DNA from: a virus
Taxonomy: Duplodnaviria > Caudoviricetes
Strand: one strand, 5' to 3'
DNA: 64,000 bases
IMG/VR virus record: IMGVR_UViG_3300032335_001233
Coordinates: 32,001-96,000 of that record
The notes under the pieces were generated by a model. The model was given only the letters and a program-made list of their open reading frames with translations. It did no database searches and was not told the origin of the DNA. A program made the translations under genes and the position numbers. Position 1 is the first letter of the stretch. The number at the start of each line of letters is the position of its first letter. This document shows, in pieces, positions 1-64,000 of the stretch.

Positions 1-50
1 AGAATTTCTTGGTAGTTGTTGATGAGTTTTTGTATGTTTTGATGAATCAT
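1..50 (-). CDS. 5' part of an early gene running off the window edge (MIHQNIQKLINNYQEIL...)
   Basis: ATG at 50 preceded by AAGGAGCCAAAA RBS and a sigma70-type promoter; open to position 1. Confidence 0.7.
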   Translation of the reverse strand, partial: MIHQNIQKLINNYQEI

Positions 51-79
51 TTTTGGCTCCTTTTAGTTACTATACAAGT

Positions 80-108
80 ATTATAGCAAATTGGGAAATA
101 TTGGTCAA
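80..108 (-). promoter_or_regulatory. sigma70-type early promoter
   Basis: TTGACC-17 nt-TATAAT with extended TGn; near-identical to the promoter at 32732-32760. Confidence 0.85.
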
Positions 109-115
109 CCAAAGA

Positions 116-141
116 AAAACCCTGCAAATTGCAGGGTTTTT
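116..141. terminator. Intrinsic terminator downstream of the porin gene (bidirectional form)
   Basis: AAAACCCTGCAAATTGCAGGGTTTT inverted repeat with A/T tails. Confidence 0.8.
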
Positions 142-143
142 GG

Positions 144-161
144 TGTTGTATTTTTACAACA
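144..161. promoter_or_regulatory. Palindromic box TGTTGY-N6-RCAACA
   Basis: TGTTGTATTTTTACAACA; same 18-nt pattern at 32764-32781 and 32856-32873. Confidence 0.6.
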
Positions 162-167
162 AAAGTA

Positions 168-1097
168 TTAGAACTTGTATTCCAAGCCCGCTACCACTTG
201 ACGTACATCTCGAGTGTTGATGTCATGATCAGCGTTGCGATACATCACGCGACCAATCACGTTTTTGCTGAAGCCATAGTCGGCGCCCAGTGCATAGCTG
301 TTCATACCAGCATCAGTACGGCCCACGCTGGCCTTGGCAGTGATGCGTGTGCCAGGAATCAGCTGTTCGGTGCTGAGCAAAGTGCCCTTGACTTCGGTAC
401 GCACAGCGTTGGCCACTGTGACATCATCAGTGTAAGACACACCCACATAGCCGGTACCAACTTTTACTCGACCAATCAAGGCGTTGCTGGTGTTGGTACC
501 TTGTTCAAAACGAGCAGCACCCACAGTGACTGGACCTAGATCAGCGGTGACGCTGCCGGACATAGCTTCAGGCAAGCCAGCACCAGTGGCGGTGTTGGTG
601 AGCTGACGATCAAAAGCCAGCTTGATGCCTTTGATGGGTTCGGCACGTACAAACACTGTGTTGCTGAGACGCTTGTCACGGAAGTGGTGAACGTCTTGGC
701 TGGCTGAGCCAATGGTGCGGCTCCAAAACGGATCAATACTGCGAATCAACCAAAAATGGCTGTGATAGTCACGGCCCACGTCCACGCTGTACTGTTTGGT
801 GGCCAAGCCCACGAGACTGGTACGGTTGCCCAACTTGGTGTCACTGCCGGTGTCAGGTGACACATTGGCGATGGAAGTTTCGATAGTGGCACGAGCCTGC
901 AGGCCGCCACCAAGATTTTCCACAGCACGGAATCCAATGCGGCTGCTTTCGTTGCTCATGGTGGTGCCAGCATCAACACCGCCTGTGGTTTGATCAACCA
1001 CAAACGCATTCATGCGACCATACACTGTGATTTGACTCTGTGCCAAGGCCGCTGAAGAGGCCAAGGTCAAGGCCAAAATCATAGCAAGTTTCTTCAT
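168..1097 (-). CDS. Gram-negative outer-membrane porin (betaproteobacterial Omp32/OmpC-like)
   Basis: Signal peptide MKKLA...ALA^Q; QS-ITVYGR; SRIGFRAVENLGGGL; LGADYGFSK; C-terminal GLEYKF. Confidence 0.9.
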   Translation of the reverse strand: MKKLAMILALTLASSAALAQSQITVYGRMNAFVVDQTTGGVDAGTTMSNESSRIGFRAVENLGGGLQARATIETSIANVSPDTGSDTKLGNRTSLVGLATKQYSVDVGRDYHSHFWLIRSIDPFWSRTIGSASQDVHHFRDKRLSNTVFVRAEPIKGIKLAFDRQLTNTATGAGLPEAMSGSVTADLGPVTVGAARFEQGTNTSNALIGRVKVGTGYVGVSYTDDVTVANAVRTEVKGTLLSTEQLIPGTRITAKASVGRTDAGMNSYALGADYGFSKNVIGRVMYRNADHDINTRDVRQVVAGLEYKF

Positions 1098-1121
1098 GTT
1101 ATCTCCTTTAAAGATGAAGTT

Positions 1122-1150
1122 AGTATACGTGAATAGTTAGTAGATGTCAC
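1122..1150 (-). promoter_or_regulatory. Possible sigma70 promoter of the porin gene
   Basis: GTGACA-17-TATACT upstream of the AAGGAG RBS. Confidence 0.5.
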
Positions 1151-1165
1151 GTGTTTTGAAAAAAT

Positions 1166-3193
1166 TTATTGAGGGGTCACTGCACAAGGCGGTGTAATGG
1201 GCAAGTTGTCTGGCACCGAAAACGGTAGTATACCAATGCCAGCATCGCCTAAAAACTCTTGGTTGGCAGACACTTGTAATCCAGCAGTAAGGCTTTGGCC
1301 GCCCAAGGTAGTGTTGTCAGCAATCTGTTTCAAAAAGTCCCAAGACCCACCACTGGTGCAGTCTTTGCCATAGTTGTTGATGTTTTGAGAAAATGCATAA
1401 ACATCGCCATTGCCGGCAACACTGCTAGAAGTGACATCAAGGTAGTTCAGCGGAACAAGATTTTGGTATTCTAATTCTTGATTCACACAATTTGCAATGT
1501 AGGTCCATGCTGTGTTGAGAACAGCAACTTCAGCAGAGTAGCCGCTGGCCACTGTGGCAATGGCACTGTTGGCTGTGGCTATGTCTGATATTACTTGTGC
1601 ATCGTTGACTCTGGTCACAATGCTGGTCAACGCGGTGTTTAGCCCGGCTAATGCCCCCGCAGTTTGCAAACTGTTGATGGTGGCAGTCACTGTGTTAAAT
1701 CTTGTGGCCAAGTCACAGTGGTCAGTGGCTAGGCCCAGTACATCATTAAAAGTTATGGTACCATCAGGACCCGATCCAGTGGCAATGTCTGAAGCAATCT
1801 GAGATTCAACTGTGGCTGCTACAGGAGTGGTTTGAGCCGTCAATAGATCAAGTCCAGCTGTGGGCAAGCCCACACCGTCCACAGGGTTGGGTTGCCAGTA
1901 TGCAGTGTCTGTGATATCAGTACTGGGCATGACATCTTGTTGAGCACGATAGTTCATGTTGTCATATAGCACAACATCGTTGGCCAAATAGTATTGGTTG
2001 ACGTCCCAGTCACGTGTGCTGTAATCACGCAAGGCTGGCCACAACTGCTCAGGAGTGGTATTGACAATGTTGTTGATCTGTGATAGTCCAGCAGCCAAGG
2101 CCTTGTTGGCCACGGCTGTTTCAGGCGGAATAATTTTGCCAAGATCTTCACAGCCCAACGGCACAGCGGCAAAATCTGTAATGGCTTGTTCTAGGCCTGG
2201 GCTCAAGGCCCCATTGGCTTGATAGATTGGTGTGTCGCCACCCGTTGTGGGCGTAAGCAAACTTTGATAGCTTGTGGGGAAAATTTTGACAGGGTTCAAG
2301 AGATCAGTCAAGGCCACAATGTTGGGAGTAGTGACATCTAGTATGGCCAGGGCATCGCCCAATCCGCGCTCGGCTGTGATAGCAGCCAATGCTGGATATG
2401 CACGTTTTTGCAGTTGATCAAACTGGTTGGCTGTGAGTCCGTTTTGATTGAACAGACTTTGACGATTGTTGGTCACAAGGTCTGTGATGTCTTGTGGTGT
2501 TAGTCCCACCAGTAGCAATGCTTCGTATATGGTGGGCAAAGTGCCACCATTGCCGGCTGCGGCCAGACTTTGTAACAGTGTGGCTGGTTCACCCATGTAA
2601 GCCAGCTGATCAAACTGCAACAAGCTGCCTGTGGCTTTGAGGTCTTGAGCAAAATTTTCAATGTCTGTGGTGACCTGACTCAGACCCGCAGTGTAGAGAT
2701 TGTCAAAGTTTGTGAACGTGGGACCTAGATACTGATTGGCCTGTGCCGCTGCTGTGATAAACTGGTTGCTGGTGGCAATAAACCCTGCCACTGCATTGAA
2801 TCCTTGTGCAAATGCAGCACCGTTGCCAACTCCAAGATAGGCTTCGCCTAGACTTTCAACAAAATTGGCCAGTCCATCAGGATCAAAATTATTGTCAGGA
2901 TTTAGAGCAAGATACAAATCACGCAGTGCTGTATATGTGCCTACTGGGGACACTGGCACACTATTGCCTAATGCAGGACAAACTGCTTCACCAATTGACA
3001 ACAAACTTTGAAATGTAGTGTCAGTGTAAAATGCCTGTGCTTGATACCAAGACACAGCCGCCAGCCAATTGGTTATCACCGTGGTGGCATTGTATGTTGC
3101 AATGGCCGTGGTCAATGCAGCAGGCAGGGTCTTGATGCCTTGATTGTGTATCAAGGCATTGGCCACTTGAATTTGCAGTGCATTGTATGCCAT
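1166..3193 (-). CDS. Virion structural (baseplate/tail-associated) protein with a small carbohydrate-binding-type insert
   Basis: 675 aa, A/T/N/G-rich, follows the PAAR gene; WDVNQYYLANDVVLYDNMNYRA...YW resembles CBM5/12-type modules. Confidence 0.55.
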   Translation of the reverse strand: MAYNALQIQVANALIHNQGIKTLPAALTTAIATYNATTVITNWLAAVSWYQAQAFYTDTTFQSLLSIGEAVCPALGNSVPVSPVGTYTALRDLYLALNPDNNFDPDGLANFVESLGEAYLGVGNGAAFAQGFNAVAGFIATSNQFITAAAQANQYLGPTFTNFDNLYTAGLSQVTTDIENFAQDLKATGSLLQFDQLAYMGEPATLLQSLAAAGNGGTLPTIYEALLLVGLTPQDITDLVTNNRQSLFNQNGLTANQFDQLQKRAYPALAAITAERGLGDALAILDVTTPNIVALTDLLNPVKIFPTSYQSLLTPTTGGDTPIYQANGALSPGLEQAITDFAAVPLGCEDLGKIIPPETAVANKALAAGLSQINNIVNTTPEQLWPALRDYSTRDWDVNQYYLANDVVLYDNMNYRAQQDVMPSTDITDTAYWQPNPVDGVGLPTAGLDLLTAQTTPVAATVESQIASDIATGSGPDGTITFNDVLGLATDHCDLATRFNTVTATINSLQTAGALAGLNTALTSIVTRVNDAQVISDIATANSAIATVASGYSAEVAVLNTAWTYIANCVNQELEYQNLVPLNYLDVTSSSVAGNGDVYAFSQNINNYGKDCTSGGSWDFLKQIADNTTLGGQSLTAGLQVSANQEFLGDAGIGILPFSVPDNLPITPPCAVTPQ

Positions 3194-3483
3194 TATCCTG
3201 CCCTTACATCGTCGCTGCCGCCCACACGAGGGTGACCGCAGGAATCAGCATCGCCGGTTACTACTACAGGTTGACCACCTGCCCGAACTGTCGGTACGCC
3301 GCCACCGGTCACTGTGCCGCCATTGTTGTGTTCGTTGCGGCCACGTCGTGGATATGGGGGATGCGGAGTCACTGGTTGACCAGGGATCATAATGGACTGC
3401 CCATTGACTCGGACTGAAGGAACACCGCCATTGGCTACTCCTCCGCTGGAATCTGAATCCCCTTGACGCTGCACTGCTGGCAT
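3193..3483 (-). CDS. PAAR-repeat spike-tip protein (T4 gp5.4-like)
   Basis: MPAVQRQGD, SVRVNGQ, TPH, GQPVVVTGD..SCGH pattern. Confidence 0.88.
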   Translation of the reverse strand: MPAVQRQGDSDSSGGVANGGVPSVRVNGQSIMIPGQPVTPHPPYPRRGRNEHNNGGTVTGGGVPTVRAGGQPVVVTGDADSCGHPRVGGSDDVRAG

Positions 3484-3484
3484 G

Positions 3485-3790
3485 TTATCCTAGAATTAGT
3501 TTCTTTTCAGGTACCCGAATACCTGTTGTTGCTTCTAGGTATTTCATCCGCACTGAATCATCAGTCTTTGACACCAAAGCAACACTGTTGGTATTTAACC
3601 GGATTTCTTCCTTGGGGTCAGCAGTAAACAAACTGGGTATGAGTCCCATGCCCTGCGGTCCTGGAGCAATGCTCACTGGTTCCTCTAGCGTGATCCAATC
3701 ACCACCAGAGTGCTTGACTTTGGCTACTATTTCTTCGCCAGAATTCATTTTGAATGTGTATACTTGATCGTGTTCGAGTGCTATTTGCAT
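3485..3790 (-). CDS. Sm-like-fold hypothetical protein common in T4-like phages
   Basis: TFKMNSGEEIVAK motif; C-terminal Y...TTGI. Confidence 0.55.
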   Translation of the reverse strand: MQIALEHDQVYTFKMNSGEEIVAKVKHSGGDWITLEEPVSIAPGPQGMGLIPSLFTADPKEEIRLNTNSVALVSKTDDSVRMKYLEATTGIRVPEKKLILG

Positions 3791-4011
3791 TATGTGAGTT
3801 TCTTTCTGAGTTCTGTAATTCCGCCCACCAGTTCTTCATCTAGAAAAATCTGTGGTACTGTGCGAGCAGTTGGTACTGCCTCTAGTAGTTGTTCTCGTGT
3901 CCAGCCAGCACCAACTCGGCGCTCTTCAAACTCAATGCCACGTTGCGTCAGCAGAGCCTTGGCTTGATCACAGTGTGGACATGCGTCCTTGCTCCATACA
4001 ATTGCTTTCAT
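3790..4011 (-). CDS. Glutaredoxin (NrdC-like)
   Basis: CPHC, TVPQIF and GG motifs; next to nrdB; start set at MKAIVWSK. Confidence 0.92.
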   Translation of the reverse strand: MKAIVWSKDACPHCDQAKALLTQRGIEFEERRVGAGWTREQLLEAVPTARTVPQIFLDEELVGGITELRKKLT

Positions 4012-4012
4012 A

Positions 4013-5125
4013 TTAAATTTCCGGTAATTCGTCGTATTGCAAAGTGTCACTCATGACACCGATAACATAGTTAGTTGATTCGTTTTCTTGCAGTGCAGTT
4101 TGTTTCTTGCTGACATCCACGTGTTTGTTGAACCAAGGAATGGGTGTGCTTCGTGGGGCAGGTTCAGCGTACTTGATACCAATTTCACGCAAAGCTGCGT
4201 GAGCAGTAAAGTCCATGAAGTCTTTGAGAATCTGCGCATTGAGTCCAATCACTGGGCCTTTGCGGAATAGGTAATCAGCCCAGGCTTTTTCTTCTCGAAT
4301 CACTTCGGCATACATCTGGTATACTTCAGCCTCACACTCAACTCGAGCTCGAGCAAAACGTGGATCTTCTTTCACAACTTGATTGATCAGCCATGCAGTC
4401 CAATCACGATGCAGGATTTCGTCTTGCAAGATCAAACCAATGATGTTGCCATTGCCAATAAAAATACGATTCTCTACCATGGCCAGGCTGGTGGCAAATG
4501 ATACCATAAAGCGGAATGCTTCTAATGCATAGCTGGCATTGAGTGCCATCCAAATTGCCTTGATATGCGCTGGTTCCAATACTGTTTCCTTTGTTGGATC
4601 AGCAATTTCTTTAAGACAATTTAATCTGTGCAAATCATCGTAGTACCGGCCAACACTTGACGCCATGTCCACAATCTCTCGAGTGTCATGGATGGTGTTG
4701 AACACTTCCTTGGGCACGTTGTAGATGTTGCGAATAATGTGTGAATAACTTCTTGAATGAATATTGGTTTCAAAGAACGTCCAGTTGTATACCAAGCTCT
4801 CTAGTTCAGGAATAGAAATCACAGGGGTAAAGATTTGGCTGGGACCGCGGCCTTGCAAACTGTCCAGTGCTGTTTGTCGCAACAGGTTCGAAGTAAAAAT
4901 ATGCCGCACAGTTTCTGACGCATCCTTGAAATCCTGTGCATCTTTGGTGAGTGAAATTTCTTCAGGTACCCAAAAGAAGCCCCGGGCTTCTTGTTCAAAT
5001 TTGGCCAGTTTGTTGTACTTGACTTCTTCAAAGCGTTGAATGGTCACAGGCCCAGCTGGGTCCAAGAACATCTTGCGATTGAGATAGTCAGTGCGAGTGG
5101 CTAGGTTGTATTGTTGTTGGCTCAT
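4013..5125 (-). CDS. nrdB: Ribonucleotide reductase class Ia beta subunit
   Basis: FFWVPEEI, ETNIHSRSY, LEAFRF, DEILH motifs; start set at MSQQQY. Confidence 0.96.
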   Translation of the reverse strand: MSQQQYNLATRTDYLNRKMFLDPAGPVTIQRFEEVKYNKLAKFEQEARGFFWVPEEISLTKDAQDFKDASETVRHIFTSNLLRQTALDSLQGRGPSQIFTPVISIPELESLVYNWTFFETNIHSRSYSHIIRNIYNVPKEVFNTIHDTREIVDMASSVGRYYDDLHRLNCLKEIADPTKETVLEPAHIKAIWMALNASYALEAFRFMVSFATSLAMVENRIFIGNGNIIGLILQDEILHRDWTAWLINQVVKEDPRFARARVECEAEVYQMYAEVIREEKAWADYLFRKGPVIGLNAQILKDFMDFTAHAALREIGIKYAEPAPRSTPIPWFNKHVDVSKKQTALQENESTNYVIGVMSDTLQYDELPEI

Positions 5126-5126
5126 T

Positions 5127-6050
5127 TCAGTCTTCCAAGTAATAGTTGAGGTGACCATTGGTCACATTGTGTGTGATGCGTAGCCGCTGTTGTGGTTCAA
5201 TCAACAACACTGGGCTTTCAGCCGCGCCCCAGTGTCCAGTATCAAGATACAGTCGGTCATGATCCTGTTGCATGCCCATGCGTGGCACAATCAAAACACA
5301 TTGATCCTGCCAGGGTCGAGTGTCTACAGTCATTTCAAATTGAGCCATGTCAGGGAGGTACTGCTGTACTGAATACTGAGCTATCACTGCACCGTGCTGC
5401 ACTGCTCGCATGTAAGGTATCCAACCCCAGTCAGTGTCACGTTGACGTTCAAAGTGCACTAGGCCACGAGGCAATTCAGAATCAGGCAAGGCCTGCACAG
5501 ATCTAAAACTGTTGATGAGATCCACAAATCGTGAGTCTACGTCCACAGCTGGGTTGAACACACCAGACTGAGACTCAGTGCGGCATAGTCCGGCTGCAAA
5601 TCTTCGTGGCACTGTGACTGCCCAGATTTCTGCAAAGTATGTGCCAGGCAAGAACTGTGTGTTGCTGTCAATCGGCAATGTGTTCCACAGGCCTTCCCAC
5701 CACAAGTTACCATTCACAGTTTCAGTAAAGGTCACCGGCGTTGTGTCATGTCCACGATCATACCGCTCGTTGATTAGTTCTACCTGGCTGCCAAGCCCCA
5801 AGCGATCAACTACTTCGCGCCCCAGGAGATAGCGGTCAGGGTCGCTTTCAAATGCTCGCACATGACTGGCGCCGTGTTTGAGTGCCATCATGGTCAACAA
5901 TCCTGTGCCAAAGCCAATGTCAGTGCAGTGTTGGCCAGACACATAGCGAGCCAACACTCGATCATAAAATTGGTTGCGAACAAAGTCGTTGATCATGGGC
6001 AGATTTACTCCGTCATGATTCATCCAGTCAATGCGTTGTACAAAATCCAT
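5127..6050 (-). CDS. SAM-dependent methyltransferase, PRMT-like
   Basis: PMINDFVRNQFY, DIGFGTGLL, GASHVRAFE and a double-Glu loop TETVNGNLWWEG; start set at MDFVQR. Confidence 0.75.
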   Translation of the reverse strand: MDFVQRIDWMNHDGVNLPMINDFVRNQFYDRVLARYVSGQHCTDIGFGTGLLTMMALKHGASHVRAFESDPDRYLLGREVVDRLGLGSQVELINERYDRGHDTTPVTFTETVNGNLWWEGLWNTLPIDSNTQFLPGTYFAEIWAVTVPRRFAAGLCRTESQSGVFNPAVDVDSRFVDLINSFRSVQALPDSELPRGLVHFERQRDTDWGWIPYMRAVQHGAVIAQYSVQQYLPDMAQFEMTVDTRPWQDQCVLIVPRMGMQQDHDRLYLDTGHWGAAESPVLLIEPQQRLRITHNVTNGHLNYYLED

Positions 6051-6241
6051 TACCAGTGCCTTATGGTGTTCGCCATGATAAAAAAGCAAGTGATCACATG
6101 TATGATCACCCAAAATGTTTTGAGCCACAGTGCAATACGAGCTTCTCTCAGTGTGAGTATGGGCACGTCGGGCCGATCATGATCGTTCTTGCCCATGAGA
6201 TGCCCAGTGGCTCGCGCCCAAATACGTTCCACAGCGTTCAT
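6050..6241 (-). CDS. Small membrane protein
   Basis: ATGA overlap with the nrdA stop; hydrophobic C-terminal helix. Confidence 0.7.
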   Translation of the reverse strand: MNAVERIWARATGHLMGKNDHDRPDVPILTLREARIALWLKTFWVIIHVITCFFIMANTIRHW

Positions 6242-8571
6242 AACTTGCAGGCTTCGCAATCTTCAATGTCTTGTAGCATTTGTTCAGCAGCCACTGTGAC
6301 AAAACGATCAATGTCCTGATCTTCTCGACTCTTGGCGCCTTGTTTGTTGATCAAACTGTAATAGAAAGTTTTGATACCCCAATGATGTGCCAACATGAGA
6401 TTTCGAGCAATCAATGTTGTGGGTACTTTGCGTCCTTCAAAGTGAGCCGGGTTGTAGAATGTGTTGGTGGAAATGCTTTGATCAACATAGGCTGTGATCA
6501 CTGCCGCAGTTTTGAGATACCCCGCACAGTCTGTTTGCGCCCACATCAGTTGATATTTGTTTTTGAGTTTGTGATATTCTGGCACCACCTGCACCAAAGA
6601 TCCTGCCTTGCTTTCTTTCACAGAGATCAGGCTCATGGGCATTTCAATGCCGTTGGTGGAATTGATCACCACAGAACTTGACTCCACAGGTGCCACAGCC
6701 ATCAAGGTGGCATTGCGAACACCGTGAGTTTTCATTTGTTCACGCAAAGGTTCCCAGTCTAGCTCAGGCTGAAAATTCGTGAGTTCGTTGGCCCCGGCAG
6801 CTCTTCGCTCCCATGGAAATACACCACGACCGTACCAGGTGCGGTCAGAATCTTTGCAACGGCCTCGCTCCTTGGCAAGTTCCACGGTTGCTTCAGTAAG
6901 GTAGTAGGCTTGGTGTTCCATCCATGACTTAACCTCGGCCAGAGCGTCCTTGTCACCGTATTGCAGTCCCCGCTTGGCATGCCAGTAAGCAAGGTTAGTA
7001 ATGCCAATACCAAGCGGCTGGATTTCATCGTTGGATAGTTTACTTTGTATCGAGAGGAAGTCTTGATAGTCAAGGATATTACACAGGCTCCTCTGCAAAA
7101 TCCTACAAGCCCGACGCATGTCCTCTGGATTACGGAATGCTCCCCAGTTAATGGACCCAAGTGTACATAGCGCGATGCGACCTTGATCATCATCAAGTCG
7201 TTTGAAAGGCTTTGTGGGAAGAAGGATTTCACAGCAAAGATTACTCTGGTAAATGGTGTGGTACTCAGGATCAAACGGACCCTGGTTCATCACATTGTCA
7301 ATGAACACTAAATAGATTCGTCCTGTGTCAGTGCGTTCTTTCAGTATGCCTGACTTGAACACCTCTTCTGCACTCATGGTCTTTTTTCGGAGATCACTTC
7401 GCGCTTCATAACGCACATAGAGTTCTTCAAAAAGCTCAGTGTCCTGATAGAACGCTTCATAGAGGTCCGGAACTTGGTTGGGATCAAAGAACGTTATGTT
7501 TTCTCGGTTCTTGAATCGTCTCCAGAAGAAAGCACTAAGCACAACCCCATAATCCATATGACGGACTCGGGTTTCTTCGGTTCCTTGATTGTTCTTGAGA
7601 ACAATGAGGTCATCAAATTGATGATGCCAGATCGGATAGAATACAGTTGCTGACGCATTTCGAATACCACCTTGTGAACATGACCGCAAGTCTCCAAACC
7701 ACTTCTTGAGAAAGGGAATCATACCAGTGTGCATGATTTCGCCTCCACGTATGGGCGAGCCCAGCGGTCGTAGGCGCCCAATCTCAAGACCAATGCCAGC
7801 ACGTTTGCTGGCATACTTGGCCATCATCTCTCCACTAGCAAATATAGAGTCCAGATCATCATCGCTGCGAATAAGAACGCAAGAACTGAATTGCTTAGTA
7901 GGAGTTCCAAGACCAGCAAGCACGGGAGTAGCAAGAGTAAATAGGCCATCACTCGCAGCATTGTAATATTCCTTAATGTAGCGCATACGAGCGCTGTTGG
8001 GTTCTTCTCGGTGAAACACCGTTGCTGCCGCAATCATGTATCTAACTTGAGGAGTTTCATAGATTTCCTTGGTTGAACGATTGCGTACAAGATACTTTTC
8101 GATCAGCTGCTCAACAGCCGCATATGAATATTGCTCGTCCTTGGCATGATCAATCATGTCATTCATGCGGTTCCAGTCTGCTTCGTCGTACCATTCTAGC
8201 AATTCAGGAGTGTACAGGCCAATGGCCACGTTGCGTTTCACAATCTCATACAAGTGGGGAGGGTCATAGGAACCATACACATCTTTACGCAACATACTCA
8301 AACGTTGCTTGCCTGCTACGTATTGATAATTGGTATGTCCTACATCAGGATTTGATTCTACGTCAATGAGATCTACAATGGCTCGCAGTGTGATGCCATC
8401 AATTTCTCGAGTGCTGATGCCATCGTAAAAGTGTAGCTGTGCTTTGATTTCGATCATGCTCTGACTTACGTCAGCAGTGCCCTTGCAGATTTTGGCTACC
8501 TGATTTTGCCATTTTTCCAGTGACAGCGGCTCGCGGCTGCCATCGCGTTTGAGTACGGTGATGGGCTTCAT
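6238..8571 (-). CDS. nrdA: Ribonucleotide reductase class Ia alpha subunit
   Basis: ATP cone (VLKRDG), SSC, QSNLCCEI, APVESSS, C-terminal CEAC; no intein or intron seen. Confidence 0.97.
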   Translation of the reverse strand: MKPITVLKRDGSREPLSLEKWQNQVAKICKGTADVSQSMIEIKAQLHFYDGISTREIDGITLRAIVDLIDVESNPDVGHTNYQYVAGKQRLSMLRKDVYGSYDPPHLYEIVKRNVAIGLYTPELLEWYDEADWNRMNDMIDHAKDEQYSYAAVEQLIEKYLVRNRSTKEIYETPQVRYMIAAATVFHREEPNSARMRYIKEYYNAASDGLFTLATPVLAGLGTPTKQFSSCVLIRSDDDLDSIFASGEMMAKYASKRAGIGLEIGRLRPLGSPIRGGEIMHTGMIPFLKKWFGDLRSCSQGGIRNASATVFYPIWHHQFDDLIVLKNNQGTEETRVRHMDYGVVLSAFFWRRFKNRENITFFDPNQVPDLYEAFYQDTELFEELYVRYEARSDLRKKTMSAEEVFKSGILKERTDTGRIYLVFIDNVMNQGPFDPEYHTIYQSNLCCEILLPTKPFKRLDDDQGRIALCTLGSINWGAFRNPEDMRRACRILQRSLCNILDYQDFLSIQSKLSNDEIQPLGIGITNLAYWHAKRGLQYGDKDALAEVKSWMEHQAYYLTEATVELAKERGRCKDSDRTWYGRGVFPWERRAAGANELTNFQPELDWEPLREQMKTHGVRNATLMAVAPVESSSVVINSTNGIEMPMSLISVKESKAGSLVQVVPEYHKLKNKYQLMWAQTDCAGYLKTAAVITAYVDQSISTNTFYNPAHFEGRKVPTTLIARNLMLAHHWGIKTFYYSLINKQGAKSREDQDIDRFVTVAAEQMLQDIEDCEACKL

Positions 8572-8573
8572 TG

Positions 8574-8999
8574 TTACCTAATTTTTTGTTCTAGATCCAG
8601 CAGTGTCAGGATTCGACGCTGTTTGTTTTTGTGTGAACAGATATTTACGATGGAGTCTCTGTCCCAATTCAGTATATATTTTCTCTGGGCTACCAGGACT
8701 AAATTGTCGCTTCCGTTGTCCAACATCACAGCATCTTGCAAATCTTTACGCTCCAGTAGAGCAACAGTGTACATGATTCCCAGCGCTCGTGCAACCGAAC
8801 AGAAAACATTGTCTTCCAACAGTTGCCAAGGATCAGGCCACGTGGCTCGATCATCCCAGTGTAAGTGATAGGCTGACCAAGGAGTGTCAAACCACCAAGT
8901 GTTGATGGTTTGCAAACACTCAGCAATAGGCAAGTTGGTGCAGTCAACTCGCAGCTGATGCCAAGCTGCCAGTCTCTGTTCAAAAGAGCGAGGCCACAT
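8574..8999 (-). CDS. Hypothetical protein, weak transglutaminase/BTLCP-like resemblance
   Basis: WPDPWQLLEDNVFC..ARALG..YT. Confidence 0.45.
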   Translation of the reverse strand: MWPRSFEQRLAAWHQLRVDCTNLPIAECLQTINTWWFDTPWSAYHLHWDDRATWPDPWQLLEDNVFCSVARALGIMYTVALLERKDLQDAVMLDNGSDNLVLVAQRKYILNWDRDSIVNICSHKNKQRRILTLLDLEQKIR

Positions 9000-10741
9000 C
9001 AGGTCAGATGTTCAATGCTGTAGACAATGGCGCCAGCGACGCCGGTATTGGTAGTGGTATAGTTGACTGTGACCAGTCCTGATGATTCAGACGCCGAAAT
9101 GGTCACCCCTGTGGCTGAATTTTCCATGTAATCATCATTGAACGAAAATGTGGTACCTGACACAATGGTCAAACGACCAGTTCGAATTGTGGAGCCGCGT
9201 GTTATGGTGTAATCAACTCTGAATGCTGGCAACAATGCTGATGTGGTGCGCACCAAGTTTTGTGTGGTGTTGTTGGTCAATGTGTCGGTTACGCCAACAC
9301 CACGACGATATCCAGCCAAGGTCAACTCGCCGCCCGGGGTCACATCCAAGCTACCAAGATTGAAATATTCTGCACCTTGGCTGGTCATGCTGAGACTCAT
9401 GCTGGTGCCGCCAGCAAAAGAAATTCTTGGATAAGTCAAACTCTGATCGTTGTCGCGCTCAAACATGTCAGCCACACTGACGTTGTTGCCGTCTAACACA
9501 ATCACTGGTGCACTGGGCACTGTGTTTCCATTGAACTCGTTGGCCACATCAAGAAAGATGTTGTAGCCTGTGATGTTTAACGAAACACCATTGAATTCAA
9601 TGCCTTCAGCATAGACTTTGTCAAACAAGTTTTGCGTGATTCTCACACCTTGTGCACCGCTGCCAGTGCCCGGTTCAAAGTAAAATCCTTGATATACGTC
9701 GCTAATGTAGCTGTTGCTGATGGTGGCACTAACAACGTCTTGATCAGTGTTGGTAGCATAGGTAAATCCACGAATACGACAGTTGTTCCAATTGATCTGT
9801 CGGCAAGTCAAGCTGCTGGTACTGGCCCAGTCAATGGCTCGTGTGTTGGCTGTGGTAGGTGCTGCTGTGATGGCGGCCTGTGTGAGCGGACCTTCTAGCG
9901 TGACTTCATTGAAGTAGCAGCTTTCGGCGTTTTGCACCAAGAAGCCATTGTTGAGTTGATTGGTCACAAAGGCAATGCCTGATATTTCAATATTCTGCGG
10001 TGGGGCAGCAGCATTGGTAGCAATGTTTACACCAGTTTGTTGTAGACTGTCTGCGGTTCTTGCAATGTACGCTGGCAGGGTTTCAGGAGTCCAGTATGTG
10101 ATGTTTGTTACCAAAACGCCAATGGGCACTTCTCCTGTGCTGCGATAATATGTGCCGCTGTTTTCTACCAACACGCCAGCAGCATATACCACAGCCGAAG
10201 TATGTGGCTGCACATTAAAAGAAATTATGGTGCTCTCAGCGCCTTCTCCAATCAAGTTGGCATAGGGCGGAATATCCAAAGTATCAGTAATGATGTATAG
10301 CCCAGCCGGAAAGAAAATACTGCGACGGATCTGTGGATTGACTTCACGACAGTAGATCTGGTACAGTGCACGATTGATCATGGCAGTGACGTCGGTTATG
10401 CCGTCGCCTGTGGCACCAAAATCTGTGATAATGGCATTGCTGTCCAGTCTGTTCTGTAGACTCTGACTCACAGGGGTAGATGGAGTAGCACCAGTCTGCA
10501 CAGTGTAGCCAGCTGCTTCACCTTCATAGGTGTAGGCAGTGGTAAAGCTCAAAATGTCTGAGTACTCTGTGAGAACTTCGGTGTTGCCTATCACTGGCGC
10601 ACCATCTTCCAATGTGCCGTTGCCAATGAACAGTCTACGTTCATCTACAGCCCAGCCCAATTCAGCACCGGCCAAGGGGCTGGGCAGGTCTGACAGCAGA
10701 CCTTTGCGTTGTGTAATTCGGGAAACTTGTACTATTGCCAC
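8999..10741 (-). CDS. Tail fibre/spike with Mtd_N-like N-terminus and pectate-lyase-like beta-helix
   Basis: AIVQVSRITQRKG..LAGAELGW..DERRLFIG; DFGATGDGITDVT; FFPAGLY; N/T/S-rich repeats. Confidence 0.8.
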   Translation of the reverse strand: MAIVQVSRITQRKGLLSDLPSPLAGAELGWAVDERRLFIGNGTLEDGAPVIGNTEVLTEYSDILSFTTAYTYEGEAAGYTVQTGATPSTPVSQSLQNRLDSNAIITDFGATGDGITDVTAMINRALYQIYCREVNPQIRRSIFFPAGLYIITDTLDIPPYANLIGEGAESTIISFNVQPHTSAVVYAAGVLVENSGTYYRSTGEVPIGVLVTNITYWTPETLPAYIARTADSLQQTGVNIATNAAAPPQNIEISGIAFVTNQLNNGFLVQNAESCYFNEVTLEGPLTQAAITAAPTTANTRAIDWASTSSLTCRQINWNNCRIRGFTYATNTDQDVVSATISNSYISDVYQGFYFEPGTGSGAQGVRITQNLFDKVYAEGIEFNGVSLNITGYNIFLDVANEFNGNTVPSAPVIVLDGNNVSVADMFERDNDQSLTYPRISFAGGTSMSLSMTSQGAEYFNLGSLDVTPGGELTLAGYRRGVGVTDTLTNNTTQNLVRTTSALLPAFRVDYTITRGSTIRTGRLTIVSGTTFSFNDDYMENSATGVTISASESSGLVTVNYTTTNTGVAGAIVYSIEHLT

Positions 10742-10760
10742 AGTGATCGTCCTAGAGGTA

Positions 10761-11477
10761 TCACGTATTTAGTGAATAGAACAGTTCCAAGCGATGCCAC
10801 CACTGAGTGCGATAAAACTCAAATTCTGCGCCTTCCAGCACAAATTCCTGGTATTGCGGTTTTCCAATAATGTTGTGTTGCTCATCTAGATCAGGTTTGA
10901 CACACATCAAAATCACGCCTTTGCGTATGTTGGTACCGTGTAGTTCGTTGTGTGCTTCGGCATAGGCACACAGTTGCAAAAAGTAATCTGTAATGTATTC
11001 GCGTTTTTTGGGTTTGTTGCTTTGCTTGTAGTCCAAAATTGACTCTTGACCCAGGTGTATGCCAGCGCCATCTGTGGTGCCAGCATAGATGCCCGAGAAA
11101 TACAACGGCACTTCGATTCCCCAGAATTCTGATACATTTTTTAGGCCTTGACTCACTACTTCTTGAGCCATGACATAACTGGGCCACGAAAATGGATTGG
11201 ATCCACGAATCGGCATTTCACCAGTTTTGACATAGTTCTCAAGATATGTGTGCATGCGTGTGCCACGATTGGCTGCTTCGGTAGTGATTTGTTGTGCTCG
11301 AGCATGTCCCACATTGCGGCGCCACTGCTCTAGAGCTTGCTTGCTTTCTTCAGGCTTGGTGCGATCCAGTATGGTTGTGACACTGGGCAATCGTTGGCCG
11401 TCGGGTGTGGCATAGAATCTACGACCGTCTACGGTCACACGTGGTATGGGTTGGTAATCAAAACGGGGGTTATACAC
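10761..11477 (-). CDS. PD-(D/E)XK exonuclease
   Basis: LPSVTTIL, RGTRMH, AGTTD, ILDYK and LQLCAYAEA motifs; start set at the GTG overlapping the iscA stop. Confidence 0.88.
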   Translation of the reverse strand: MYNPRFDYQPIPRVTVDGRRFYATPDGQRLPSVTTILDRTKPEESKQALEQWRRNVGHARAQQITTEAANRGTRMHTYLENYVKTGEMPIRGSNPFSWPSYVMAQEVVSQGLKNVSEFWGIEVPLYFSGIYAGTTDGAGIHLGQESILDYKQSNKPKKREYITDYFLQLCAYAEAHNELHGTNIRKGVILMCVKPDLDEQHNIIGKPQYQEFVLEGAEFEFYRTQWWHRLELFYSLNT

Positions 11478-11793
11478 GAAAACTTTCACCGCAACCGCAG
11501 CGGTCACGTTCATTGGGGTTGGTAAATTCAAAGCCTTCATTGAGGCCTTGGCGTACCCAGTCCACAATCATACCATCAAGATACACTTGATGTCGTTGAT
11601 CAACCAAGACTACATAATTTGGTTGGGCATGATTGATCACGCCTGTTTCGGGCTCATAGGTTTTCACATACTCTAACACATAGGCCAGGCCCGAGCACCC
11701 TGTGGTCTTGACTCCAACGCGGATGCCAGCGTAGCCTTTGGTTTTCACCAGCTGAGTAATTTTGGCGTCAGCACGCTCGCTGATCGAGATCAC
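11470..11793 (-). CDS. iscA: Fe-S cluster assembly A-type carrier
   Basis: GCSGLAY, FTNPN, CGCGESF; GTGA overlap with iscU. Confidence 0.93.
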   Translation of the reverse strand: MISISERADAKITQLVKTKGYAGIRVGVKTTGCSGLAYVLEYVKTYEPETGVINHAQPNYVVLVDQRHQVYLDGMIVDWVRQGLNEGFEFTNPNERDRCGCGESFRV

Positions 11794-12182
11794 TCTTGCC
11801 TCGTATTGCGTTTGCAATAGTCTTCCACTGCGGCCTTGATGGCATCCTCGGCCAAGATTGAACAATGTATCTTGACTGGAGGCAGGGCTAGCTCTTGGGC
11901 AATGTCGGTGTTGCGGATTGCGGCGGCTTGGTCAAGGGTTTTGCCTTTGACCCACTCAGTGACAAGACTTGAGCTTGCGATCGCCGAGCCGCAGCCATAC
12001 GTTTTGAAGCGAGCATCTGTAATAATACCTGTATCATGATCTACCTTGATTTGCAATTTCATTACGTCACCACAGGCCGGTGCCCCCACCATGCCGGTAC
12101 CCACGTTGGTGTCGCTCTTGTTGAACGAACCCACGTTGCGTGGATTTTCATAATGATCGATTACTTGGTCAGAATAGGCCAT
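11790..12182 (-). CDS. iscU: Fe-S cluster scaffold protein
   Basis: MAYS..VIDHYENPRNVG, APACGD, GCGSAIAS, LPPVKIHCS. Confidence 0.96.
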   Translation of the reverse strand: MAYSDQVIDHYENPRNVGSFNKSDTNVGTGMVGAPACGDVMKLQIKVDHDTGIITDARFKTYGCGSAIASSSLVTEWVKGKTLDQAAAIRNTDIAQELALPPVKIHCSILAEDAIKAAVEDYCKRNTRQE

Positions 12183-12192
12183 ACTTTCCTCA

Positions 12193-12221
12193 ATTATAGC
12201 AAAACTACAGCCCAGTGTCAA
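12193..12221 (-). promoter_or_regulatory. Consensus sigma70 promoter for iscU-iscA-exonuclease
   Basis: TTGACA-17-TATAAT with TGn, followed by GAGG RBS. Confidence 0.9.
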
Positions 12222-12228
12222 GCCGTGA

Positions 12229-12585
12229 TTACTTGCTCATACCGCGTTTCATGGCCGATTTGGCTGCTTTGGCCACAATGTCTTGTGCCTTGTTCACAGG
12301 TATAGAGACATTGTCAGGGGCAGCACCCTTGAACTTGATAGGTTCGGTACTGCCCGGATCCAGTGGTTCTAAAACATTGCTGAGAGGTTCTTGGTTGACA
12401 ATGGTATCAAGATTTTGCTTGTTGACCGGGATGTCAAGACTCTGCGCTAGACTCACGAATGCGTCTTGACTGATTTGCTTTTGAGCGTTGGTGTCTTGTG
12501 CGCGGCCAGACAAAAACTCTGCCAGTCCCAGCAGCTGGGCAGGGTCCGGTGTCGGCCCCACGCTGGCCACTTCAGTGATGCGCAT
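12229..12585 (-). CDS. Probable internal head protein
   Basis: Start set at MRITE; lies in a late gene run. Confidence 0.6.
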   Translation of the reverse strand: MRITEVASVGPTPDPAQLLGLAEFLSGRAQDTNAQKQISQDAFVSLAQSLDIPVNKQNLDTIVNQEPLSNVLEPLDPGSTEPIKFKGAAPDNVSIPVNKAQDIVAKAAKSAMKRGMSK

Positions 12586-12586
12586 G

Positions 12587-13483
12587 TTATCTACGCTGAC
12601 GGCCAAGCGAAGCCGCAGGAGTTTCTTCGTCGTCCATGTCAGCCACAGCAGCATCAGCAGCAGCGTCTAGGTCGTCGCCAGCCACGTCAGCTACGTCGGC
12701 ATCTAAGTCGGCAGCTACATCAGCACCAATGCCAGCACCAGCGTCAGCGCCCATGCCAGCCAGGTCTGGTGTGGCCATTTGTTGGCCAGTTACCACGCCC
12801 AGGGCTGCATCTAACTGTTGTTTGGTGCCTTGGATGTTTTGCAGCAGACCGGTCAGTGCAGCCGAAGCATCAGCATTGAACTGAGTGGCTTGATCAATGC
12901 CCACTTGATTCTTGATGGAATCAACCAGTGCTGGTAACTCTTTGAATTGCAATTCGCTTACGTCTTCCAGCATGCCTTGCATTTTGTCCACCATGTCTTG
13001 GGCAGCCAACACCACTTGAGCCTGTTGTACTTCACTTTCTTTCAACATGCGATAGGCACGACGCAATTTGCTTTCAGCCTTCATGAGTGCAGCACCAGCC
13101 ACCATTTTTTGTTCGTCAGGGGTAAGTGATTGTCCAGCAGCAGATTTTTTCAATGCAGCTGCCAACTTGGGATCTTTGACTTTGGCCACAGCCTGCTGAG
13201 CTTGCTGAGCAGATTGGTCAGTGGCAGGAGGCGTCATTTCAGCCAAGTGACTGTGAAGAGCCTGTTCCATCATGACCAGTTTAAGATATGCTGGATTGCG
13301 TTCGCCCCAGTGACGTGCTGTGGTGCTTTGGTGCTCGTCCAATAGACTGCGCACACGTGACAGCATGGTTTGCGTTTGACCTCGGCCAAGACGTTCAAGT
13401 TTGAGCCCTTGGCCAAAGTAACTTTCAAACACTTGGTCAACGTGTTTTACGGGCTTAGACGCTGAGAATTCTTGCAGTTTCAT
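12587..13483 (-). CDS. Probable prohead core/scaffold-like protein
   Basis: MKLQEF start, LKESE motif, coiled-coil character, acidic tail; TAAATA upstream. Confidence 0.55.
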   Translation of the reverse strand: MKLQEFSASKPVKHVDQVFESYFGQGLKLERLGRGQTQTMLSRVRSLLDEHQSTTARHWGERNPAYLKLVMMEQALHSHLAEMTPPATDQSAQQAQQAVAKVKDPKLAAALKKSAAGQSLTPDEQKMVAGAALMKAESKLRRAYRMLKESEVQQAQVVLAAQDMVDKMQGMLEDVSELQFKELPALVDSIKNQVGIDQATQFNADASAALTGLLQNIQGTKQQLDAALGVVTGQQMATPDLAGMGADAGAGIGADVAADLDADVADVAGDDLDAAADAAVADMDDEETPAASLGRQRR

Positions 13484-13931
13484 TCTGGAAATCCTTTAAT
13501 TCAATATATTTAGCCCGGTTCAGGCATTTTTCTAATTCGTTTTTGACATAGGTCAAACGCTGACGTTTGTGATCTAGTTTGACTTCCAGTATGTCACAGA
13601 AATCAAGATCTTGACTGTGTTTGATGGTGCTTGTGGTATGTTGAATATCAGCACTGAGATGATTCAAGGATTGATCCAGCCGCATGATTTCGCGACTGAG
13701 ATTGAAGCAATGATGACGTTCAGCTGAACACCAGCCCAAAGCTGATCTCTGCGATGAAAAATCACCTTGCTTGCGATCCCAAGTAAACACTGAAAAATTT
13801 TGTTGTCGCTGCTTGATCAAGTACTTGCCAAACACCACCAATGACCCGTCTGGCTGTGGCACCAGCATGCGCTCAGCATGTTTACGTATTTGCTGATCAG
13901 TAAATTGGGCTAGCTTTTGTCGGACATTCAT
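13455..13931 (-). CDS. Hypothetical protein
   Basis: ATGA-coupled start MNVRQK. Confidence 0.6.
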   Translation of the reverse strand: MNVRQKLAQFTDQQIRKHAERMLVPQPDGSLVVFGKYLIKQRQQNFSVFTWDRKQGDFSSQRSALGWCSAERHHCFNLSREIMRLDQSLNHLSADIQHTTSTIKHSQDLDFCDILEVKLDHKRQRLTYVKNELEKCLNRAKYIELKDFQNETARILSV

Positions 13932-14191
13932 TTGAAAACGTATTGTTGTAACAGCCACATCACTGTGGCGCCTAAAAATCCAATGATGCCCACACCCCAA
14001 GCAATGACTTGGTCGGTGCGCTTGTTGCTCATGATATCTATTTTTTCGCCAATGTCTGAGACATGCGTTTTGACTTCTTTGATGTCTGACTCAACTTCTA
14101 GCAGTTTGGTTTCCAGTATTTTGTATCGCTGTGCACAGAGCTCGACGTGAGCTTCCAGGCTTTTCTTTTCAATTTCTGTGGTTTCAGACAT
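13928..14191 (-). CDS. Coiled-coil protein with C-terminal TM helix (holin/XhlA-like)
   Basis: Heptad region followed by VIAWGVGIIGFLGATVMWLL. Confidence 0.55.
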   Translation of the reverse strand: MSETTEIEKKSLEAHVELCAQRYKILETKLLEVESDIKEVKTHVSDIGEKIDIMSNKRTDQVIAWGVGIIGFLGATVMWLLQQYVFK

Positions 14192-14203
14192 GGTATTCTC
14201 CGA

Positions 14204-14626
14204 TTAGATATTTACCTGACTGAACCAAATGTTGCAACGTTCACCTTGTGTTGCAATTTGTGGAATTGTGCCAGTCTGCTCATCAAGATCAATCATCATG
14301 GGCACACCTTCACAGTCTTGACAAAGTCCTGCTAGAGGATCAGTGCTGTGACTGGCTCCGTATACAGCATCACTTTCTACCACAAAACTAAATTCCCACA
14401 CACCCTGATCACACACAGGATTGGTCAATTCAAACAACTGCGCTCGCAGTCCCAACAACTGCAACAAGGTTTCGTAATTGCGTTGTTGATTTCTGCTGCG
14501 ATTCCAGTCTGCAACATTGCGCACCCACTGGCCAGCATGGTCTTGAAATGGCATGGCTGACAGTTTAAAATGTCCTGTGACTCCAGTGCGAGTACAGTCA
14601 AACAAGGTGCGGCACAGTATCTTCAT
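14204..14626 (-). CDS. Conserved phage hypothetical protein
   Basis: 140-aa ORF with TAAATA 8 nt upstream. Confidence 0.65.
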   Translation of the reverse strand: MKILCRTLFDCTRTGVTGHFKLSAMPFQDHAGQWVRNVADWNRSRNQQRNYETLLQLLGLRAQLFELTNPVCDQGVWEFSFVVESDAVYGASHSTDPLAGLCQDCEGVPMMIDLDEQTGTIPQIATQGERCNIWFSQVNI

Positions 14627-14646
14627 TCTGTGCGTATTTAACGCAC

Positions 14647-14676
14647 AAAGAAAAGCCCCGGAGGATTCCGGGGCTG
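14647..14676 (-). terminator. Intrinsic terminator
   Basis: AGCCCCGGA-ATCC-TCCGGGGCT followed by TTTCTTT. Confidence 0.85.
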
Positions 14677-14692
14677 TTCATGAACCAAGCGA

Positions 14693-15109
14693 TTAAACGT
14701 TGGTGAAAGTGGCGCTGCCAGCAACGTTGCCAGTTGGAATGCCAATGTTCAAGCCACCAGTGGCGTTGGCTACTTGAGCAGCGGCAACCAGGGTAGCAGT
14801 GGTGTAAGCACCAACTGGGTACACAGCAATGTTCAACACAGCAGGAGCGCTGGGAGTCACTTGGTACATAGCAACAGTGGCTGTTTGCTGGATAGCTTGC
14901 AGAACGTTGTTGATGTAGCCAGTAGCGTTGGCAGCGCCGCTAGCGCTGAGAGCGCTGTTGGCAGTCAAGCTGAAGAACTCCAGCTTGGGACCGGCCATCT
15001 GCACAGGACCCTGAGCAGCGATGTTGGCGGTGTTGGCGATTGTGCCGTTTTGCACGTCGATAGCAAACACTGGTTGTGTTGTGCCGTTTACTTTGGTAAT
15101 TTGAGCCAT
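14693..15109 (-). CDS. Abundant virion structural protein (decoration-like)
   Basis: A/T/N/G-rich; own TAAATA promoter, strong AGGAG RBS and terminator. Confidence 0.6.
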   Translation of the reverse strand: MAQITKVNGTTQPVFAIDVQNGTIANTANIAAQGPVQMAGPKLEFFSLTANSALSASGAANATGYINNVLQAIQQTATVAMYQVTPSAPAVLNIAVYPVGAYTTATLVAAAQVANATGGLNIGIPTGNVAGSATFTNV

Positions 15110-15167
15110 TTTTTTCTCCTAATGATTGGGCTTTCGACCCTGCACTTATTTAGTCAGATTGGAAAAA

Positions 15168-17033
15168 TCACGCCTGATCCGGATTGTTTCTGGCTCGATT
15201 GCGTAGAGTGAAATCAAATCGGTTCACTGCCTTGGCATAACCCGACGGTGTGGCCATGACCCAACCTTCGTTGCCTGGACTTTGGCGATCCAACTGTTGT
15301 AGCACATCCATCTTGAGATCGTGTAGCAGAATAAACAGTGTGAATGCTGCGGCCATGCCTTCGGTGTTGGAACTGGGCGATTTGAGGTATTCTATGATGT
15401 TGGCAAATTTGCGCGGTGTGACCTTGGATTGTAACCACTGCCCAAATCCACCCAACAAGTTGTCAAAGTTGCCGGTACCAATTCTGTAGTTGATGTAGTC
15501 AATGCACAGTTTGGCCAAGTCTGTGATCTGTGCAGCTCGCAATTCGGCTGGATTGAACAAGGTGTCAATGGCTTGACCTTTTGATCGCACAATGCTGCGT
15601 ATTTCTTTCACCAGTTTGGGATCTAGAGTGAGAGTTTGGCTGTATATGGGTTCGATCAACAACAGTCCCGGAACGTCATTGAAACGTACTCGACTCAAGG
15701 GCTGACGAGCATCACCTTGGTCAGCATACATTGAGTGCATGGCTACACCCACTTCGCTGGCAGCTATGCGCTGACCCAGCGCACTCTTGGCTGGGATGCG
15801 ATACTGCACAGTGTTGGGTGTGAACACCATGTTGCCGGCCTGTTCAGGTGGTGTTTGGGTGTACAGCAAATCACCTTTGACATAGCCACGGAAGTTGGTG
15901 GGCAAGGCCGCATCCAGCAAGGGCCACAGCTTGCGATAGAGGTTGACCAGTTCAGTTCTATCACCCAAGCGTTGTTGCATGGCCTGCGCCAACATGCTGG
16001 GAGATGTGAACAATCCGTCATAGGTTTTGGCATCAAAACCTGAACCATCTGTGAGCACAAACTCGCCTGTGGCCGGCTTGCGTCCAAATATCACAGCAGG
16101 CTTGCCGTCCCACTTCACTGTGGTAGTGGTACCTGGACTGGAGGCGGCGGCCTGCACAATAGCCAAAGCATCTTGCACACCGCGTGAGCCACGGCGGAAC
16201 ACAAGATCTTCAAGATGTTCAATGCCCTTGGCACGCCCACCTACTCCAGGTTCTTCGGCTTCAACCAGGGCCACGTAACCTTGATTCACAATTCTATCAC
16301 GCAAGCGGGCCAACCAGCTCACATCATTTTCTCTCAGTTGCGGCTCTTGCAATCCTTCTCGAGCAAGATACTCTCTAAAATCTTGTAACTTGTTGTCACG
16401 TTCAGGATCTTGGGCCAGTGCTGAGTATATGGTTTCTACGTTTTTGAGACTGTTACGATCGTGACCCGAACCCAACAGTATTTCAGCCACATAGTCTGGA
16501 TCAGCACTGACCAACTCATTGGTGGTTCGACTGATCATGCCATTGGCACCTACCTTGAGTCCAGCATGCTTGGCCAGGCTGCTGAGCAGTACGTTGCGAT
16601 TCATGCCTTTGTAGGCTGAATTTTCAGCTCCACCATAATAGAACACACCCCAATCCACGTTGGGCATAAACATAAAATCGGTCTGCACAAAGCCACGATT
16701 GGCGTCACCGCCGATGGGAGTGCGCAAATGTACTTCTCCGGCCTTTTTCACATACTGTCTGGGATCCAGTCCTTGACTGGTCACAAAGTCTGTCAACAAC
16801 TTGGCCACTTGTTCCTTGGTGGCCTCAGCAGTGTCTACTGCTAGGTCTAGATCGCCTGACGTGGCCTTGCGTCCAGTTGATCCCAGCCAACGTTCAGCAG
16901 GAAATTCTAGACCAGTCACTTGTTCTACCCAACGAATGGTGGCAGGCACGTCAGCTTGATTGATGCGTTGTGTTAGTGGGGTGCCATCTGCGTCTTTGAA
17001 AACATTGCCACCTTCAAATAGTTTCGTGATCAT
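15168..17033 (-). CDS. Fusion of a Pol-beta-type nucleotidyltransferase and an ATP-dependent (RNA) ligase-like domain
   Basis: LGSTG..SGDLD and VQTDF; KWDG, GDLL, EGWV and KAV.R ligase motifs. Confidence 0.72.
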   Translation of the reverse strand: MITKLFEGGNVFKDADGTPLTQRINQADVPATIRWVEQVTGLEFPAERWLGSTGRKATSGDLDLAVDTAEATKEQVAKLLTDFVTSQGLDPRQYVKKAGEVHLRTPIGGDANRGFVQTDFMFMPNVDWGVFYYGGAENSAYKGMNRNVLLSSLAKHAGLKVGANGMISRTTNELVSADPDYVAEILLGSGHDRNSLKNVETIYSALAQDPERDNKLQDFREYLAREGLQEPQLRENDVSWLARLRDRIVNQGYVALVEAEEPGVGGRAKGIEHLEDLVFRRGSRGVQDALAIVQAAASSPGTTTTVKWDGKPAVIFGRKPATGEFVLTDGSGFDAKTYDGLFTSPSMLAQAMQQRLGDRTELVNLYRKLWPLLDAALPTNFRGYVKGDLLYTQTPPEQAGNMVFTPNTVQYRIPAKSALGQRIAASEVGVAMHSMYADQGDARQPLSRVRFNDVPGLLLIEPIYSQTLTLDPKLVKEIRSIVRSKGQAIDTLFNPAELRAAQITDLAKLCIDYINYRIGTGNFDNLLGGFGQWLQSKVTPRKFANIIEYLKSPSSNTEGMAAAFTLFILLHDLKMDVLQQLDRQSPGNEGWVMATPSGYAKAVNRFDFTLRNRARNNPDQA

Positions 17034-17800
17034 ATCAATTTTGCTGCCTTGAGTAATGCATCCACAGTGGCTGAACCTGTGGTGGTAACATTGAGTTTTT
17101 GTCCACTTTGGCGTACCACAGCATTGAGCTTGGCCAAAGCTGCACGATTGATACCTGTGGCCTGCATGGCTGCTTGTAACTGGGGGTTGGCTCCGCCGGG
17201 TGTTGAGGTAGAGCCGGAAAAACCAGATTGCTTGCGATTGAAGGTAATCAAGTTTTGAGTTTGAGCAATTGTGTTGGCCAGTTCACCCCAGATGGTTTGA
17301 TTTTCTTTTTCAAGTTCACCAGCACGAATACTGGGACTCACAGCAGTTTTGCTCAAACGAGTGATTAAATCAGTCATGGTCTTCTGCAGGGCCTGGGCTT
17401 CGGGTCTCTTGGCTTGATCCACAGCGTTGGCCAGCTGCTGGTAACTGTTTAATCCAGTGCGATCCAGTGTGCGGTTGACCATGTCGGTGGCAATTTTGGC
17501 AAGTTCGGCTTGATTGAGCTGACTCATGTACGGGGTGCCTGACTGCTTGAGTGCAGCCTGTAGACTCTGTGCCCAAAGTCCAGCTTGTTCTTGTGCCAGT
17601 TGTTTGACCATGGTTTGATTGACTTTGGCTGCGGCCTGGCCAGCAAAACCTGGTGCGGCTTGTGCCCCAGCAGCAACTCCACCAATGTTGGTTCCCATGT
17701 TTTTGTTTATGGCTTGAGCAGCCACAGATCCGATGCCCCGTAGTGCTGTCCCTAGGGCTTCGTCGGTGCGTTGTGGTTGCATGAATTCAAAGATCTTCAT
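17030..17800 (-). CDS. Probable internal virion protein
   Basis: MKIFEF start; Ala/Gln-rich. Confidence 0.55.
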   Translation of the reverse strand: MKIFEFMQPQRTDEALGTALRGIGSVAAQAINKNMGTNIGGVAAGAQAAPGFAGQAAAKVNQTMVKQLAQEQAGLWAQSLQAALKQSGTPYMSQLNQAELAKIATDMVNRTLDRTGLNSYQQLANAVDQAKRPEAQALQKTMTDLITRLSKTAVSPSIRAGELEKENQTIWGELANTIAQTQNLITFNRKQSGFSGSTSTPGGANPQLQAAMQATGINRAALAKLNAVVRQSGQKLNVTTTGSATVDALLKAAKLI

Positions 17801-18035
17801 GAGTGCGCTTTACTGAACGTTCAAATTTGCCACTGTCTTTGGCACGAATGGCATTGAGAAATTTACGTGTGAGATTTTCAGCCTGTTCTGGAGTGTACTC
17901 GGCTTCAATCTGTTCTAGCAAGCGAATGGCGCTGTGTATGATTGACGAAGCACGATTTTCCAAGATCAGTCGACGATCTTGCTCTACATAGAGGCTGTCT
18001 AATTCTTCTAGGATACTGCGTGTTTTTCTTTGCAT
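17787..18035 (-). CDS. Conserved hypothetical protein
   Basis: First gene after TAAATA at 18053-18058. Confidence 0.65.
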   Translation of the reverse strand: MQRKTRSILEELDSLYVEQDRRLILENRASSIIHSAIRLLEQIEAEYTPEQAENLTRKFLNAIRAKDSGKFERSVKRTHEDL

Positions 18036-18052
18036 GTTGGTAGTCCCGGTAT

Positions 18053-18082
18053 TATTTAGCTAAAATGGTGCGCGGATAAATA
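18053..18082. promoter_or_regulatory. Divergent pair of T4-like late promoters
   Basis: TAAATA on minus (18053-18058) and plus (18077-18082) between divergent genes. Confidence 0.7.
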
Positions 18083-18105
18083 TCTGAACAAGGCAAGGAC
18101 CAAAC

Positions 18106-19032
18106 ATGACCAGTCAGATCAACCCCAACAACATTGACGGAACCTATCCCATTGCTGGGCAGGACAACAACACTCAAGGTTTTCGGGACAACTTTACCAA
18201 TACCAAAACCAACTTTCAATTTGCGTCAGAAGAGATCACAGACCTTCAAAACAAAGCTGTGCTCAAGGCTGCGCTCACTGGCGGTGTTCTAGACAACAAT
18301 CTCAACGATGCGCTGTTGTACGCTGCATCAATTCAGGATTTTGCTGCCACCAGAGTGGCCTTGGCCAACACTGTGAATCCCACCATTAACTACGCTGCCG
18401 GACACTATCAAACAGTGACTCCCACTGCGGCGTTCAGTTTCACAGTCACAAACTGGCCAGCAGCTGGTTACACTGGCTTGTTGCGACTGCAAATCACCAT
18501 TACCAACACTGCTTACACTGTGACCTTCCCGGGTGCAGTGAGTGTGAACACCACAGGCATCCAAGGCTGGGCCAGCAATGTTGTGACGTTTGATGCCACT
18601 GGTGTGTATGAGTTTGCACTGCTGACCAGCAACGGCGGCAGCACAGTATCAGTATTTGATCTCAGTAGACCTCTCTTGGGCAGTCCAGCGGCTGCTGTGG
18701 GCTATGCCACTGGCACTGGTGGAACTGTTACTCAAGCCACCAACAAATCAACTGGGGTAACACTGAACAAACGTTGCGGACAGATCACCATGAACGGTGC
18801 TGCACTGGCGGCTGCTGCAGAGGTCAGCTTTACATTTACCAATAGTTTTATTGCTGCTACTGATGTGGTGATTACTGCTATCTGTTCAGGTGCAACTGCT
18901 GGCGCATACAACACTCACGTTGATGCAATTGCTAACGGTAGTTGTAGAATTAGTATAACCAACTTTTCGTCTGGTTCGCTGTCAGAAGCTATTGTGCTCA
19001 ACTTTGCTGTGATCAAGAGCGTGAATGCATAA
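18106..19032 (+). CDS. Tail-fibre-like structural protein
   Basis: YPIAGQDN..QGFRDNF N-terminus; Thr/Ala/Gly-rich beta character. Confidence 0.7.
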   Translation: MTSQINPNNIDGTYPIAGQDNNTQGFRDNFTNTKTNFQFASEEITDLQNKAVLKAALTGGVLDNNLNDALLYAASIQDFAATRVALANTVNPTINYAAGHYQTVTPTAAFSFTVTNWPAAGYTGLLRLQITITNTAYTVTFPGAVSVNTTGIQGWASNVVTFDATGVYEFALLTSNGGSTVSVFDLSRPLLGSPAAAVGYATGTGGTVTQATNKSTGVTLNKRCGQITMNGAALAAAAEVSFTFTNSFIAATDVVITAICSGATAGAYNTHVDAIANGSCRISITNFSSGSLSEAIVLNFAVIKSVNA

Positions 19033-19045
19033 TTGTTGACCAGTA

Positions 19046-19693
19046 CTATTGATAAACATAAAACGTATTTAACTTGACTTCAACCTCGGCCTCGTGCAGT
19101 CTGTCAGAGGCCGAGGTAACCCAGGCTGGACAGTCAAACAAAAAATTATTATGGTGGCACCAACCTTGAATGTGCTCGATACTGTTATAATTAGCAACTA
19201 GATTTGTAAAACTTGGTTTTAGTTCTACTATGTCAGAGAACTCAAGATTTACCACACAAGGATGTGACACGGGATCAAACGGAATCAAATAATTCTTGGC
19301 AGTTTCTCGTTCTTTGTCAATTCTATCCTGTCCCTGTACTGAGAGCCAAGGTTCACTGTTGCTGTAGTAAAAGTGATAGGCTCGCAGCCATCGATAGAGA
19401 CGACTACGGTGAGTGGATGTGGTTATATTGATCACTTGATTAAATTTATCAAGCGGCAAATGACCGGGCCAGTTGTGCGTTCCCAGGTACCATTGATTAG
19501 GGAACCTGGAAATTTTTTTCATGAACTGAGCAACATCGTAATCAACCAGCACAGAGTCTGAATCGCCCATTTTTCCAAGATTATGGTGCGGGCTTGCAAC
19601 TCCACCGTTATAGCCCAATGGACTTTGTGTGTTATTTAAAATATCACACAATAGCCCGCCACAAGTATAGTGTGGAAAACAAACCAAGTTCAT
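19046..19693 (-). CDS. Hypothetical protein, divergent sulfotransferase/P-loop-like N-terminus
   Basis: LVCFPHYTCGGLLCDIL start; AT-rich. Confidence 0.5.
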   Translation of the reverse strand: MNLVCFPHYTCGGLLCDILNNTQSPLGYNGGVASPHHNLGKMGDSDSVLVDYDVAQFMKKISRFPNQWYLGTHNWPGHLPLDKFNQVINITTSTHRSRLYRWLRAYHFYYSNSEPWLSVQGQDRIDKERETAKNYLIPFDPVSHPCVVNLEFSDIVELKPSFTNLVANYNSIEHIQGWCHHNNFLFDCPAWVTSASDRLHEAEVEVKLNTFYVYQ

Positions 19694-19705
19694 GCTTGAT
19701 AACTG

Positions 19706-20728
19706 TCAGTACTTATATATTGCGTTGGGGCCACGTCCAGGCCAGTAATCCACGCAAGGTCCATCCCTTGAAATGTCCACAGTCAAACAGTGCAAGCCGC
19801 CGTCCCAGAACCCTCGGCATCTAAAATCAATCACATGTACTGTGAAACCTAGATTTTCTAGTTGTCTACATACGTCGTCGTCCTCAACAATACAACAGAT
19901 GTTACGTTCATCAATGACCAACATGTTGACTTCAAACACTGTTTCGGCGCTGTTACCAATCCAATGTTCAGCATAATCAACTATACTGTCATTAAAAATT
20001 TGAAGATCTACTCCCGGAACCCACCATCGACCGTTGTATCCGTTGTGTTTTCGTTTAACGGTGGAATTGTTGAGTGTCCAAGTTGACCAGCCTGGAAATG
20101 TACGACTGTAGTCACTGCAATAATGCGAAGTAAAAATTTTCTGGGGCGCCACAGGGCAAAAAACCCCATCACTGTGGTCTCCAGTGTGGGTCACATGCAC
20201 TCTATAAGATTTGGCCAGTTCCTGACAGGCTTGATTTGCAAAGGAGGCACCTGAAGACCGAAAATCATAATCTATAAACAGGTCTCTTCCAACTCTTACT
20301 GTGCTGGGGAAGTTTAGATAGCACATAGGATCAGGCCTACTTCTGTCAAGAATTTTACAATCTAATCCAGCAGATCTATATGTGTTAACAATGTTGTCAA
20401 AACCAGTTACTTGATTTTCATATTGTGGAATCACATACAAAGTGTCATTCAAGGTCATGGCCCAGTCTCTAGGAGTTATAGGCGGTTTGACTAAATTACC
20501 TTGATAATCTCGAAATTTATCTTCTAGATCAAATTTTGGTCTTTGTACGTTGATTCCTAGACTTTGCAATTTGTGTTGAAACTTGTCAAGATCATGCTTG
20601 GTCATCTCTGTAATTTTGCAAAATAGATCTTCTACCCTATTAGGGAATGTTGAATACCAGGATGCTGGATAACAATCGCCTAACCAAACTTCGCGCAAAG
20701 TTTGAAAACCAGTATGACTTTTAATCAT
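19706..20728 (-). CDS. Amidinotransferase (glycine/inosamine-phosphate amidinotransferase family)
   Basis: LREVWLG, PRDW, HSDG, FEVNML and FWDGGLHCLT (Cys-His-Asp pentein motifs). Confidence 0.85.
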   Translation of the reverse strand: MIKSHTGFQTLREVWLGDCYPASWYSTFPNRVEDLFCKITEMTKHDLDKFQHKLQSLGINVQRPKFDLEDKFRDYQGNLVKPPITPRDWAMTLNDTLYVIPQYENQVTGFDNIVNTYRSAGLDCKILDRSRPDPMCYLNFPSTVRVGRDLFIDYDFRSSGASFANQACQELAKSYRVHVTHTGDHSDGVFCPVAPQKIFTSHYCSDYSRTFPGWSTWTLNNSTVKRKHNGYNGRWWVPGVDLQIFNDSIVDYAEHWIGNSAETVFEVNMLVIDERNICCIVEDDDVCRQLENLGFTVHVIDFRCRGFWDGGLHCLTVDISRDGPCVDYWPGRGPNAIYKY

Positions 20729-22176
20729 GATGTTTTGATCTTGCCCAGCAGTTGTTTTAGCTTGTTGCTTTGAACGTCAGCTGACACTTTGTTTGTGTCA
20801 GCTGCGGGTTTTTCCCAAGCTGGAGTTCCTGTGGCACGTTCCCATTTTGGTGTAGCATCGTCAGTGTCATTGGATGAGTTAACCGAGCTTTTTGCCTTGA
20901 TTGAGTCATAGATACTGGGTTTCTTGAATGCAGAGTTTTCGCCTTCGTCGCCGCCGGCATCAGTAATACGCATGGTTTCAATGTTGTACTCCAAATCAAT
21001 TTTTTGACCAACGCCGGTCGAGCTTCGAGATTTCATACACTGTATTTGATACTTGCCACGTTCTTTCATGGCGCGACTAGTAAAGATACCAAACACATTG
21101 TCAGCAGTGTTGATTTTAGAGATACCACCCGAAATGTGGCTGTGATCAAACTCAATCTCTTCTACTGCTGATCTATTCAACTGTGAAGCAGTGACCATGA
21201 GCATGCCCAGTTCCTTGGCCAAGTTGCGCAGTTCTTCACTCACATACTTGTCTTTCACAAACAAGTCATTGGGTGAAACCTTGGCTGATACTGGCATCAA
21301 GAGGTCAAGATAGTCCACCATGATAAAATCCACTCTGTGCCCGGTCTGTATTTGGTACTCTTTCAAAAACGCACGAATGTCATTGATGTTTGACTGTGCT
21401 GGCAACGCCTTGACGCGATAGCTGCCGGCCTTTTTGCCCACCAGTTTGATCTTGAGAGCTGCGGTTTCTTTGTCGCGACGTATGTCCTTGGTACTCATCT
21501 GTGTGAGCATGGCTGCTGTACGAAGACCTGTGAGTTCTTCGCTGAGTTCTAGAGTGATGTACACACCATGTAGCCCTTGTTGTACCCAGTTCAAGGCAAT
21601 GTTCATCATCACAAGGCTTTTGCCTGAGCCAGACCCGCCTGCAAAAATGTTGAGTTCGCCTCGACTGAATCCACCATACAACAATCGATCCAGTTGCGAC
21701 CAACCCGTTGAGACTTGTCCGCCTGCATCAAAGTATTTGGCAAACATGCCTTCAGGATCCAGCCAAAAATCTGTACCAAGGTCCTTGGTCAAACTGATCT
21801 GCACAGCATCCTTGATCAGTTTTTCCACAGGCTCAAACTCACCTTTCTCCAGCAGGTCTGCAGATTTAAGAATGGCTCGCTCCAGCTCTTGACGACGGGT
21901 AAATGCTTCAAACTCTTGCATGAACCAGTCATAGTGACCAGAGTTTAGATCTGGAACTGATTGCAAAACAACACCAGTGGCGGCTTTTATCTGTTGCAGG
22001 TCAGGCAAGGTTTTGAATTTGTCTGAGTGTTCCTGGAGGAATTTAGCAGCAGGTCTAAGACTGCGGTCAAAGTTCTCAGGATTGTAAATGTTCTGAACAC
22101 GCACATAGCTCTGTGCATCCTCCAACATCATTTCCAAGAACAAACGCTGCACATCAATGCTGTAGTCTTTTAACAA
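20725..22176 (-). CDS. Replicative DNA helicase (DnaB/T4 gp41-like)
   Basis: GGSGSGKS, ITLELSE, VDYLDL, TASQLNR, KSR. Confidence 0.93.
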   Translation of the reverse strand: MLKDYSIDVQRLFLEMMLEDAQSYVRVQNIYNPENFDRSLRPAAKFLQEHSDKFKTLPDLQQIKAATGVVLQSVPDLNSGHYDWFMQEFEAFTRRQELERAILKSADLLEKGEFEPVEKLIKDAVQISLTKDLGTDFWLDPEGMFAKYFDAGGQVSTGWSQLDRLLYGGFSRGELNIFAGGSGSGKSLVMMNIALNWVQQGLHGVYITLELSEELTGLRTAAMLTQMSTKDIRRDKETAALKIKLVGKKAGSYRVKALPAQSNINDIRAFLKEYQIQTGHRVDFIMVDYLDLLMPVSAKVSPNDLFVKDKYVSEELRNLAKELGMLMVTASQLNRSAVEEIEFDHSHISGGISKINTADNVFGIFTSRAMKERGKYQIQCMKSRSSTGVGQKIDLEYNIETMRITDAGGDEGENSAFKKPSIYDSIKAKSSVNSSNDTDDATPKWERATGTPAWEKPAADTNKVSADVQSNKLKQLLGKIKTS

Positions 22177-23140
22177 TTTGCTTCTTCCTCAATTCAATCT
22201 TGACTCGGCTGGTTTCTCGAGCCTGGTGAATAGTTAGCACGGTTCCCACCACGCCATATTTCTTCACAGCATCGTTGACATCTTTGATGTCAGCACCCCA
22301 GTCGGGCATGCTCACTGCCCAGCCCAGGGCCACAGCACGATCTACTAGACTCATGCCAGCTGTGTCTTGATCCGGGACCACAGTGATTTCTCGATCCAGG
22401 CTGCGAATCATGCGTGCCTGTGCATCTGAGATGTCGTTGTGCATCACAGCCACTCCATTGATCGATAGTGCATCAAAAATGCCTTCCATGACCAAGACTC
22501 GTGTCCAGTCTGGCTGTTGCAGATCTATACCAAACACATACCCCGGGGGGCTGTGTGAAATATAACGTGGTTGACGATGGTCCAAAAACCTTGCAGTCCA
22601 GCCCACAATGTGGTTGTCATGTGTGAACGGGATGATCACATGTGGCCTGACCCAATGGACGCCGTCATTCTGAATCTGTGTCATGGCCGGAAAGTCTTCC
22701 GGAACTCCGCGACTGCGAAGATAATTCCAGTAATGTTCATGTTCTGGGTGCACCAGTTCAGCACAGGGCGGAAGTTCGGCCTCTTCAAACGCAATGTTCA
22801 ACAACTGCTGTTCTACCCGTCGACGATCATCCAAGATGCCTATGACGCTGCGCTGACGCAGGCTTTCAAGATTGATGCGCTCAATTTCCAAATTGTCCAA
22901 GCCCAACCAACCCAACAATCTGCGAGCTCGAAAACTGAGGTTTCGCCCCAGCTGAAACGATGCTGTATATCCACAATTGAAGCAATGATAGCTCCAACCA
23001 CCATCCCAGCTTTTGACACCACCACGTTGACGACGATCTGGCTTGTCACCATTGTGCTCACAACACACAGCATTGAAACTGAGCCAGCCCGACGGTGTAG
23101 TTCTACGTCGGGCTGGCAAATAGTCAAGGATGTCAAGCAT
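22154..23140 (-). CDS. DNA primase (Zn finger + TOPRIM)
   Basis: CCEH...HCFNCG; MEGIFDA; PDQD..G; KDVND. Confidence 0.88.
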   Translation of the reverse strand: MLDILDYLPARRRTTPSGWLSFNAVCCEHNGDKPDRRQRGGVKSWDGGWSYHCFNCGYTASFQLGRNLSFRARRLLGWLGLDNLEIERINLESLRQRSVIGILDDRRRVEQQLLNIAFEEAELPPCAELVHPEHEHYWNYLRSRGVPEDFPAMTQIQNDGVHWVRPHVIIPFTHDNHIVGWTARFLDHRQPRYISHSPPGYVFGIDLQQPDWTRVLVMEGIFDALSINGVAVMHNDISDAQARMIRSLDREITVVPDQDTAGMSLVDRAVALGWAVSMPDWGADIKDVNDAVKKYGVVGTVLTIHQARETSRVKIELRKKQIVKRLQH

Positions 23141-23146
23141 TGCTAT

Positions 23147-23175
23147 AGTTTAGCACCTTTGGCCAAGCAATGCAA
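23147..23175 (-). promoter_or_regulatory. sigma70-like promoter directly abutting the primase start
   Basis: TTGCAT-17-TAAACT with TGn; ATG 6 nt downstream. Confidence 0.55.
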
Positions 23176-23178
23176 CTG

Positions 23179-24249
23179 TTATCGGTACAGTATGTTTTCA
23201 ATCTTGCCGTTTGAAAACACTACAGTGGCCGCGGTTGAACCTTGAAACTGCAAGGGCACATATCCCGAACCACCGTTTGTGACAGTGACCAAACTCACTG
23301 TGCCACCAGGGTTTACAGTGGCCACAGCTTCGGCACCAGCACCGTTGCCCAAGATTTGAACATAGGGTGCAGCCACATAGTATTGGCCTAGATTGTTCAA
23401 GGTAATGCCAGTGACCACACCATTAGTGACCTGCACATTGCCTGTGGCTCCATAGCCCACGCTGTTGTTTAGTGCCAATCTCAACAAGGGATGGTAGCCC
23501 AACACGGTAAAATAATCAGTCATGGTGTCATCAAAATACTCGCGACATTCTGAAACATCATACCAAACTGACTCGTAGTTTTCAGCAGCTTGTATTTTGA
23601 CTGTACCAGTGTAGTGCACTAGATCAAACTTTATGGTTGTGACAGACCCACCACGAGTGGGCATGTAGCTGCTGTAGAATTCAGTTTCCTGAATGGAGTT
23701 GATGGGCTGTGGATTCAAGGCCCAGTCTGGCCAGCCTGTGGGCGCTGTGCCCACATACTGATTTTTGCCGTACATGTCAGGCACTGTGCATTCAGCACTG
23801 GGCACAAAAGCCGGAAACACCGAATCCACAATGTTGACATCAGCTCGTGCACCCGAGTTGTCGTCCACAAACGCTGCCTGCACATAGTTACCGGCTGTGC
23901 GCTGAATACTGTAGCTGGCAGGCTGACCCTGAATGTCTATGGTGTCAGCTGAGTTCAGCACCACCTTGACTCGTCCAGTGCTGGCGCTGAGTATGTCCAT
24001 GTCTTTTTCCAGCAGCAGTCGGTCTCCGTTTTGTGTGATCACACGGAAACGAAACGTGCTGCCAGTGATGTTCACAGGCTTTTGGTCTTGATTGACAAAT
24101 TCAAACAGCAGGACATTGTCCACGCCTTTGTTGATGGTTAAAGTTTTTGCATACACAGGGTCGTACCTCGCGGTGAAATAGCCACCACTGGTGTCAATCA
24201 ATAAAATTCTGGTCAGCTGTTGATATAAGTACGCAGTGGTAGAATACAT
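23179..24249 (-). CDS. Virion structural protein (BppU-like N-terminus, fibre-type C-terminal repeat)
   Basis: NQDQKPVNITG; G.GA.A.A...G.V....VTNGGSGY; TAAATA upstream. Confidence 0.65.
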   Translation of the reverse strand: MYSTTAYLYQQLTRILLIDTSGGYFTARYDPVYAKTLTINKGVDNVLLFEFVNQDQKPVNITGSTFRFRVITQNGDRLLLEKDMDILSASTGRVKVVLNSADTIDIQGQPASYSIQRTAGNYVQAAFVDDNSGARADVNIVDSVFPAFVPSAECTVPDMYGKNQYVGTAPTGWPDWALNPQPINSIQETEFYSSYMPTRGGSVTTIKFDLVHYTGTVKIQAAENYESVWYDVSECREYFDDTMTDYFTVLGYHPLLRLALNNSVGYGATGNVQVTNGVVTGITLNNLGQYYVAAPYVQILGNGAGAEAVATVNPGGTVSLVTVTNGGSGYVPLQFQGSTAATVVFSNGKIENILYR

Positions 24250-24269
24250 GGCATCCTCAACTGGTATTT

Positions 24270-24647
24270 ATGGGCAACACACTATTTGAAAAACTGACAG
24301 AAAAATATCCCTTCATCACGCTGTGCGTGTACGCCAACCAAGAATACGTGGGCATTGTACAGAATCGTGACGACATGGTGACCACCATCTACGATTTTGG
24401 TGCCATAGTGGATCACCAAGAAAAAATTGTGTATCTTGATCTTGCAGCACAGTGGTGGTGGGAAAGCAATCGATCAATACCCATAAACATCTTTCTCAAG
24501 CAAGACTGGGAACAATTCCGCCATACTCTACGCACTTTTAACAACCGTGATCTTGAAATCTTGCATGGTCCTACCTGTAGTTTGCTGGATCTTGTGCGCA
24601 AAAAAGGCAAGCGTCGCAGTATTACTCTTGTGCGCCGGATTGATTGA
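24270..24647 (+). CDS. Conserved phage hypothetical protein
   Basis: 125-aa ORF filling the gap; WWWESNR.IPINIFL. Confidence 0.7.
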   Translation: MGNTLFEKLTEKYPFITLCVYANQEYVGIVQNRDDMVTTIYDFGAIVDHQEKIVYLDLAAQWWWESNRSIPINIFLKQDWEQFRHTLRTFNNRDLEILHGPTCSLLDLVRKKGKRRSITLVRRID

Positions 24648-25191
24648 GTAAATTCATGTGTAAAGCCACCAATGCAGCATAAGAAATTGCATGTGCTTTT
24701 TTGAACGTATAGCCTCGACTGGTGTCACCATCCCATACTGATGCAAACACTTCGGGCCAAGGCCGTCGCTGTAGGTGTGCTTTTCCTGGACGAATAATCG
24801 ATATAAAAGCTGCCAGACGCGGTATGTTGTCTGGCTTCATTTCTTTCAGCAAATCATAATAGTTGCCCACGTGTGCCAACTGGCTGACCCATTGAGCGTC
24901 GGTCCACAGTCGACTCCAGGGCGGCGTTGCTGCCAGCATGTCTTCATAGTGTTCAGGTGTTTGAATCAGGCTGTACACACTCATGTTCAAAAAATCCAGT
25001 TTGAAATAGCCACGAGTTTCTGCTGTTTCATAGTCTAGGGCTGCACACTGATTCACAGGATCCCACGGAATGTCTGTGACATACACACCTGTCAAATGTC
25101 GCCGGCCATCGCTTAGTCGTGCAGGGGTATGCTGTATCAAATTCAACACAGCACTACGATCAGCAAAGTCCAAGTCAATATCTGCGCTCAT
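24622..25191 (-). CDS. Miniature DnaE (Pol III alpha)-like catalytic fragment
   Basis: ADIDLDF, H.TGVYV, GYFKLDFL, IIRPGK and YTFKKAHAISYA in 189 aa. Confidence 0.85.
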   Translation of the reverse strand: MSADIDLDFADRSAVLNLIQHTPARLSDGRRHLTGVYVTDIPWDPVNQCAALDYETAETRGYFKLDFLNMSVYSLIQTPEHYEDMLAATPPWSRLWTDAQWVSQLAHVGNYYDLLKEMKPDNIPRLAAFISIIRPGKAHLQRRPWPEVFASVWDGDTSRGYTFKKAHAISYAALVALHMNLLNQSGAQE

Positions 25192-25535
25192 TGAGTTTCC
25201 GCCAAAGACACCACAATTTTAACTTGTTCTTCGGCTCGATGCAAGGCCAACAAGGCATCTGCCACAGTGGGATGTTTGGCAGCCAAGGCTTTTATACGTT
25301 CATCCTCTACCATTCGGTTCTGTGCCCATTGTATAATTTCTCTAGTCTCGTTGTCTAGTTCAATTTGCGGATAGCTGGATGTCATAGGCAGCCAGGATGC
25401 TCCATCATACACTTCAATATTGTTGCCGTTGTACCGCACCATACCAGCACTGGGTCGACTCATGTCTACGTAAGGTGAATTGTACACATTGCCTATGATG
25501 TGTATACCTGCACCACCTGTGATATTTCTAATCAT
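25188..25535 (-). CDS. Hypothetical protein
   Basis: Coupled ORF within the operon. Confidence 0.6.
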   Translation of the reverse strand: MIRNITGGAGIHIIGNVYNSPYVDMSRPSAGMVRYNGNNIEVYDGASWLPMTSSYPQIELDNETREIIQWAQNRMVEDERIKALAAKHPTVADALLALHRAEEQVKIVVSLAETQ

Positions 25536-25536
25536 G

Positions 25537-26211
25537 TTACCATCCTGCTTGTTTTAAAATTTCTTTGGCATACTCTTGGTCTGCAGAATAATCTGCAAAT
25601 CTCTTTTGCCAAACATCAGAATCAATGTAGGGCCAGATCATGGCCAATTGCTCACTGTTGATATCGCTCAAAAACTTTTGTCCTGATTCACTGTTGTAAA
25701 TTACCCAAGGAGAAATTCTTCCGGCAGTGATGTCATAACACACAGCATTGTGGTTGCCGTAGCGCAACATGTCATGAGCCGGGTGACCAGTGCGTTCCTG
25801 CCAAGTCATGCTGTGCTCTACTGCTCGTGCCAGGGCATCTTGCACAGCTTCTAAACGCAGATACTCCATAAGATAGTCAGTATAGAACTGGTCCGAACTC
25901 CAACGATCAATCTTTTTTTGATTGCGCAACAACCAGGTCATAAACTGTGTGGGGTTGATCACTCGGGTGTTTACACAGTACCGCCCCCACTTCACAAATG
26001 CACGATAGTATGGCGACTCAGCAAAGTCCTCAAAAGTCTTGAGCCGGGCCGAACCTTGCATGGTTTCGTAAAATTTGAGATAGGCCTGCAAGCCCAACTG
26101 TACACCACGCTCACTTTGTTCCAGTCGTCTACGCTTGGGTTCACACATGTGAACTGCCGCAGACGACTCTTTCATAAAGGTCTTTTTGCAAAATTCACAA
26201 GTGTAGCTCAT
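25537..26211 (-). CDS. Zn-finger protein, conserved hypothetical
   Basis: CEFC...H.C at the N-terminus. Confidence 0.65.
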   Translation of the reverse strand: MSYTCEFCKKTFMKESSAAVHMCEPKRRRLEQSERGVQLGLQAYLKFYETMQGSARLKTFEDFAESPYYRAFVKWGRYCVNTRVINPTQFMTWLLRNQKKIDRWSSDQFYTDYLMEYLRLEAVQDALARAVEHSMTWQERTGHPAHDMLRYGNHNAVCYDITAGRISPWVIYNSESGQKFLSDINSEQLAMIWPYIDSDVWQKRFADYSADQEYAKEILKQAGW

Positions 26212-26918
26212 CTTAATAGGTTACGATGTTTGATGTAGTCTGTTAAAAATTCATTTAGCTTTTCATGGTGCCCGGGCATGCGATGTCGATATTGTAGCGG
26301 CGGAGGATAGTCATTCATGATCACACTTTCTGGCACCTGTTGTTCCATTTGCCAGGGTATGCTGGCCCAGCGATAACGATTCACAAACACCATGTCATCA
26401 CCAAACAAATCCAGTCGAGCATGGTCCAGAAGTTCACCAACGTCATCGTTGACTTGACGAAATACCAGCAGTCGATGCCCGCGACTCTCTAACCAGTATC
26501 GCAAGGATACCAATCGATACATCAGGTCCTCCAGCAGGTCCACACTTCCGCATGCATGACCAGCAAAATTGAGATCAGCCCACTGTCGAGTTTTTTCTAA
26601 ATCCCATGGCCCAAGATATTTTTCTGTCAACTGTGATTGCGGATTACGCCAAGCACCTTCAAATTCAGGATTGTTCAAGGCCACTGGCAGTTCCCAGCGA
26701 TTGATAAACGTCATGCCCAGTACATACAATGTGGGATGAGTGTTGTTGGTGGCTGCATGCTTGGCTGTGGTACGAATAATTCTTGAATTTGAGCTGCCGC
26801 CCAGTGCAAGACTTTCACAGCTGGGCAGCCCTAACCGTTGGCAAAGATCATGGTGTCCGCTGCCCACAGCATATACTTCCATATAACTGCATCCATTGAC
26901 CACAAGATGTGCTATCAT
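26208..26918 (-). CDS. SGNH/GDSL-like hydrolase or acyltransferase
   Basis: VNGCSY, LALGGSSNSRI, C-terminal H..P..H. Confidence 0.6.
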   Translation of the reverse strand: MIAHLVVNGCSYMEVYAVGSGHHDLCQRLGLPSCESLALGGSSNSRIIRTTAKHAATNNTHPTLYVLGMTFINRWELPVALNNPEFEGAWRNPQSQLTEKYLGPWDLEKTRQWADLNFAGHACGSVDLLEDLMYRLVSLRYWLESRGHRLLVFRQVNDDVGELLDHARLDLFGDDMVFVNRYRWASIPWQMEQQVPESVIMNDYPPPLQYRHRMPGHHEKLNEFLTDYIKHRNLLR

Positions 26919-27364
26919 TTTTTATTGTCTCGACCCATTTGCCGATCGTGTTCGTCCAAGTCAGCGTCTGACACCACAGTCATCATGACATCAATCTCAT
27001 CATCGCGATAGTGTGGAAATATTTCCAACAATCGCCGACGTCGTGCTGATGCACCTGACTCTTTTTTCTTGGGCGCAATCCACACATGTCGTGGTGTGCC
27101 CATGCCCGGACTTGCTGCTGTGGCCATGAGCCATTGCAGTTTGGGATGTCGACTCATGGCAAAAAAGTGTCGATTCAAATAGTGATTGGTGCTCTGCACA
27201 TAATATTCTTGTAGTTCTTGACTGCCTTCAATGGCCGAGCCCCAACGCAACATCAAGAATGTGGAAAATTTCTTGCGTTCTTCCACAGTGAGTTCGTCAT
27301 AGAATCCACGATTCTTGCGATCCAACTGTCGCATTTCGTTGGCAATGTTTAGTTTGTCACTCAT
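26915..27364 (-). CDS. Possible clamp-loader small subunit (gp62-like)
   Basis: F.MLRW.S, N..F.....HPKLQW, WI..KK pattern; weak. Confidence 0.45.
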   Translation of the reverse strand: MSDKLNIANEMRQLDRKNRGFYDELTVEERKKFSTFLMLRWGSAIEGSQELQEYYVQSTNHYLNRHFFAMSRHPKLQWLMATAASPGMGTPRHVWIAPKKKESGASARRRRLLEIFPHYRDDEIDVMMTVVSDADLDEHDRQMGRDNKK

Positions 27365-27599
27365 GAGTTTTCTTTAGATTATACAACACAAACAACTGAT
27401 CCAGCAACTCACGCATGGCCGGATCCGTTTCGCACATGGCCAACACTTGATTTATTTCACTACGATATTCTCTCATGGCAATGCCTTCACTTTTTGTCCA
27501 ACCCACCAACTGCCGCTTGGTTTGACCCATTTTGCGAGCGTAGATACGATCGTCCACACGTTCGTAAACGTAGGTGGCACCTGGCTCAAGACTGCCCAT
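27357..27599 (-). CDS. Hypothetical protein
   Basis: Coupled ORF. Confidence 0.6.
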   Translation of the reverse strand: MGSLEPGATYVYERVDDRIYARKMGQTKRQLVGWTKSEGIAMREYRSEINQVLAMCETDPAMRELLDQLFVLYNLKKTHE

Positions 27600-27943
27600 T
27601 AGTGATTCCTCATGCCACCAAACACACAGTTGAATAGCATGTTTGAATCGCCATCGTTGATCACACGGTGAAATGCCCCATCTGGAATCAACACCACTGA
27701 CCCTGGGCCAACATTGAAGGGCTTGCTGTCTTCATTACCCACAATCATCTTGCCAAAGCCTTGCACAAATACATAAACTTCTTCTTGTCCCGGATGCCTG
27801 TGTCCTCGAGTCTGCTTGCCACGATACAATCGTGTGCTACTGACCACTAGATTGTTTAGTGCACGATTGTCTTTGACCAAATAAGTGTCATCATCCTTGA
27901 TGGTTTCTCCACCAATGTCGGTATTTGAATAATGTAGTTGCAT
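27599..27943 (-). CDS. Cupin-domain protein
   Basis: GHRH..QEEVY.F..G.G; IPDGAFHRV.N. Confidence 0.85.
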   Translation of the reverse strand: MQLHYSNTDIGGETIKDDDTYLVKDNRALNNLVVSSTRLYRGKQTRGHRHPGQEEVYVFVQGFGKMIVGNEDSKPFNVGPGSVVLIPDGAFHRVINDGDSNMLFNCVFGGMRNH

Positions 27944-27944
27944 A

Positions 27945-28445
27945 TTACCAAGCCTTGTTGTAGTCCACTAGCTCGCAGTTGCGACTAACGTCTTTGACAA
28001 AGTACACACAGTCAGGTTTGTCATCATCGGTCAAGGGCACTGCCAACATTTGTCCGTTCTTGAGTTTGGGTGTATACCATGTAATATCATGGTATACATC
28101 TATGATCTCGATGTCAGGGAAACTGGGCCTAAAACTGCTCAAGGGATTGAATTGAAAAACTTTGAATCCTCGATCATTGATCGATGTCAAGGGCAGCATT
28201 TCAAGGTCACCAATGTCGGGTTCGCCTATCAGCACTTGCCAATCCATGGGCATGCGTATGACGTTGGTGCCTATACGCAACACCAGAGCCGGGGCTGAAA
28301 AACTTTCCAAGAAGATCAAAGGAATGTAGTAGTAGTCAGGGTTGCTGGGATCTGAATTGTCCAGTATGGCAAAGCGCATATCGTCAATTTCATCTGGCAA
28401 GTGGTCCAAATCAAAACAGCAGTTATCTAGTGTTAATATTCTCAT
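27945..28445 (-). CDS. Conserved hypothetical protein, possibly a degenerate Hint fold
   Basis: Start set at MRILTLDN, directly after a promoter; strand pattern resembles Hint. Confidence 0.6.
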   Translation of the reverse strand: MRILTLDNCCFDLDHLPDEIDDMRFAILDNSDPSNPDYYYIPLIFLESFSAPALVLRIGTNVIRMPMDWQVLIGEPDIGDLEMLPLTSINDRGFKVFQFNPLSSFRPSFPDIEIIDVYHDITWYTPKLKNGQMLAVPLTDDDKPDCVYFVKDVSRNCELVDYNKAW

Positions 28446-28451
28446 AGTGTT

Positions 28452-28481
28452 ATGATAGCACAAAAACACTGGCGTGGTCAA
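28452..28481 (-). promoter_or_regulatory. sigma70-like promoter
   Basis: TTGACC-18-TATCAT with TGn; ATG 6 nt downstream. Confidence 0.6.
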
Positions 28482-29143
28482 TGATTATTGACCAATTGCT
28501 CTAACTTGCTGGCCACACACTGTAAAACCCAGTTGCGATCAGCCAATGGCAGTTGGTGTTGCAGCCAAGATTGGTGGTACTGTCGACACTGTTCCGCTGT
28601 TGATTGCAATTGTGGCATTTGATCTATTAAAGAATCTATACCCCTAGGTTTGAGCAACATGCTTACGTCAATTTTGTTTGTGGGCTGCACTAAACGCATC
28701 TGCATCAAGGTCCAATTATAATCGTTCAACCATTCTAGATAAAGCTCGGCTGCTTGTTGTAATTTTACTTGTTGTACCAGATACTGTATTTGTTCGTACA
28801 CTGTTCCGTGGCGACCCATGAGATTTTCAACAGTGGGCCTTGTCAATGCATCTCTTGCTGCCCAGGTCCACATTTGATCACGAACCGGTATTACCAGCCA
28901 TAATGGGGCCAAGGGCATGCGCAGTAGTCTGTCAATGCTGTGACTGCCTATGTATTCGAATGGCATATTGTTGATGGCTTCTATTAGATCATGATCATTT
29001 AGTCTACGTTCAAGACTTTTGATTGATGCTGACGGAGTAACTGAACCATTGGCAATGTTATGCGGCAACCCCCAGGTCTGGTTGCTACAATTGACCACAA
29101 AGTCACCGCCAGTGCCACTCACATAGCTGATCACAGTTTTCAT
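28478..29143 (-). CDS. Hypothetical protein, divergent sulfotransferase/P-loop-like N-terminus
   Basis: MKTVISYVSGTGGDFV; ATGA overlap with uvsW. Confidence 0.5.
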   Translation of the reverse strand: MKTVISYVSGTGGDFVVNCSNQTWGLPHNIANGSVTPSASIKSLERRLNDHDLIEAINNMPFEYIGSHSIDRLLRMPLAPLWLVIPVRDQMWTWAARDALTRPTVENLMGRHGTVYEQIQYLVQQVKLQQAAELYLEWLNDYNWTLMQMRLVQPTNKIDVSMLLKPRGIDSLIDQMPQLQSTAEQCRQYHQSWLQHQLPLADRNWVLQCVASKLEQLVNNH

Positions 29144-30600
29144 TGCCATTCCAGTTTTTCTTGTGTGAATGGATAGTTGGCTTCTCGGTAGTAGGCCTTG
29201 CGTTTGGTTAGATGGCGTTTGGCAAACTTGCAGGTACTGGTAATGTCCCAAATCTGCACATGGTCTTTGTCTTCGGCTCGTCTAATACCTCGACCAATAC
29301 TCTGTATCACTCGTGTAAAACTTTTGCCAGACTCTACCATCACAAGGTTAAAGATTCGAGGTATATTGATGCCCACAGCAGCCACACCATAGGTGGCCAC
29401 AATGATCTTGTCTGTGGCTGTGGCCACAGCATCATATTCAGCCTGTCGGTCAGTGCCCTTGGTGGCTCCCGACACAAACACAGCACCTTCGCCCAGTCTT
29501 TCCACAAGAGCTTGGCCGGCTGCCACACGATCCACCAGCACCAAGGTGTTACCAGTTTCATTGACTTCGCGTATCAAGTTGGCCATGGCATCCAAGCGTC
29601 CTGACTCTTCCAGTAGATACTTGAGTTCGCTTTGATAGTTGTTGAATTCCACATGATCCACCAACTGCACCACATTGACATGACACTGTGCTAGCACGCC
29701 TTGCAGTTGCAGTTCATTGGCACTGAGTCTGCCCACTACTGGTCCCAGACTCACCAACAAGCTCACACTTTCAAATTTTTCCTTGGGCACAGTGCCAGTG
29801 AGACCCCAGCGAATAGGAATATGGGCCATGGGTCCTGTGAGCAGAGTTTTTAGTGCATCGGCCTTGGCCATGTGCACCTCGTCCACGATCACACATACCA
29901 CATCTTCAATAAAGTCTTGTATGGTAATGTCGGCAGTGCCTGATCGAGTGTTTTTCATCAAGACATTGAGACTTTGCCAGGTACAGATGGTGTGAGTGCG
30001 GCCGTGTTCTTTTCTGTCACCAAAATACACCCCTACATCCAGCCCCACGTTCACAAAGTCACGTTCGGTCTGTCGCACAAGGTCTTTGTTGGGCACAATG
30101 ACTATGCTACGTCCATGTGCTTGCACTGCCGAACTCAAAGTTGCAGTCATAATAGTCTTGCCAGCACCTGTGGCCACTTCTTGTATACACTGTGGGTTGG
30201 CCAAAAAGTTGTTGACAATTTCAACTTGATAGTCTCTCAGCATAATGGGCTGACCCTCGGCTGGGTGACCTGTGGGCCAGGTTCTGTGTGCCCATGAATG
30301 TTCTTCCACAGTGTTGAAATCAAAAGTGGTACAGTAGCTTCTACGATCGTCAATGTCAATGTCGTAGTTCATGCGCTCTAGCACAGGCACAATTTCAGGC
30401 AACAGATTGGTATAGGTGCTGCCGCCCAATTGGAAATAGCTGACTTTGCCATCCCAGCGTCCCAGTCTCACTGCCGGCAAGTACCGAGCGTAGGGCACAT
30501 CATACTTGAATAGGTTTACCAAAACTCGTCTAGCATCAAGATCTAGACCTTCAATCTTGATGTTGACTTCGTCTCGTATTACAATGGTTGCTTGTTTCAT
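29140..30600 (-). CDS. uvsW: UvsW-like SF2 DNA helicase
   Basis: LRDYQ, ATGAGKT, DEVH, GLTGT, QSIGRGIR. Confidence 0.92.
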   Translation of the reverse strand: MKQATIVIRDEVNIKIEGLDLDARRVLVNLFKYDVPYARYLPAVRLGRWDGKVSYFQLGGSTYTNLLPEIVPVLERMNYDIDIDDRRSYCTTFDFNTVEEHSWAHRTWPTGHPAEGQPIMLRDYQVEIVNNFLANPQCIQEVATGAGKTIMTATLSSAVQAHGRSIVIVPNKDLVRQTERDFVNVGLDVGVYFGDRKEHGRTHTICTWQSLNVLMKNTRSGTADITIQDFIEDVVCVIVDEVHMAKADALKTLLTGPMAHIPIRWGLTGTVPKEKFESVSLLVSLGPVVGRLSANELQLQGVLAQCHVNVVQLVDHVEFNNYQSELKYLLEESGRLDAMANLIREVNETGNTLVLVDRVAAGQALVERLGEGAVFVSGATKGTDRQAEYDAVATATDKIIVATYGVAAVGINIPRIFNLVMVESGKSFTRVIQSIGRGIRRAEDKDHVQIWDITSTCKFAKRHLTKRKAYYREANYPFTQEKLEWQ

Positions 30601-31460
30601 TCTAGGATAACTTTTTTGACCCACTGTCGTTGAGCTATGTCATGCATCATGCGTTCGCGGTTGCCATCAAATTCAATGTCAGCCACAGGATATCTCAAGG
30701 GTCTTGCTTGTGCATTATACACACTCTTGATGCCACGTGCAACAAAAAATTTTGGATGCTGGTCAATGTAATGTTGAATACGGCCATACTGAGTGGCAAG
30801 ATTGCGATCGTGAAATGCCACATAGAAATCCGCCGAGTAGTGATCAAATGGACAAAATGCATCATCTGAGATATACTGGTCATTGTCACGTGCCAAGTCT
30901 TCTACTGTTTTTCCAATCTCACAGTAGTTGAGATACACTGTGCCCCAAGTCACTCGCCAGTCGCCATAGCATTGAGCTATGTCAGCAGGCAGCTGATGCG
31001 TCTTGGGCATGCCAAACCATGTGCACACCAATTTGGCGTGAGAGCCTGCTAGCACAGACTCACATTGGTGCACTGCCAAGTTTAATTCACTCAGTGCACG
31101 GCGCACTATGTCTGGTGCTGACTGCCAAAATTCTGAGTGCTGTTGATCCAACAATCCGTGATGGCATTCAAACACATGGTGAAGGTAATTGAGACAGTCT
31201 TGTGTCCACTCAAACTCACGCTCAATCACCGGCGCATGTGAATTGATGATGGCTATGCAGTGGCGTATCCAGTGCTCAGCAACTTTGCACTGAGTTTGGG
31301 CAGTGCCAAATCCAGAGAATCTGTCAGGGTGGTCCATGGGCCATGCAGTGCGAGCCAGCATGCGCTCAGTCCATAGTTCAGCCAAGGGAGTTTGACGAAT
31401 TCGAAAACGCAACTCTAGATCTCCACTGGGACCTAGATGAATACATAAGTGCTTGGGCAT
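30597..31460 (-). CDS. Hypothetical protein
   Basis: Start set at MPKHL; His/Trp-rich (LNYLHHVFE). Confidence 0.6.
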   Translation of the reverse strand: MPKHLCIHLGPSGDLELRFRIRQTPLAELWTERMLARTAWPMDHPDRFSGFGTAQTQCKVAEHWIRHCIAIINSHAPVIEREFEWTQDCLNYLHHVFECHHGLLDQQHSEFWQSAPDIVRRALSELNLAVHQCESVLAGSHAKLVCTWFGMPKTHQLPADIAQCYGDWRVTWGTVYLNYCEIGKTVEDLARDNDQYISDDAFCPFDHYSADFYVAFHDRNLATQYGRIQHYIDQHPKFFVARGIKSVYNAQARPLRYPVADIEFDGNRERMMHDIAQRQWVKKVILE

Positions 31461-31488
31461 TGTGTATATAGCCACAGTCTACGCGGTC

Positions 31489-31514
31489 AAAAAAACAGGG
31501 ACCGAAGTCCCTGT
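31489..31514 (-). terminator. Intrinsic terminator with cUUCGg tetraloop
   Basis: ACAGGGAC-TTCG-GTCCCTGT followed by a T run. Confidence 0.92.
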
Positions 31515-31520
31515 ATAAAG

Positions 31521-31550
31521 CCTGGGCCGGAGCCAACCGAAATGCCCAGG
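31521..31550 (-). ncRNA. Candidate antisense hairpin element (3'-UTR or sRNA)
   Basis: CCUGGGC-AUUU-CGG-UUGGCU-CCG-GCCCAGG; GUUGGCUCC is the exact complement of the RBS GGAGCCAAC at 32693-32701. Confidence 0.5.
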
Positions 31551-31557
31551 AAAACCA

Positions 31558-31671
31558 CTAACTCAGCATCAACCCCATCACAAAAATCAAAAACGCCCAG
31601 CCTGGGTAACCAAACAACAAAGCCAACATGGCCAATATGGTGCCAAAGAAGGCTTTGTCTGAGTTGGTCAT
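31558..31671 (-). CDS. 37-aa membrane peptide (absent from the ORF track)
   Basis: MTNSDKAFFGTILAMLALLFGYPGWAFLIFVMGLMLS; starts 1 nt after the ATPase stop. Confidence 0.7.
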   Translation of the reverse strand: MTNSDKAFFGTILAMLALLFGYPGWAFLIFVMGLMLS

Positions 31672-31672
31672 G

Positions 31673-32692
31673 TCAAGCACTTTTCATACAGGTAGTCTCT
31701 GCCAGACGCTTCCAGTTCAGCACTGACATCTTGCGCAAGTCTGCAATCTTCAGCGCCATGCGCAGGCTTACCTCACGCAGGCGATCCTTGTTGGTGTGCA
31801 TGAAATCAATGATGTCGTCTTGCACAGCAGGCTCAAACTCATAATCTGCAAACAACACACCATCTTTGGCAATCTGTCGAATACGCAACAGCTTGTCACG
31901 CATGGTGTCCAAGGTCAGGTCCAGGTAGTGACAGCGCGATTGCAGTGCGTCCAAGTGATCACGAAGCTTTTGCGACTTCATGGCATCAAACTTGAGGTTG
32001 GTAATAAAGATCACTGAACCTTTGAACTCAAACTGGTCAGGAATGCCTTCGCGACGCAGAGTTGAGCTTTCTGACAACCAGGAGATCTTGCGCTTCTTGC
32101 CAGAGTCAAGTGCACCCTTGAGCAAGTTCAGCGAAACATCGTCCAGCAAAATGCTGTCACAGTCGTCAAACACCACAACACAGTTGGTGTCTGAGTATTT
32201 GTACAGAGTTTGGTACAGGCCGATAGGTGTAGCCGAGCCCTTGACAACTTCGGCACGAAGTCGCTTGCCAGCAATTTTGTCAAACATTGTGGCTTTTTCA
32301 ATCTCTTGCTCCACGCCAAACGATTTGCCGACGCCGGGAGGGCCGCTCACAATCATGGCACGGATGTCGCCAGTCACAGCAGCCTTGGTCATTTCGGTAA
32401 GAATGTCAAATCGCTCACGGATACGATCCATGGCTTGTTCGTCAGTTTCAGTAACCACAGGCTTCTCAAAAGGTACGGTGTTGTTGGTAGTCATGCCGTT
32501 AGTATACTCAATGTCGCGAATGCTGTCAACCCGGACTCGGATCGTATCGCTAAATTTAGGAAAATGTCCGGCATTGCGAACAGTGACATAGCCGCCGCGG
32601 GCACCAGTTTGAAAGCCGGAAATCAGCTCAAATTCAGTGTTAACAATGTTGTAACCGCGGTAGTTACCTTTTACAATTCGAATAGTACTCAT
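31673..32692 (-). CDS. P-loop AAA-type ATPase, early gene
   Basis: GPPGVGKS, VFDDCD, FITN, ALQSR; start set at MSTIRI after GGAGCCAAC. Confidence 0.85.
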   Translation of the reverse strand: MSTIRIVKGNYRGYNIVNTEFELISGFQTGARGGYVTVRNAGHFPKFSDTIRVRVDSIRDIEYTNGMTTNNTVPFEKPVVTETDEQAMDRIRERFDILTEMTKAAVTGDIRAMIVSGPPGVGKSFGVEQEIEKATMFDKIAGKRLRAEVVKGSATPIGLYQTLYKYSDTNCVVVFDDCDSILLDDVSLNLLKGALDSGKKRKISWLSESSTLRREGIPDQFEFKGSVIFITNLKFDAMKSQKLRDHLDALQSRCHYLDLTLDTMRDKLLRIRQIAKDGVLFADYEFEPAVQDDIIDFMHTNKDRLREVSLRMALKIADLRKMSVLNWKRLAETTCMKSA

Positions 32693-32731
32693 GTTGGCTC
32701 CAGTGAGTTGTTGCAGTTTCAGTATGTCATT

Positions 32732-32873
32732 ATTATAGCAAATTGGGCTTTTTTGGTCAACCGTGTTGCGTATTTGCAACACTGTGTTTTCTGCCCCTTT
32801 TTGCTCATCATGTCATTATTGTAGCAAAATCAGCATTATTGGTCAACCGTATTTTTGTTGCAAAAAAGCAACA
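32732..32873 (-). promoter_or_regulatory. Tandem early promoters, each with an upstream palindromic box
   Basis: TTGACC-17-TATAAT (32732-60) and TTGACC-17-TACAAT (32818-46); TGTTGC-N6-GCAACA at 32764-81 and 32856-73. Confidence 0.85.
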
Positions 32874-32876
32874 TTT

Positions 32877-33317
32877 TTATTGAAATTTCTTAATATTCCC
32901 AATAGCTCGACAGTAAAAAGAGACTCTGTCGCCGTGATAGATGGGCAAAGCACGAGGGTGTCCGTCAAAATCGTCTGGGGCATCGTATAGTTGACCGCTT
33001 TGCCATTCCGGAACGCTGGCGAAACGCCAAAGTCCTGGTTGTTGTGGCTGGTATCCTAAAATTAAAATATCATTGTGATTGCAAGCAATATTGATAAGAT
33101 TGAAATTAAAAATTGGCAAGGTCACAATAATTTTATGACTATGATCTACGGTGGCATCTAGCTGCCAATCTATAGTTGGTGCTAGATCATATATCTGTGT
33201 GATTGGCCGAGTACTATCAGTATCCACTGTGACTGTGACATGAGCATTTGGTCCCGGGCGAACATGCACTGATAGTTCAAAGTCAATTTTGGTATGTTCA
33301 AATAAAGACAATTTCAT
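32877..33317 (-). CDS. Hypothetical protein (AT-rich)
   Basis: 146-aa ORF filling the gap. Confidence 0.5.
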   Translation of the reverse strand: MKLSLFEHTKIDFELSVHVRPGPNAHVTVTVDTDSTRPITQIYDLAPTIDWQLDATVDHSHKIIVTLPIFNFNLINIACNHNDILILGYQPQQPGLWRFASVPEWQSGQLYDAPDDFDGHPRALPIYHGDRVSFYCRAIGNIKKFQ

Positions 33318-33320
33318 ATT

Positions 33321-34067
33321 TTATATCCCCATCCAGGCCTGAGAGATTTGATCATTGCGAATTTCATGTGGTTTTGGGGTGCCGTGAAACACCACAACTG
33401 ATGTGGTACCAGCTGGTGCAAATCCTGCGCTGGGCTGACGGTATGTGCGTGTTTTGAAGTCATACCCACCGTTTATGCTCTGCCATCGATAACTCTCAAA
33501 CAAGGACTGATCAAAGTATCTTCGCTGATTGTGATCAATCACTCGCGTGATGTAGTCCTGATCTCCGGGTGTACGCCGCACTATTTCTTCAATGTTGTCA
33601 CGTGCAAAGTCCCTCCATACCCAGCCAAACCTCCTGGTGTCCCAGTACATCACACTGCTGTTGACACTGTTGTGAGTACTGCGCTGAAGATACCTAAAGT
33701 CACGTATGGCCCAAAAGTGTGTGAGATCAAGTTCACGTACCCAGTCTATGTCTCGCAACACAATCACGTCAAGATCAAAGTACAACAACGGCCCGGCATG
33801 ATGCTGGTCGTTAAACAACTGCATCTTGTACCACCAGGATTTTTTGGGTCCTGATATACCCGGCCATTCTTCTAAACAGTGCTTGACAAGATGTGGCGGA
33901 ACCGACCGATCGTGTTCGGTATACACATGCAGTCGTATGCGATCACCATGGTGACGAGTGAGCTGGGCGTGCAAATTTTGCACATAGTCCCAGCTGTAGC
34001 CTGAGCCGTGGATCACACAGGCACAGTCAATCACATCATCAGTGCGGGTTCGATTCTTTTTAGCCAT
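33321..34067 (-). CDS. GT-A glycosyltransferase (GT8-like)
   Basis: WWYKMQLF, YFDLDV, NSSVMYW, GDQDYI, FHGTPKPH. Confidence 0.85.
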   Translation of the reverse strand: MAKKNRTRTDDVIDCACVIHGSGYSWDYVQNLHAQLTRHHGDRIRLHVYTEHDRSVPPHLVKHCLEEWPGISGPKKSWWYKMQLFNDQHHAGPLLYFDLDVIVLRDIDWVRELDLTHFWAIRDFRYLQRSTHNSVNSSVMYWDTRRFGWVWRDFARDNIEEIVRRTPGDQDYITRVIDHNQRRYFDQSLFESYRWQSINGGYDFKTRTYRQPSAGFAPAGTTSVVVFHGTPKPHEIRNDQISQAWMGI

Positions 34068-34879
34068 AAGCCTCTCTGCAATTCTTCTAGACGATATTCG
34101 GTGTGACAGATTTCTGTCAACCACTGTGCACGATCACAATCATAAGGTTGTTCAATGTTTTGATACGTGACTGACACCGGACGAGCCAAGCTAGAATCAT
34201 GCACTATGGGACGCACACCAGCAATGGCTGCTTGTGTGCCAGGTCCTGAATTAATGTTGATCACAGCATGACAATTAAAATGCATGTCAAAACTGTCATA
34301 GGTGTTGGGCACCAAACGTGGTACTACTATTTCTGCGCCCAGTGGCACATAGGGCAATCGCAGGCGACAGCGTGGATGTGGGCGAATATGTATGGCTCGG
34401 TCAGTGTGTTGGCGTATTGAACGAACAGCATCAAGTACCCATTGACTCATGTCTATGCCGGCCACCTGAAGACTGCGGTCATGTTGAGCTGCAATTACCA
34501 CATGCGGCTCTGGGCTTGCAAGCTGAGCAACACTGATACCCAATTTTCTAGGACGATCCCAGTCAAGATTTTCCTGATGTCCGTAGTATCCTTGATTTGT
34601 GACATGGTTTACCGACACTTTCCAAGTGTTGCCACGGTACAAAGCACCAATTTCTACCACAATCACTGGACGTCCTTGGTTGCGATAGTGCTGATATACT
34701 TGTTCATTGTTGGCCATGCGTCCGTGCCACAGCACTGACCAAATCACTGCGGCGTCAGCATCCCAGGCATTTTCACGGGTCTGAATACCTGATGCCTGTA
34801 AACTGTCCAACACTGCGGCCATGATGGGTCTGCTGTTGAGAGCACACTGAGAAGGAAAATAGGCTACAGAACCAATCAC
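34031..34879 (-). CDS. Capsule-synthesis (KpsS/KpsC-like) GT-B protein
   Basis: Q...S.Q, IRPHPR, NINSG...A..AG. Confidence 0.65.
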   Translation of the reverse strand: MIGSVAYFPSQCALNSRPIMAAVLDSLQASGIQTRENAWDADAAVIWSVLWHGRMANNEQVYQHYRNQGRPVIVVEIGALYRGNTWKVSVNHVTNQGYYGHQENLDWDRPRKLGISVAQLASPEPHVVIAAQHDRSLQVAGIDMSQWVLDAVRSIRQHTDRAIHIRPHPRCRLRLPYVPLGAEIVVPRLVPNTYDSFDMHFNCHAVININSGPGTQAAIAGVRPIVHDSSLARPVSVTYQNIEQPYDCDRAQWLTEICHTEYRLEELQRGLWLKRIEPALMM

Positions 34880-34890
34880 TAAATATCCCT

Positions 34891-35691
34891 ATGAAATACA
34901 CTGTATGTACCACTTTCAATGCTGAAGGTTATGAGAAATACGGACGTAGAATGATCCAAACATTCATTCAAAACTGGCCTGCCGCTGTGCAATTAACAGT
35001 GTATGCTGAAGGGTGCAGAGTAAATGAAACAGCACCCAATCTTGAAGTCCGCGATATTGCGATAGTCACCGAACTCACTGCATTCAAACAATGTTGGCAG
35101 GGGGTTCCTCGAGCCAACGGAGATGTCAGTGCTGATCCAGTTAGATCGCAACGTAAAGATGCTGGCAAAGGATTCAAATGGGACGCTGTGAGATTTGCTC
35201 ACAAAGTGTACAGCATTTTCCATTGTGCAAAAAATACACCAACTGACTGGTTGATCTGGATGGATGCAGACACTGTGTGTCACAGTCCCATTACCACAAC
35301 TGATTTAGACCGACTGTGCCCCAGCGACCGAGATCTTTGTTTTCTTGGGCGCCGGGGCAAGTTCAGTGAGTGTGGACTGTATGCAATGAACCTCCGCAGA
35401 CCTTGCATAAGAGATTTTTTAACTAAATTTCAAAAGTATTACGACGACGCCGAGCAAGGAATTTTTACTCTAGACGAATGGCATGACAGTTTTGTTTTTG
35501 ATGCTGTTCGTCGGCAGACTAGTTTATACGAACTAGACTGGAGCAGTCATTTGATCACCGGAGAAGGTCATCCCTTGATCAATTCAGACTGGGGTGCATA
35601 TCTAGATCATCTCAAAGGCAAGCGCAAGACCACAGGACGCAGTCCTGCCACAGACTTAAAAGTTCAACGAACCGAGGCATACTGGCAATGA
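34891..35691 (+). CDS. GT-A nucleotide-sugar transferase
   Basis: RFAHKVY, WMDADT, EWHDSFVFD, DHLKG. Confidence 0.75.
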   Translation: MKYTVCTTFNAEGYEKYGRRMIQTFIQNWPAAVQLTVYAEGCRVNETAPNLEVRDIAIVTELTAFKQCWQGVPRANGDVSADPVRSQRKDAGKGFKWDAVRFAHKVYSIFHCAKNTPTDWLIWMDADTVCHSPITTTDLDRLCPSDRDLCFLGRRGKFSECGLYAMNLRRPCIRDFLTKFQKYYDDAEQGIFTLDEWHDSFVFDAVRRQTSLYELDWSSHLITGEGHPLINSDWGAYLDHLKGKRKTTGRSPATDLKVQRTEAYWQ

Positions 35692-36488
35692 CCTGGATAT
35701 TTCTCAACAAGAAAAACAGTGACGAGTACATAGAAATGTTTGCTCGTGGATGCAGTGCAGTGCCCACTGAGTTAGAAACCTGGCAGTACCAAGACAGTGA
35801 TGCGCCCTTGGTGATCCGAGGCATCATGAAGCACAAGATTATCAAACAGTGCTGGGCAGACAACCGACCATTCTGGTACATGGATTCTGGCTATGTTGGC
35901 AACCGACACAGTGCGCTGAATCCACGCGGTAACAAAGTATGGCACAGAGTGGTGCCCAACAACCTGCAACATGGTGCAGTGATCCCAAGGCCTGCTGATC
36001 GTTGGCAGCGGCATGACATTGCCATGCCTCGACGTCGGCATGGCAGCAAAATATTACTAGCAGCACCAGACGAAAAACCCTGTGTGTTTTATGACATCAC
36101 TCTGTCTGACTGGATTGCACAAACCGTTGCCACAATCAAACAATACACTGACCGAGAAATTATCATACGTGAACGCAATCCCAATCGACAGGCACGTGTG
36201 ACCAGCGACTTGCAGTCAGCACTGACTGATGTGCATGCCGTGGTGACCTTTAACTCAATTGCAGCCACTGAGAGTGTGCTGGCTGGAGTGCCGGCATTTG
36301 CTCTGGCACCGTCAAATGCTGCCATCCCAGTGTCCAACACTGACTTATCCAAAATCAACAACCCATGGTACCCTGATCGAGATCAAATTCATGATTGGGC
36401 GTGCCATTTGGCCTATGGGCAGTTTCACAATTCAGAACTGCGCAACGGCACAGCGCACCGAATACTACAGGAGACTCTCAATGCGTGA
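35688..36488 (+). CDS. Capsule-synthesis-like GT-B protein
   Basis: YMDSGY, VTFNSIAA.ES.L.GVP, W..HLAYGQF. Confidence 0.65.
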   Translation: MTWIFLNKKNSDEYIEMFARGCSAVPTELETWQYQDSDAPLVIRGIMKHKIIKQCWADNRPFWYMDSGYVGNRHSALNPRGNKVWHRVVPNNLQHGAVIPRPADRWQRHDIAMPRRRHGSKILLAAPDEKPCVFYDITLSDWIAQTVATIKQYTDREIIIRERNPNRQARVTSDLQSALTDVHAVVTFNSIAATESVLAGVPAFALAPSNAAIPVSNTDLSKINNPWYPDRDQIHDWACHLAYGQFHNSELRNGTAHRILQETLNA

Positions 36489-37134
36489 ACACTATGGCTG
36501 GTATTTCCCAGATGTCGACACACACTTTCCACAAATGCTAAAGAAAAGTGTTGATCGCGGTGGCCCCGCAGAATATCAATTACCTGTGCGCCGTCGCAGT
36601 ATTGAATTGTGTGCCGGTCATGGCACTGCCTTGGACATTGGAGCCAATGTGGGCCTGTGGAGTCGTGACCTAGTGGATAACTTTTCTCAGGTGATTGCTT
36701 TTGAACCCGTGGCCATCTTTAGAGAATGTCTAGAACGCAATGTGTCTGGCCCTAACTTTTCTATCAGTCCCTTGGCTCTGGGAGATCAAGACACTCAGGC
36801 CACCATGATCATCACTCCAGGCAATACTGGACACAGTCACCTGGATCCTGACAGCATGGGCACCGGTGATGTGAAAGTGGTGACTCTTGACAGCTTGAAC
36901 ATACCCAATGTTGACTATGTCAAGATTGACTGCGAAGGGTACGAGTATCGTGTGTTGCAAGGTGCAGAACAAACCATTAAAACCTGTCGTCCTGTTGTGG
37001 TAGTGGAACAAAAACCGCATGCAGCCTACAGTGATCAATACGCACAGCATGCAGCCGTCGAGTTGCTGAAATCCTGGGGCATGACCCGGCTGGACCAAGT
37101 CAAGGATGACTGGATCATGGGTTGGAACCGATAA
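36481..37134 (+). CDS. FkbM-family methyltransferase
   Basis: LDIGANVG, AFEP, KIDCEGYE..VLQGA; start set at MREHYG. Confidence 0.9.
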   Translation: MREHYGWYFPDVDTHFPQMLKKSVDRGGPAEYQLPVRRRSIELCAGHGTALDIGANVGLWSRDLVDNFSQVIAFEPVAIFRECLERNVSGPNFSISPLALGDQDTQATMIITPGNTGHSHLDPDSMGTGDVKVVTLDSLNIPNVDYVKIDCEGYEYRVLQGAEQTIKTCRPVVVVEQKPHAAYSDQYAQHAAVELLKSWGMTRLDQVKDDWIMGWNR

Positions 37135-37158
37135 TAAAATTTTAAAATAGGAAATAGC

Positions 37159-37689
37159 ATGCCATCAAGTAATAAAGAAGGTAAGTCAGTGATAAGAGAA
37201 TGGGTTACAGAATTTGGTCCTGACGTAAAAACTGTACTAGATCTTGGAGTCGGGAACGGAACTTATCATAGGCTGTATACCAGGAAGTCGCCAGCTCTTA
37301 AAGAAGCATACTGGATTGGTGTCGAAGCATGGGAGCCCTATATTCGTGAATTTGATTTGTTAACAAGATATAATAAGATTATCAACGCAGATATTAGAAC
37401 AGTAGATTTCAACACCTTGGGTCCAATAGATCTAGTGTTTGCCGGTGATGTATTGGAACATATAACCAAAGAAGAAGCAATTAAAGTAGTTAACGATCTA
37501 TTAAAAGTTGCTAAGAGAATTATCGTTAGTATTCCTATTGTGCATTTTCCACAAGGCGAGGAGGAAGGAAATCCTTACGAAGCACATGTAAAGGACGATT
37601 GGTCACACACAGAAATGTTAGAAACTTTCCCTCAAATTAAACGATCATGGACCGGTAACATCATTGGAGTGTATCTATTAGAGCTATGA
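37159..37689 (+). CDS. Class I SAM methyltransferase
   Basis: VLDLGVGNG, GVE, GDVLEH. Confidence 0.85.
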   Translation: MPSSNKEGKSVIREWVTEFGPDVKTVLDLGVGNGTYHRLYTRKSPALKEAYWIGVEAWEPYIREFDLLTRYNKIINADIRTVDFNTLGPIDLVFAGDVLEHITKEEAIKVVNDLLKVAKRIIVSIPIVHFPQGEEEGNPYEAHVKDDWSHTEMLETFPQIKRSWTGNIIGVYLLEL

Positions 37690-38387
37690 AAGCATACATA
37701 ATTCGACTGAAAAACAACGCCATGTCTGAGAAATACGCAGACCTTGGTGTTGCCCAGGCACGCAAATTTGGCATAGATGTTGAGTATTTTGACGGCATCA
37801 ACGGACTGGAATATCAACAGCATGTGGCACGATTAGGCATTGAACCAAGATACAAATTCAAAAAAGGTCGTGCCGGGGTGTTTGGTTGTTTTCTAAGTCA
37901 TTACTACCTATGGCAACAGTGTGCCGCAGGCCGTCAGCCTTTTTTGATTCTCGAACACGATGGATATGTTGTCAGACCTTTGCCTGACAACATACTTGAC
38001 ACATTTACGGATGTGCTCAAACTTGATGACCAGGATCCTTACTCAAAGCACTACGACACCACAATCACTGCTCAACTCAATCAACCCGTAGTTGTGAACA
38101 AATATCACAACCCGCAAGCAAAGACTGTGAATCACGGATCAGATTTTGTTGAAAAGATTGGCACAGGCAACTACCTTCGCGGCGCCTACAGTTACATTAT
38201 CAAACCACATGCAGCACAACGGCTAATTGACTGGATCAAACAAAATGGATTTGTTCCTGCTGATCAACAGATTGGAGATGCTGTGGTTGATATACAAGTA
38301 ACCGTGCCCACCATAGCAAGGCTGCACCCTGACTATCACAACCGAATCAAAGAAATGTCCTTGACCGGGAATCCTGATCTGTTGTGA
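37686..38387 (+). CDS. GT25 (LOS biosynthesis-like) glycosyltransferase
   Basis: GCFLSHY.LW, ILEHD, AYSYIIKP..A..L, PAD. Confidence 0.85.
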   Translation: MKAYIIRLKNNAMSEKYADLGVAQARKFGIDVEYFDGINGLEYQQHVARLGIEPRYKFKKGRAGVFGCFLSHYYLWQQCAAGRQPFLILEHDGYVVRPLPDNILDTFTDVLKLDDQDPYSKHYDTTITAQLNQPVVVNKYHNPQAKTVNHGSDFVEKIGTGNYLRGAYSYIIKPHAAQRLIDWIKQNGFVPADQQIGDAVVDIQVTVPTIARLHPDYHNRIKEMSLTGNPDLL

Positions 38388-38388
38388 G

Positions 38389-39318
38389 TTATTTCAAATA
38401 GGGCAAAAAACGTTGATAAATGTCGCCCCGTTGGCCTTCTTGATCACTCCAGTGCGCCGCAGCTAGTTCATGAATCCACTGAGTGCGATCAAACACCTGA
38501 GCTGACTCAATCTTGCTGATGTCATGATTGGACATTGCCCAACTCACACAGCTTTCATCATCGGCAAATATGGGTATGCCTTCGCAAACCGCAGCAACTG
38601 ATGCTGAACTGTTAAAGAACACCGCACTGTGCGCATGGGCAAGATCTTGCAATAAGGTAGTTCGCGTGGGATCAATCACTGTGACACGCAGACGTTTTTG
38701 AAAATGTGGATGTTGGAACTCGCCAAAGTCAGCATGCTTCCAGGCGCCAGGGTGAGGTCTCACCACTATGGGGCGTTGAGTATAGGCTCTGATGTGATTG
38801 ATTTTTTCCCGCAACCACTGAATAGGGTCCAACGTCTTCATGGCAAAACCGCCATCACGCTGCATGCAGATCAAGATGTGTCCTTGATTTCTCTGCTGTG
38901 TGGGCTTGAGTACAATGCCCAGTTGTGAACTAATTTGCTGCCATTTGAGAGCCGAAGCACCACGGTTGGCGTATTGTGCTTTGTCGTAAAATGGACCGTC
39001 CAAGCTGTATCGTAGATAACTGCCGGTGTCATCAAGATACTTGAAACAGCTAGCATCAACACACATGGTCTGAAATCCCTGACGACGCTGCTCGGCAATG
39101 ATCTGCTTGCGCAACACAATGTTACGGCCACCGGTGTTGGTGGTAGCCCATCCCAACATCACCGCAAGACGACTGGGGGTATAGCAATAGTCCCATTCCA
39201 CATGCACAGTGTCGCCCAGGGCTTTTACACCTTGTGCAAAACTTTCAAGACACTGTATCTTTCGAGGATGCTTGCGTGGATTGGCCACTGAACTCACATA
39301 TACCACAACATCAATCAC
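38389..39318 (-). CDS. Capsule-synthesis-like GT-B protein
   Basis: VRPHPG, FNSSASVAAVCEGIP, R..W...LA; start set at GTG (VIDVVV). Confidence 0.65.
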   Translation of the reverse strand: MIDVVVYVSSVANPRKHPRKIQCLESFAQGVKALGDTVHVEWDYCYTPSRLAVMLGWATTNTGGRNIVLRKQIIAEQRRQGFQTMCVDASCFKYLDDTGSYLRYSLDGPFYDKAQYANRGASALKWQQISSQLGIVLKPTQQRNQGHILICMQRDGGFAMKTLDPIQWLREKINHIRAYTQRPIVVRPHPGAWKHADFGEFQHPHFQKRLRVTVIDPTRTTLLQDLAHAHSAVFFNSSASVAAVCEGIPIFADDESCVSWAMSNHDISKIESAQVFDRTQWIHELAAAHWSDQEGQRGDIYQRFLPYLK

Positions 39319-40969
39319 CGTTGAGAATCCTCCATGCAGTTCCATCGCGCATTTCGGCTTCGGTGAATTGGCAGTAGGCCAAATGTGCTGCCCAGGCTGC
39401 TACTTCGTCCAAGGTGGGAATTCGTGGATTTTCAATGTCTGCCAGACTTTGACTGCACAGTGGGGCAGCAGCATTGGGTCCTAGTGTAATGGCTGGCTTG
39501 CCATTCAACAGTGCTTCGCCGGCAGCAATACTGCTAAAAGTCACCAAACAGTGTATGTCACGCTCCAGAGCCATGGCCATGGTGTCGGTGGTGACTCTCA
39601 CACTGCGACTCTGTTTGGTACGCAGCACAATGGGACGATCTGTGTGCTTGCGAATTTCTTCTTGAGTTTGTTCCAACCACTCTTCAAGATTGATGTTGTA
39701 GAGGTTTAACAACTTTTGACTGGGTGGTGCCAACAGTATGTTGCGTCCTGGATAGAATTTTTTTAATTGTACACCAGTTACAGACAATCGGTCATGTGGC
39801 CTTTCTATAATAGGACCAAACCATTGCACATCGTTTTTGGTGATTCTGTGATAGAGTTTTTTGCGAACATTGCCAAAGTAACCAGTGTCAATGTAGTAAA
39901 AGTCTCGTCCCGCAGCACGACAGGCAGTCATTTCTTTGCGTTTGGTGATGCCACGCAGTACCACTGGAGTGTCAGTGCTTTCTTCACGCTTCCATGTGCT
40001 TATTCTTCCGCCGGAACCTTGTATAAAACTTTGTAAGATAGGATCGTACACGTGACCTTTTTCCTTGTATTTTGTTTCCCCAGGCTCCATATCAATAGCC
40101 GCCACGGTGCCTGAATCAAGACCACGTAACTGTTCAACAATGCTGTCAAAACTGACGTCGTAATACACACCTTGGGGGTCAACTCTGTACTTTACAATGT
40201 CTTGAAACAGCTGAGCCATTGATTCAGGCACAAGGTCAAGTTGATGTCGTGGCGGTGGCGGCTCAGTTTGTGCCTCTTGGCCTCTTTGAACTTCCTGATA
40301 GTCGCGCAACCATAATCCACCATACTCACAGCCCATGTATTCTGGAAACCATGGACCACCTTCGGTGTAGTGTATGGCACTGGGTTTGCCATCTTGGGGC
40401 TCATGGTACCAGTTTACCAGCCAGTTCCATGCTGTGGGCAAGCTACCCAGCCACTCAGTCTTGACCTGCGGTATCCAACCAAACTGATGCAGTTGGCTGG
40501 GAGTAGCACGGTCAACATATTCTGTGGTAACCTTGGCGTTAACTTGGTGTGCACAGTTCCACAATATCATGCTGCTCCAGTTTTTTCTTGGATATACATG
40601 CTGTTGCTTGCCGTCCATTTTGACAGAAGCACTGGGTTGGTAATTGTGTTGCACCACTTGCACAGCACAGTCAGGATCGGCCAATGCAAACAGTTTGGCA
40701 ATGTCGTCCACAAACAAAAAGTCGCAGTCCACAAACACTGCCCAGCCTTGGTATTGATTGAGATGTGGTACCAAGAAGCGTGTGAGACTGAATTCTGTGC
40801 TGGCCTTGACGTCTACTGCTCGAGTATAGATGCCTTGATCTCTAAGTTCTTGTTGTTTGAGAAACACAATTTCCACCGGTATAGAACTGTGCTTGAGTAT
40901 GCTGTGAGCACATACGTCTGCTGCTTCGGGCTCACGACTGTCCCAACCAATGTATACTCTGTGGGTCAT
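39311..40969 (-). CDS. Fusion of a GT8-like glycosyltransferase and a capsule-synthesis-like GT-B domain
   Basis: IGWDSRE, STEFSLTRF, DCD, YPRKNWSS, HYTEGGPW; C-terminal half paralogous to 35688..36488. Confidence 0.8.
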   Translation of the reverse strand: MTHRVYIGWDSREPEAADVCAHSILKHSSIPVEIVFLKQQELRDQGIYTRAVDVKASTEFSLTRFLVPHLNQYQGWAVFVDCDFLFVDDIAKLFALADPDCAVQVVQHNYQPSASVKMDGKQQHVYPRKNWSSMILWNCAHQVNAKVTTEYVDRATPSQLHQFGWIPQVKTEWLGSLPTAWNWLVNWYHEPQDGKPSAIHYTEGGPWFPEYMGCEYGGLWLRDYQEVQRGQEAQTEPPPPRHQLDLVPESMAQLFQDIVKYRVDPQGVYYDVSFDSIVEQLRGLDSGTVAAIDMEPGETKYKEKGHVYDPILQSFIQGSGGRISTWKREESTDTPVVLRGITKRKEMTACRAAGRDFYYIDTGYFGNVRKKLYHRITKNDVQWFGPIIERPHDRLSVTGVQLKKFYPGRNILLAPPSQKLLNLYNINLEEWLEQTQEEIRKHTDRPIVLRTKQSRSVRVTTDTMAMALERDIHCLVTFSSIAAGEALLNGKPAITLGPNAAAPLCSQSLADIENPRIPTLDEVAAWAAHLAYCQFTEAEMRDGTAWRILNGD

Positions 40970-41727
40970 TGTCTTTCAATGTCCTCTTCACGACAGTTAG
41001 CGCCGTACTGGATTTCAATCAAGCGTAAAGGCACATCAGTTTCGTTGCACAGCATGTGCCAGTCACCGCAGGGAATATAAGTGCTTTCGTGTGCTTGCAT
41101 CACACAACGCAAATCATGATCAGTACTACTGTCCAAGGTATACACTGCGGCTGTGCCTTGTGCCACAAACCAAAACTCAGCACGTTGCTGATGTCGTTGC
41201 ATGCTGAGACAGGTCTTGGGGTTGACCGTGAGCTCTTTGAGTTTGACTTCAGGCCCTACTTCATGTAGCACACGATAATACCCCCAGCTTCGTTGAGTCT
41301 TGGGTGCTTTCCACTCCTCGAGAATCCAGCTAGAACTGTTTTTCTTGTCTTCACCGCCTACACCAAATTCAAAAGTTAGCTTGGAATCTACAACATCCAT
41401 TTCAGGGATGTTGGTGGCAGTGCGATCTCCACCGTTGGCAAAGATCAATTCTGCATCAGGATAGTGTGCTCGAACCTGGCGTATAAATTCACGGGCCGAA
41501 CCGTCACTGTCGTCAAAGGTATAAACTTCGTCTACCATGCTGAGATTGTTGATCACACACAGGCGTTCATTCCAAGGCATAAATGCCCGACCTTTTTTGC
41601 GTTCCAACCACTCATCACTGTTGATACCCACAATGAGCCTGTCGCCTAGGGTGCGAGCTGCTTTGAGATAGGCGATGTGTCCTGAATGTATGGGGTCAAA
41701 GCCGCCAGTTACAAGTGCTATTTTCAT
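40966..41727 (-). CDS. Cytidylyltransferase (HxGH) fused to a mannose-6-P-isomerase-type cupin
   Basis: GGFDPIHSGH, ANGGDR, NSSS; RSWG.Y, LSMQRH..RAEFW, EIQYG. Confidence 0.88.
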   Translation of the reverse strand: MKIALVTGGFDPIHSGHIAYLKAARTLGDRLIVGINSDEWLERKKGRAFMPWNERLCVINNLSMVDEVYTFDDSDGSAREFIRQVRAHYPDAELIFANGGDRTATNIPEMDVVDSKLTFEFGVGGEDKKNSSSWILEEWKAPKTQRSWGYYRVLHEVGPEVKLKELTVNPKTCLSMQRHQQRAEFWFVAQGTAAVYTLDSSTDHDLRCVMQAHESTYIPCGDWHMLCNETDVPLRLIEIQYGANCREEDIERQ

Positions 41728-41739
41728 GTTATTATATAT

Positions 41740-42444
41740 TCATTGTGTGTTGCTTCGATACAACTTTTTGATTTTCTCAAAACTGCGCTGTTTGAGTGTA
41801 ATTGCTAAGTCAGAAGAATGCGGAAAGGCTTCCGCGTGCACAATCCAAGCATTATCAAAGCAACGTTTAGTATCAAGATTATCTAAAGTGCCATATCGTT
41901 CAATTTCAATATAGTTCAAATGCTGTTGGCAATAGAATTTAACTTCTTCGTCAATGGTCCAATACAGTGATTTTTGTTGAAGTAGTTCCCAAGCAAACTG
42001 TTGAATTTGACCACATACTCTTTGGGAAAATACAATAGCACCTATTCCCCCTGTAGTATTATTGTGTTTTCGTCGCACAAGGTTTACAACGTCGTGATAT
42101 TGCAACATCTTATCTAGTTCAACAATATCAATATCACACACAGCCAAAGTATCGACGTCGCGAACCATGACATTGTGATCAGTCACTGGTAGCCGAACAA
42201 ATCTGCTTAATGGGTAATAGCCTAGGGCCTGTTTGCTGTCAACGGTACCAAAGTTAGCTTTAATATCATCAAAACTTTGTTTGTCATGATAGGTAATGTC
42301 CGCCTCAACTCCGTGCAGATCAAAATTGCTGTCAACTAATACCAAGCTGATCAAAGCGTCAGGCATGAATTGCCGAGTATTAGCCACAAACGTGGGAACA
42401 AATGCTTTGCAATATTTTGCATCTACAGCAGTGTGCACAATCAT
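41740..42444 (-). CDS. Putative GT-A-like protein (AT-rich)
   Basis: RF..LP and DVD motif. Confidence 0.5.
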   Translation of the reverse strand: MIVHTAVDAKYCKAFVPTFVANTRQFMPDALISLVLVDSNFDLHGVEADITYHDKQSFDDIKANFGTVDSKQALGYYPLSRFVRLPVTDHNVMVRDVDTLAVCDIDIVELDKMLQYHDVVNLVRRKHNNTTGGIGAIVFSQRVCGQIQQFAWELLQQKSLYWTIDEEVKFYCQQHLNYIEIERYGTLDNLDTKRCFDNAWIVHAEAFPHSSDLAITLKQRSFEKIKKLYRSNTQ

Positions 42445-42791
42445 GTTGCAGCTCGGCTACCCACAGTTTCACGTTTGATATCTTCATGGTCAAATTCAGC
42501 CCAGTACAGTTCAAATGCCACTGTGTTTTCGTGAGCAAAGAACTGATGATATTCGCCTGGCTGGACCTTGGTCCACTCACCGGGGCCCAGCACAGTAACA
42601 TCAACGAGGTCATAGTTGTTTTTCCACACGCGAATTTCCAAACGGCCAGTTTCCACAAAGAAACCGTTCCATTTGTGTCGGTGCAAATGTTTGCTGCAAG
42701 TACCGCCAGCTTTGATGTCAATGCGGTGGAATTCCAATACACCATTGGCTTCCAACAGCCGCGTTTCTCCCCAAATTTTGCCTGCTTTCAT
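42441..42791 (-). CDS. Cupin protein (sugar isomerase-like)
   Basis: KIWG, SKHLH..K.N.F.V..G, PGEYHQF. Confidence 0.8.
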   Translation of the reverse strand: MKAGKIWGETRLLEANGVLEFHRIDIKAGGTCSKHLHRHKWNGFFVETGRLEIRVWKNNYDLVDVTVLGPGEWTKVQPGEYHQFFAHENTVAFELYWAEFDHEDIKRETVGSRAAT

Positions 42792-42830
42792 AGACTCTCC
42801 AGTAGATCTATTTAACAGGCAAAATTTTAG

Positions 42831-43931
42831 TTAGAACAAATCCACTCGTTCCCAGGGCAAGTCAGCACGGCCAAAATGTCCATAGTTGGTAGTAGTGCTG
42901 TAGATGGGTCGAAACAGATCAAATCTGTCAATAATGCCGCGTGGTGACAAGTCAACGTTATCTTGTACCCACTTGGTAAGTTCGCGCCCTTGGTTGGTGT
43001 CTGCTGTTTCAATATAGAAACTCATGGGCTGGGCCAGGCCAATTGCGTAACTGATCTGGCAAGTGGCCCATGGTGCGCGACCACTGGCCACAATGTTCTT
43101 GGCAATGTATCGCATCATGTAGGCGGCACTGCGATCTACCTTAGTAGGATCCTTGCCGGAAAAAGCACCACCTCCATGAGGACTATAGCCGCCGTAAGTA
43201 TCAACAATAATCTTACGACCTGTGAGACCTGTATCGCCATCAGGTCCGCCAATAACAAACCTACCAGTAGGATTAATAAAAAATTCAGTGTTGCTGTCAA
43301 CATATTGCTCCGGTAAGATACTGCGAATTACACTTTCAACGGATTGTCTAACTTGCTCAATGCCCACAGACTCGTGGTGTTGTGTTGAACAAACAACTTT
43401 GGCAATGCGTCGTGGAGTACCGTCATCGTTGTATTCAAATGTTACTTGGCTCTTGGCGTCGGGGCCCAACCAATTCAGTGCTAGACTCTTGCGTACCTGG
43501 GTCAATGTCTCCACAATGCGATGGCTCCAATAAATGGCACTGGGCATGTGGTTGTCGGTTTCATTGCAGGCATATCCAAACATGAGTCCTTGATCACCAG
43601 CACCAAACGTGTCTGTGCCCAGCGCAATATCAGCACTTTGCCCATGCAACAGATTGGTAACTTCCAACGTTTGCCAGTCAAAGCCTGCCTGCTGGTAACC
43701 AATGTTCTTGACTATCCGACGCACAGCAGATTCTACTTCCTCATGATGCAACACACCTTTGTATTCACCAGCCACAACCACGCGATTGGTAGTGACCAAG
43801 GTTTCGCAGGCACAGCGCAGCGTGGGGTCTTGATGTTGCATCACAAGATCCAACACAGCATCCGATATTGCATCGGCCACTTTGTCGGGGTGTCCCTCGC
43901 TCACGCTTTCACTAGTAAACAAATAACTCAT
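42831..43931 (-). CDS. metK: S-adenosylmethionine synthetase
   Basis: FTSESVSEGHPDK, GAGDQG, GRKIIVDTYGG, GGGAFSGKD. Confidence 0.98.
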   Translation of the reverse strand: MSYLFTSESVSEGHPDKVADAISDAVLDLVMQHQDPTLRCACETLVTTNRVVVAGEYKGVLHHEEVESAVRRIVKNIGYQQAGFDWQTLEVTNLLHGQSADIALGTDTFGAGDQGLMFGYACNETDNHMPSAIYWSHRIVETLTQVRKSLALNWLGPDAKSQVTFEYNDDGTPRRIAKVVCSTQHHESVGIEQVRQSVESVIRSILPEQYVDSNTEFFINPTGRFVIGGPDGDTGLTGRKIIVDTYGGYSPHGGGAFSGKDPTKVDRSAAYMMRYIAKNIVASGRAPWATCQISYAIGLAQPMSFYIETADTNQGRELTKWVQDNVDLSPRGIIDRFDLFRPIYSTTTNYGHFGRADLPWERVDLF

Positions 43932-43950
43932 ACATTCCTTTTAAAATTTA

Positions 43951-44403
43951 TCACAGTGTGACATCTTCCATGCCAGCTGTGCGCAGTTTGACCACGTGAC
44001 CCATTTGCCACTGCTTGGTGTCAAGGCCTTTCATGATACCCAGCCAACGATTGCGCAACAATGCCACTTCGTTTATGATGGTTTCAAAGTCCACAACTTC
44101 ATCCTCACCATCCACGTATTTTTCAGCGTCGCGACTGGTCAAGGCACGTGCGTAACCTTCAAGATACTTTTGAAAGTGGCGACGTCGCAATTTGCGTAGC
44201 TGTATGTTGAGATAGTTCAGCACAGCTTCAATCTCTTGTAGTTGATTGAATCTGTGTTCGGTGATGCCGGGCAGTTCTTTGATGTTGCGTTCCAGCACAC
44301 CAGATACTCGGCAGTCTGATTTGGCCTGTTCTAGTTCAACCTCATAATGTGCAATGAAGTCTGGTATGCAGCCTAGATCAGCAACAACTTGGCTGTACCA
44401 CAT
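43951..44403 (-). CDS. uvsY: Recombination mediator, UvsY-like
   Basis: AEKYVDGEDE..., adjacent to recA. Confidence 0.7.
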   Translation of the reverse strand: MWYSQVVADLGCIPDFIAHYEVELEQAKSDCRVSGVLERNIKELPGITEHRFNQLQEIEAVLNYLNIQLRKLRRRHFQKYLEGYARALTSRDAEKYVDGEDEVVDFETIINEVALLRNRWLGIMKGLDTKQWQMGHVVKLRTAGMEDVTL

Positions 44404-44663
44404 CAGTCATCCCAGTTTTCGTCGTCGTAGTCAGCTTCTTCTTCCTCGTACTCGGCTTCGCTTTCGTCGTGTCCTTGATCAAGATAGTCAGCCAAGGCAC
44501 GTTTGACATCAGTGTCATGCGCAAAGCTCTCACGGATATCCTCGGGATCGCAATCATGTTCAATCATGATGGCAATCATGTTTTCGGCTGCTTCGTTACG
44601 ATCCACGGTGTTGATGTAACGCTTGAGTTCGCCCCAAATTTCATTGATCATTCCCACTTGCAT
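44403..44663 (-). CDS. Acidic hypothetical protein
   Basis: Coupled ORF. Confidence 0.6.
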   Translation of the reverse strand: MQVGMINEIWGELKRYINTVDRNEAAENMIAIMIEHDCDPEDIRESFAHDTDVKRALADYLDQGHDESEAEYEEEEADYDDENWDD

Positions 44664-45718
44664 TATTCGCTTTCCTCTTCAACTGTAGCAACGGTTTCTT
44701 TTTGATTCTTGAAGTCTCGCATGACTTTGTCTAGGCAGCCGTCTTCGTTAGATTCCCAACCCTTGCGAAAGTATTTTATGATCTCACCGTCAGAGGTCAC
44801 AAACATCAGTCGGTTGCCATCTTTCTTGAGCAAGCCTTTTTTCTCAGCCAAGTCTGTGAGACCCGAGTAAGGGTTCATCCCAGTTTCATATGGAATCTTG
44901 ACCTGCACGCCTTCAAAAGGTTTGGCATAACGTGTTTTCATGACCTTGCAGGCCGATCGAATACCCATGACGTCACTGACTTTGTTGCCATCTTCGTCTT
45001 CTTTGAGCTTGAGTTTCTTCATAGCCACCACAATAGATGAGGCATAGATAAAGCCCTGACCACCCGAGATCTTGTCGTCAGGGTCAAACATGTCCTGACT
45101 GGCGTAGGTATGATTGGTACACACCAGGCCCACGTTGTAGCTACCAAACATGTTGACACAGTTACGAACCAAGGCTGTAAGTGCTTTGGGTTTACGCCCC
45201 AAGTCACCTTTCATTTCGCCTGCATCAAATTGGTTAACGTCTGTGGGTGTGAGCAACATGCCCAAGCTGTCAATCACAAACATGACCTTGGGACGTTCGC
45301 CTTCGGCCAAGGCCTTGTAGTCCGACATGAATGTGGAAATAGTCTTGGCCACGTCGTCAATCATGGCCATGCTGAGCTTGAGCAGTTTGCTTTCGGAAGT
45401 GTCCACGCCCAAGGCCTTGAGCCAGTCTTCATCTAGGGCGTTTTCTGAATCAATCAGCACCACAAAGATACCTTGCTCTTGTGCGTTCTTGATGATGTTG
45501 CCCGAGCAGATGTAACTCTTGCCAGCGCCTGATTCTCCAGCAAACACAGTGACTTTACCCAAGGGAATGCCACGGTTGAAATCACCCGAGATAAGATAGT
45601 TCAAGGCATAATTCCCGGTGCTGACCCAGTCAGTGGGATCATTGAAGCCAATAGAGAGGCCGTCAATGCTCTTGGTAATTTCCTTGCGGAACTTTGATAC
45701 GTCAAATGGTTTGGCCAT
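44663..45718 (-). CDS. uvsX: RecA/UvsX recombinase
   Basis: GESGAGKS, IDSENALD, IDSLGML, TNHTY, SGG. Confidence 0.95.
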   Translation of the reverse strand: MAKPFDVSKFRKEITKSIDGLSIGFNDPTDWVSTGNYALNYLISGDFNRGIPLGKVTVFAGESGAGKSYICSGNIIKNAQEQGIFVVLIDSENALDEDWLKALGVDTSESKLLKLSMAMIDDVAKTISTFMSDYKALAEGERPKVMFVIDSLGMLLTPTDVNQFDAGEMKGDLGRKPKALTALVRNCVNMFGSYNVGLVCTNHTYASQDMFDPDDKISGGQGFIYASSIVVAMKKLKLKEDEDGNKVSDVMGIRSACKVMKTRYAKPFEGVQVKIPYETGMNPYSGLTDLAEKKGLLKKDGNRLMFVTSDGEIIKYFRKGWESNEDGCLDKVMRDFKNQKETVATVEEESE

Positions 45719-45738
45719 GATATTTTTCCTTAATATGC

Positions 45739-46353
45739 TTATATTATACTATACTTTGTTGTCAAGATCATCTTGATATTGCCGTTTTCGACATCGGAGT
45801 TGACTGGCGTGATCTCTAAATACTCACACTCTATGCCAACTTTCTGTAGTTCTTTCAGTTGTATTGCAACTATGTCAACTACTGAATATTTTAATCTATC
45901 GTAATAAATATGCCAGTCTGATACGCTTAGATAAATTTTACCCGTCTTTTTGAGCCATGTCAGCAGATTTGGTTTACTGAGCCCTGACCGATTTATACGT
46001 TGATTTACCAAAAAGTCCAATATACTACTGTTATACTTTTGCGACAGTGGGTTTATTAAAATTAGATTATCAAATTCTCTATCAAAGTCAATGCCTTGAT
46101 TACTATATAGCATGCCATCTACTGATTTGATCGGACAAGGCAAAACTTCTACTACTGTTATGTCTGGCATAAAGTCTTTGAAAAACAATCCTCCACTGTT
46201 GAACACTACGGATGAACCTTGACAACTTTCAATTATTTTTTGAGACCAAGGATCACAAATTTTTTCTGCTCTGTGCCGATTTCTAATGTAGGAATCCCAT
46301 TTGTACAATGCGTTCTTCCACATCTTGTACCTTGCGACTCTTGTGGTTTTCAT
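45739..46353 (-). CDS. Hypothetical protein (AT-rich cassette)
   Basis: 204-aa ORF. Confidence 0.55.
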   Translation of the reverse strand: MKTTRVARYKMWKNALYKWDSYIRNRHRAEKICDPWSQKIIESCQGSSVVFNSGGLFFKDFMPDITVVEVLPCPIKSVDGMLYSNQGIDFDREFDNLILINPLSQKYNSSILDFLVNQRINRSGLSKPNLLTWLKKTGKIYLSVSDWHIYYDRLKYSVVDIVAIQLKELQKVGIECEYLEITPVNSDVENGNIKMILTTKYSII

Positions 46354-46354
46354 G

Positions 46355-46882
46355 TTACTCTTTCCATAAAAAATATTTTATGTTTGGGTGCACAAAAATA
46401 TAATTACTTCCTTCTATCATGTAGCCTTGTTGGTGTGCCAATTGTAAAGGATTGTCAATTACTGTACTTAGATCCTCGATGCGGCCAGCAAACGAGCAGT
46501 TTTTCCTAAACACAGTGTTAATATTTTCACTGTAGGTTCCTGTTAATGTTTCATCAAAATGCATCGGTGCAAGGTAATAACTTAACGCTGCTATGTAAAT
46601 ACCACGTTTACTTTTGTTATAACAGTTTTGGTAGAGAGAAAATAGTTCTTCAAAACGAAGTTTACTCAATTCGATATCTGTAATAATGTAGAGATCTGGC
46701 TGTTGTCCTGGTGCGCATTCAAAAGTATTCAGTAGCTGTTTGATGCTATAATGACAATAATCAAAATTCAAAGATAAATCCATTGGTGCTATAATGTTGG
46801 CCAACACAGTATCTGGCGGAATATTATTCCACCCTTGTACGTCCTTTTGCATTTTATACCAATCGTGAAATCTCTTGCTCAT
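46355..46882 (-). CDS. Hypothetical protein (AT-rich cassette)
   Basis: 175-aa ORF ending FVHP...YF. Confidence 0.55.
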   Translation of the reverse strand: MSKRFHDWYKMQKDVQGWNNIPPDTVLANIIAPMDLSLNFDYCHYSIKQLLNTFECAPGQQPDLYIITDIELSKLRFEELFSLYQNCYNKSKRGIYIAALSYYLAPMHFDETLTGTYSENINTVFRKNCSFAGRIEDLSTVIDNPLQLAHQQGYMIEGSNYIFVHPNIKYFLWKE

Positions 46883-47619
46883 GACAATATTTCTATTAGA
46901 TGACTTGTGCTAGTTGGCGGAGCATGTAATAGAGTCAAGTCAATATGCGAAACGTTGTAATGCTTCAGCAGCATCGAATGACACATTGCAGTCTCGTAAA
47001 AACTCAAATCAATCTCGTGTATTTTTTTTAAAATAACATTGTCAACTATCTTTTGACATTTTGCTACACTATCGTAATACGTCTGATTTGAAGCTGATGC
47101 AAGTTTGCAAAACTCTTCTACTTGACTGTGTACAGGAGTAAGTCCTAACTGATCTAACCATGCAGAAATATGTGCTGGATTATTCCAATAATCTACAATG
47201 TCCAATTTGTAATCACAATCTATATACCAATCCGAATCGGACGATATTTTATCCTTTAGTGTTACTGACAGTATTTCTAGCTGCTCACCGTATGTCTGTC
47301 CGTGCTGCTTGTATACCACAGGATCATTGTGATTTGGTATATCGCCTATCCACTTCTTTAGTCCCATTAGTAAAATTAAATAACGACCAAAAAAAGTTGT
47401 TGATGTAGAACAAGCCACTTTGTTGCCCAACGCTTGTTCTGCAAGTACATTACATTTAGGATGCTGTAGTCGAAACAACACACATTGAGGAATATAATGA
47501 TGTAAGTTCTGTTGATTGATAAAAGAGGGGAACTCTTTGTTCCCCTCTTTTGTGCATGTCTCAATGAGAGCCATGGTTGTATGGCCCATAGCCCCATTAT
47601 GATAGCAAAAAACCAACAT
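46879..47619 (-). CDS. Hypothetical protein, divergent sulfotransferase/P-loop-like N-terminus
   Basis: MLVFCYHNGAMGH; TAATG overlap with the SSB stop. Confidence 0.5.
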   Translation of the reverse strand: MLVFCYHNGAMGHTTMALIETCTKEGNKEFPSFINQQNLHHYIPQCVLFRLQHPKCNVLAEQALGNKVACSTSTTFFGRYLILLMGLKKWIGDIPNHNDPVVYKQHGQTYGEQLEILSVTLKDKISSDSDWYIDCDYKLDIVDYWNNPAHISAWLDQLGLTPVHSQVEEFCKLASASNQTYYDSVAKCQKIVDNVILKKIHEIDLSFYETAMCHSMLLKHYNVSHIDLTLLHAPPTSTSHLIEILS

Positions 47620-48623
47620 TACTGTTTGTTTTGACGTGCGCGAATCATGGCCAAGATGTCCTGCGCATTGCTAGCAGACTTGGCCGCAGGGGCTTGCACT
47701 GGTGCCGACGCAGTGGCGCCATCGTCAGTGTCAAAAGGGGGATCGTCTTCACGAACAGCAGGCTTGGCAGCAGCCACTGGACGAGCCGCAGGCTTGGCTG
47801 CTTCGTCGGCTTCGTTTCCGGCTGCACCGCCTGGTGCTTGCACACCGGCTGGACGGAAGTATTGTCCCCAGCGTTCAGTGTCATAGGGCTGACCATCCAC
47901 CGAAGCTTCAAACATTTCCTTGATCACTCGCAATTCCACGTCAGTGGGCTTCTTGGGCAAGAATGTGTTCAAGTCAAACAACTCGTGTTTGTTGATGGCT
48001 TCCAGTTCAGTTTCGGTCAAAGCCGACTCTTTTCTGGCCCATGAGCTGGTGTTGTAGTCAGCAAAGCCGCCTTTGGCAGTCTTGGTGATACGGAAGTCCA
48101 AGCCACGCAAGTAGTCAGTGGGGATTTCCTCAATTTCGGTATCCATCAAAGCAGCCTTGATGATGGTAAAGATCTGCGGTCCAATGATGAAACGTCGAAT
48201 TGGGTTTTCTGGGGACTTGTCATCGCTGAGAGGATTCTGACGAACCAAGCCCTGCATGATGTAGCTGCGTTTTTTCCAATACTTGCGACCCATTTCTTCA
48301 AGGCTCTTGTCCTTGAACCAGGTACGCACTTCGGCCAAGATAGGGCAAGCTTCGCCCCACATTTCCACACATGGCACTTGTACCATGACTTGTTTGCTTT
48401 CCATTTCGCCCTTGATGCCGTTGAACGGCAAGCGAATCATGGCTCGCTCCACCCAGAAAAAGGTGTTCTTGTTGTTGCCATCGGGGAGGAAGCGCACAGT
48501 GGCCGATTGGCCTTCTTCCATGTTCCAGTGCGGGTAGATTGAATTATCACCGCCTGTTGATTGACCGCCTTGTTTGTTTTCAGCTGCCTGTAGTCGTGCT
48601 CGAATTTCTGCTAAAGATGCCAT
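47619..48623 (-). CDS. Single-stranded DNA-binding protein (T4 gp32-like)
   Basis: VRFLPD, PC.E..G..CP, F.I.K..KGG.ADY..S. Confidence 0.9.
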   Translation of the reverse strand: MASLAEIRARLQAAENKQGGQSTGGDNSIYPHWNMEEGQSATVRFLPDGNNKNTFFWVERAMIRLPFNGIKGEMESKQVMVQVPCVEMWGEACPILAEVRTWFKDKSLEEMGRKYWKKRSYIMQGLVRQNPLSDDKSPENPIRRFIIGPQIFTIIKAALMDTEIEEIPTDYLRGLDFRITKTAKGGFADYNTSSWARKESALTETELEAINKHELFDLNTFLPKKPTDVELRVIKEMFEASVDGQPYDTERWGQYFRPAGVQAPGGAAGNEADEAAKPAARPVAAAKPAVREDDPPFDTDDGATASAPVQAPAAKSASNAQDILAMIRARQNKQ

Positions 48624-48760
48624 AGTAATTTCTCCTGTAAGTTGCCTATGTTTATGTTGCCTATCTAATTGCTTAGATCAAAGTTGCCTGTGACACTAAG
48701 GAAAAAGCGCATACACCACAGTAGTATATGCGCCTTTGTACTCTGTGTCAAGAGTATTTA
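48624..48760 (-). promoter_or_regulatory. SSB leader: sigma70 and late promoters, three AGGCAAC repeats, GCAA-tetraloop hairpin
   Basis: TTGACA-17-TATACT (48723-51); TAAATA (48755-60); repeats at 48641, 48656 and 48683; ATCTAA-GCAA-TTAGAT at 48663-78. Confidence 0.75.
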
Positions 48761-48764
48761 TGAA

Positions 48765-50501
48765 TTACTTTGCCAAAGCCAATTTTTTCAAGTGATTCAA
48801 TTCGCTTTCGTAAAAGCTGTCGGTCACAGCACCACGATGGTCCATGGGATTGGTTGAGTCTTCGGCCACACCTTGATCCGTGCTATGGCCGTAATCTTGT
48901 TCTATGCGATCTACCACAATGTCAAGAATCTGTTCAAAATCATCATCAGGGTGTAACCTGTGGTCTCTGGCCACGTCGTCATACATATCCTGCAACACCA
49001 TGGCCACATATTCTTGAGCTCCGCCTCGAGGATGATTCATGACATCATAGGCATCCACTTCGCCGTCAAGGATTTGATCAAAAACCTGTCGCTTGTAATC
49101 AGCTTGCATGCCTTCTTCCATGGGAGCCACAGCACCAGCCACAGTGCCGCCCATGCTTTCCATGTAGTTGCCACACTCTTTCAATCCATGAACTGGGCAG
49201 CTCATGCCTTCGGCAGTCATGTTGCAGGTGCCTTCAGAAAGTGATTTGTCTGGTGAATTCTGATCTTGGTTGGGTCTAAGATTTTCCAGTCCCAGTTCAG
49301 ATACACGTTTCCAAACCTGGTCGTTGTCCCAGATATTGGCGTCAGGATCTTCCTGAGCAATGGCACCAATGATATCAAACAACTGATCATCACCAATCAA
49401 ATCGTACAGTTGTTCTGTGGCATTGGTCCCGTCGGGGCCAGCCATCAAGGGTTGACTCATGAGTTCTTTCAACCTCTGTTGGTCTTCGTCGGTTTCGGGC
49501 AAAGCCCAAGTGCCTTCACCTAGATTGGCTATCCAGTTTTCAAAAATTTCTACTTCTTTCATGTTGGATCCTTGTTGTATACGTGCCAGCAGCGGCAAGG
49601 CAGCTTCAATTCTATCGTCAATGCGTTGTTCTACAAACAAAGCCTTGATATTTTCTACCAATGCTTCTTGTGGTTGTACCTGTGCTGGGTGCCAGGTTTC
49701 AAAATAAGCAGCATAGCCACGTGGGTTAGCCATGTGTTGTAAGTTGTGTCTCACATCAGCGTAATAGGCATCAACTTGTTCTACTAGATCTTGTGTGACA
49801 CCTTCGGTTACACGATTGTGTGCAGCACGACGGAATCGACTCAGTACCTTGAGTTCAGTGACCATTTCAGTGATGTGATTGCCGCGGATGTCATAGGGCC
49901 TGCCGCCTTGACGCACATGTTCCAGCATGGCACGACCGGCCATGAGATTCACAAACGGTAACTTGAAACGTTCACCTTCTGCGGTCTCAATAAACAAGCT
50001 GTCCACATGTCGATGTCTGGCATCAGTTTCACTGAGTCTACGACTGTGCTTGATCATGAGTCTGGCTTCGGTGGCCTGTCCATGATAGCTGACTTGGCGT
50101 GTGCCATAGTAGCCTTCAAACAGGCCTTCTTTGATGGCGGCCAACCCACTCTGCACATGTTTGAGTCGGCTAATGTCTGTGGGAGTCACAGTCCAGCGAC
50201 GTCGATGTGCAAAGTCTCTTAGGTGATGTTGAAAATCAAAAAACGCTTCACGATCTTCGGCATTGTCCATGGCACGACCAAGGTTGTCGCCGTACATGAT
50301 TTGCATGTCGTTTTCGGCGCCCAGTACAATGACCATGGTGCCGTAGTTTTTGCCCGACGGGCTGCGGTAGTCAAAACTAAAGATCTTGGCTTCATCGGGC
50401 TCATTAACCGGTTGCCCATTGGCACCCAGCATTGAAGACTCAAAATTCTGTGTGACCAGGAGATCTTGCAGTTGACTGGCGATGTTGTTGTCTTTTGCCA
50501 T
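48765..50501 (-). CDS. Modular internal head/structural protein
   Basis: Multiple hydrophobic-x-E^G/S motifs, CN...CPVHG..EC module; TAAATA 7 nt upstream. Confidence 0.6.
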   Translation of the reverse strand: MAKDNNIASQLQDLLVTQNFESSMLGANGQPVNEPDEAKIFSFDYRSPSGKNYGTMVIVLGAENDMQIMYGDNLGRAMDNAEDREAFFDFQHHLRDFAHRRRWTVTPTDISRLKHVQSGLAAIKEGLFEGYYGTRQVSYHGQATEARLMIKHSRRLSETDARHRHVDSLFIETAEGERFKLPFVNLMAGRAMLEHVRQGGRPYDIRGNHITEMVTELKVLSRFRRAAHNRVTEGVTQDLVEQVDAYYADVRHNLQHMANPRGYAAYFETWHPAQVQPQEALVENIKALFVEQRIDDRIEAALPLLARIQQGSNMKEVEIFENWIANLGEGTWALPETDEDQQRLKELMSQPLMAGPDGTNATEQLYDLIGDDQLFDIIGAIAQEDPDANIWDNDQVWKRVSELGLENLRPNQDQNSPDKSLSEGTCNMTAEGMSCPVHGLKECGNYMESMGGTVAGAVAPMEEGMQADYKRQVFDQILDGEVDAYDVMNHPRGGAQEYVAMVLQDMYDDVARDHRLHPDDDFEQILDIVVDRIEQDYGHSTDQGVAEDSTNPMDHRGAVTDSFYESELNHLKKLALAK

Positions 50502-50511
50502 AGTGTAGTAT

Positions 50512-52098
50512 TTAGCGCATGATGCTGATGAACGGCATGGGTTCAATCACGTTGTCTGAGTGATCCTTGAGGTGTCGGTCAAGATCGGCGTGATAAGTCT
50601 GCAACAGCATCAACATGCGTGTGGCCAGCAGTCCTGACATCACTAGATCGTCAGTTTCGCCAGGTTTGGCAGCATAACTGGAGCCGTTGGCCACAAAGGT
50701 CTTGAGCTCGCTGAGAAATAAACGACTGTTGATGCGCATGCGACCAGATTCTACCAAGACTTTGAACTTGTTGCAGGCCGTGATCTTGGCTTTGTTGGTG
50801 GTGTTGAAACCTTTGCGGAATCTGCGGCCTGTAGTACCCGTCACCGAGTTGTCGCTGAGAAAATAGCCTTGTATACGGTCTTCTCCGTATTCAGTGATTG
50901 AAATTAGGGCTGCTTCACCAATGGTATTGTTTTCCACACTGTAGTAAATGCTTTTTTCGTCTCGCACCACAGCATAGAGCTCATTCACAATTTCAGCCAT
51001 GATTTTGATTTGATTGGGAATGTCAGTTCGATTGTGACGCCACTCGGCCACTTGAATTGTGGTGTCAGCTTCAAATACCTGTATGGCAGCAGGATCACCG
51101 CCAGTGCCCAAGCTGGGATCAAGAGCCACAATGTAAATTTTGCCAGGTTCGGGCTCTTTGTACCAGCGCACTTGTCCGCTCTTGCGTATGGGGTCACGTC
51201 CTTCCAGTTCCAAGAGCTTGACCGGACTGATCAGGGTCTCGTCGTTGATCACAAACTCACAGTCCATCTCGCGACGAAAACGTTCTTCGCCCAGCTGAGC
51301 ACGCTGCTCCTCGGCCCAGGTTTCGTCACGATCAGGGTGCTCTCGCCAGTAGGCTCGATACGCACGGAATCCGTTGATGCCCAGGCCATTGGGTCTGGGA
51401 TTGCCATACTCGTCTTCTACTTTGTTGGCGCCTTTCCAGATGTAGGCAAATTGGTCTTCGTCTGAGTTGGGAGTTGAAGTGATAATGGCCTTACCGCCTG
51501 TGGCCAAGGTGGGCGAAATTGAAGTCCAAAATTCCTTGGCAATGGTAGGCCGCACAAACGCAAACTCGTCTGCGTACAGCAGCGAGATAGACATACCTCG
51601 GCCAGTGTTTTCAGTTGTGGTGGCCGACACAATTCTTGAGCCGTTGTCAAACTCCAAACTGCCTTTGTTGTAGCTCACGGCACCAGCACGAATGTGATTA
51701 GGGCACAGTTCGTAGGCAAAGCGAATACGCTGCATGATTTCCTGAGCACCGGTGTACTTGTGCGCAGCAATTAGAATTGTACTGTCTGGAACAAACATAG
51801 CATACCACAGCAGGTAGCCCCCTGCCGATGTTGACTTGCCGGTTTGTCGAGGCATGAGACTGATGGAGTAACGATAGTTGTGATAGGTCTCGATCAGTCG
51901 GCGTTGGTACTCAAACGGATGATACACCATTTTGCCACGAGTGGGATGCTGGATCCAAAAGTAGTTGTCCATGAAGTACATGGGCCCCGTGACAGGATCA
52001 GCACACAACGAAAACTCCAAGAGCTCTTGGTCAGTGTATGTTTCTCTACGGTGCGGTGCTTTGACCAGCACTGTGTCTAGTGTACCTGGTTTGATCAT
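50512..52098 (-). CDS. terL: Terminase large subunit (gp17-like)
   Basis: PRQTGKS, GRG, YADEFAFV, ITSTPN, LDPSLG, DDLV. Confidence 0.95.
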   Translation of the reverse strand: MIKPGTLDTVLVKAPHRRETYTDQELLEFSLCADPVTGPMYFMDNYFWIQHPTRGKMVYHPFEYQRRLIETYHNYRYSISLMPRQTGKSTSAGGYLLWYAMFVPDSTILIAAHKYTGAQEIMQRIRFAYELCPNHIRAGAVSYNKGSLEFDNGSRIVSATTTENTGRGMSISLLYADEFAFVRPTIAKEFWTSISPTLATGGKAIITSTPNSDEDQFAYIWKGANKVEDEYGNPRPNGLGINGFRAYRAYWREHPDRDETWAEEQRAQLGEERFRREMDCEFVINDETLISPVKLLELEGRDPIRKSGQVRWYKEPEPGKIYIVALDPSLGTGGDPAAIQVFEADTTIQVAEWRHNRTDIPNQIKIMAEIVNELYAVVRDEKSIYYSVENNTIGEAALISITEYGEDRIQGYFLSDNSVTGTTGRRFRKGFNTTNKAKITACNKFKVLVESGRMRINSRLFLSELKTFVANGSSYAAKPGETDDLVMSGLLATRMLMLLQTYHADLDRHLKDHSDNVIEPMPFISIMR

Positions 52099-52652
52099 AA
52101 AAAATTCAACAGTGTGTAACTGGTGACCCTAAATTCATTGTCAGCCACGGCCACAGGCATATCGTGCCACAGGCCTGGTTCATTCATACTGCCTGTGGTG
52201 TTGACCATGACATAGCCGTTGTTGGGTTCAAACCTACTGACAAATCTTGTTTGTGTGCGGTGTTGATCTTGATAGAATTGTGTGCTGAGATTTTTTCGAC
52301 CGTGCCAAGCCAGCTGTATGGCTCCGGGCAATGTACCATCAGTGTGCAATCCGCATGTAAACCCTGGCATGTCTACCCAAAAATACGTATAGGCTGGATT
52401 GTATTTCAACAAGGGTCTACGCAGCGCCATGCTGAGCCGAAACCAAAATTTTTGAGTCTGTTCGGTCCACAGCTTTTCCCAAGGCATTTGTGTTAGATCA
52501 ATTCTGCGCCGAGCCCAAGTTTCTTGATTCAACTGCAATTGCCACGGTATGTCCAGCCAAGGTGTGGCAACAATCTGTTCCACTAGGTCCGGACTGTACA
52601 CATCGCCAATGTCAAAGAGATTGGGCGTTTGATCTACTGCTGAAATTCGCAT
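52095..52652 (-). CDS. 2OG-Fe(II) oxygenase-like protein
   Basis: LHTD...WH...R.T.Y motifs. Confidence 0.75.
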   Translation of the reverse strand: MRISAVDQTPNLFDIGDVYSPDLVEQIVATPWLDIPWQLQLNQETWARRRIDLTQMPWEKLWTEQTQKFWFRLSMALRRPLLKYNPAYTYFWVDMPGFTCGLHTDGTLPGAIQLAWHGRKNLSTQFYQDQHRTQTRFVSRFEPNNGYVMVNTTGSMNEPGLWHDMPVAVADNEFRVTSYTLLNFL

Positions 52653-53773
52653 GCAGTATTTAATTCAGGCCATAGTTGAGCAAATTGCCCAGCACTGACA
52701 GTGTGATAGGTTTTTTCAATCTTGTCAGTGTGCTCACGCAGTTGTGTTCGCAAATCGTCGCGTGGTGCTGCAATGTTTGACTGCACAGTTTGAAAGAACT
52801 GCCGCTCGCTGTCCATGCAGATGTCCAGTGCCAACAAACGATCAATTTCTTGTTGTGCAAGTTGTTTGACTGAATCTCCCAGACGCTGTGGATCCAAGCA
52901 CTCGGGTTGATACAAGCTCTGCCAGTGTATAGTCAAACCACGTTCACGAGCAAACTCAGTGAGTTCTACCAAGCGTGTGGCATTGTACAAGTTGTACACA
53001 GCATGAATGCCGCCCCAGTGTTGACCGCTCTGCATCAAGGGACGCAACACATCGAGATTGGCCAACAGTTGCTGCCAGTCAGCACCGTGACGCACATATT
53101 CAAATCTTTTGCCCACGTTGTCAAAGCTGAGACTCCAGCCCACACGATTGCGTTTGAGCAGTTTTTGCACAATGCGATTTGAAGCAAAGTCCACAGCCAC
53201 GTTGGTGATCAAGGTAACCACACAGTCTTCAGGTATGACATCCAGCAGCCGATCATTTTCTGGCAGTAGAAGTGGCTCGCCGCCCACCAGTGCAACTTCG
53301 CGAATGTTTTCACGATGCTGGTCAAGGTAGTCACACACCGCTTCGTAGTAGGGCCTGGCACCTGACTTTACGGGTATACCTTTGAGTGCTGCCCATTTGG
53401 AACTGCAGGCTTCAGCACAGTAGTTGCACGAGAGATTGCAGGTGGTGTTCCAGCGCACATCAATCAAGGTGGGTCTATGTTCGGTGTCTGATGCCTGTGT
53501 ACAATCAAATTCAGGACTGACATTGTTGTGCCAGTCTCGTTCGCTGCGACCATAGCGCTCGGCCTGCACACAGTTGTAGCAGTATTTGTGTGGTTGCCCC
53601 TGGCGTATGCTCTGACGTATTTCCTGCATAACAGGGCCATGCAAGATTTCCTCAATGCTGTGAGTGTTGAGATTGCCCAACATGTTGGGATCGCCAGCAC
53701 AGCAGGTTTTTACATCGCCCCGGGGATTGATATGCAAGCCGCGCCAGGGTGCGGCACAATAAAATTCACTCAT
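52634..53773 (-). CDS. Radical SAM enzyme with N-terminal SPASM/twitch-like domain
   Basis: CAAPW..CC..CYNC; CNLSCNYC; GGEP. Confidence 0.9.
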   Translation of the reverse strand: MSEFYCAAPWRGLHINPRGDVKTCCAGDPNMLGNLNTHSIEEILHGPVMQEIRQSIRQGQPHKYCYNCVQAERYGRSERDWHNNVSPEFDCTQASDTEHRPTLIDVRWNTTCNLSCNYCAEACSSKWAALKGIPVKSGARPYYEAVCDYLDQHRENIREVALVGGEPLLLPENDRLLDVIPEDCVVTLITNVAVDFASNRIVQKLLKRNRVGWSLSFDNVGKRFEYVRHGADWQQLLANLDVLRPLMQSGQHWGGIHAVYNLYNATRLVELTEFARERGLTIHWQSLYQPECLDPQRLGDSVKQLAQQEIDRLLALDICMDSERQFFQTVQSNIAAPRDDLRTQLREHTDKIEKTYHTVSAGQFAQLWPELNTACEFQQ

Positions 53774-53790
53774 GCCAATATTTAACTGCG

Positions 53791-54525
53791 TTAGATTGGT
53801 GAGCAGTTAATTGGCAATGGTGGGACTGCTCCGTTTCTAAACGGATGGTCCAAAACATGCAACCCGTAGAAATTGTTAAGATTCCAGCAGCGGTGTTTTG
53901 ATTCAAACTTTCTCAAATCATGTTGCTGATTGAATTCGTTGATGGCCAATTCAGCACCGCACCAGGGATTCATGGTAATGTGAGTGTTGGCATCATCAAC
54001 ATGCACCAGCACTGTGGGCAGATAGCGGTCAGCTGGCATTTTGAAAATTTGCAAAGCCGACACAGTGCTGGAGTAGAGATCAAGATCCAAACTCACAAAA
54101 GCCAATTTGGCATTGCTCCACTGACTGACAAACTCTGGCACCGTTTGTTTGACATCTCCAAATATCACTCTAGTGTCGTTGCAGCGACTGGCATATTCAC
54201 CCGCTTGCCAAATTTCAGGATGATCACGATGATCCTGGGCCAGGGGTAGTCCAGATCCAGTGTCAAAGCCTGTGATTTCTACTGTGACTTGAAATCGCGG
54301 AGCAAATTCATTTGCATACTGATCTAGTGCTGTGATACCACGGCCTGATGCTACACCAAATTCAATCACAGAAATTTTTTCATAGCCGCACAGTTTGGCC
54401 TGCCACAGCGCCTGCACCATCAATATGCCATAGTTGGCATGACTGTGTTGATAGAAATTTTGTCTTATGTCTTGAACACACTGTCTGGCCAAGGATTCAA
54501 TTTCTTGACTGTGTGTGTTCATCAT
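53791..54525 (-). CDS. TylF/macrocin-O-methyltransferase-like protein
   Basis: EFGVASG, GFDTGSGLP, GD...TVP, DLDLYSST, DD. Confidence 0.8.
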   Translation of the reverse strand: MMNTHSQEIESLARQCVQDIRQNFYQHSHANYGILMVQALWQAKLCGYEKISVIEFGVASGRGITALDQYANEFAPRFQVTVEITGFDTGSGLPLAQDHRDHPEIWQAGEYASRCNDTRVIFGDVKQTVPEFVSQWSNAKLAFVSLDLDLYSSTVSALQIFKMPADRYLPTVLVHVDDANTHITMNPWCGAELAINEFNQQHDLRKFESKHRCWNLNNFYGLHVLDHPFRNGAVPPLPINCSPI

Positions 54526-54956
54526 TGACACCAAGATGTTTTGGCTTCGCCAAAGTATTCACGGGCAAAACCATTGGCAATCAGGCCTTGACGTAGACTA
54601 CGACCATCTAGAATGATGTCACCCAGCACACGACCACCAAATTTGTCCCAATTGTATAATGTGACCTGTCGTTTTTGGCTGGCTGCAATTGCATTTTTGG
54701 TAAATTCAGTGGCTGCTAGCCCGCGAGCATTTTCCTGTGGGCACTGGGCACGGTGTCCTTTTTCTGGAGTGTCAACACCGTAGATTCTCACAGCCAGTTC
54801 AGGCTTGAGTGGTGCAGGTAAGAATGGTGCTGAGATCACCACAGTGTCTCCGTCGTTGATGCGAACAATTTGTGCGTCATAGGTTGCACCTTGTGGTGTT
54901 TTTTGTGCCATGACCAAACATGGAATCAGGAGCAGAGAGAGTAGTAGTTTTTTCAT
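54522..54956 (-). CDS. Staphylococcal-nuclease (thermonuclease) homolog with signal peptide
   Basis: MKKLLLSLLL; DGDT, VRIYGVDTPE, DKFGGRVLG. Confidence 0.92.
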   Translation of the reverse strand: MKKLLLSLLLIPCLVMAQKTPQGATYDAQIVRINDGDTVVISAPFLPAPLKPELAVRIYGVDTPEKGHRAQCPQENARGLAATEFTKNAIAASQKRQVTLYNWDKFGGRVLGDIILDGRSLRQGLIANGFAREYFGEAKTSWCQ

Positions 54957-54957
54957 A

Positions 54958-55566
54958 TTATGCTATTTGATATGTGCCCGAAAGATCAAAATGTGCGCCC
55001 GATTGCCAGGCGCCTGTGGCCGGAGTGTTGAATTTCCAAACTAGATCGGTAGTGCTACCAGAATAATACAGTTTCATAACTGTGGTGCTGTCAATGACAT
55101 CTGTGATTCCGGCAATATGGTATAAGGCAGGAGAACCAGCACCGGCTGTTTGATGCAGGCTGCCTCCGGCCAGTCTAAATGTGTTTATTGCGGGGGTGGG
55201 CAGTGTAATCTGATATCCTGTGCTGCCAAAGTTGGTAACTCCTGTAAAATCCACATACACATGTATATACATCAGCGGACCCATACGCACATAAGATGCT
55301 GTAGCAGTGCCGCCGGCAAATGTGCCCGATCCGTCAGTGAACTGTGGGTTGAATGTTGTGGTGCTGGTAACGCCAGATCCGTATGCTACTAAATTTAAAT
55401 TTCCGTTGACGTTGCCCACATAGATATCTTGTGTGAGTTGGTTGACTACTAATTCACTTGGGCGAGCAACACCATTGTAATCGCCAATGGTTTCTTGTGC
55501 GTTGTCTTTCATTACAGCACGGCTTATGCCCGTGATGTTGTCATATGGTGGTGGTGGATTGGCCAT
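54958..55566 (-). CDS. Fibre-like structural protein
   Basis: Start set at MANPPPPY; GT...Y.R.G..V..ITLP receptor-binding-type C-terminus. Confidence 0.65.
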   Translation of the reverse strand: MANPPPPYDNITGISRAVMKDNAQETIGDYNGVARPSELVVNQLTQDIYVGNVNGNLNLVAYGSGVTSTTTFNPQFTDGSGTFAGGTATASYVRMGPLMYIHVYVDFTGVTNFGSTGYQITLPTPAINTFRLAGGSLHQTAGAGSPALYHIAGITDVIDSTTVMKLYYSGSTTDLVWKFNTPATGAWQSGAHFDLSGTYQIA

Positions 55567-55570
55567 GATA

Positions 55571-55951
55571 TTAATATCCTTTAAACGGCTTGACTGGACT
55601 TTGAACATCTACAAATGCAGGTTCTTCGCTGGCAGCAGTGCTGACTAGTTTTTTCCCACCAGGTGTTTTTGTCATTTTTAATGCTGCATCAATCACAGGA
55701 TCAACGTTGTTGTTGAATCCCACAATCACAGCATGCTCGCCAAACGCCGTTTCGGCTGACCAGTCAGGCATAGAGCGGTTTACATCGTTGGCTACTGAAT
55801 TACTCCTGGCACGGGCTATAGCAACACCAAAACGATAATTTTTATAAGGGTCGGCAGCACTCAGCCCTGGAAGCACAAAGGTGTTTTTCATAGGGTCGCG
55901 AGTTTCCGGAGGCAAATCTTTTTGTTCGCAAATAAATTCACGTGCTCGCAT
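55571..55951 (-). CDS. Probable internal head protein (MRAREF family)
   Basis: Paralog of the neighbouring gene. Confidence 0.65.
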   Translation of the reverse strand: MRAREFICEQKDLPPETRDPMKNTFVLPGLSAADPYKNYRFGVAIARARSNSVANDVNRSMPDWSAETAFGEHAVIVGFNNNVDPVIDAALKMTKTPGGKKLVSTAASEEPAFVDVQSPVKPFKGY

Positions 55952-56313
55952 CAGTAGCCCCCAAACGCTTTGATAGGACTTTGTAAGTGTACTGCTGGAT
56001 GTTCTTCACTGTCCATGTCGCCCTTGTTAAGGTCTGTGTACACCGCACCAGCGGCTTTGTACGCCATCTTCAACATGTCTTGTTCTTGTTTGGTATAAGG
56101 GTGCGCAGTTTTGTTTTTACCAACCCATGATTTTTCGTCCACGTCAGGCACAAACGTGCCGTCAGTGCAGGCAACAGCCATCATCACACGATTCAAGGTA
56201 TAATCAGTACTCCAGCGTTCGCCATCTCTAAATGTATTGAGCCCACGAGTAGCGGCTTGACGTCGTTTGCCAAGCTGGCCATCTTGTTCAATCACAAACT
56301 CGCGTGCTCGCAT
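55951..56313 (-). CDS. Probable internal head protein (MRAREF family)
   Basis: Shares MRAREF..EQ start and SEE...V..QSP...F.GY end. Confidence 0.65.
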   Translation of the reverse strand: MRAREFVIEQDGQLGKRRQAATRGLNTFRDGERWSTDYTLNRVMMAVACTDGTFVPDVDEKSWVGKNKTAHPYTKQEQDMLKMAYKAAGAVYTDLNKGDMDSEEHPAVHLQSPIKAFGGY

Positions 56314-56315
56314 GA

Positions 56316-56621
56316 TCAGTTGCCTTCAGTGGCCGAGCTAGCTGTGCCAATTTCAGTAGCAGTAAAGTTTGCACCAGTCACTGTTAGTTTGTTGCCGGCT
56401 CCCACGTAAGTTTCGAACACAGCGTTGGCTGGAACAGCTACTGCATTGCTGTAGAGATTTCCCACAGCATTGGCTATGGTCACAGGATTGCCGGTGCCAG
56501 GATCAGTACCAGTCACAGCTACGCCATACACATTGAATGTAACAGCAGTGTTGCCAGTGCTGATACTGACCTTGTCAGTATACCAAGTGGCATTGGCTAA
56601 GGAAGTATAAACGTTGGCCAT
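56316..56621 (-). CDS. Small structural protein
   Basis: T/A/N/V-rich beta composition. Confidence 0.6.
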   Translation of the reverse strand: MANVYTSLANATWYTDKVSISTGNTAVTFNVYGVAVTGTDPGTGNPVTIANAVGNLYSNAVAVPANAVFETYVGAGNKLTVTGANFTATEIGTASSATEGN

Positions 56622-56791
56622 TATTTGTTGTCCTTGTTGGGCTGGGTATTCACAGGCTGATACAGCTCACGTGATTGATACAGCACACCAGGAATATCAA
56701 CTGGTTGCTGTTTTACCGATGCTGGTGCTGGACTGTGTGGGTTACGTGGCACTGAATTTGCAGGCCAGTTGTCATAGGGTCTGTATACCAT
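56621..56791 (-). CDS. Small hypothetical protein
   Basis: Start set at MVYRPYD after AAGGAG RBS. Confidence 0.55.
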   Translation of the reverse strand: MVYRPYDNWPANSVPRNPHSPAPASVKQQPVDIPGVLYQSRELYQPVNTQPNKDNK

Positions 56792-56802
56792 GTTGTGTCT
56801 CC

Positions 56803-57774
56803 TTACCAGGCGCGGCAGCTCCAGTACCGAGCTTTCCAACGCGGTCCGGGATTGTCGCAGTTGTGACGTGCACGAAAGTTCTTTCTACGTCCTGGAATAC
56901 TTTTCTTGATCTTCATGCCTTTTTGGCCAAAGTTCACTTTGACCACATTGCCTTTGGGGCCGCGTACATAAACTTTTGATTTTTTAACATCTCCTGCCAT
57001 GGGCTTGCCCAAGGGAACTTCTCGACCTTGATATTTGGCTTCGTCCATGTCTTGCTCATCCAGTGATTTGTTGGGCTGCGCCGCCAGCATGCGAATCACG
57101 TTCTGAGTCCAAGCTGATACATCGCTGGTACCAATTTCGTCAACGTCGCCTACATAATCAGCTAATTCATCCACAGCGTCCATGACCTTGGCTGGACCGT
57201 GAGCAGCTAGTACACCTGGGTGTTGCATCATGATACGATGTAACACCGCCCGAGCCACTGGGTTGGGCTCGTCATAGCTTTCTTCAATACGTTCGTCTTG
57301 ATTTGATTCAATATAGTCGGCTGCGGTGTCTACATAGTCAGCCGCTTTGTTGATCTTGCTCTGTACCCATTCAGGCATGTTTTCGTTGTCGTCCAACATG
57401 CCTGTGAGTCGTCGAGCAGCACGCACAATGGTTTCAAGATCGTCTTTGGCCATGTCGCCTTCGTAGTCATACTCGCCAGCTTCGGCATCTTGATCATCGT
57501 GATTGTGTGCTTCCATGCTGGCCACGGGTTTGACCGGTGCTGTGGCCACAGACTGTGCTAGTTGACCAAAATCACCTTCACTCAAAAATCCATAGCTTTC
57601 CAGCAGGCCCATCATTTTTTCATCAGCGTGGAGCACAATACCGTCTGAGGTTTCATCACAGATGTATGTTTCCAGCAAGCATTCTTCGCGAATATTGATG
57701 GCAAAGTTGTCGCCACGAACTGGGCGACTGTAATGGTCTTCAGATTCATTAAGATATTCGCGTAATGACTTCAT
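56803..57774 (-). CDS. Modular internal head protein with basic C-terminal domain
   Basis: MKSLREYLNE start; RRKNFRARHNC...RYWSCRAW domain. Confidence 0.65.
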   Translation of the reverse strand: MKSLREYLNESEDHYSRPVRGDNFAINIREECLLETYICDETSDGIVLHADEKMMGLLESYGFLSEGDFGQLAQSVATAPVKPVASMEAHNHDDQDAEAGEYDYEGDMAKDDLETIVRAARRLTGMLDDNENMPEWVQSKINKAADYVDTAADYIESNQDERIEESYDEPNPVARAVLHRIMMQHPGVLAAHGPAKVMDAVDELADYVGDVDEIGTSDVSAWTQNVIRMLAAQPNKSLDEQDMDEAKYQGREVPLGKPMAGDVKKSKVYVRGPKGNVVKVNFGQKGMKIKKSIPGRRKNFRARHNCDNPGPRWKARYWSCRAW

Positions 57775-57776
57775 GA

Positions 57777-59621
57777 TTATCCTTTGTAGGCTCGCCACTG
57801 ATTGGTAAGATCAAAAATACTTTCTTTGACTTTTTCCATGTCGCCGTCACCGTCTAGGTCAGCTTCTTTCTTGCCGTCGGCACGTGCTTTGGCTAGATTA
57901 CCAGTGAACAAATTGCCTTCTTCTGTGCGCTCTTCCTGAGCAATGCCAGCCATTTCTCTCAAGCGAGCCAATGCATCTTCTTCGCCCAAGGTGATGTCAT
58001 CACCAGTGCGTCCCATAGCATCGTCTTCATCAGTGACTTGACGATCAGTCTGACTGGCAATCACTGGCACAGTGGTTTGACCAGTGCTCTTGGGCTTGTT
58101 GATGCCGCCTGCGTACTGCATGACATCGTCATTGATTTCGGTGTTAGTAGGATAGTCTGGGGCGTTTTCTGTGGCCTCAGTATCGCCATAGGCTTCTTCC
58201 ATTTGGTCACAACTGCAGGGACTGGTTCCGCAACCACAGCCGCCCTCGCCGCCCATGCCAGCCATCTTCAACAGCTTGCCCAGATACACAGCATCCTCGT
58301 CGGTGGCTGTGACTGTAAGGCTCTTGGTAGGGCCTCCTTGTGGGTCAGTGCTCATGTTCATGCTGACATTCATGCTTTCAGCAATCATTTGTTCCAGTTC
58401 ACGGTTGAAGCTGTCATAGATGCCTTTGCCAAATTGCATGCCGCCTTTGCTGCCTGTGGCCTTGGGGGCTTCGTCTGTGCTTTCCTCAGTTTTCTTCTTG
58501 CCAACTTTTTCAGGCAGGCCTTTGTGCTTGGTTGAAGCAAATTTTTCAGCTTCTTTTTTGGGCATTGACTTGGCTACTTTGGCCACTTCTTTGCTGGGTG
58601 CTTTCTCGCCTTTTTGAGTAGCGTGTACCATGCCCATGAACTTTTGCTGAGACTTGCTTACAGCTTTTTCATCAATTTCTTCTTCTCTGACTTGTGCACC
58701 GCCTGCTTGTTGATTTTTAATCAGGGTCATTGCTGCGTACAACACAGACTCTAAACGGCTAGCAAAACCTTGTGGGAATTCACCGCCGCGCTGTGCTTGT
58801 TTGGCTGTGGCACGAATTTCAGCAAGGTCGTCATAAATTTGTTGTGCTTGACCATAATCAGCACCTTCTTTGGTCATTAGTTTGCTCTTGCCACTTGGTC
58901 CTTTGGCACCAATACTTTTGCCAGTGCCCTTGGGACGGCCACGACCTTTCTTTTGTGGTTGGCCTTCTCCATCGCCTACATCAGTTTCACCAGTCTTGTC
59001 ATCGTATCTACGAGTGTGGCGAATGCCAGTGGTGGTACGTTCAATTTCGCCTTTGTGGCCTTGGATCTTTTCACCTGGCTTCATTTGTCCACGACGACGG
59101 TCCACGTCCTTGATCATGTCGTCCCATCCTTCGTCCACAGTGTCAGGATCAGCACCGCGCAATCGAGCCAGGCCCTTGCGGTCGCTGATGTTGCGTTCAC
59201 GGTCCTTGTCAAGGTCTTTCTGTGTGGTTTTCCAGTCACCGCCCTTGGCCTTGCGTTGAAACGCTGGAACATCTACTTTCTTGGCGCGATTGTGTTCAGG
59301 TGCGACTTCGCCTTCATCCATTTTGTCATGCTTGTTGCGAATGGCGTCCATCTTTTGTTTGCTGACACCATCGCGCCCGGCCTTTTGCAAGGCCTTCATG
59401 CCTTGCTCACCGTACTTCTTTTTGCCAAGGTATGCTTGTAGAGCACTTTCGTCCATGTCAGACTTGCGTGCTGAACCAGCAGCTTTTTTCATGGGTTCGG
59501 TTTTGTTGCCGTCGCGATCAAGGTCCAAGAAGTCAGGCTTGGCGCCTTCATTGAGTTGTCGCTGAACTGGCTTGGCAGCAATAGAGTTCAGTCGTGCGTT
59601 CAGGTCGTAAAAAAATGTCAT
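57777..59621 (-). CDS. Modular internal head polyprotein-like protein
   Basis: About a dozen x-x-E^G/S/A junctions; AT-hook GRGRPK; DxDxDG loops; DUF3008-like KAVSKSQQKFMG..STKHKGLP. Confidence 0.65.
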   Translation of the reverse strand: MTFFYDLNARLNSIAAKPVQRQLNEGAKPDFLDLDRDGNKTEPMKKAAGSARKSDMDESALQAYLGKKKYGEQGMKALQKAGRDGVSKQKMDAIRNKHDKMDEGEVAPEHNRAKKVDVPAFQRKAKGGDWKTTQKDLDKDRERNISDRKGLARLRGADPDTVDEGWDDMIKDVDRRRGQMKPGEKIQGHKGEIERTTTGIRHTRRYDDKTGETDVGDGEGQPQKKGRGRPKGTGKSIGAKGPSGKSKLMTKEGADYGQAQQIYDDLAEIRATAKQAQRGGEFPQGFASRLESVLYAAMTLIKNQQAGGAQVREEEIDEKAVSKSQQKFMGMVHATQKGEKAPSKEVAKVAKSMPKKEAEKFASTKHKGLPEKVGKKKTEESTDEAPKATGSKGGMQFGKGIYDSFNRELEQMIAESMNVSMNMSTDPQGGPTKSLTVTATDEDAVYLGKLLKMAGMGGEGGCGCGTSPCSCDQMEEAYGDTEATENAPDYPTNTEINDDVMQYAGGINKPKSTGQTTVPVIASQTDRQVTDEDDAMGRTGDDITLGEEDALARLREMAGIAQEERTEEGNLFTGNLAKARADGKKEADLDGDGDMEKVKESIFDLTNQWRAYKG

Positions 59622-59625
59622 GTTG

Positions 59626-60234
59626 TTATCCTCTTGGGTTTGCGCCAGTGGCTGGCTTTGCGGGACGCTTGATGTTTGTCATAGGGCTTTTCACACCCTG
59701 GGGCAAATCGTTTGTGGTCCGGGCTGGCGGTGTCTTGCCCCCGGCCACAGTGAAATCACTGCGATAGGCATTTTTCAACACTGCATGATCATAAGGCCCA
59801 GTGGCATAGTCTTTTTTCAAAGCACGTTGCTCAGCAGTGTCTGTGGGGTAGTCAGTGTCTTTCAACAGATCTTTGTTGTCATCTTCAATGGCATCGTTTT
59901 CACGAGTCATGCTTTCCTCGTAGTTGCGAGTGTTCATCACAATGCGATTGGGATCAAAGTTCATGAGCTGCGCCAACTGTTTGATCTGTGGCTCAATGGC
60001 TGGATAGCGAGTGTCTACATCGACAATGGTCACACGTTCGTTCTTGAATGCTGGAAAGTCAGGATTGACCTGACGCACTGGTGTCACTCTGGGTGTGCTC
60101 ATTTTGATCACATCAAATTGACTCATTCGATCTCGAAGGCCTCGCTCAAAATCAGCAGGCACATCGCCGGCAATTTTGATGCGATATGTGTACACACGTT
60201 CACTTTCGGCTAGGTAATGTGCAAATGGTTTCAT
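59626..60234 (-). CDS. Virion (head) protein
   Basis: MKPFAHYLAE^S start resembling the T4 capsid-targeting sequence; TAAATA upstream. Confidence 0.6.
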   Translation of the reverse strand: MKPFAHYLAESERVYTYRIKIAGDVPADFERGLRDRMSQFDVIKMSTPRVTPVRQVNPDFPAFKNERVTIVDVDTRYPAIEPQIKQLAQLMNFDPNRIVMNTRNYEESMTRENDAIEDDNKDLLKDTDYPTDTAEQRALKKDYATGPYDHAVLKNAYRSDFTVAGGKTPPARTTNDLPQGVKSPMTNIKRPAKPATGANPRG

Positions 60235-60254
60235 GTTGGTATCCTATTGAGTAT

Positions 60255-60740
60255 TTAGTCTGTTTTGGTGTTTTGCTCAGGGGCTCGTATGCGAGCCAAC
60301 AAGTCATTGCGACTCAACACCACCCCAGTTCCAGTTTGCGTGGGGGTAACGTCACCAGCAGCCTGCTGTTGTTGATCCAGTCGAGCTTTTTTCAGTTGCA
60401 GATCAATCATTTTGAGTTTTTTGTCCAGTTTGGCTGTTTTGGCTGTGATGGCATGTCCCAACATGTTTGATGCTACTGAGAATATATCGCTGGCAAAACG
60501 ACTGTCCACTTGCATGCCAAGATCCATGAGTTCACGATAGCTGTTGGTGGCCATGTCAGCAAGACCATCCATTTCTTGGTCTGAACTTTCTAGTCCTCGC
60601 ACACCAGGCAAGGCTTCGTCTATCTTGTCTATGGCTGTGTCTATGGCTGTGATGGTTTCACGGCTAATGGGCAGAGGTGACTGTTCGTTTTCTGCATCGC
60701 TGGAGGGGAGATCAAACAGTTCTTCTAATTTCTTGGTCAT
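60255..60740 (-). CDS. Probable terminase small subunit (gp16-like)
   Basis: Helical 161 aa with R.DLL tail, next to the gp4-like gene; weak. Confidence 0.5.
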   Translation of the reverse strand: MTKKLEELFDLPSSDAENEQSPLPISRETITAIDTAIDKIDEALPGVRGLESSDQEMDGLADMATNSYRELMDLGMQVDSRFASDIFSVASNMLGHAITAKTAKLDKKLKMIDLQLKKARLDQQQQAAGDVTPTQTGTGVVLSRNDLLARIRAPEQNTKTD

Positions 60741-60755
60741 GCCATATTTATGGGG

Positions 60756-61187
60756 TCAGGCACGACCGTTATGGAACATTTGATCTTCAGTTATGACTCT
60801 AAAAGTAATGCCTTGACGTTGGCACCATTTTTGTGCAGCAGCCCACTTGGCATAGTTGATGGCAACCACAGCACGATCTCGACTGCTCATTTTGCTTTCA
60901 ATCACGCTCTGCTTTTTGGGCTTGATTTCTACTAGTTCGGCTCGAACTGTGTTGTTGCGAGTGCGATAGGTAATAAAAAAATCTGGTATGTAGATAGTTT
61001 GTTTGCCGGTCAAGGGATGCCGATAGGGTATCTGTATGGATTCTGATGCCCACTGCAAAATGTGATCGTTTTGATCACAAAATCTCATGAAGCTGTGTTC
61101 CCAGCCTGATCTAAATCGTGGTTTGCCCGTGCCCACATATTTGGCAGGATTTTGTACTTCATAAACCCCTTGGGCCCAGCGACTCAT
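60756..61187 (-). CDS. Head completion nuclease (T4 gp4/TnsA-like)
   Basis: RSGWE..FM..CD, WASE, Y.PDF, EIKP, KW.AA, ITE. Confidence 0.9.
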   Translation of the reverse strand: MSRWAQGVYEVQNPAKYVGTGKPRFRSGWEHSFMRFCDQNDHILQWASESIQIPYRHPLTGKQTIYIPDFFITYRTRNNTVRAELVEIKPKKQSVIESKMSSRDRAVVAINYAKWAAAQKWCQRQGITFRVITEDQMFHNGRA

Positions 61188-61558
61188 TGCACTACGTTTC
61201 TGGCAGCGTAAAAGTTGGGAGTTGAACGAGCATTCACACCCAACAACACAGCACCGTTACGAATGCTGTTGAGATAGTAGGCCAATGTAGCATTGAGATT
61301 TACACCGCCTTGACCTTGAAATTCTTGCAGCAGTGTCAAGGGCGGAATGCCAGTTTGTTCAGCCACTCTAAACAAGCTCACAGTGAAGTTGTTGGCAGCT
61401 TGACGACTAGTCATGGTGCTGAGGAAATAACTGCGTACCACGTCGTATTCGGCTGCTGGCACGTTGACATCATACTCGTAGAAAGCGTCAAACACTCTGG
61501 CAGTGAGATCAATGTTGGGGTTTTCGTAGTTGACTGAGGTATTGAGATTGATTGCCAT
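61184..61558 (-). CDS. Hypothetical virion protein
   Basis: Coupled ORF in the tail operon. Confidence 0.6.
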   Translation of the reverse strand: MAINLNTSVNYENPNIDLTARVFDAFYEYDVNVPAAEYDVVRSYFLSTMTSRQAANNFTVSLFRVAEQTGIPPLTLLQEFQGQGGVNLNATLAYYLNSIRNGAVLLGVNARSTPNFYAARNVVQ

Positions 61559-61560
61559 GG

Positions 61561-62703
61561 TTAACCGCCTGTGCCTGGAGTATTAGGGTTGCCGGTACCA
61601 GGTTTGGGGAACACCCAGCCATCAACTTTGTTGGCCACTTGACGCACTGCGCCCGGAGACGTAGTGCCACGTATAACTTCAGTGCCCAAGCTGCGAGCTT
61701 CACTCGTCACAATGTTTCGAAGATTTTTGCCTTTGAAGGTATTGTAGGCTGTGCCAGCTTTTTGTGCTGCACCAATGAGTCCCAGTACTGAGCCTGATTG
61801 CAAATCTTCAAGAATGCCAGCACTGGTGTCCAACAATCCACCTTGACCAAACACTGTGGCATTTGATCCTGGTCGGCTAATAGGACTGAGTGTGGTGTCG
61901 TAGTGTGCAGGATCAGCAAAGCCTTTGACATTGACGTCGGGTCTGCTGCGACTCACAGCACCATTGTAGTATTTTACAGTTTCATAGGCTATGGTCATGG
62001 TGTTTTGCATTACACCATTGCCTTGGCTGTAGTCATATGTGTCGTGTTGCCAGTTTGTGATAATGGGATTGATCAGCACATACTCAGCAAACTTGTGCTG
62101 ATCCATGCCGTAGATTCTAATATCCAAAAAGAACGGAGGTTTGCCTGACGCTGCACTGGTGCCGTCTTTGAAACTTTCGCCAATGAACCCCCAGTCGTTG
62201 ACATTGGCAGTGCGATTTTGCTCGTAGATGTCACGTGCATTATAGCCAAAGCCGGCCTGACGTTGTGCACTGGCACCTAAACTGCCGTTTTGATTGTTGG
62301 GGCTGAGATACTGTTGTGTGGGATCTTTGTAGTAATAACTGTAGTAGTTGTACCACATGTTGCGCACCACATCACCTGAGTCATCGTGAAAAGTCACGTT
62401 GATGGGGTCATACTTGATGCCAGTTTGAATCACACGCTTGCGATTGTACTGATTCATGACGTCAGTGTTCACAGTGTACTTGGGCAAGTCAATGGTTTTG
62501 ACCACTAGACTGATATTTTGATTGTCTTGTACGCTGAGGCTGGGTATGGCTTGACTGTTTATAGTGAAGCTAACATGATAAAGAAACTTGAAGCGTGGCT
62601 TGAGTTCGTACTGGTTGGTACGAAAGGTACGGCTTGCGTGAGTGTAATCACGCAAGCTCTCTACCTGGGTAAAGCCTTTAAGGAAGTCTTGTCCGAAGCC
62701 CAT
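61561..62703 (-). CDS. Tail-tube-like baseplate initiator (gp48/gp54-like)
   Basis: PRFKFLYHV.F, LPK, YN.KR, YDP...TFHDD, YE. Confidence 0.75.
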   Translation of the reverse strand: MGFGQDFLKGFTQVESLRDYTHASRTFRTNQYELKPRFKFLYHVSFTINSQAIPSLSVQDNQNISLVVKTIDLPKYTVNTDVMNQYNRKRVIQTGIKYDPINVTFHDDSGDVVRNMWYNYYSYYYKDPTQQYLSPNNQNGSLGASAQRQAGFGYNARDIYEQNRTANVNDWGFIGESFKDGTSAASGKPPFFLDIRIYGMDQHKFAEYVLINPIITNWQHDTYDYSQGNGVMQNTMTIAYETVKYYNGAVSRSRPDVNVKGFADPAHYDTTLSPISRPGSNATVFGQGGLLDTSAGILEDLQSGSVLGLIGAAQKAGTAYNTFKGKNLRNIVTSEARSLGTEVIRGTTSPGAVRQVANKVDGWVFPKPGTGNPNTPGTGG

Positions 62704-62714
62704 CAAGGCCCCTC

Positions 62715-63368
62715 TTAACCAGCGGCGCCGGCGCCTGTTACTGAACCAAATGCATCTCTTGTTACTGCACCAATCACACCACCAATGCTGGCAGCAGCAG
62801 CGTTGTCACCTTGGAACAGCGCAGCGTTGTCGTAAGCAATGGTCATGCTGATTGTGACCGGGGCACTTTCGCCATAGTTCATGGAACCATAGTCAGCACC
62901 TTTGAGGTAACAACCATACAGTTCCCAAGTTTCAAGCACAACGGGCTCAACGTTGCCGTTGCCGCCGTCAAGAATTTCAAACTTGGTCTGGAACTTGTAA
63001 TCAATGCCCGAAGCAGCCGACGCCATTTCCAAGAAGTCCAATTGTTTCTGGAACTGTTCGCCCACCAACTTGCTCACACTGTTGCTGGCATCATCGCGAA
63101 TTTCGCATGTGGTGTCAGCCCAGGTGTGCTTGCCAGCCAGCTTCAGTGTTGAGTTATAGACTGGCAGTGCAATTTCTTCAAACGTCAAGTTGGGACGGTT
63201 GAAGCTGATAACCTGCTTGGTAAGTTCTGTGGTTTCTTTGCTAACGCCAAAATTTATAAATGTCACTCGAAAGCGATATTTGAGTTTGGGCATCAACAGG
63301 CCTTGGGCACTAGCGCTCTGGTCACTGGCCAAAGGCACTGTCATTCTGTTTAGTGATGCAACTGCCAT
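62715..63368 (-). CDS. Tail tube protein (gp19-like)
   Basis: PKLKYRFRV.F, RP, AGK.TW, W.L.GC, YD.A; follows the sheath gene. Confidence 0.85.
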   Translation of the reverse strand: MAVASLNRMTVPLASDQSASAQGLLMPKLKYRFRVTFINFGVSKETTELTKQVISFNRPNLTFEEIALPVYNSTLKLAGKHTWADTTCEIRDDASNSVSKLVGEQFQKQLDFLEMASAASGIDYKFQTKFEILDGGNGNVEPVVLETWELYGCYLKGADYGSMNYGESAPVTISMTIAYDNAALFQGDNAAAASIGGVIGAVTRDAFGSVTGAGAAG

Positions 63369-63417
63369 TTTAGATATCTCCTATGTGTTTATTTATCTGC
63401 TTTCAAGGCCCAATTTC

Positions 63418-64000
63418 TTAGGCCGCAGCTCCTGATATCTCACCAGTGTTCTTGATACGCAGCGGAATGTAGATGAATTCCACAGCCTTGACTGGTTCAA
63501 TAGCAATATCCACCCAAAGCTCGTTACGGTCAATACGTGCAGGTGTGTTGTTGCTCAAGTCACAAACAACTAGGTAATCGTAAATTGCTCGTTTAGCAAT
63601 CAAGTCAATCATCAAGCTGTTGCACTGACCAGCAATCTCGTCACGTGTGATCTGATCATTGGGTTCAAACAAGTACAGTTTGCCAATCTCTTCCAGGCGT
63701 CCACGCAAGAATGCAACCAAACGTGCTACGTTGATGCGATCCAAGGCCGAAGTCACTGTGGTCGAAGTCTTGTTACCAAAGTTCACAATACCAATACCTG
63801 GGATGAACGTGATGGGGTTGATGTTGCGCTCGTACAGGATGTCACGTACCGCTTGGCTCACACCCACTTGTACAAACTCTCCGGTCTGTGCATCCACATA
63901 ACCAATAGCCGCAGCGTTGTCAACCACACCACGACGTGTACCAGCTGGTGCCAACCATGGATAGCTCACAGCGTCTGAGCGCAGTATGGTGCGCATCATC
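63418..64000 (-). CDS. Tail sheath protein (gp18-like), C-terminal part
   Basis: PWLAPAG..RG, INPI, GNKT, DRINVARL, FEPND, P.KAVEFI. Confidence 0.95.
   Translation of the reverse strand, partial: MMRTILRSDAVSYPWLAPAGTRRGVVDNAAAIGYVDAQTGEFVQVGVSQAVRDILYERNINPITFIPGIGIVNFGNKTSTTVTSALDRINVARLVAFLRGRLEEIGKLYLFEPNDQITRDEIAGQCNSLMIDLIAKRAIYDYLVVCDLSNNTPARIDRNELWVDIAIEPVKAVEFIYIPLRIKNTGEISGAAA

Follow-up and report, generated by a model that had tools for sequence, protein, structure and literature searches.

A hairpin at the 3' end of an early phage operon carries a loop complementary to the ribosome-binding site (RBS) of the operon's own first gene, which raises the question of whether the two ends of this mRNA interact, and to what effect. 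The first-pass annotation had proposed that a stable 3'-end fragment, or a long-range fold-back, shuts off the translation of early genes that share one RBS word. We re-read the window (the whole stretch of 64,000 nt that was analysed; all positions refer to it), and all the sequence statements made in that annotation were found to hold. The features that matter here are as follows.

32818..32846, minus strand: putative upstream tandem promoter by consensus match (-35 TTGACC at 32846-32841, 17-nt spacer, -10 TACAAT at 32823-32818), laid out like the proximal promoter
32763..32782, minus strand: palindromic box GTGTTGC-aaatac-GCAACAC, directly 5' of the -35 element
32732..32760, minus strand: proximal sigma70-type promoter (-35 TTGACC at 32760-32755, 17-nt spacer, extended -10 TGcTATAAT with the -10 at 32737-32732)
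32693..32725, minus strand: 5' UTR of about 33 nt, from a transcription start placed by inference near 32725, with the RBS GGAGCCAAC at its 3' end (32701-32693), followed by ATG
31673..32692, minus strand: AAA ATPase of 339 aa, the first cistron, a homologue of T4 NrdC.10 (phrog_1250, function unknown)
31558..31671, minus strand: hydrophobic ORF of 37 aa, its ATG 1 nt past the ATPase stop
31521..31550, minus strand: anti-RBS hairpin CCUGGGC-AUUU-CGG-UUGGCU-CCG-GCCCAGG, with a 7-bp stem (CCUGGGC/GCCCAGG) and the conserved core GGUUGGCUCCG in its loop
31537-31529, minus strand: exact 9-nt complement of the RBS, GUUGGCUCC, within the hairpin loop
31515..31520, minus strand: U-rich linker (CUUUAUA type) between hairpin and terminator
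31488..31514, minus strand: intrinsic terminator CAGGGAC-UUCG-GUCCCUG plus U7, with a cUUCGg loop; its U-tract enters the -35 TTGACC of the next promoter
48..60, minus strand: RBS GGAGCCAA (60-53) and ATG (50-48) of a 76-aa early gene, arranged as GGAGCCAA-AA-ATG, with a promoter almost the same as that of the ATPase

The proximal promoter was nearly identical to the promoters of the genes at 50 and at -258, and to those of relatives. Boxes resembling the palindromic box were seen at 32856-32873 and upstream of the promoter of the gene at 50; this box might act as an operator or form a weak hairpin. On its own, the ATPase leader folded into a weak structure (-5.2 kcal/mol) that left the RBS open. 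The start of the 37-aa ORF, only 1 nt beyond the ATPase stop, suggests that the two genes are translationally coupled. A family search with this ORF gave no match, and in relatives its slot was variable, holding from zero to several small genes. The ORF also held a second 10-nt complement (to AGCCAACATG, from 31630), which was not conserved. Hairpin and terminator folded as originally drawn (-30.4 kcal/mol, z -2.6). The UUU of the linker was nearly invariant among relatives, and we can only speculate that the linker might be an Hfq or RNase E site. An Rfam search of positions 31300-33000 returned no match at E <= 1.

The complementarity of the 3'-UTR hairpin to the ATPase RBS, the core of the earlier proposal, was confirmed as an exact 9-nt match between 31537-31529 and 32701-32693. 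The pairing of GUUGGCUCC with the RBS comes to 11 bp once the flanking G.U and C-G pairs are included. Within this genome alone, however, the 9-nt match was not significant, as 9-nt complements are common by chance. When the 72 nt before each terminator were compared with the 8 kb upstream, several 9-11-mers were found at every terminator of this genome, and the number of own-RBS matches expected by chance across the genome was of the order of one. A search of the other operons of this genome for complements between RBS and pre-terminator sequence gave chance 9-11-mers only, none of them at an RBS. As the single-genome match is within chance, it becomes significant only through the relatives.

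The phage belongs to a roughly 340-kb class. Since a nucleotide search of the GenBank phages gave no match to this genome, relatives were drawn from IMG/VR, and 84 distinct ones with at least 450 nt of downstream sequence were examined. We observed a perfect complement of at least 8 nt, no more than 85 nt from a perfect-stem terminator, in 78 of the 84 (at least 9 nt in 74/84). In 2 further relatives the complement sat before an imperfect terminator, bringing the total to about 80, and in these about 80 it was 8-11 nt long and lay just 5' of the operon's intrinsic terminator. Among the lineages without a good match were L030 (7 nt), L043-45 (just 7 bp, a G.U pair included) and L145 (no RBS complement). 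An own-pair complement of 9-11 nt was present in 41 of the 44 loci of the first scan, while among 18,939 further 45-nt windows from these loci only 13 reached 9 nt and none reached 11. The element was always directly 5' of the terminator; the distance from the ATPase stop ranged from 9 to 2084 nt, and the number of intervening small genes had no effect on this position. In a collection-wide pattern scan, the hairpin with its terminator turned up solely at 1.05-3.1 kb downstream of an ATPase start, one per genome and exclusively at the end of the ATPase operon.

It had also been proposed that, if the interaction is real, loop and RBS should covary in related phages, and this test was strongly positive. 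The ATPase RBS word was the same in most of about 140 relatives. On a maximum-likelihood tree of the ATPase, the variant words were nested separately within the GGAGCCAAC majority, indicating at least 5 independent switches. In 4 of these, with GGAGTTGGC, GGGCTAGTAA or GGAGCTAA (the last arose twice) as the new RBS word, the 3' element had changed to match, so that each word of the four matched classes GGAGCCAAC, GGAGTTGGC, GGGCTAGTAA and GGAGCTAA pairs with its own complement. A cross-class matrix gave scores of 8-11 within the own class and of 3-7 across classes; a weak fifth class (L043) scored 5 even against its own element. One RBS change, C to U, retained a G.U pair. The complement covered the SD and the spacer in every class and often the start codon (in many relatives its first base). 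Judged from sequence comparison, RBS and 3' element change together across more than a hundred related phages from the environment, which indicates that the interaction is under selection.

The structure of the module was conserved as well. We observed compensatory changes at 7 of the 7 pairs of the hairpin stem (97% of cells paired among relatives) and at 6 of the 10 pairs of the terminator stem. Together, 98.6% of cells were paired; 0 of 500 shuffles reached the observed values, and slid controls collapsed. The 11-nt loop core GGTTGGCTCCG was invariant, being identical across 46 distinct sequences. The UUGG that had been read as a YUNR U-turn was present and invariant in class 1, where it is confounded with the CCAA complementarity, and by chance alone a YUNR would be expected in loops as long as these (14-17 nt). 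In classes 2 and 3 the loops carried CUAG, and in class 4 the element lay outside a loop.

A long-range fold-back, one of the two routes suggested earlier, was predicted thermodynamically. The partition function of the whole-operon mRNA gave a mean RBS:anti-RBS pair probability of 0.62 in the window, and full-length mRNAs of nine relatives over the four classes gave 0.85-0.999, figures to be read in the light of MFE and partition predictions being unreliable in vivo at a span of about 1.2 kb, where ribosomes translate. Reversing the anti-RBS raised the probability of an unpaired RBS from 0.00-0.19 to 0.10-0.49. For the long helix to form, the nested folding model has to open the hairpin stem, although the stem itself is conserved. 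The actual complex may be a loop-linear kissing interaction or a pseudoknot, which lie beyond nested folding models.

The explanation that we consider probable is an icaR/hok-like 5'-3' fold-back that shuts the operon to ribosomes once it has been fully transcribed. The early operon would be read in the order sigma70-type promoter, leader of about 30 nt, NrdC.10-like AAA ATPase, variable small genes, anti-RBS hairpin and terminator. During transcription the leader, being unstructured, would let ribosomes load. Once the last 60 nt had been transcribed, the 3' loop would pair with the RBS, either on its own molecule or on a sister molecule, and initiation would be blocked. Judging from icaR and from engineered anti-SD sequences, the closed mRNA would probably also be exposed to decay. 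Most of the downstream small genes start 1 nt past the previous stop or overlap its stop region, and because downstream starts adjoin preceding stops, closing the first RBS would silence the whole operon. Protein output would then track ongoing transcription, in a self-limiting and sharply switchable early unit. We infer that the pairing takes place in vivo, that it is mainly in cis, and that the direction of its effect is repression and not stabilisation or latency.

The same logical design is found in icaR of Staphylococcus aureus, where a 3'-UTR anti-SD motif base-pairs with the SD region on its own mRNA, so that initiation is blocked and an RNase III substrate is created (PMC3868564). As in icaR, a 3'-UTR motif complementary to the own SD region was present here (9 nt in the window; 8-11 nt in about 80/84 relatives), and selection was evident as conservation and compensatory change (four matched classes, independent on the ATPase tree). 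In the phage operon the pairing is a thermodynamic prediction (pair probability 0.62-0.999), through which a block of the 30S initiation complex and an RNase III substrate might arise as in icaR. The icaR gene is, however, a monocistronic bacterial regulator gene, whereas this is a phage early polycistronic operon. The complement is also longer here (9-11 nt, over SD, spacer and start), lineage-specific, and placed in a hairpin loop that abuts the intrinsic terminator, and it is backed by natural covariation in about 80 sequences, where icaR is backed by experiments. That such a mechanism can work has been demonstrated by experiment: aSD-like 8-mers placed hundreds of nt downstream of an RBS bind to it in vivo, hinder initiation and favour mRNA decay (Gill et al. 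2025, PMC12697547). These 8-mers had been introduced into B. subtilis as designed substitutions, and natural genes are depleted of sequences like them; in the phage, in contrast, a natural complement of SD plus spacer is maintained at a fixed place.

Very few natural cases of direct 3'-UTR:RBS pairing within one bacterial mRNA are known, icaR having been termed a 'singular example', and the ATPase operon would be, as far as we could establish, the first such case in a DNA phage. On the evidence of sequence, the hairpin and RBS look like a real self-closing switch of the mRNA and not a coincidence. The natural genetics is unusually clean: the comparison rests on some 80 sequences and on four word pairs that switched in concert, the stem covaries, and the position next to the terminator is fixed. 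In this simple and portable way a phage could couple early-operon protein output to ongoing transcription: as translation would end with the finished transcript, expression would stop as soon as the promoter falls silent. With the matched classes, nature has supplied compensatory mutants that might double as orthogonal parts in synthetic gene circuits, and phage terminator-proximal hairpins merit screening against the first RBS of their operon. Phages offer precedents for the post-transcriptional temporal control of an upstream or adjacent gene by a site that lies outside its coding region or further downstream. The sib site of lambda, which retroregulates int, is an RNase III site and does not pair with an RBS, unlike what is proposed here. 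The T4 early transcripts of e, soc and I-TevI carry RBS-sequestering hairpins that depend on alternative transcription starts and are local (<100 nt), whereas the pairing predicted here is long-range.

Long-distance 5'-3' pairing also closes the full-length hok mRNA, and there too covariation between the ends is the support: coupled nucleotide covariations between the hok mRNA ends, by Gultyaev, Franch and Gerdes in 1997, reportedly backed the fold-back. One could imagine a hok-like latency, in which the fold-back locks the full-length mRNA in an inert, nuclease-resistant state until slow 3' trimming frees the RBS, so that expression is delayed and not curtailed. We consider this improbable. 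It has the logic of the tac/fbi interaction, which keeps hok mRNA translationally inactive until 3' processing (PMC9841398), and both the small hydrophobic ORFs of the operon and the highly probable predicted helix would suit it. In hok, however, the 3' fbi pairs with the 5'-terminal tac while another box sequesters the SD indirectly, and a metastable 5' hairpin bars co-transcriptional translation until 3' trimming activates the mRNA. Here prediction and covariation point to long-distance pairing with the RBS directly and not with the extreme 5' end; the leader (about -5 kcal/mol, RBS open) has no metastable hairpin, so that with an operon of 1.1-3.1 kb ribosomes would load before the 3' end exists, and the strong terminator hairpin 3' of the element would stop exonucleolytic trimming. 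The element fits the ATPase RBS and no peptide RBS, and a general reading of the operon brought no toxin/antisense pair to light.

The location of the element at the extreme 3' end would also suit an end-to-end clamp that guards the mRNA against 5'-end-dependent or endonucleolytic decay, with translation control secondary or absent, and in B. subtilis hbs the 5' and 3' UTRs have been documented to interact in a way that modulates the access of ribonucleases (PMC5737220). This is very unlikely in our view, as the complement was centred in every class on SD and spacer, often reaching the start codon, and not on the 5' terminus, and as RBS occlusion is expected to cut translation and usually destabilises the mRNA (PMC12697547). 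It is hardly credible that no RNA-RNA pairing is involved at all, the match being due to chance or to a DNA-level inverted repeat (a pair of protein-binding or recombination sites flanking the operon). Chance, within expectation for the 9-mer of a single genome, is ruled out by the class matrix together with the null distribution. In duplex DNA one and the same word does occur at both sites, in opposite orientation, but each of the at least 5 independent word switches, among ATPases 80-90% identical, would need a matching change in a DNA-binding protein. Moreover, the SD was always part of the word, the 3' copy always sat in a hairpin with a covarying stem that showed G.U intermediates, and the C to U change in the RBS kept its G.U pair. 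The opposite strand of the element had no conserved start codon or ORF. An invertible segment was rejected, since none of about 140 loci had the operon arrangement inverted.

The module is built like the Hfq-dependent sRNAs derived from 3' UTRs (the CpxQ, DapZ and SroC type), with a structured terminal seed hairpin, a U-rich linker and a Rho-independent terminator with a U-tail, and its seed is exposed in a loop as in the kissing antisense RNAs CopA and RNAI. Hairpin, linker and terminator might outlive the rest of the mRNA as a stable RNA of about 70 nt that represses in trans every early mRNA with a matching RBS, those of the ATPase and of other early genes with a GGAGCCAA RBS, as a timer for an RBS-addressed regulon. 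We regard such a fragment, which is compatible with cis action, as rather unlikely. The earlier reading of the gene at 50 was correct: it has the RBS GGAGCCAA behind a promoter nearly identical to that of the ATPase. A further copy of its promoter/UTR cassette lies 300 nt beyond it, outside the window, and precedes a 91-aa gene with GGAGCCAACG-ATG. In cofolding, the 3' fragment gained -9.0 and -9.7 kcal/mol (ddG) with the two other GGAGCCAA leaders, against -2.8 kcal/mol with a non-matching early UTR, and both genes are possible trans targets on this model. Promoter-plus-GGAGCCAA units numbered 3 in this genome, 5 in a 97%-complete relative (which included the identical cassette and a homologue of the gene at 50) and 2 in another relative. 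In L028, L029 and L033 an extra terminator and promoter right after the ATPase place the anti-RBS in the next transcription unit, with a 10-nt match kept, which argues for trans action or read-through.

The tagged early regulon of the first-pass annotation stays a hypothesis: in two other large relatives (one 98% complete) the ATPase unit stood alone. Extra GGAGCCAA leaders numbered 2 in G000, 4 in G016 and 1 in G005, with none in G017, G018 and G019 or in the switched classes. In all switched lineages the new word served as RBS at the ATPase only, further matches to it being coding, and homologues of the two small GGAGCCAA genes were not present in the switched-class contigs. The element never occurred away from the ATPase operon and no internal promoter was visible; a duplicated promoter/UTR cassette would account for the other GGAGCCAA genes equally well. 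Whereas sRNAs of the CpxQ type act on other mRNAs, the chief complementary target here is the RBS of the parent mRNA. Under the preferred fold-back, action in trans on further early genes with a GGAGCCAA RBS is possible in the genomes that have them. It is doubtful that a released phage sRNA uses the RBS word as an address to silence in trans every early gene that carries it, with lineages recoding the address by co-evolution of RBS and loop (from GGAGCCAAC to GGAGTTGGC, GGGCTAGTAA and GGAGCTAA); if true, such recoding could insulate co-infecting relatives from one another's shut-off signal.

Some smaller observations can be added. Among distant homologues of the ATPase, VAP7 had no comparable complement; in PA5oct a hairpin 20 nt past the stop carried an 8-nt complement to the RBS spacer, a single lineage that proves nothing. 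The reverse complement of some class-1 loops reads as an RBS plus ATG, but an opposite-strand gene start was rejected, as other loop variants and classes had no ATG and the antisense of variable small genes cannot be a conserved ORF. Finally, an apparent 10-fold excess of GGAGCCAAC in a near-complete relative involved neither RBSs nor hairpins and was traced to G-A-N repeats of fibre-like proteins.

The window covers bases 32001-96000 of a virus record that is a single contig of 115,489 bp (48% G+C); CheckV-type completeness figures and the 300-350 kb contigs of its relatives indicate that the contig is a piece of a jumbo phage with a genome of about 340 kb. The ATPase operon has the following features (window positions):

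Upstream of the leader, minus strand: tandem sigma70-type promoters, TTGACC-N17-TACAAT, then TTGACC-N17-TGcTATAAT
Before the ATPase, minus strand: leader of about 33 nt, with 3' end GGAGCCAAC-ATG
32692-31673, minus strand: AAA ATPase, 339 aa
ATG 1 nt past the ATPase stop, minus strand: hydrophobic ORF of 37 aa
31550-31521, minus strand: anti-RBS hairpin, CCUGGGC-AUUU-CGG-UUGGCU-CCG-GCCCAGG
Between hairpin and terminator, minus strand: U-rich linker
31514-31488, minus strand: cUUCGg terminator and U7

The ATPase is a member of phrog_1250 and homologous to T4 NrdC.10, a protein without known function. We observed that its RBS is exactly complementary to GUUGGCUCC of the hairpin. The 3' module folds into two hairpins, and the terminator U-tract runs into the following promoter's -35. 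GGAGCCAA RBSs are also present at the 76-aa early gene starting at position 50 (ATG at 50-48, minus strand) and at a third gene 300 nt beyond it, both behind a duplicated promoter/UTR cassette. The first-pass annotation had described the promoters, RBS, hairpin, terminator, complementarity and the shared RBS at position 50 correctly throughout. The translation start of the ATPase has another complement within the 37-aa ORF (31621-31630, minus strand), where CATGTTGGCT matches AGCCAACATG perfectly over 10 nt; this one is probably due to chance or lineage-specific, since relatives with the same peptide gene lack it.

When the 72 nt before each terminator were compared with the 8 kb upstream, several 9-11-mers per terminator turned up within this single genome, and among these pre-terminator matches only the one in the ATPase operon reached an RBS. 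The complementarity in this genome alone is not beyond chance, and the comparison with relatives is decisive. Two IMG/VR scans with the ATPase yielded about 140 loci with 75-90% protein identity. Most retained the RBS word GGAGCCAAC, and in nearly all of them a hairpin just 5' of the operon terminator bore the complement of the RBS, extended in many loci to 11 nt (TGGTTGGCTCC against GGAGCCAACCA, taking in the start codon's A). The element lay 9 to 2084 nt past the ATPase stop (median 317), irrespective of the number of intervening small genes. Among the 84 distinct loci with sufficient downstream sequence, a perfect complement within 85 nt of a perfect-stem terminator reached at least 8 nt in 78 and at least 9 nt in 74, while two further loci had a complement before an imperfect terminator. 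As a null, 18,939 further 45-nt windows taken from these loci included only 13 that reached 9 nt and none that reached 11 nt. Matches were weak in L043-45 (7 bp including a G.U pair) and L030 (7 nt), and L145 had no complement before its terminator.

We observed that several lineages with an altered RBS word carried a correspondingly altered 3' element.

Altered RBS words, loci of the ATPase relatives and matching 3' elements
GGAGTTGGC; L001/2; GCCAACTCC, presented by a hairpin whose stem differs
GGGCTAGTAA; L028/29/32-34; TTACTAGCCC
CAGGAGCTAA(C); L042, L070-74; (G)TTAGCTCCTG
GGAGCTAA(A/C); L054, L104-106, L109; (G)TTAGCTCC

In a class-by-class matrix of RBS against 3' element, scores were 8-11 within classes and 3-7 between them; the weak fifth class (L043) scored 5 even against its own element. 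Each word was found, per whole contig, once as RBS and once inverted as 3' element. In a maximum-likelihood tree of the ATPase, variant words were nested separately inside the GGAGCCAAC majority, GGAGCTAA in two places, indicating at least five independent switches of the RBS word; the 3' element had changed to match in four of these. The covariation between loop and RBS that the first-pass annotation had proposed to look for is therefore present in the relatives, as co-switching of word classes and 3' elements.

The module itself was examined in an alignment of 46 distinct class-1 (majority-word) modules. The 11-nt core GGTTGGCTCCG was invariant, the rest of the loop varied in sequence and length, and compensatory changes occurred at all seven hairpin stem pairs; the terminator stem also covaries. 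For hairpin and terminator together, 98.6% of cells were paired, not one of 500 shuffles attained the observed values, and slid controls collapsed. Classes 2 and 3 have the same architecture with other stems and 14-17-nt loops, and in class 4 the anti-RBS lies 5' of a small hairpin, overlapping the final codons of the last gene in L070-74. These differing folds indicate that the conserved feature is complementarity and position at the terminator, and not one particular fold.

To estimate fold-back, we computed partition functions for complete operon transcripts of 1.1-2.2 kb, which began 33 nt before the ATG and ended at the U-tract; such long-range predictions leave ribosomes out of account. 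The mean RBS:anti-RBS pair probability was 0.62 for the operon in the window; five class-1 relatives gave 0.95-0.999, and classes 2, 3 and 4 gave 0.85-0.999, so that pairing is thermodynamically feasible. With the anti-RBS reversed in six class-1 transcripts, the probability that the RBS is unpaired rose from 0.00-0.19 to 0.10-0.49. As the nested helix requires melting of the conserved stem, a loop-linear kissing complex is likelier in reality. The leader by itself was essentially unstructured, and nascent transcripts should therefore be translatable.

We infer that the pairing occurs in vivo, represses translation and acts mainly in cis. The anti-RBS module would be placed so as to be transcribed last and never read by ribosomes. 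Ribosomes would load onto the open leader while transcription runs; on completion of the transcript, the 3' loop would pair with the first cistron's SD, spacer and start and prevent further initiation. Since the small downstream genes mostly start 1 nt past the previous stop, they would need translation of the gene before them, and the block would silence the entire operon. Going by icaR (PMC3868564) and by anti-SD sequences engineered to act at long range (PMC12697547), mRNA decay would probably follow, and protein output of this early operon would track ongoing transcription. The open leader, the length of the operon and the terminator lying 3' of the element speak against a hok-like latency activated by 3' trimming (PMC9841398), and the centring of the complement on the RBS speaks against an hbs-like stabilising clamp (PMC5737220). 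Neither chance nor an inverted repeat at the DNA level fits well with repeated co-switching, covariation that tolerates G.U, the null statistics and the presence of the SD in every case.

An sRNA derived from the 3' end, acting in trans on an early regulon addressed by its RBS, would be compatible with cis action. In favour of trans action, further GGAGCCAA leaders number two in this genome, four in a 97%-complete relative (G016), whose set includes the identical cassette and a homologue of the position-50 gene, and one in another relative; the element cofolded favourably with the further leaders of this genome, at about -9 to -10 kcal/mol, while a leader that does not match gave -2.8. The ATPase of L028, L029 and L033 is followed by an additional terminator and promoter, beyond which the element still matches perfectly. 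However, a collection-wide scan for loop plus 3' stem found the hairpin-terminator context only 1.05-3.1 kb downstream of the ATPase start, once per genome; two large relatives had no promoter-plus-GGAGCCAA unit beyond the ATPase, and the switched classes no second RBS bearing the new word. Candidate targets for the early regulon with a shared RBS suggested by the first-pass annotation are present in this genome and not in those relatives. The single hairpin, its ATPase-only location and the lone RBS words argue for cis (or self-directed) action.

The insertion in the class-3 loci L028, L029 and L033 lies in the first 70 nt past the ATPase stop. The 3' arm (GGTTACT) and loop (CTAGC) of its terminator are complementary to parts of the class-3 RBS, and CTAGTAA in the new -35 region repeats part of this RBS in the sense orientation. 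In G016, GGAGCCAAC was over-represented (19 copies, about 2.7 expected), as the word encodes a recurrent Gly-Ala-Asn in repetitive fibre-like proteins (TGNITGAN-type motifs); a reading of these copies as RBSs was rejected. Copies of the word in the window and in G016 lie at:

Window 17186-17194 and 65125-65133, minus strand: fibre-like repeats
G016, 91-130 kb (L189-L197): fibre-like repeats

The element shares its working design with icaR (PMC3868564) and, as far as sequence goes, has the features of an icaR-type element; its likeness to the hok tac/fbi fold-back is looser. It differs in belonging to a polycistronic early operon of a phage, in its longer and lineage-specific complement, in the display of the anti-RBS in a covarying hairpin adjoining the terminator, and in its diversification into several matched pairs. 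Rfam held no matching family, and an incomplete literature search, as absence of evidence only, found no paper on such an element in a DNA phage. In Pseudomonas phage PA5oct (L183, MK797984.1, 2466-3680) the RBS region of an ATPase homologue (41% identity) reads GGAGTAGCATTT-ATG. Its stop is followed 20 nt later by a hairpin that carries in the 3' arm ATGCTACT, an 8-nt complement of the RBS spacer, in this single lineage. The L043-45 RBS, GGGAGTAGCA, resembles that of PA5oct.

Several early promoters have, directly upstream of the -35, a palindromic box that fits (G)TGTTGYAAAnAYRCAACA(C), and relative L101 has one too. The box could serve a regulator of early promoters as an operator, or form a weak hairpin upstream. 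A promoter/UTR/RBS cassette (TATAATACTTGTATAGTAACTAAAAGGAGCCAA, 33 nt identical from -10 to RBS) has two copies in this genome and is carried also by G016 (ATPase about 82% identical), which suggests that early regulatory cassettes are mobile or homogenised by recombination.

Window 32763-32782 and 32856-32873, minus strand: palindromic boxes
Window 150-170 and genome 31810-31830: palindromic boxes
Genome 31745-31777 and 32053-32085 (window -255 to 85): cassette copies
G016 160192-160224 and 193085-193118: cassette copies

The terminator U-tract running straight into the -35 TTGAC forms a terminator-promoter cassette that recalls T4 PeSL elements. The gene 3' of it (region 31458-31490, minus strand) encodes 287 aa that match no family and have a conserved N-terminus, MP[QK]H. 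It lacks a Shine-Dalgarno sequence, both in the window and at the same place in relatives (e.g. L017, L025, L061), and its ATG lies 6 nt past a TATACT -10 in relatives and 2-4 nt past the best -10 in the window; its mRNA is therefore probably leaderless or nearly so. Between ATPase and anti-RBS hairpin, gene content is highly variable (loci L003-L080); many of the small genes encode hydrophobic peptides of 29-70 aa, and most begin 1 nt past the previous stop (TAAnATG) or have an SD that overlaps it. This slot is a hot spot of small-gene turnover within a regulatory frame that is otherwise conserved.
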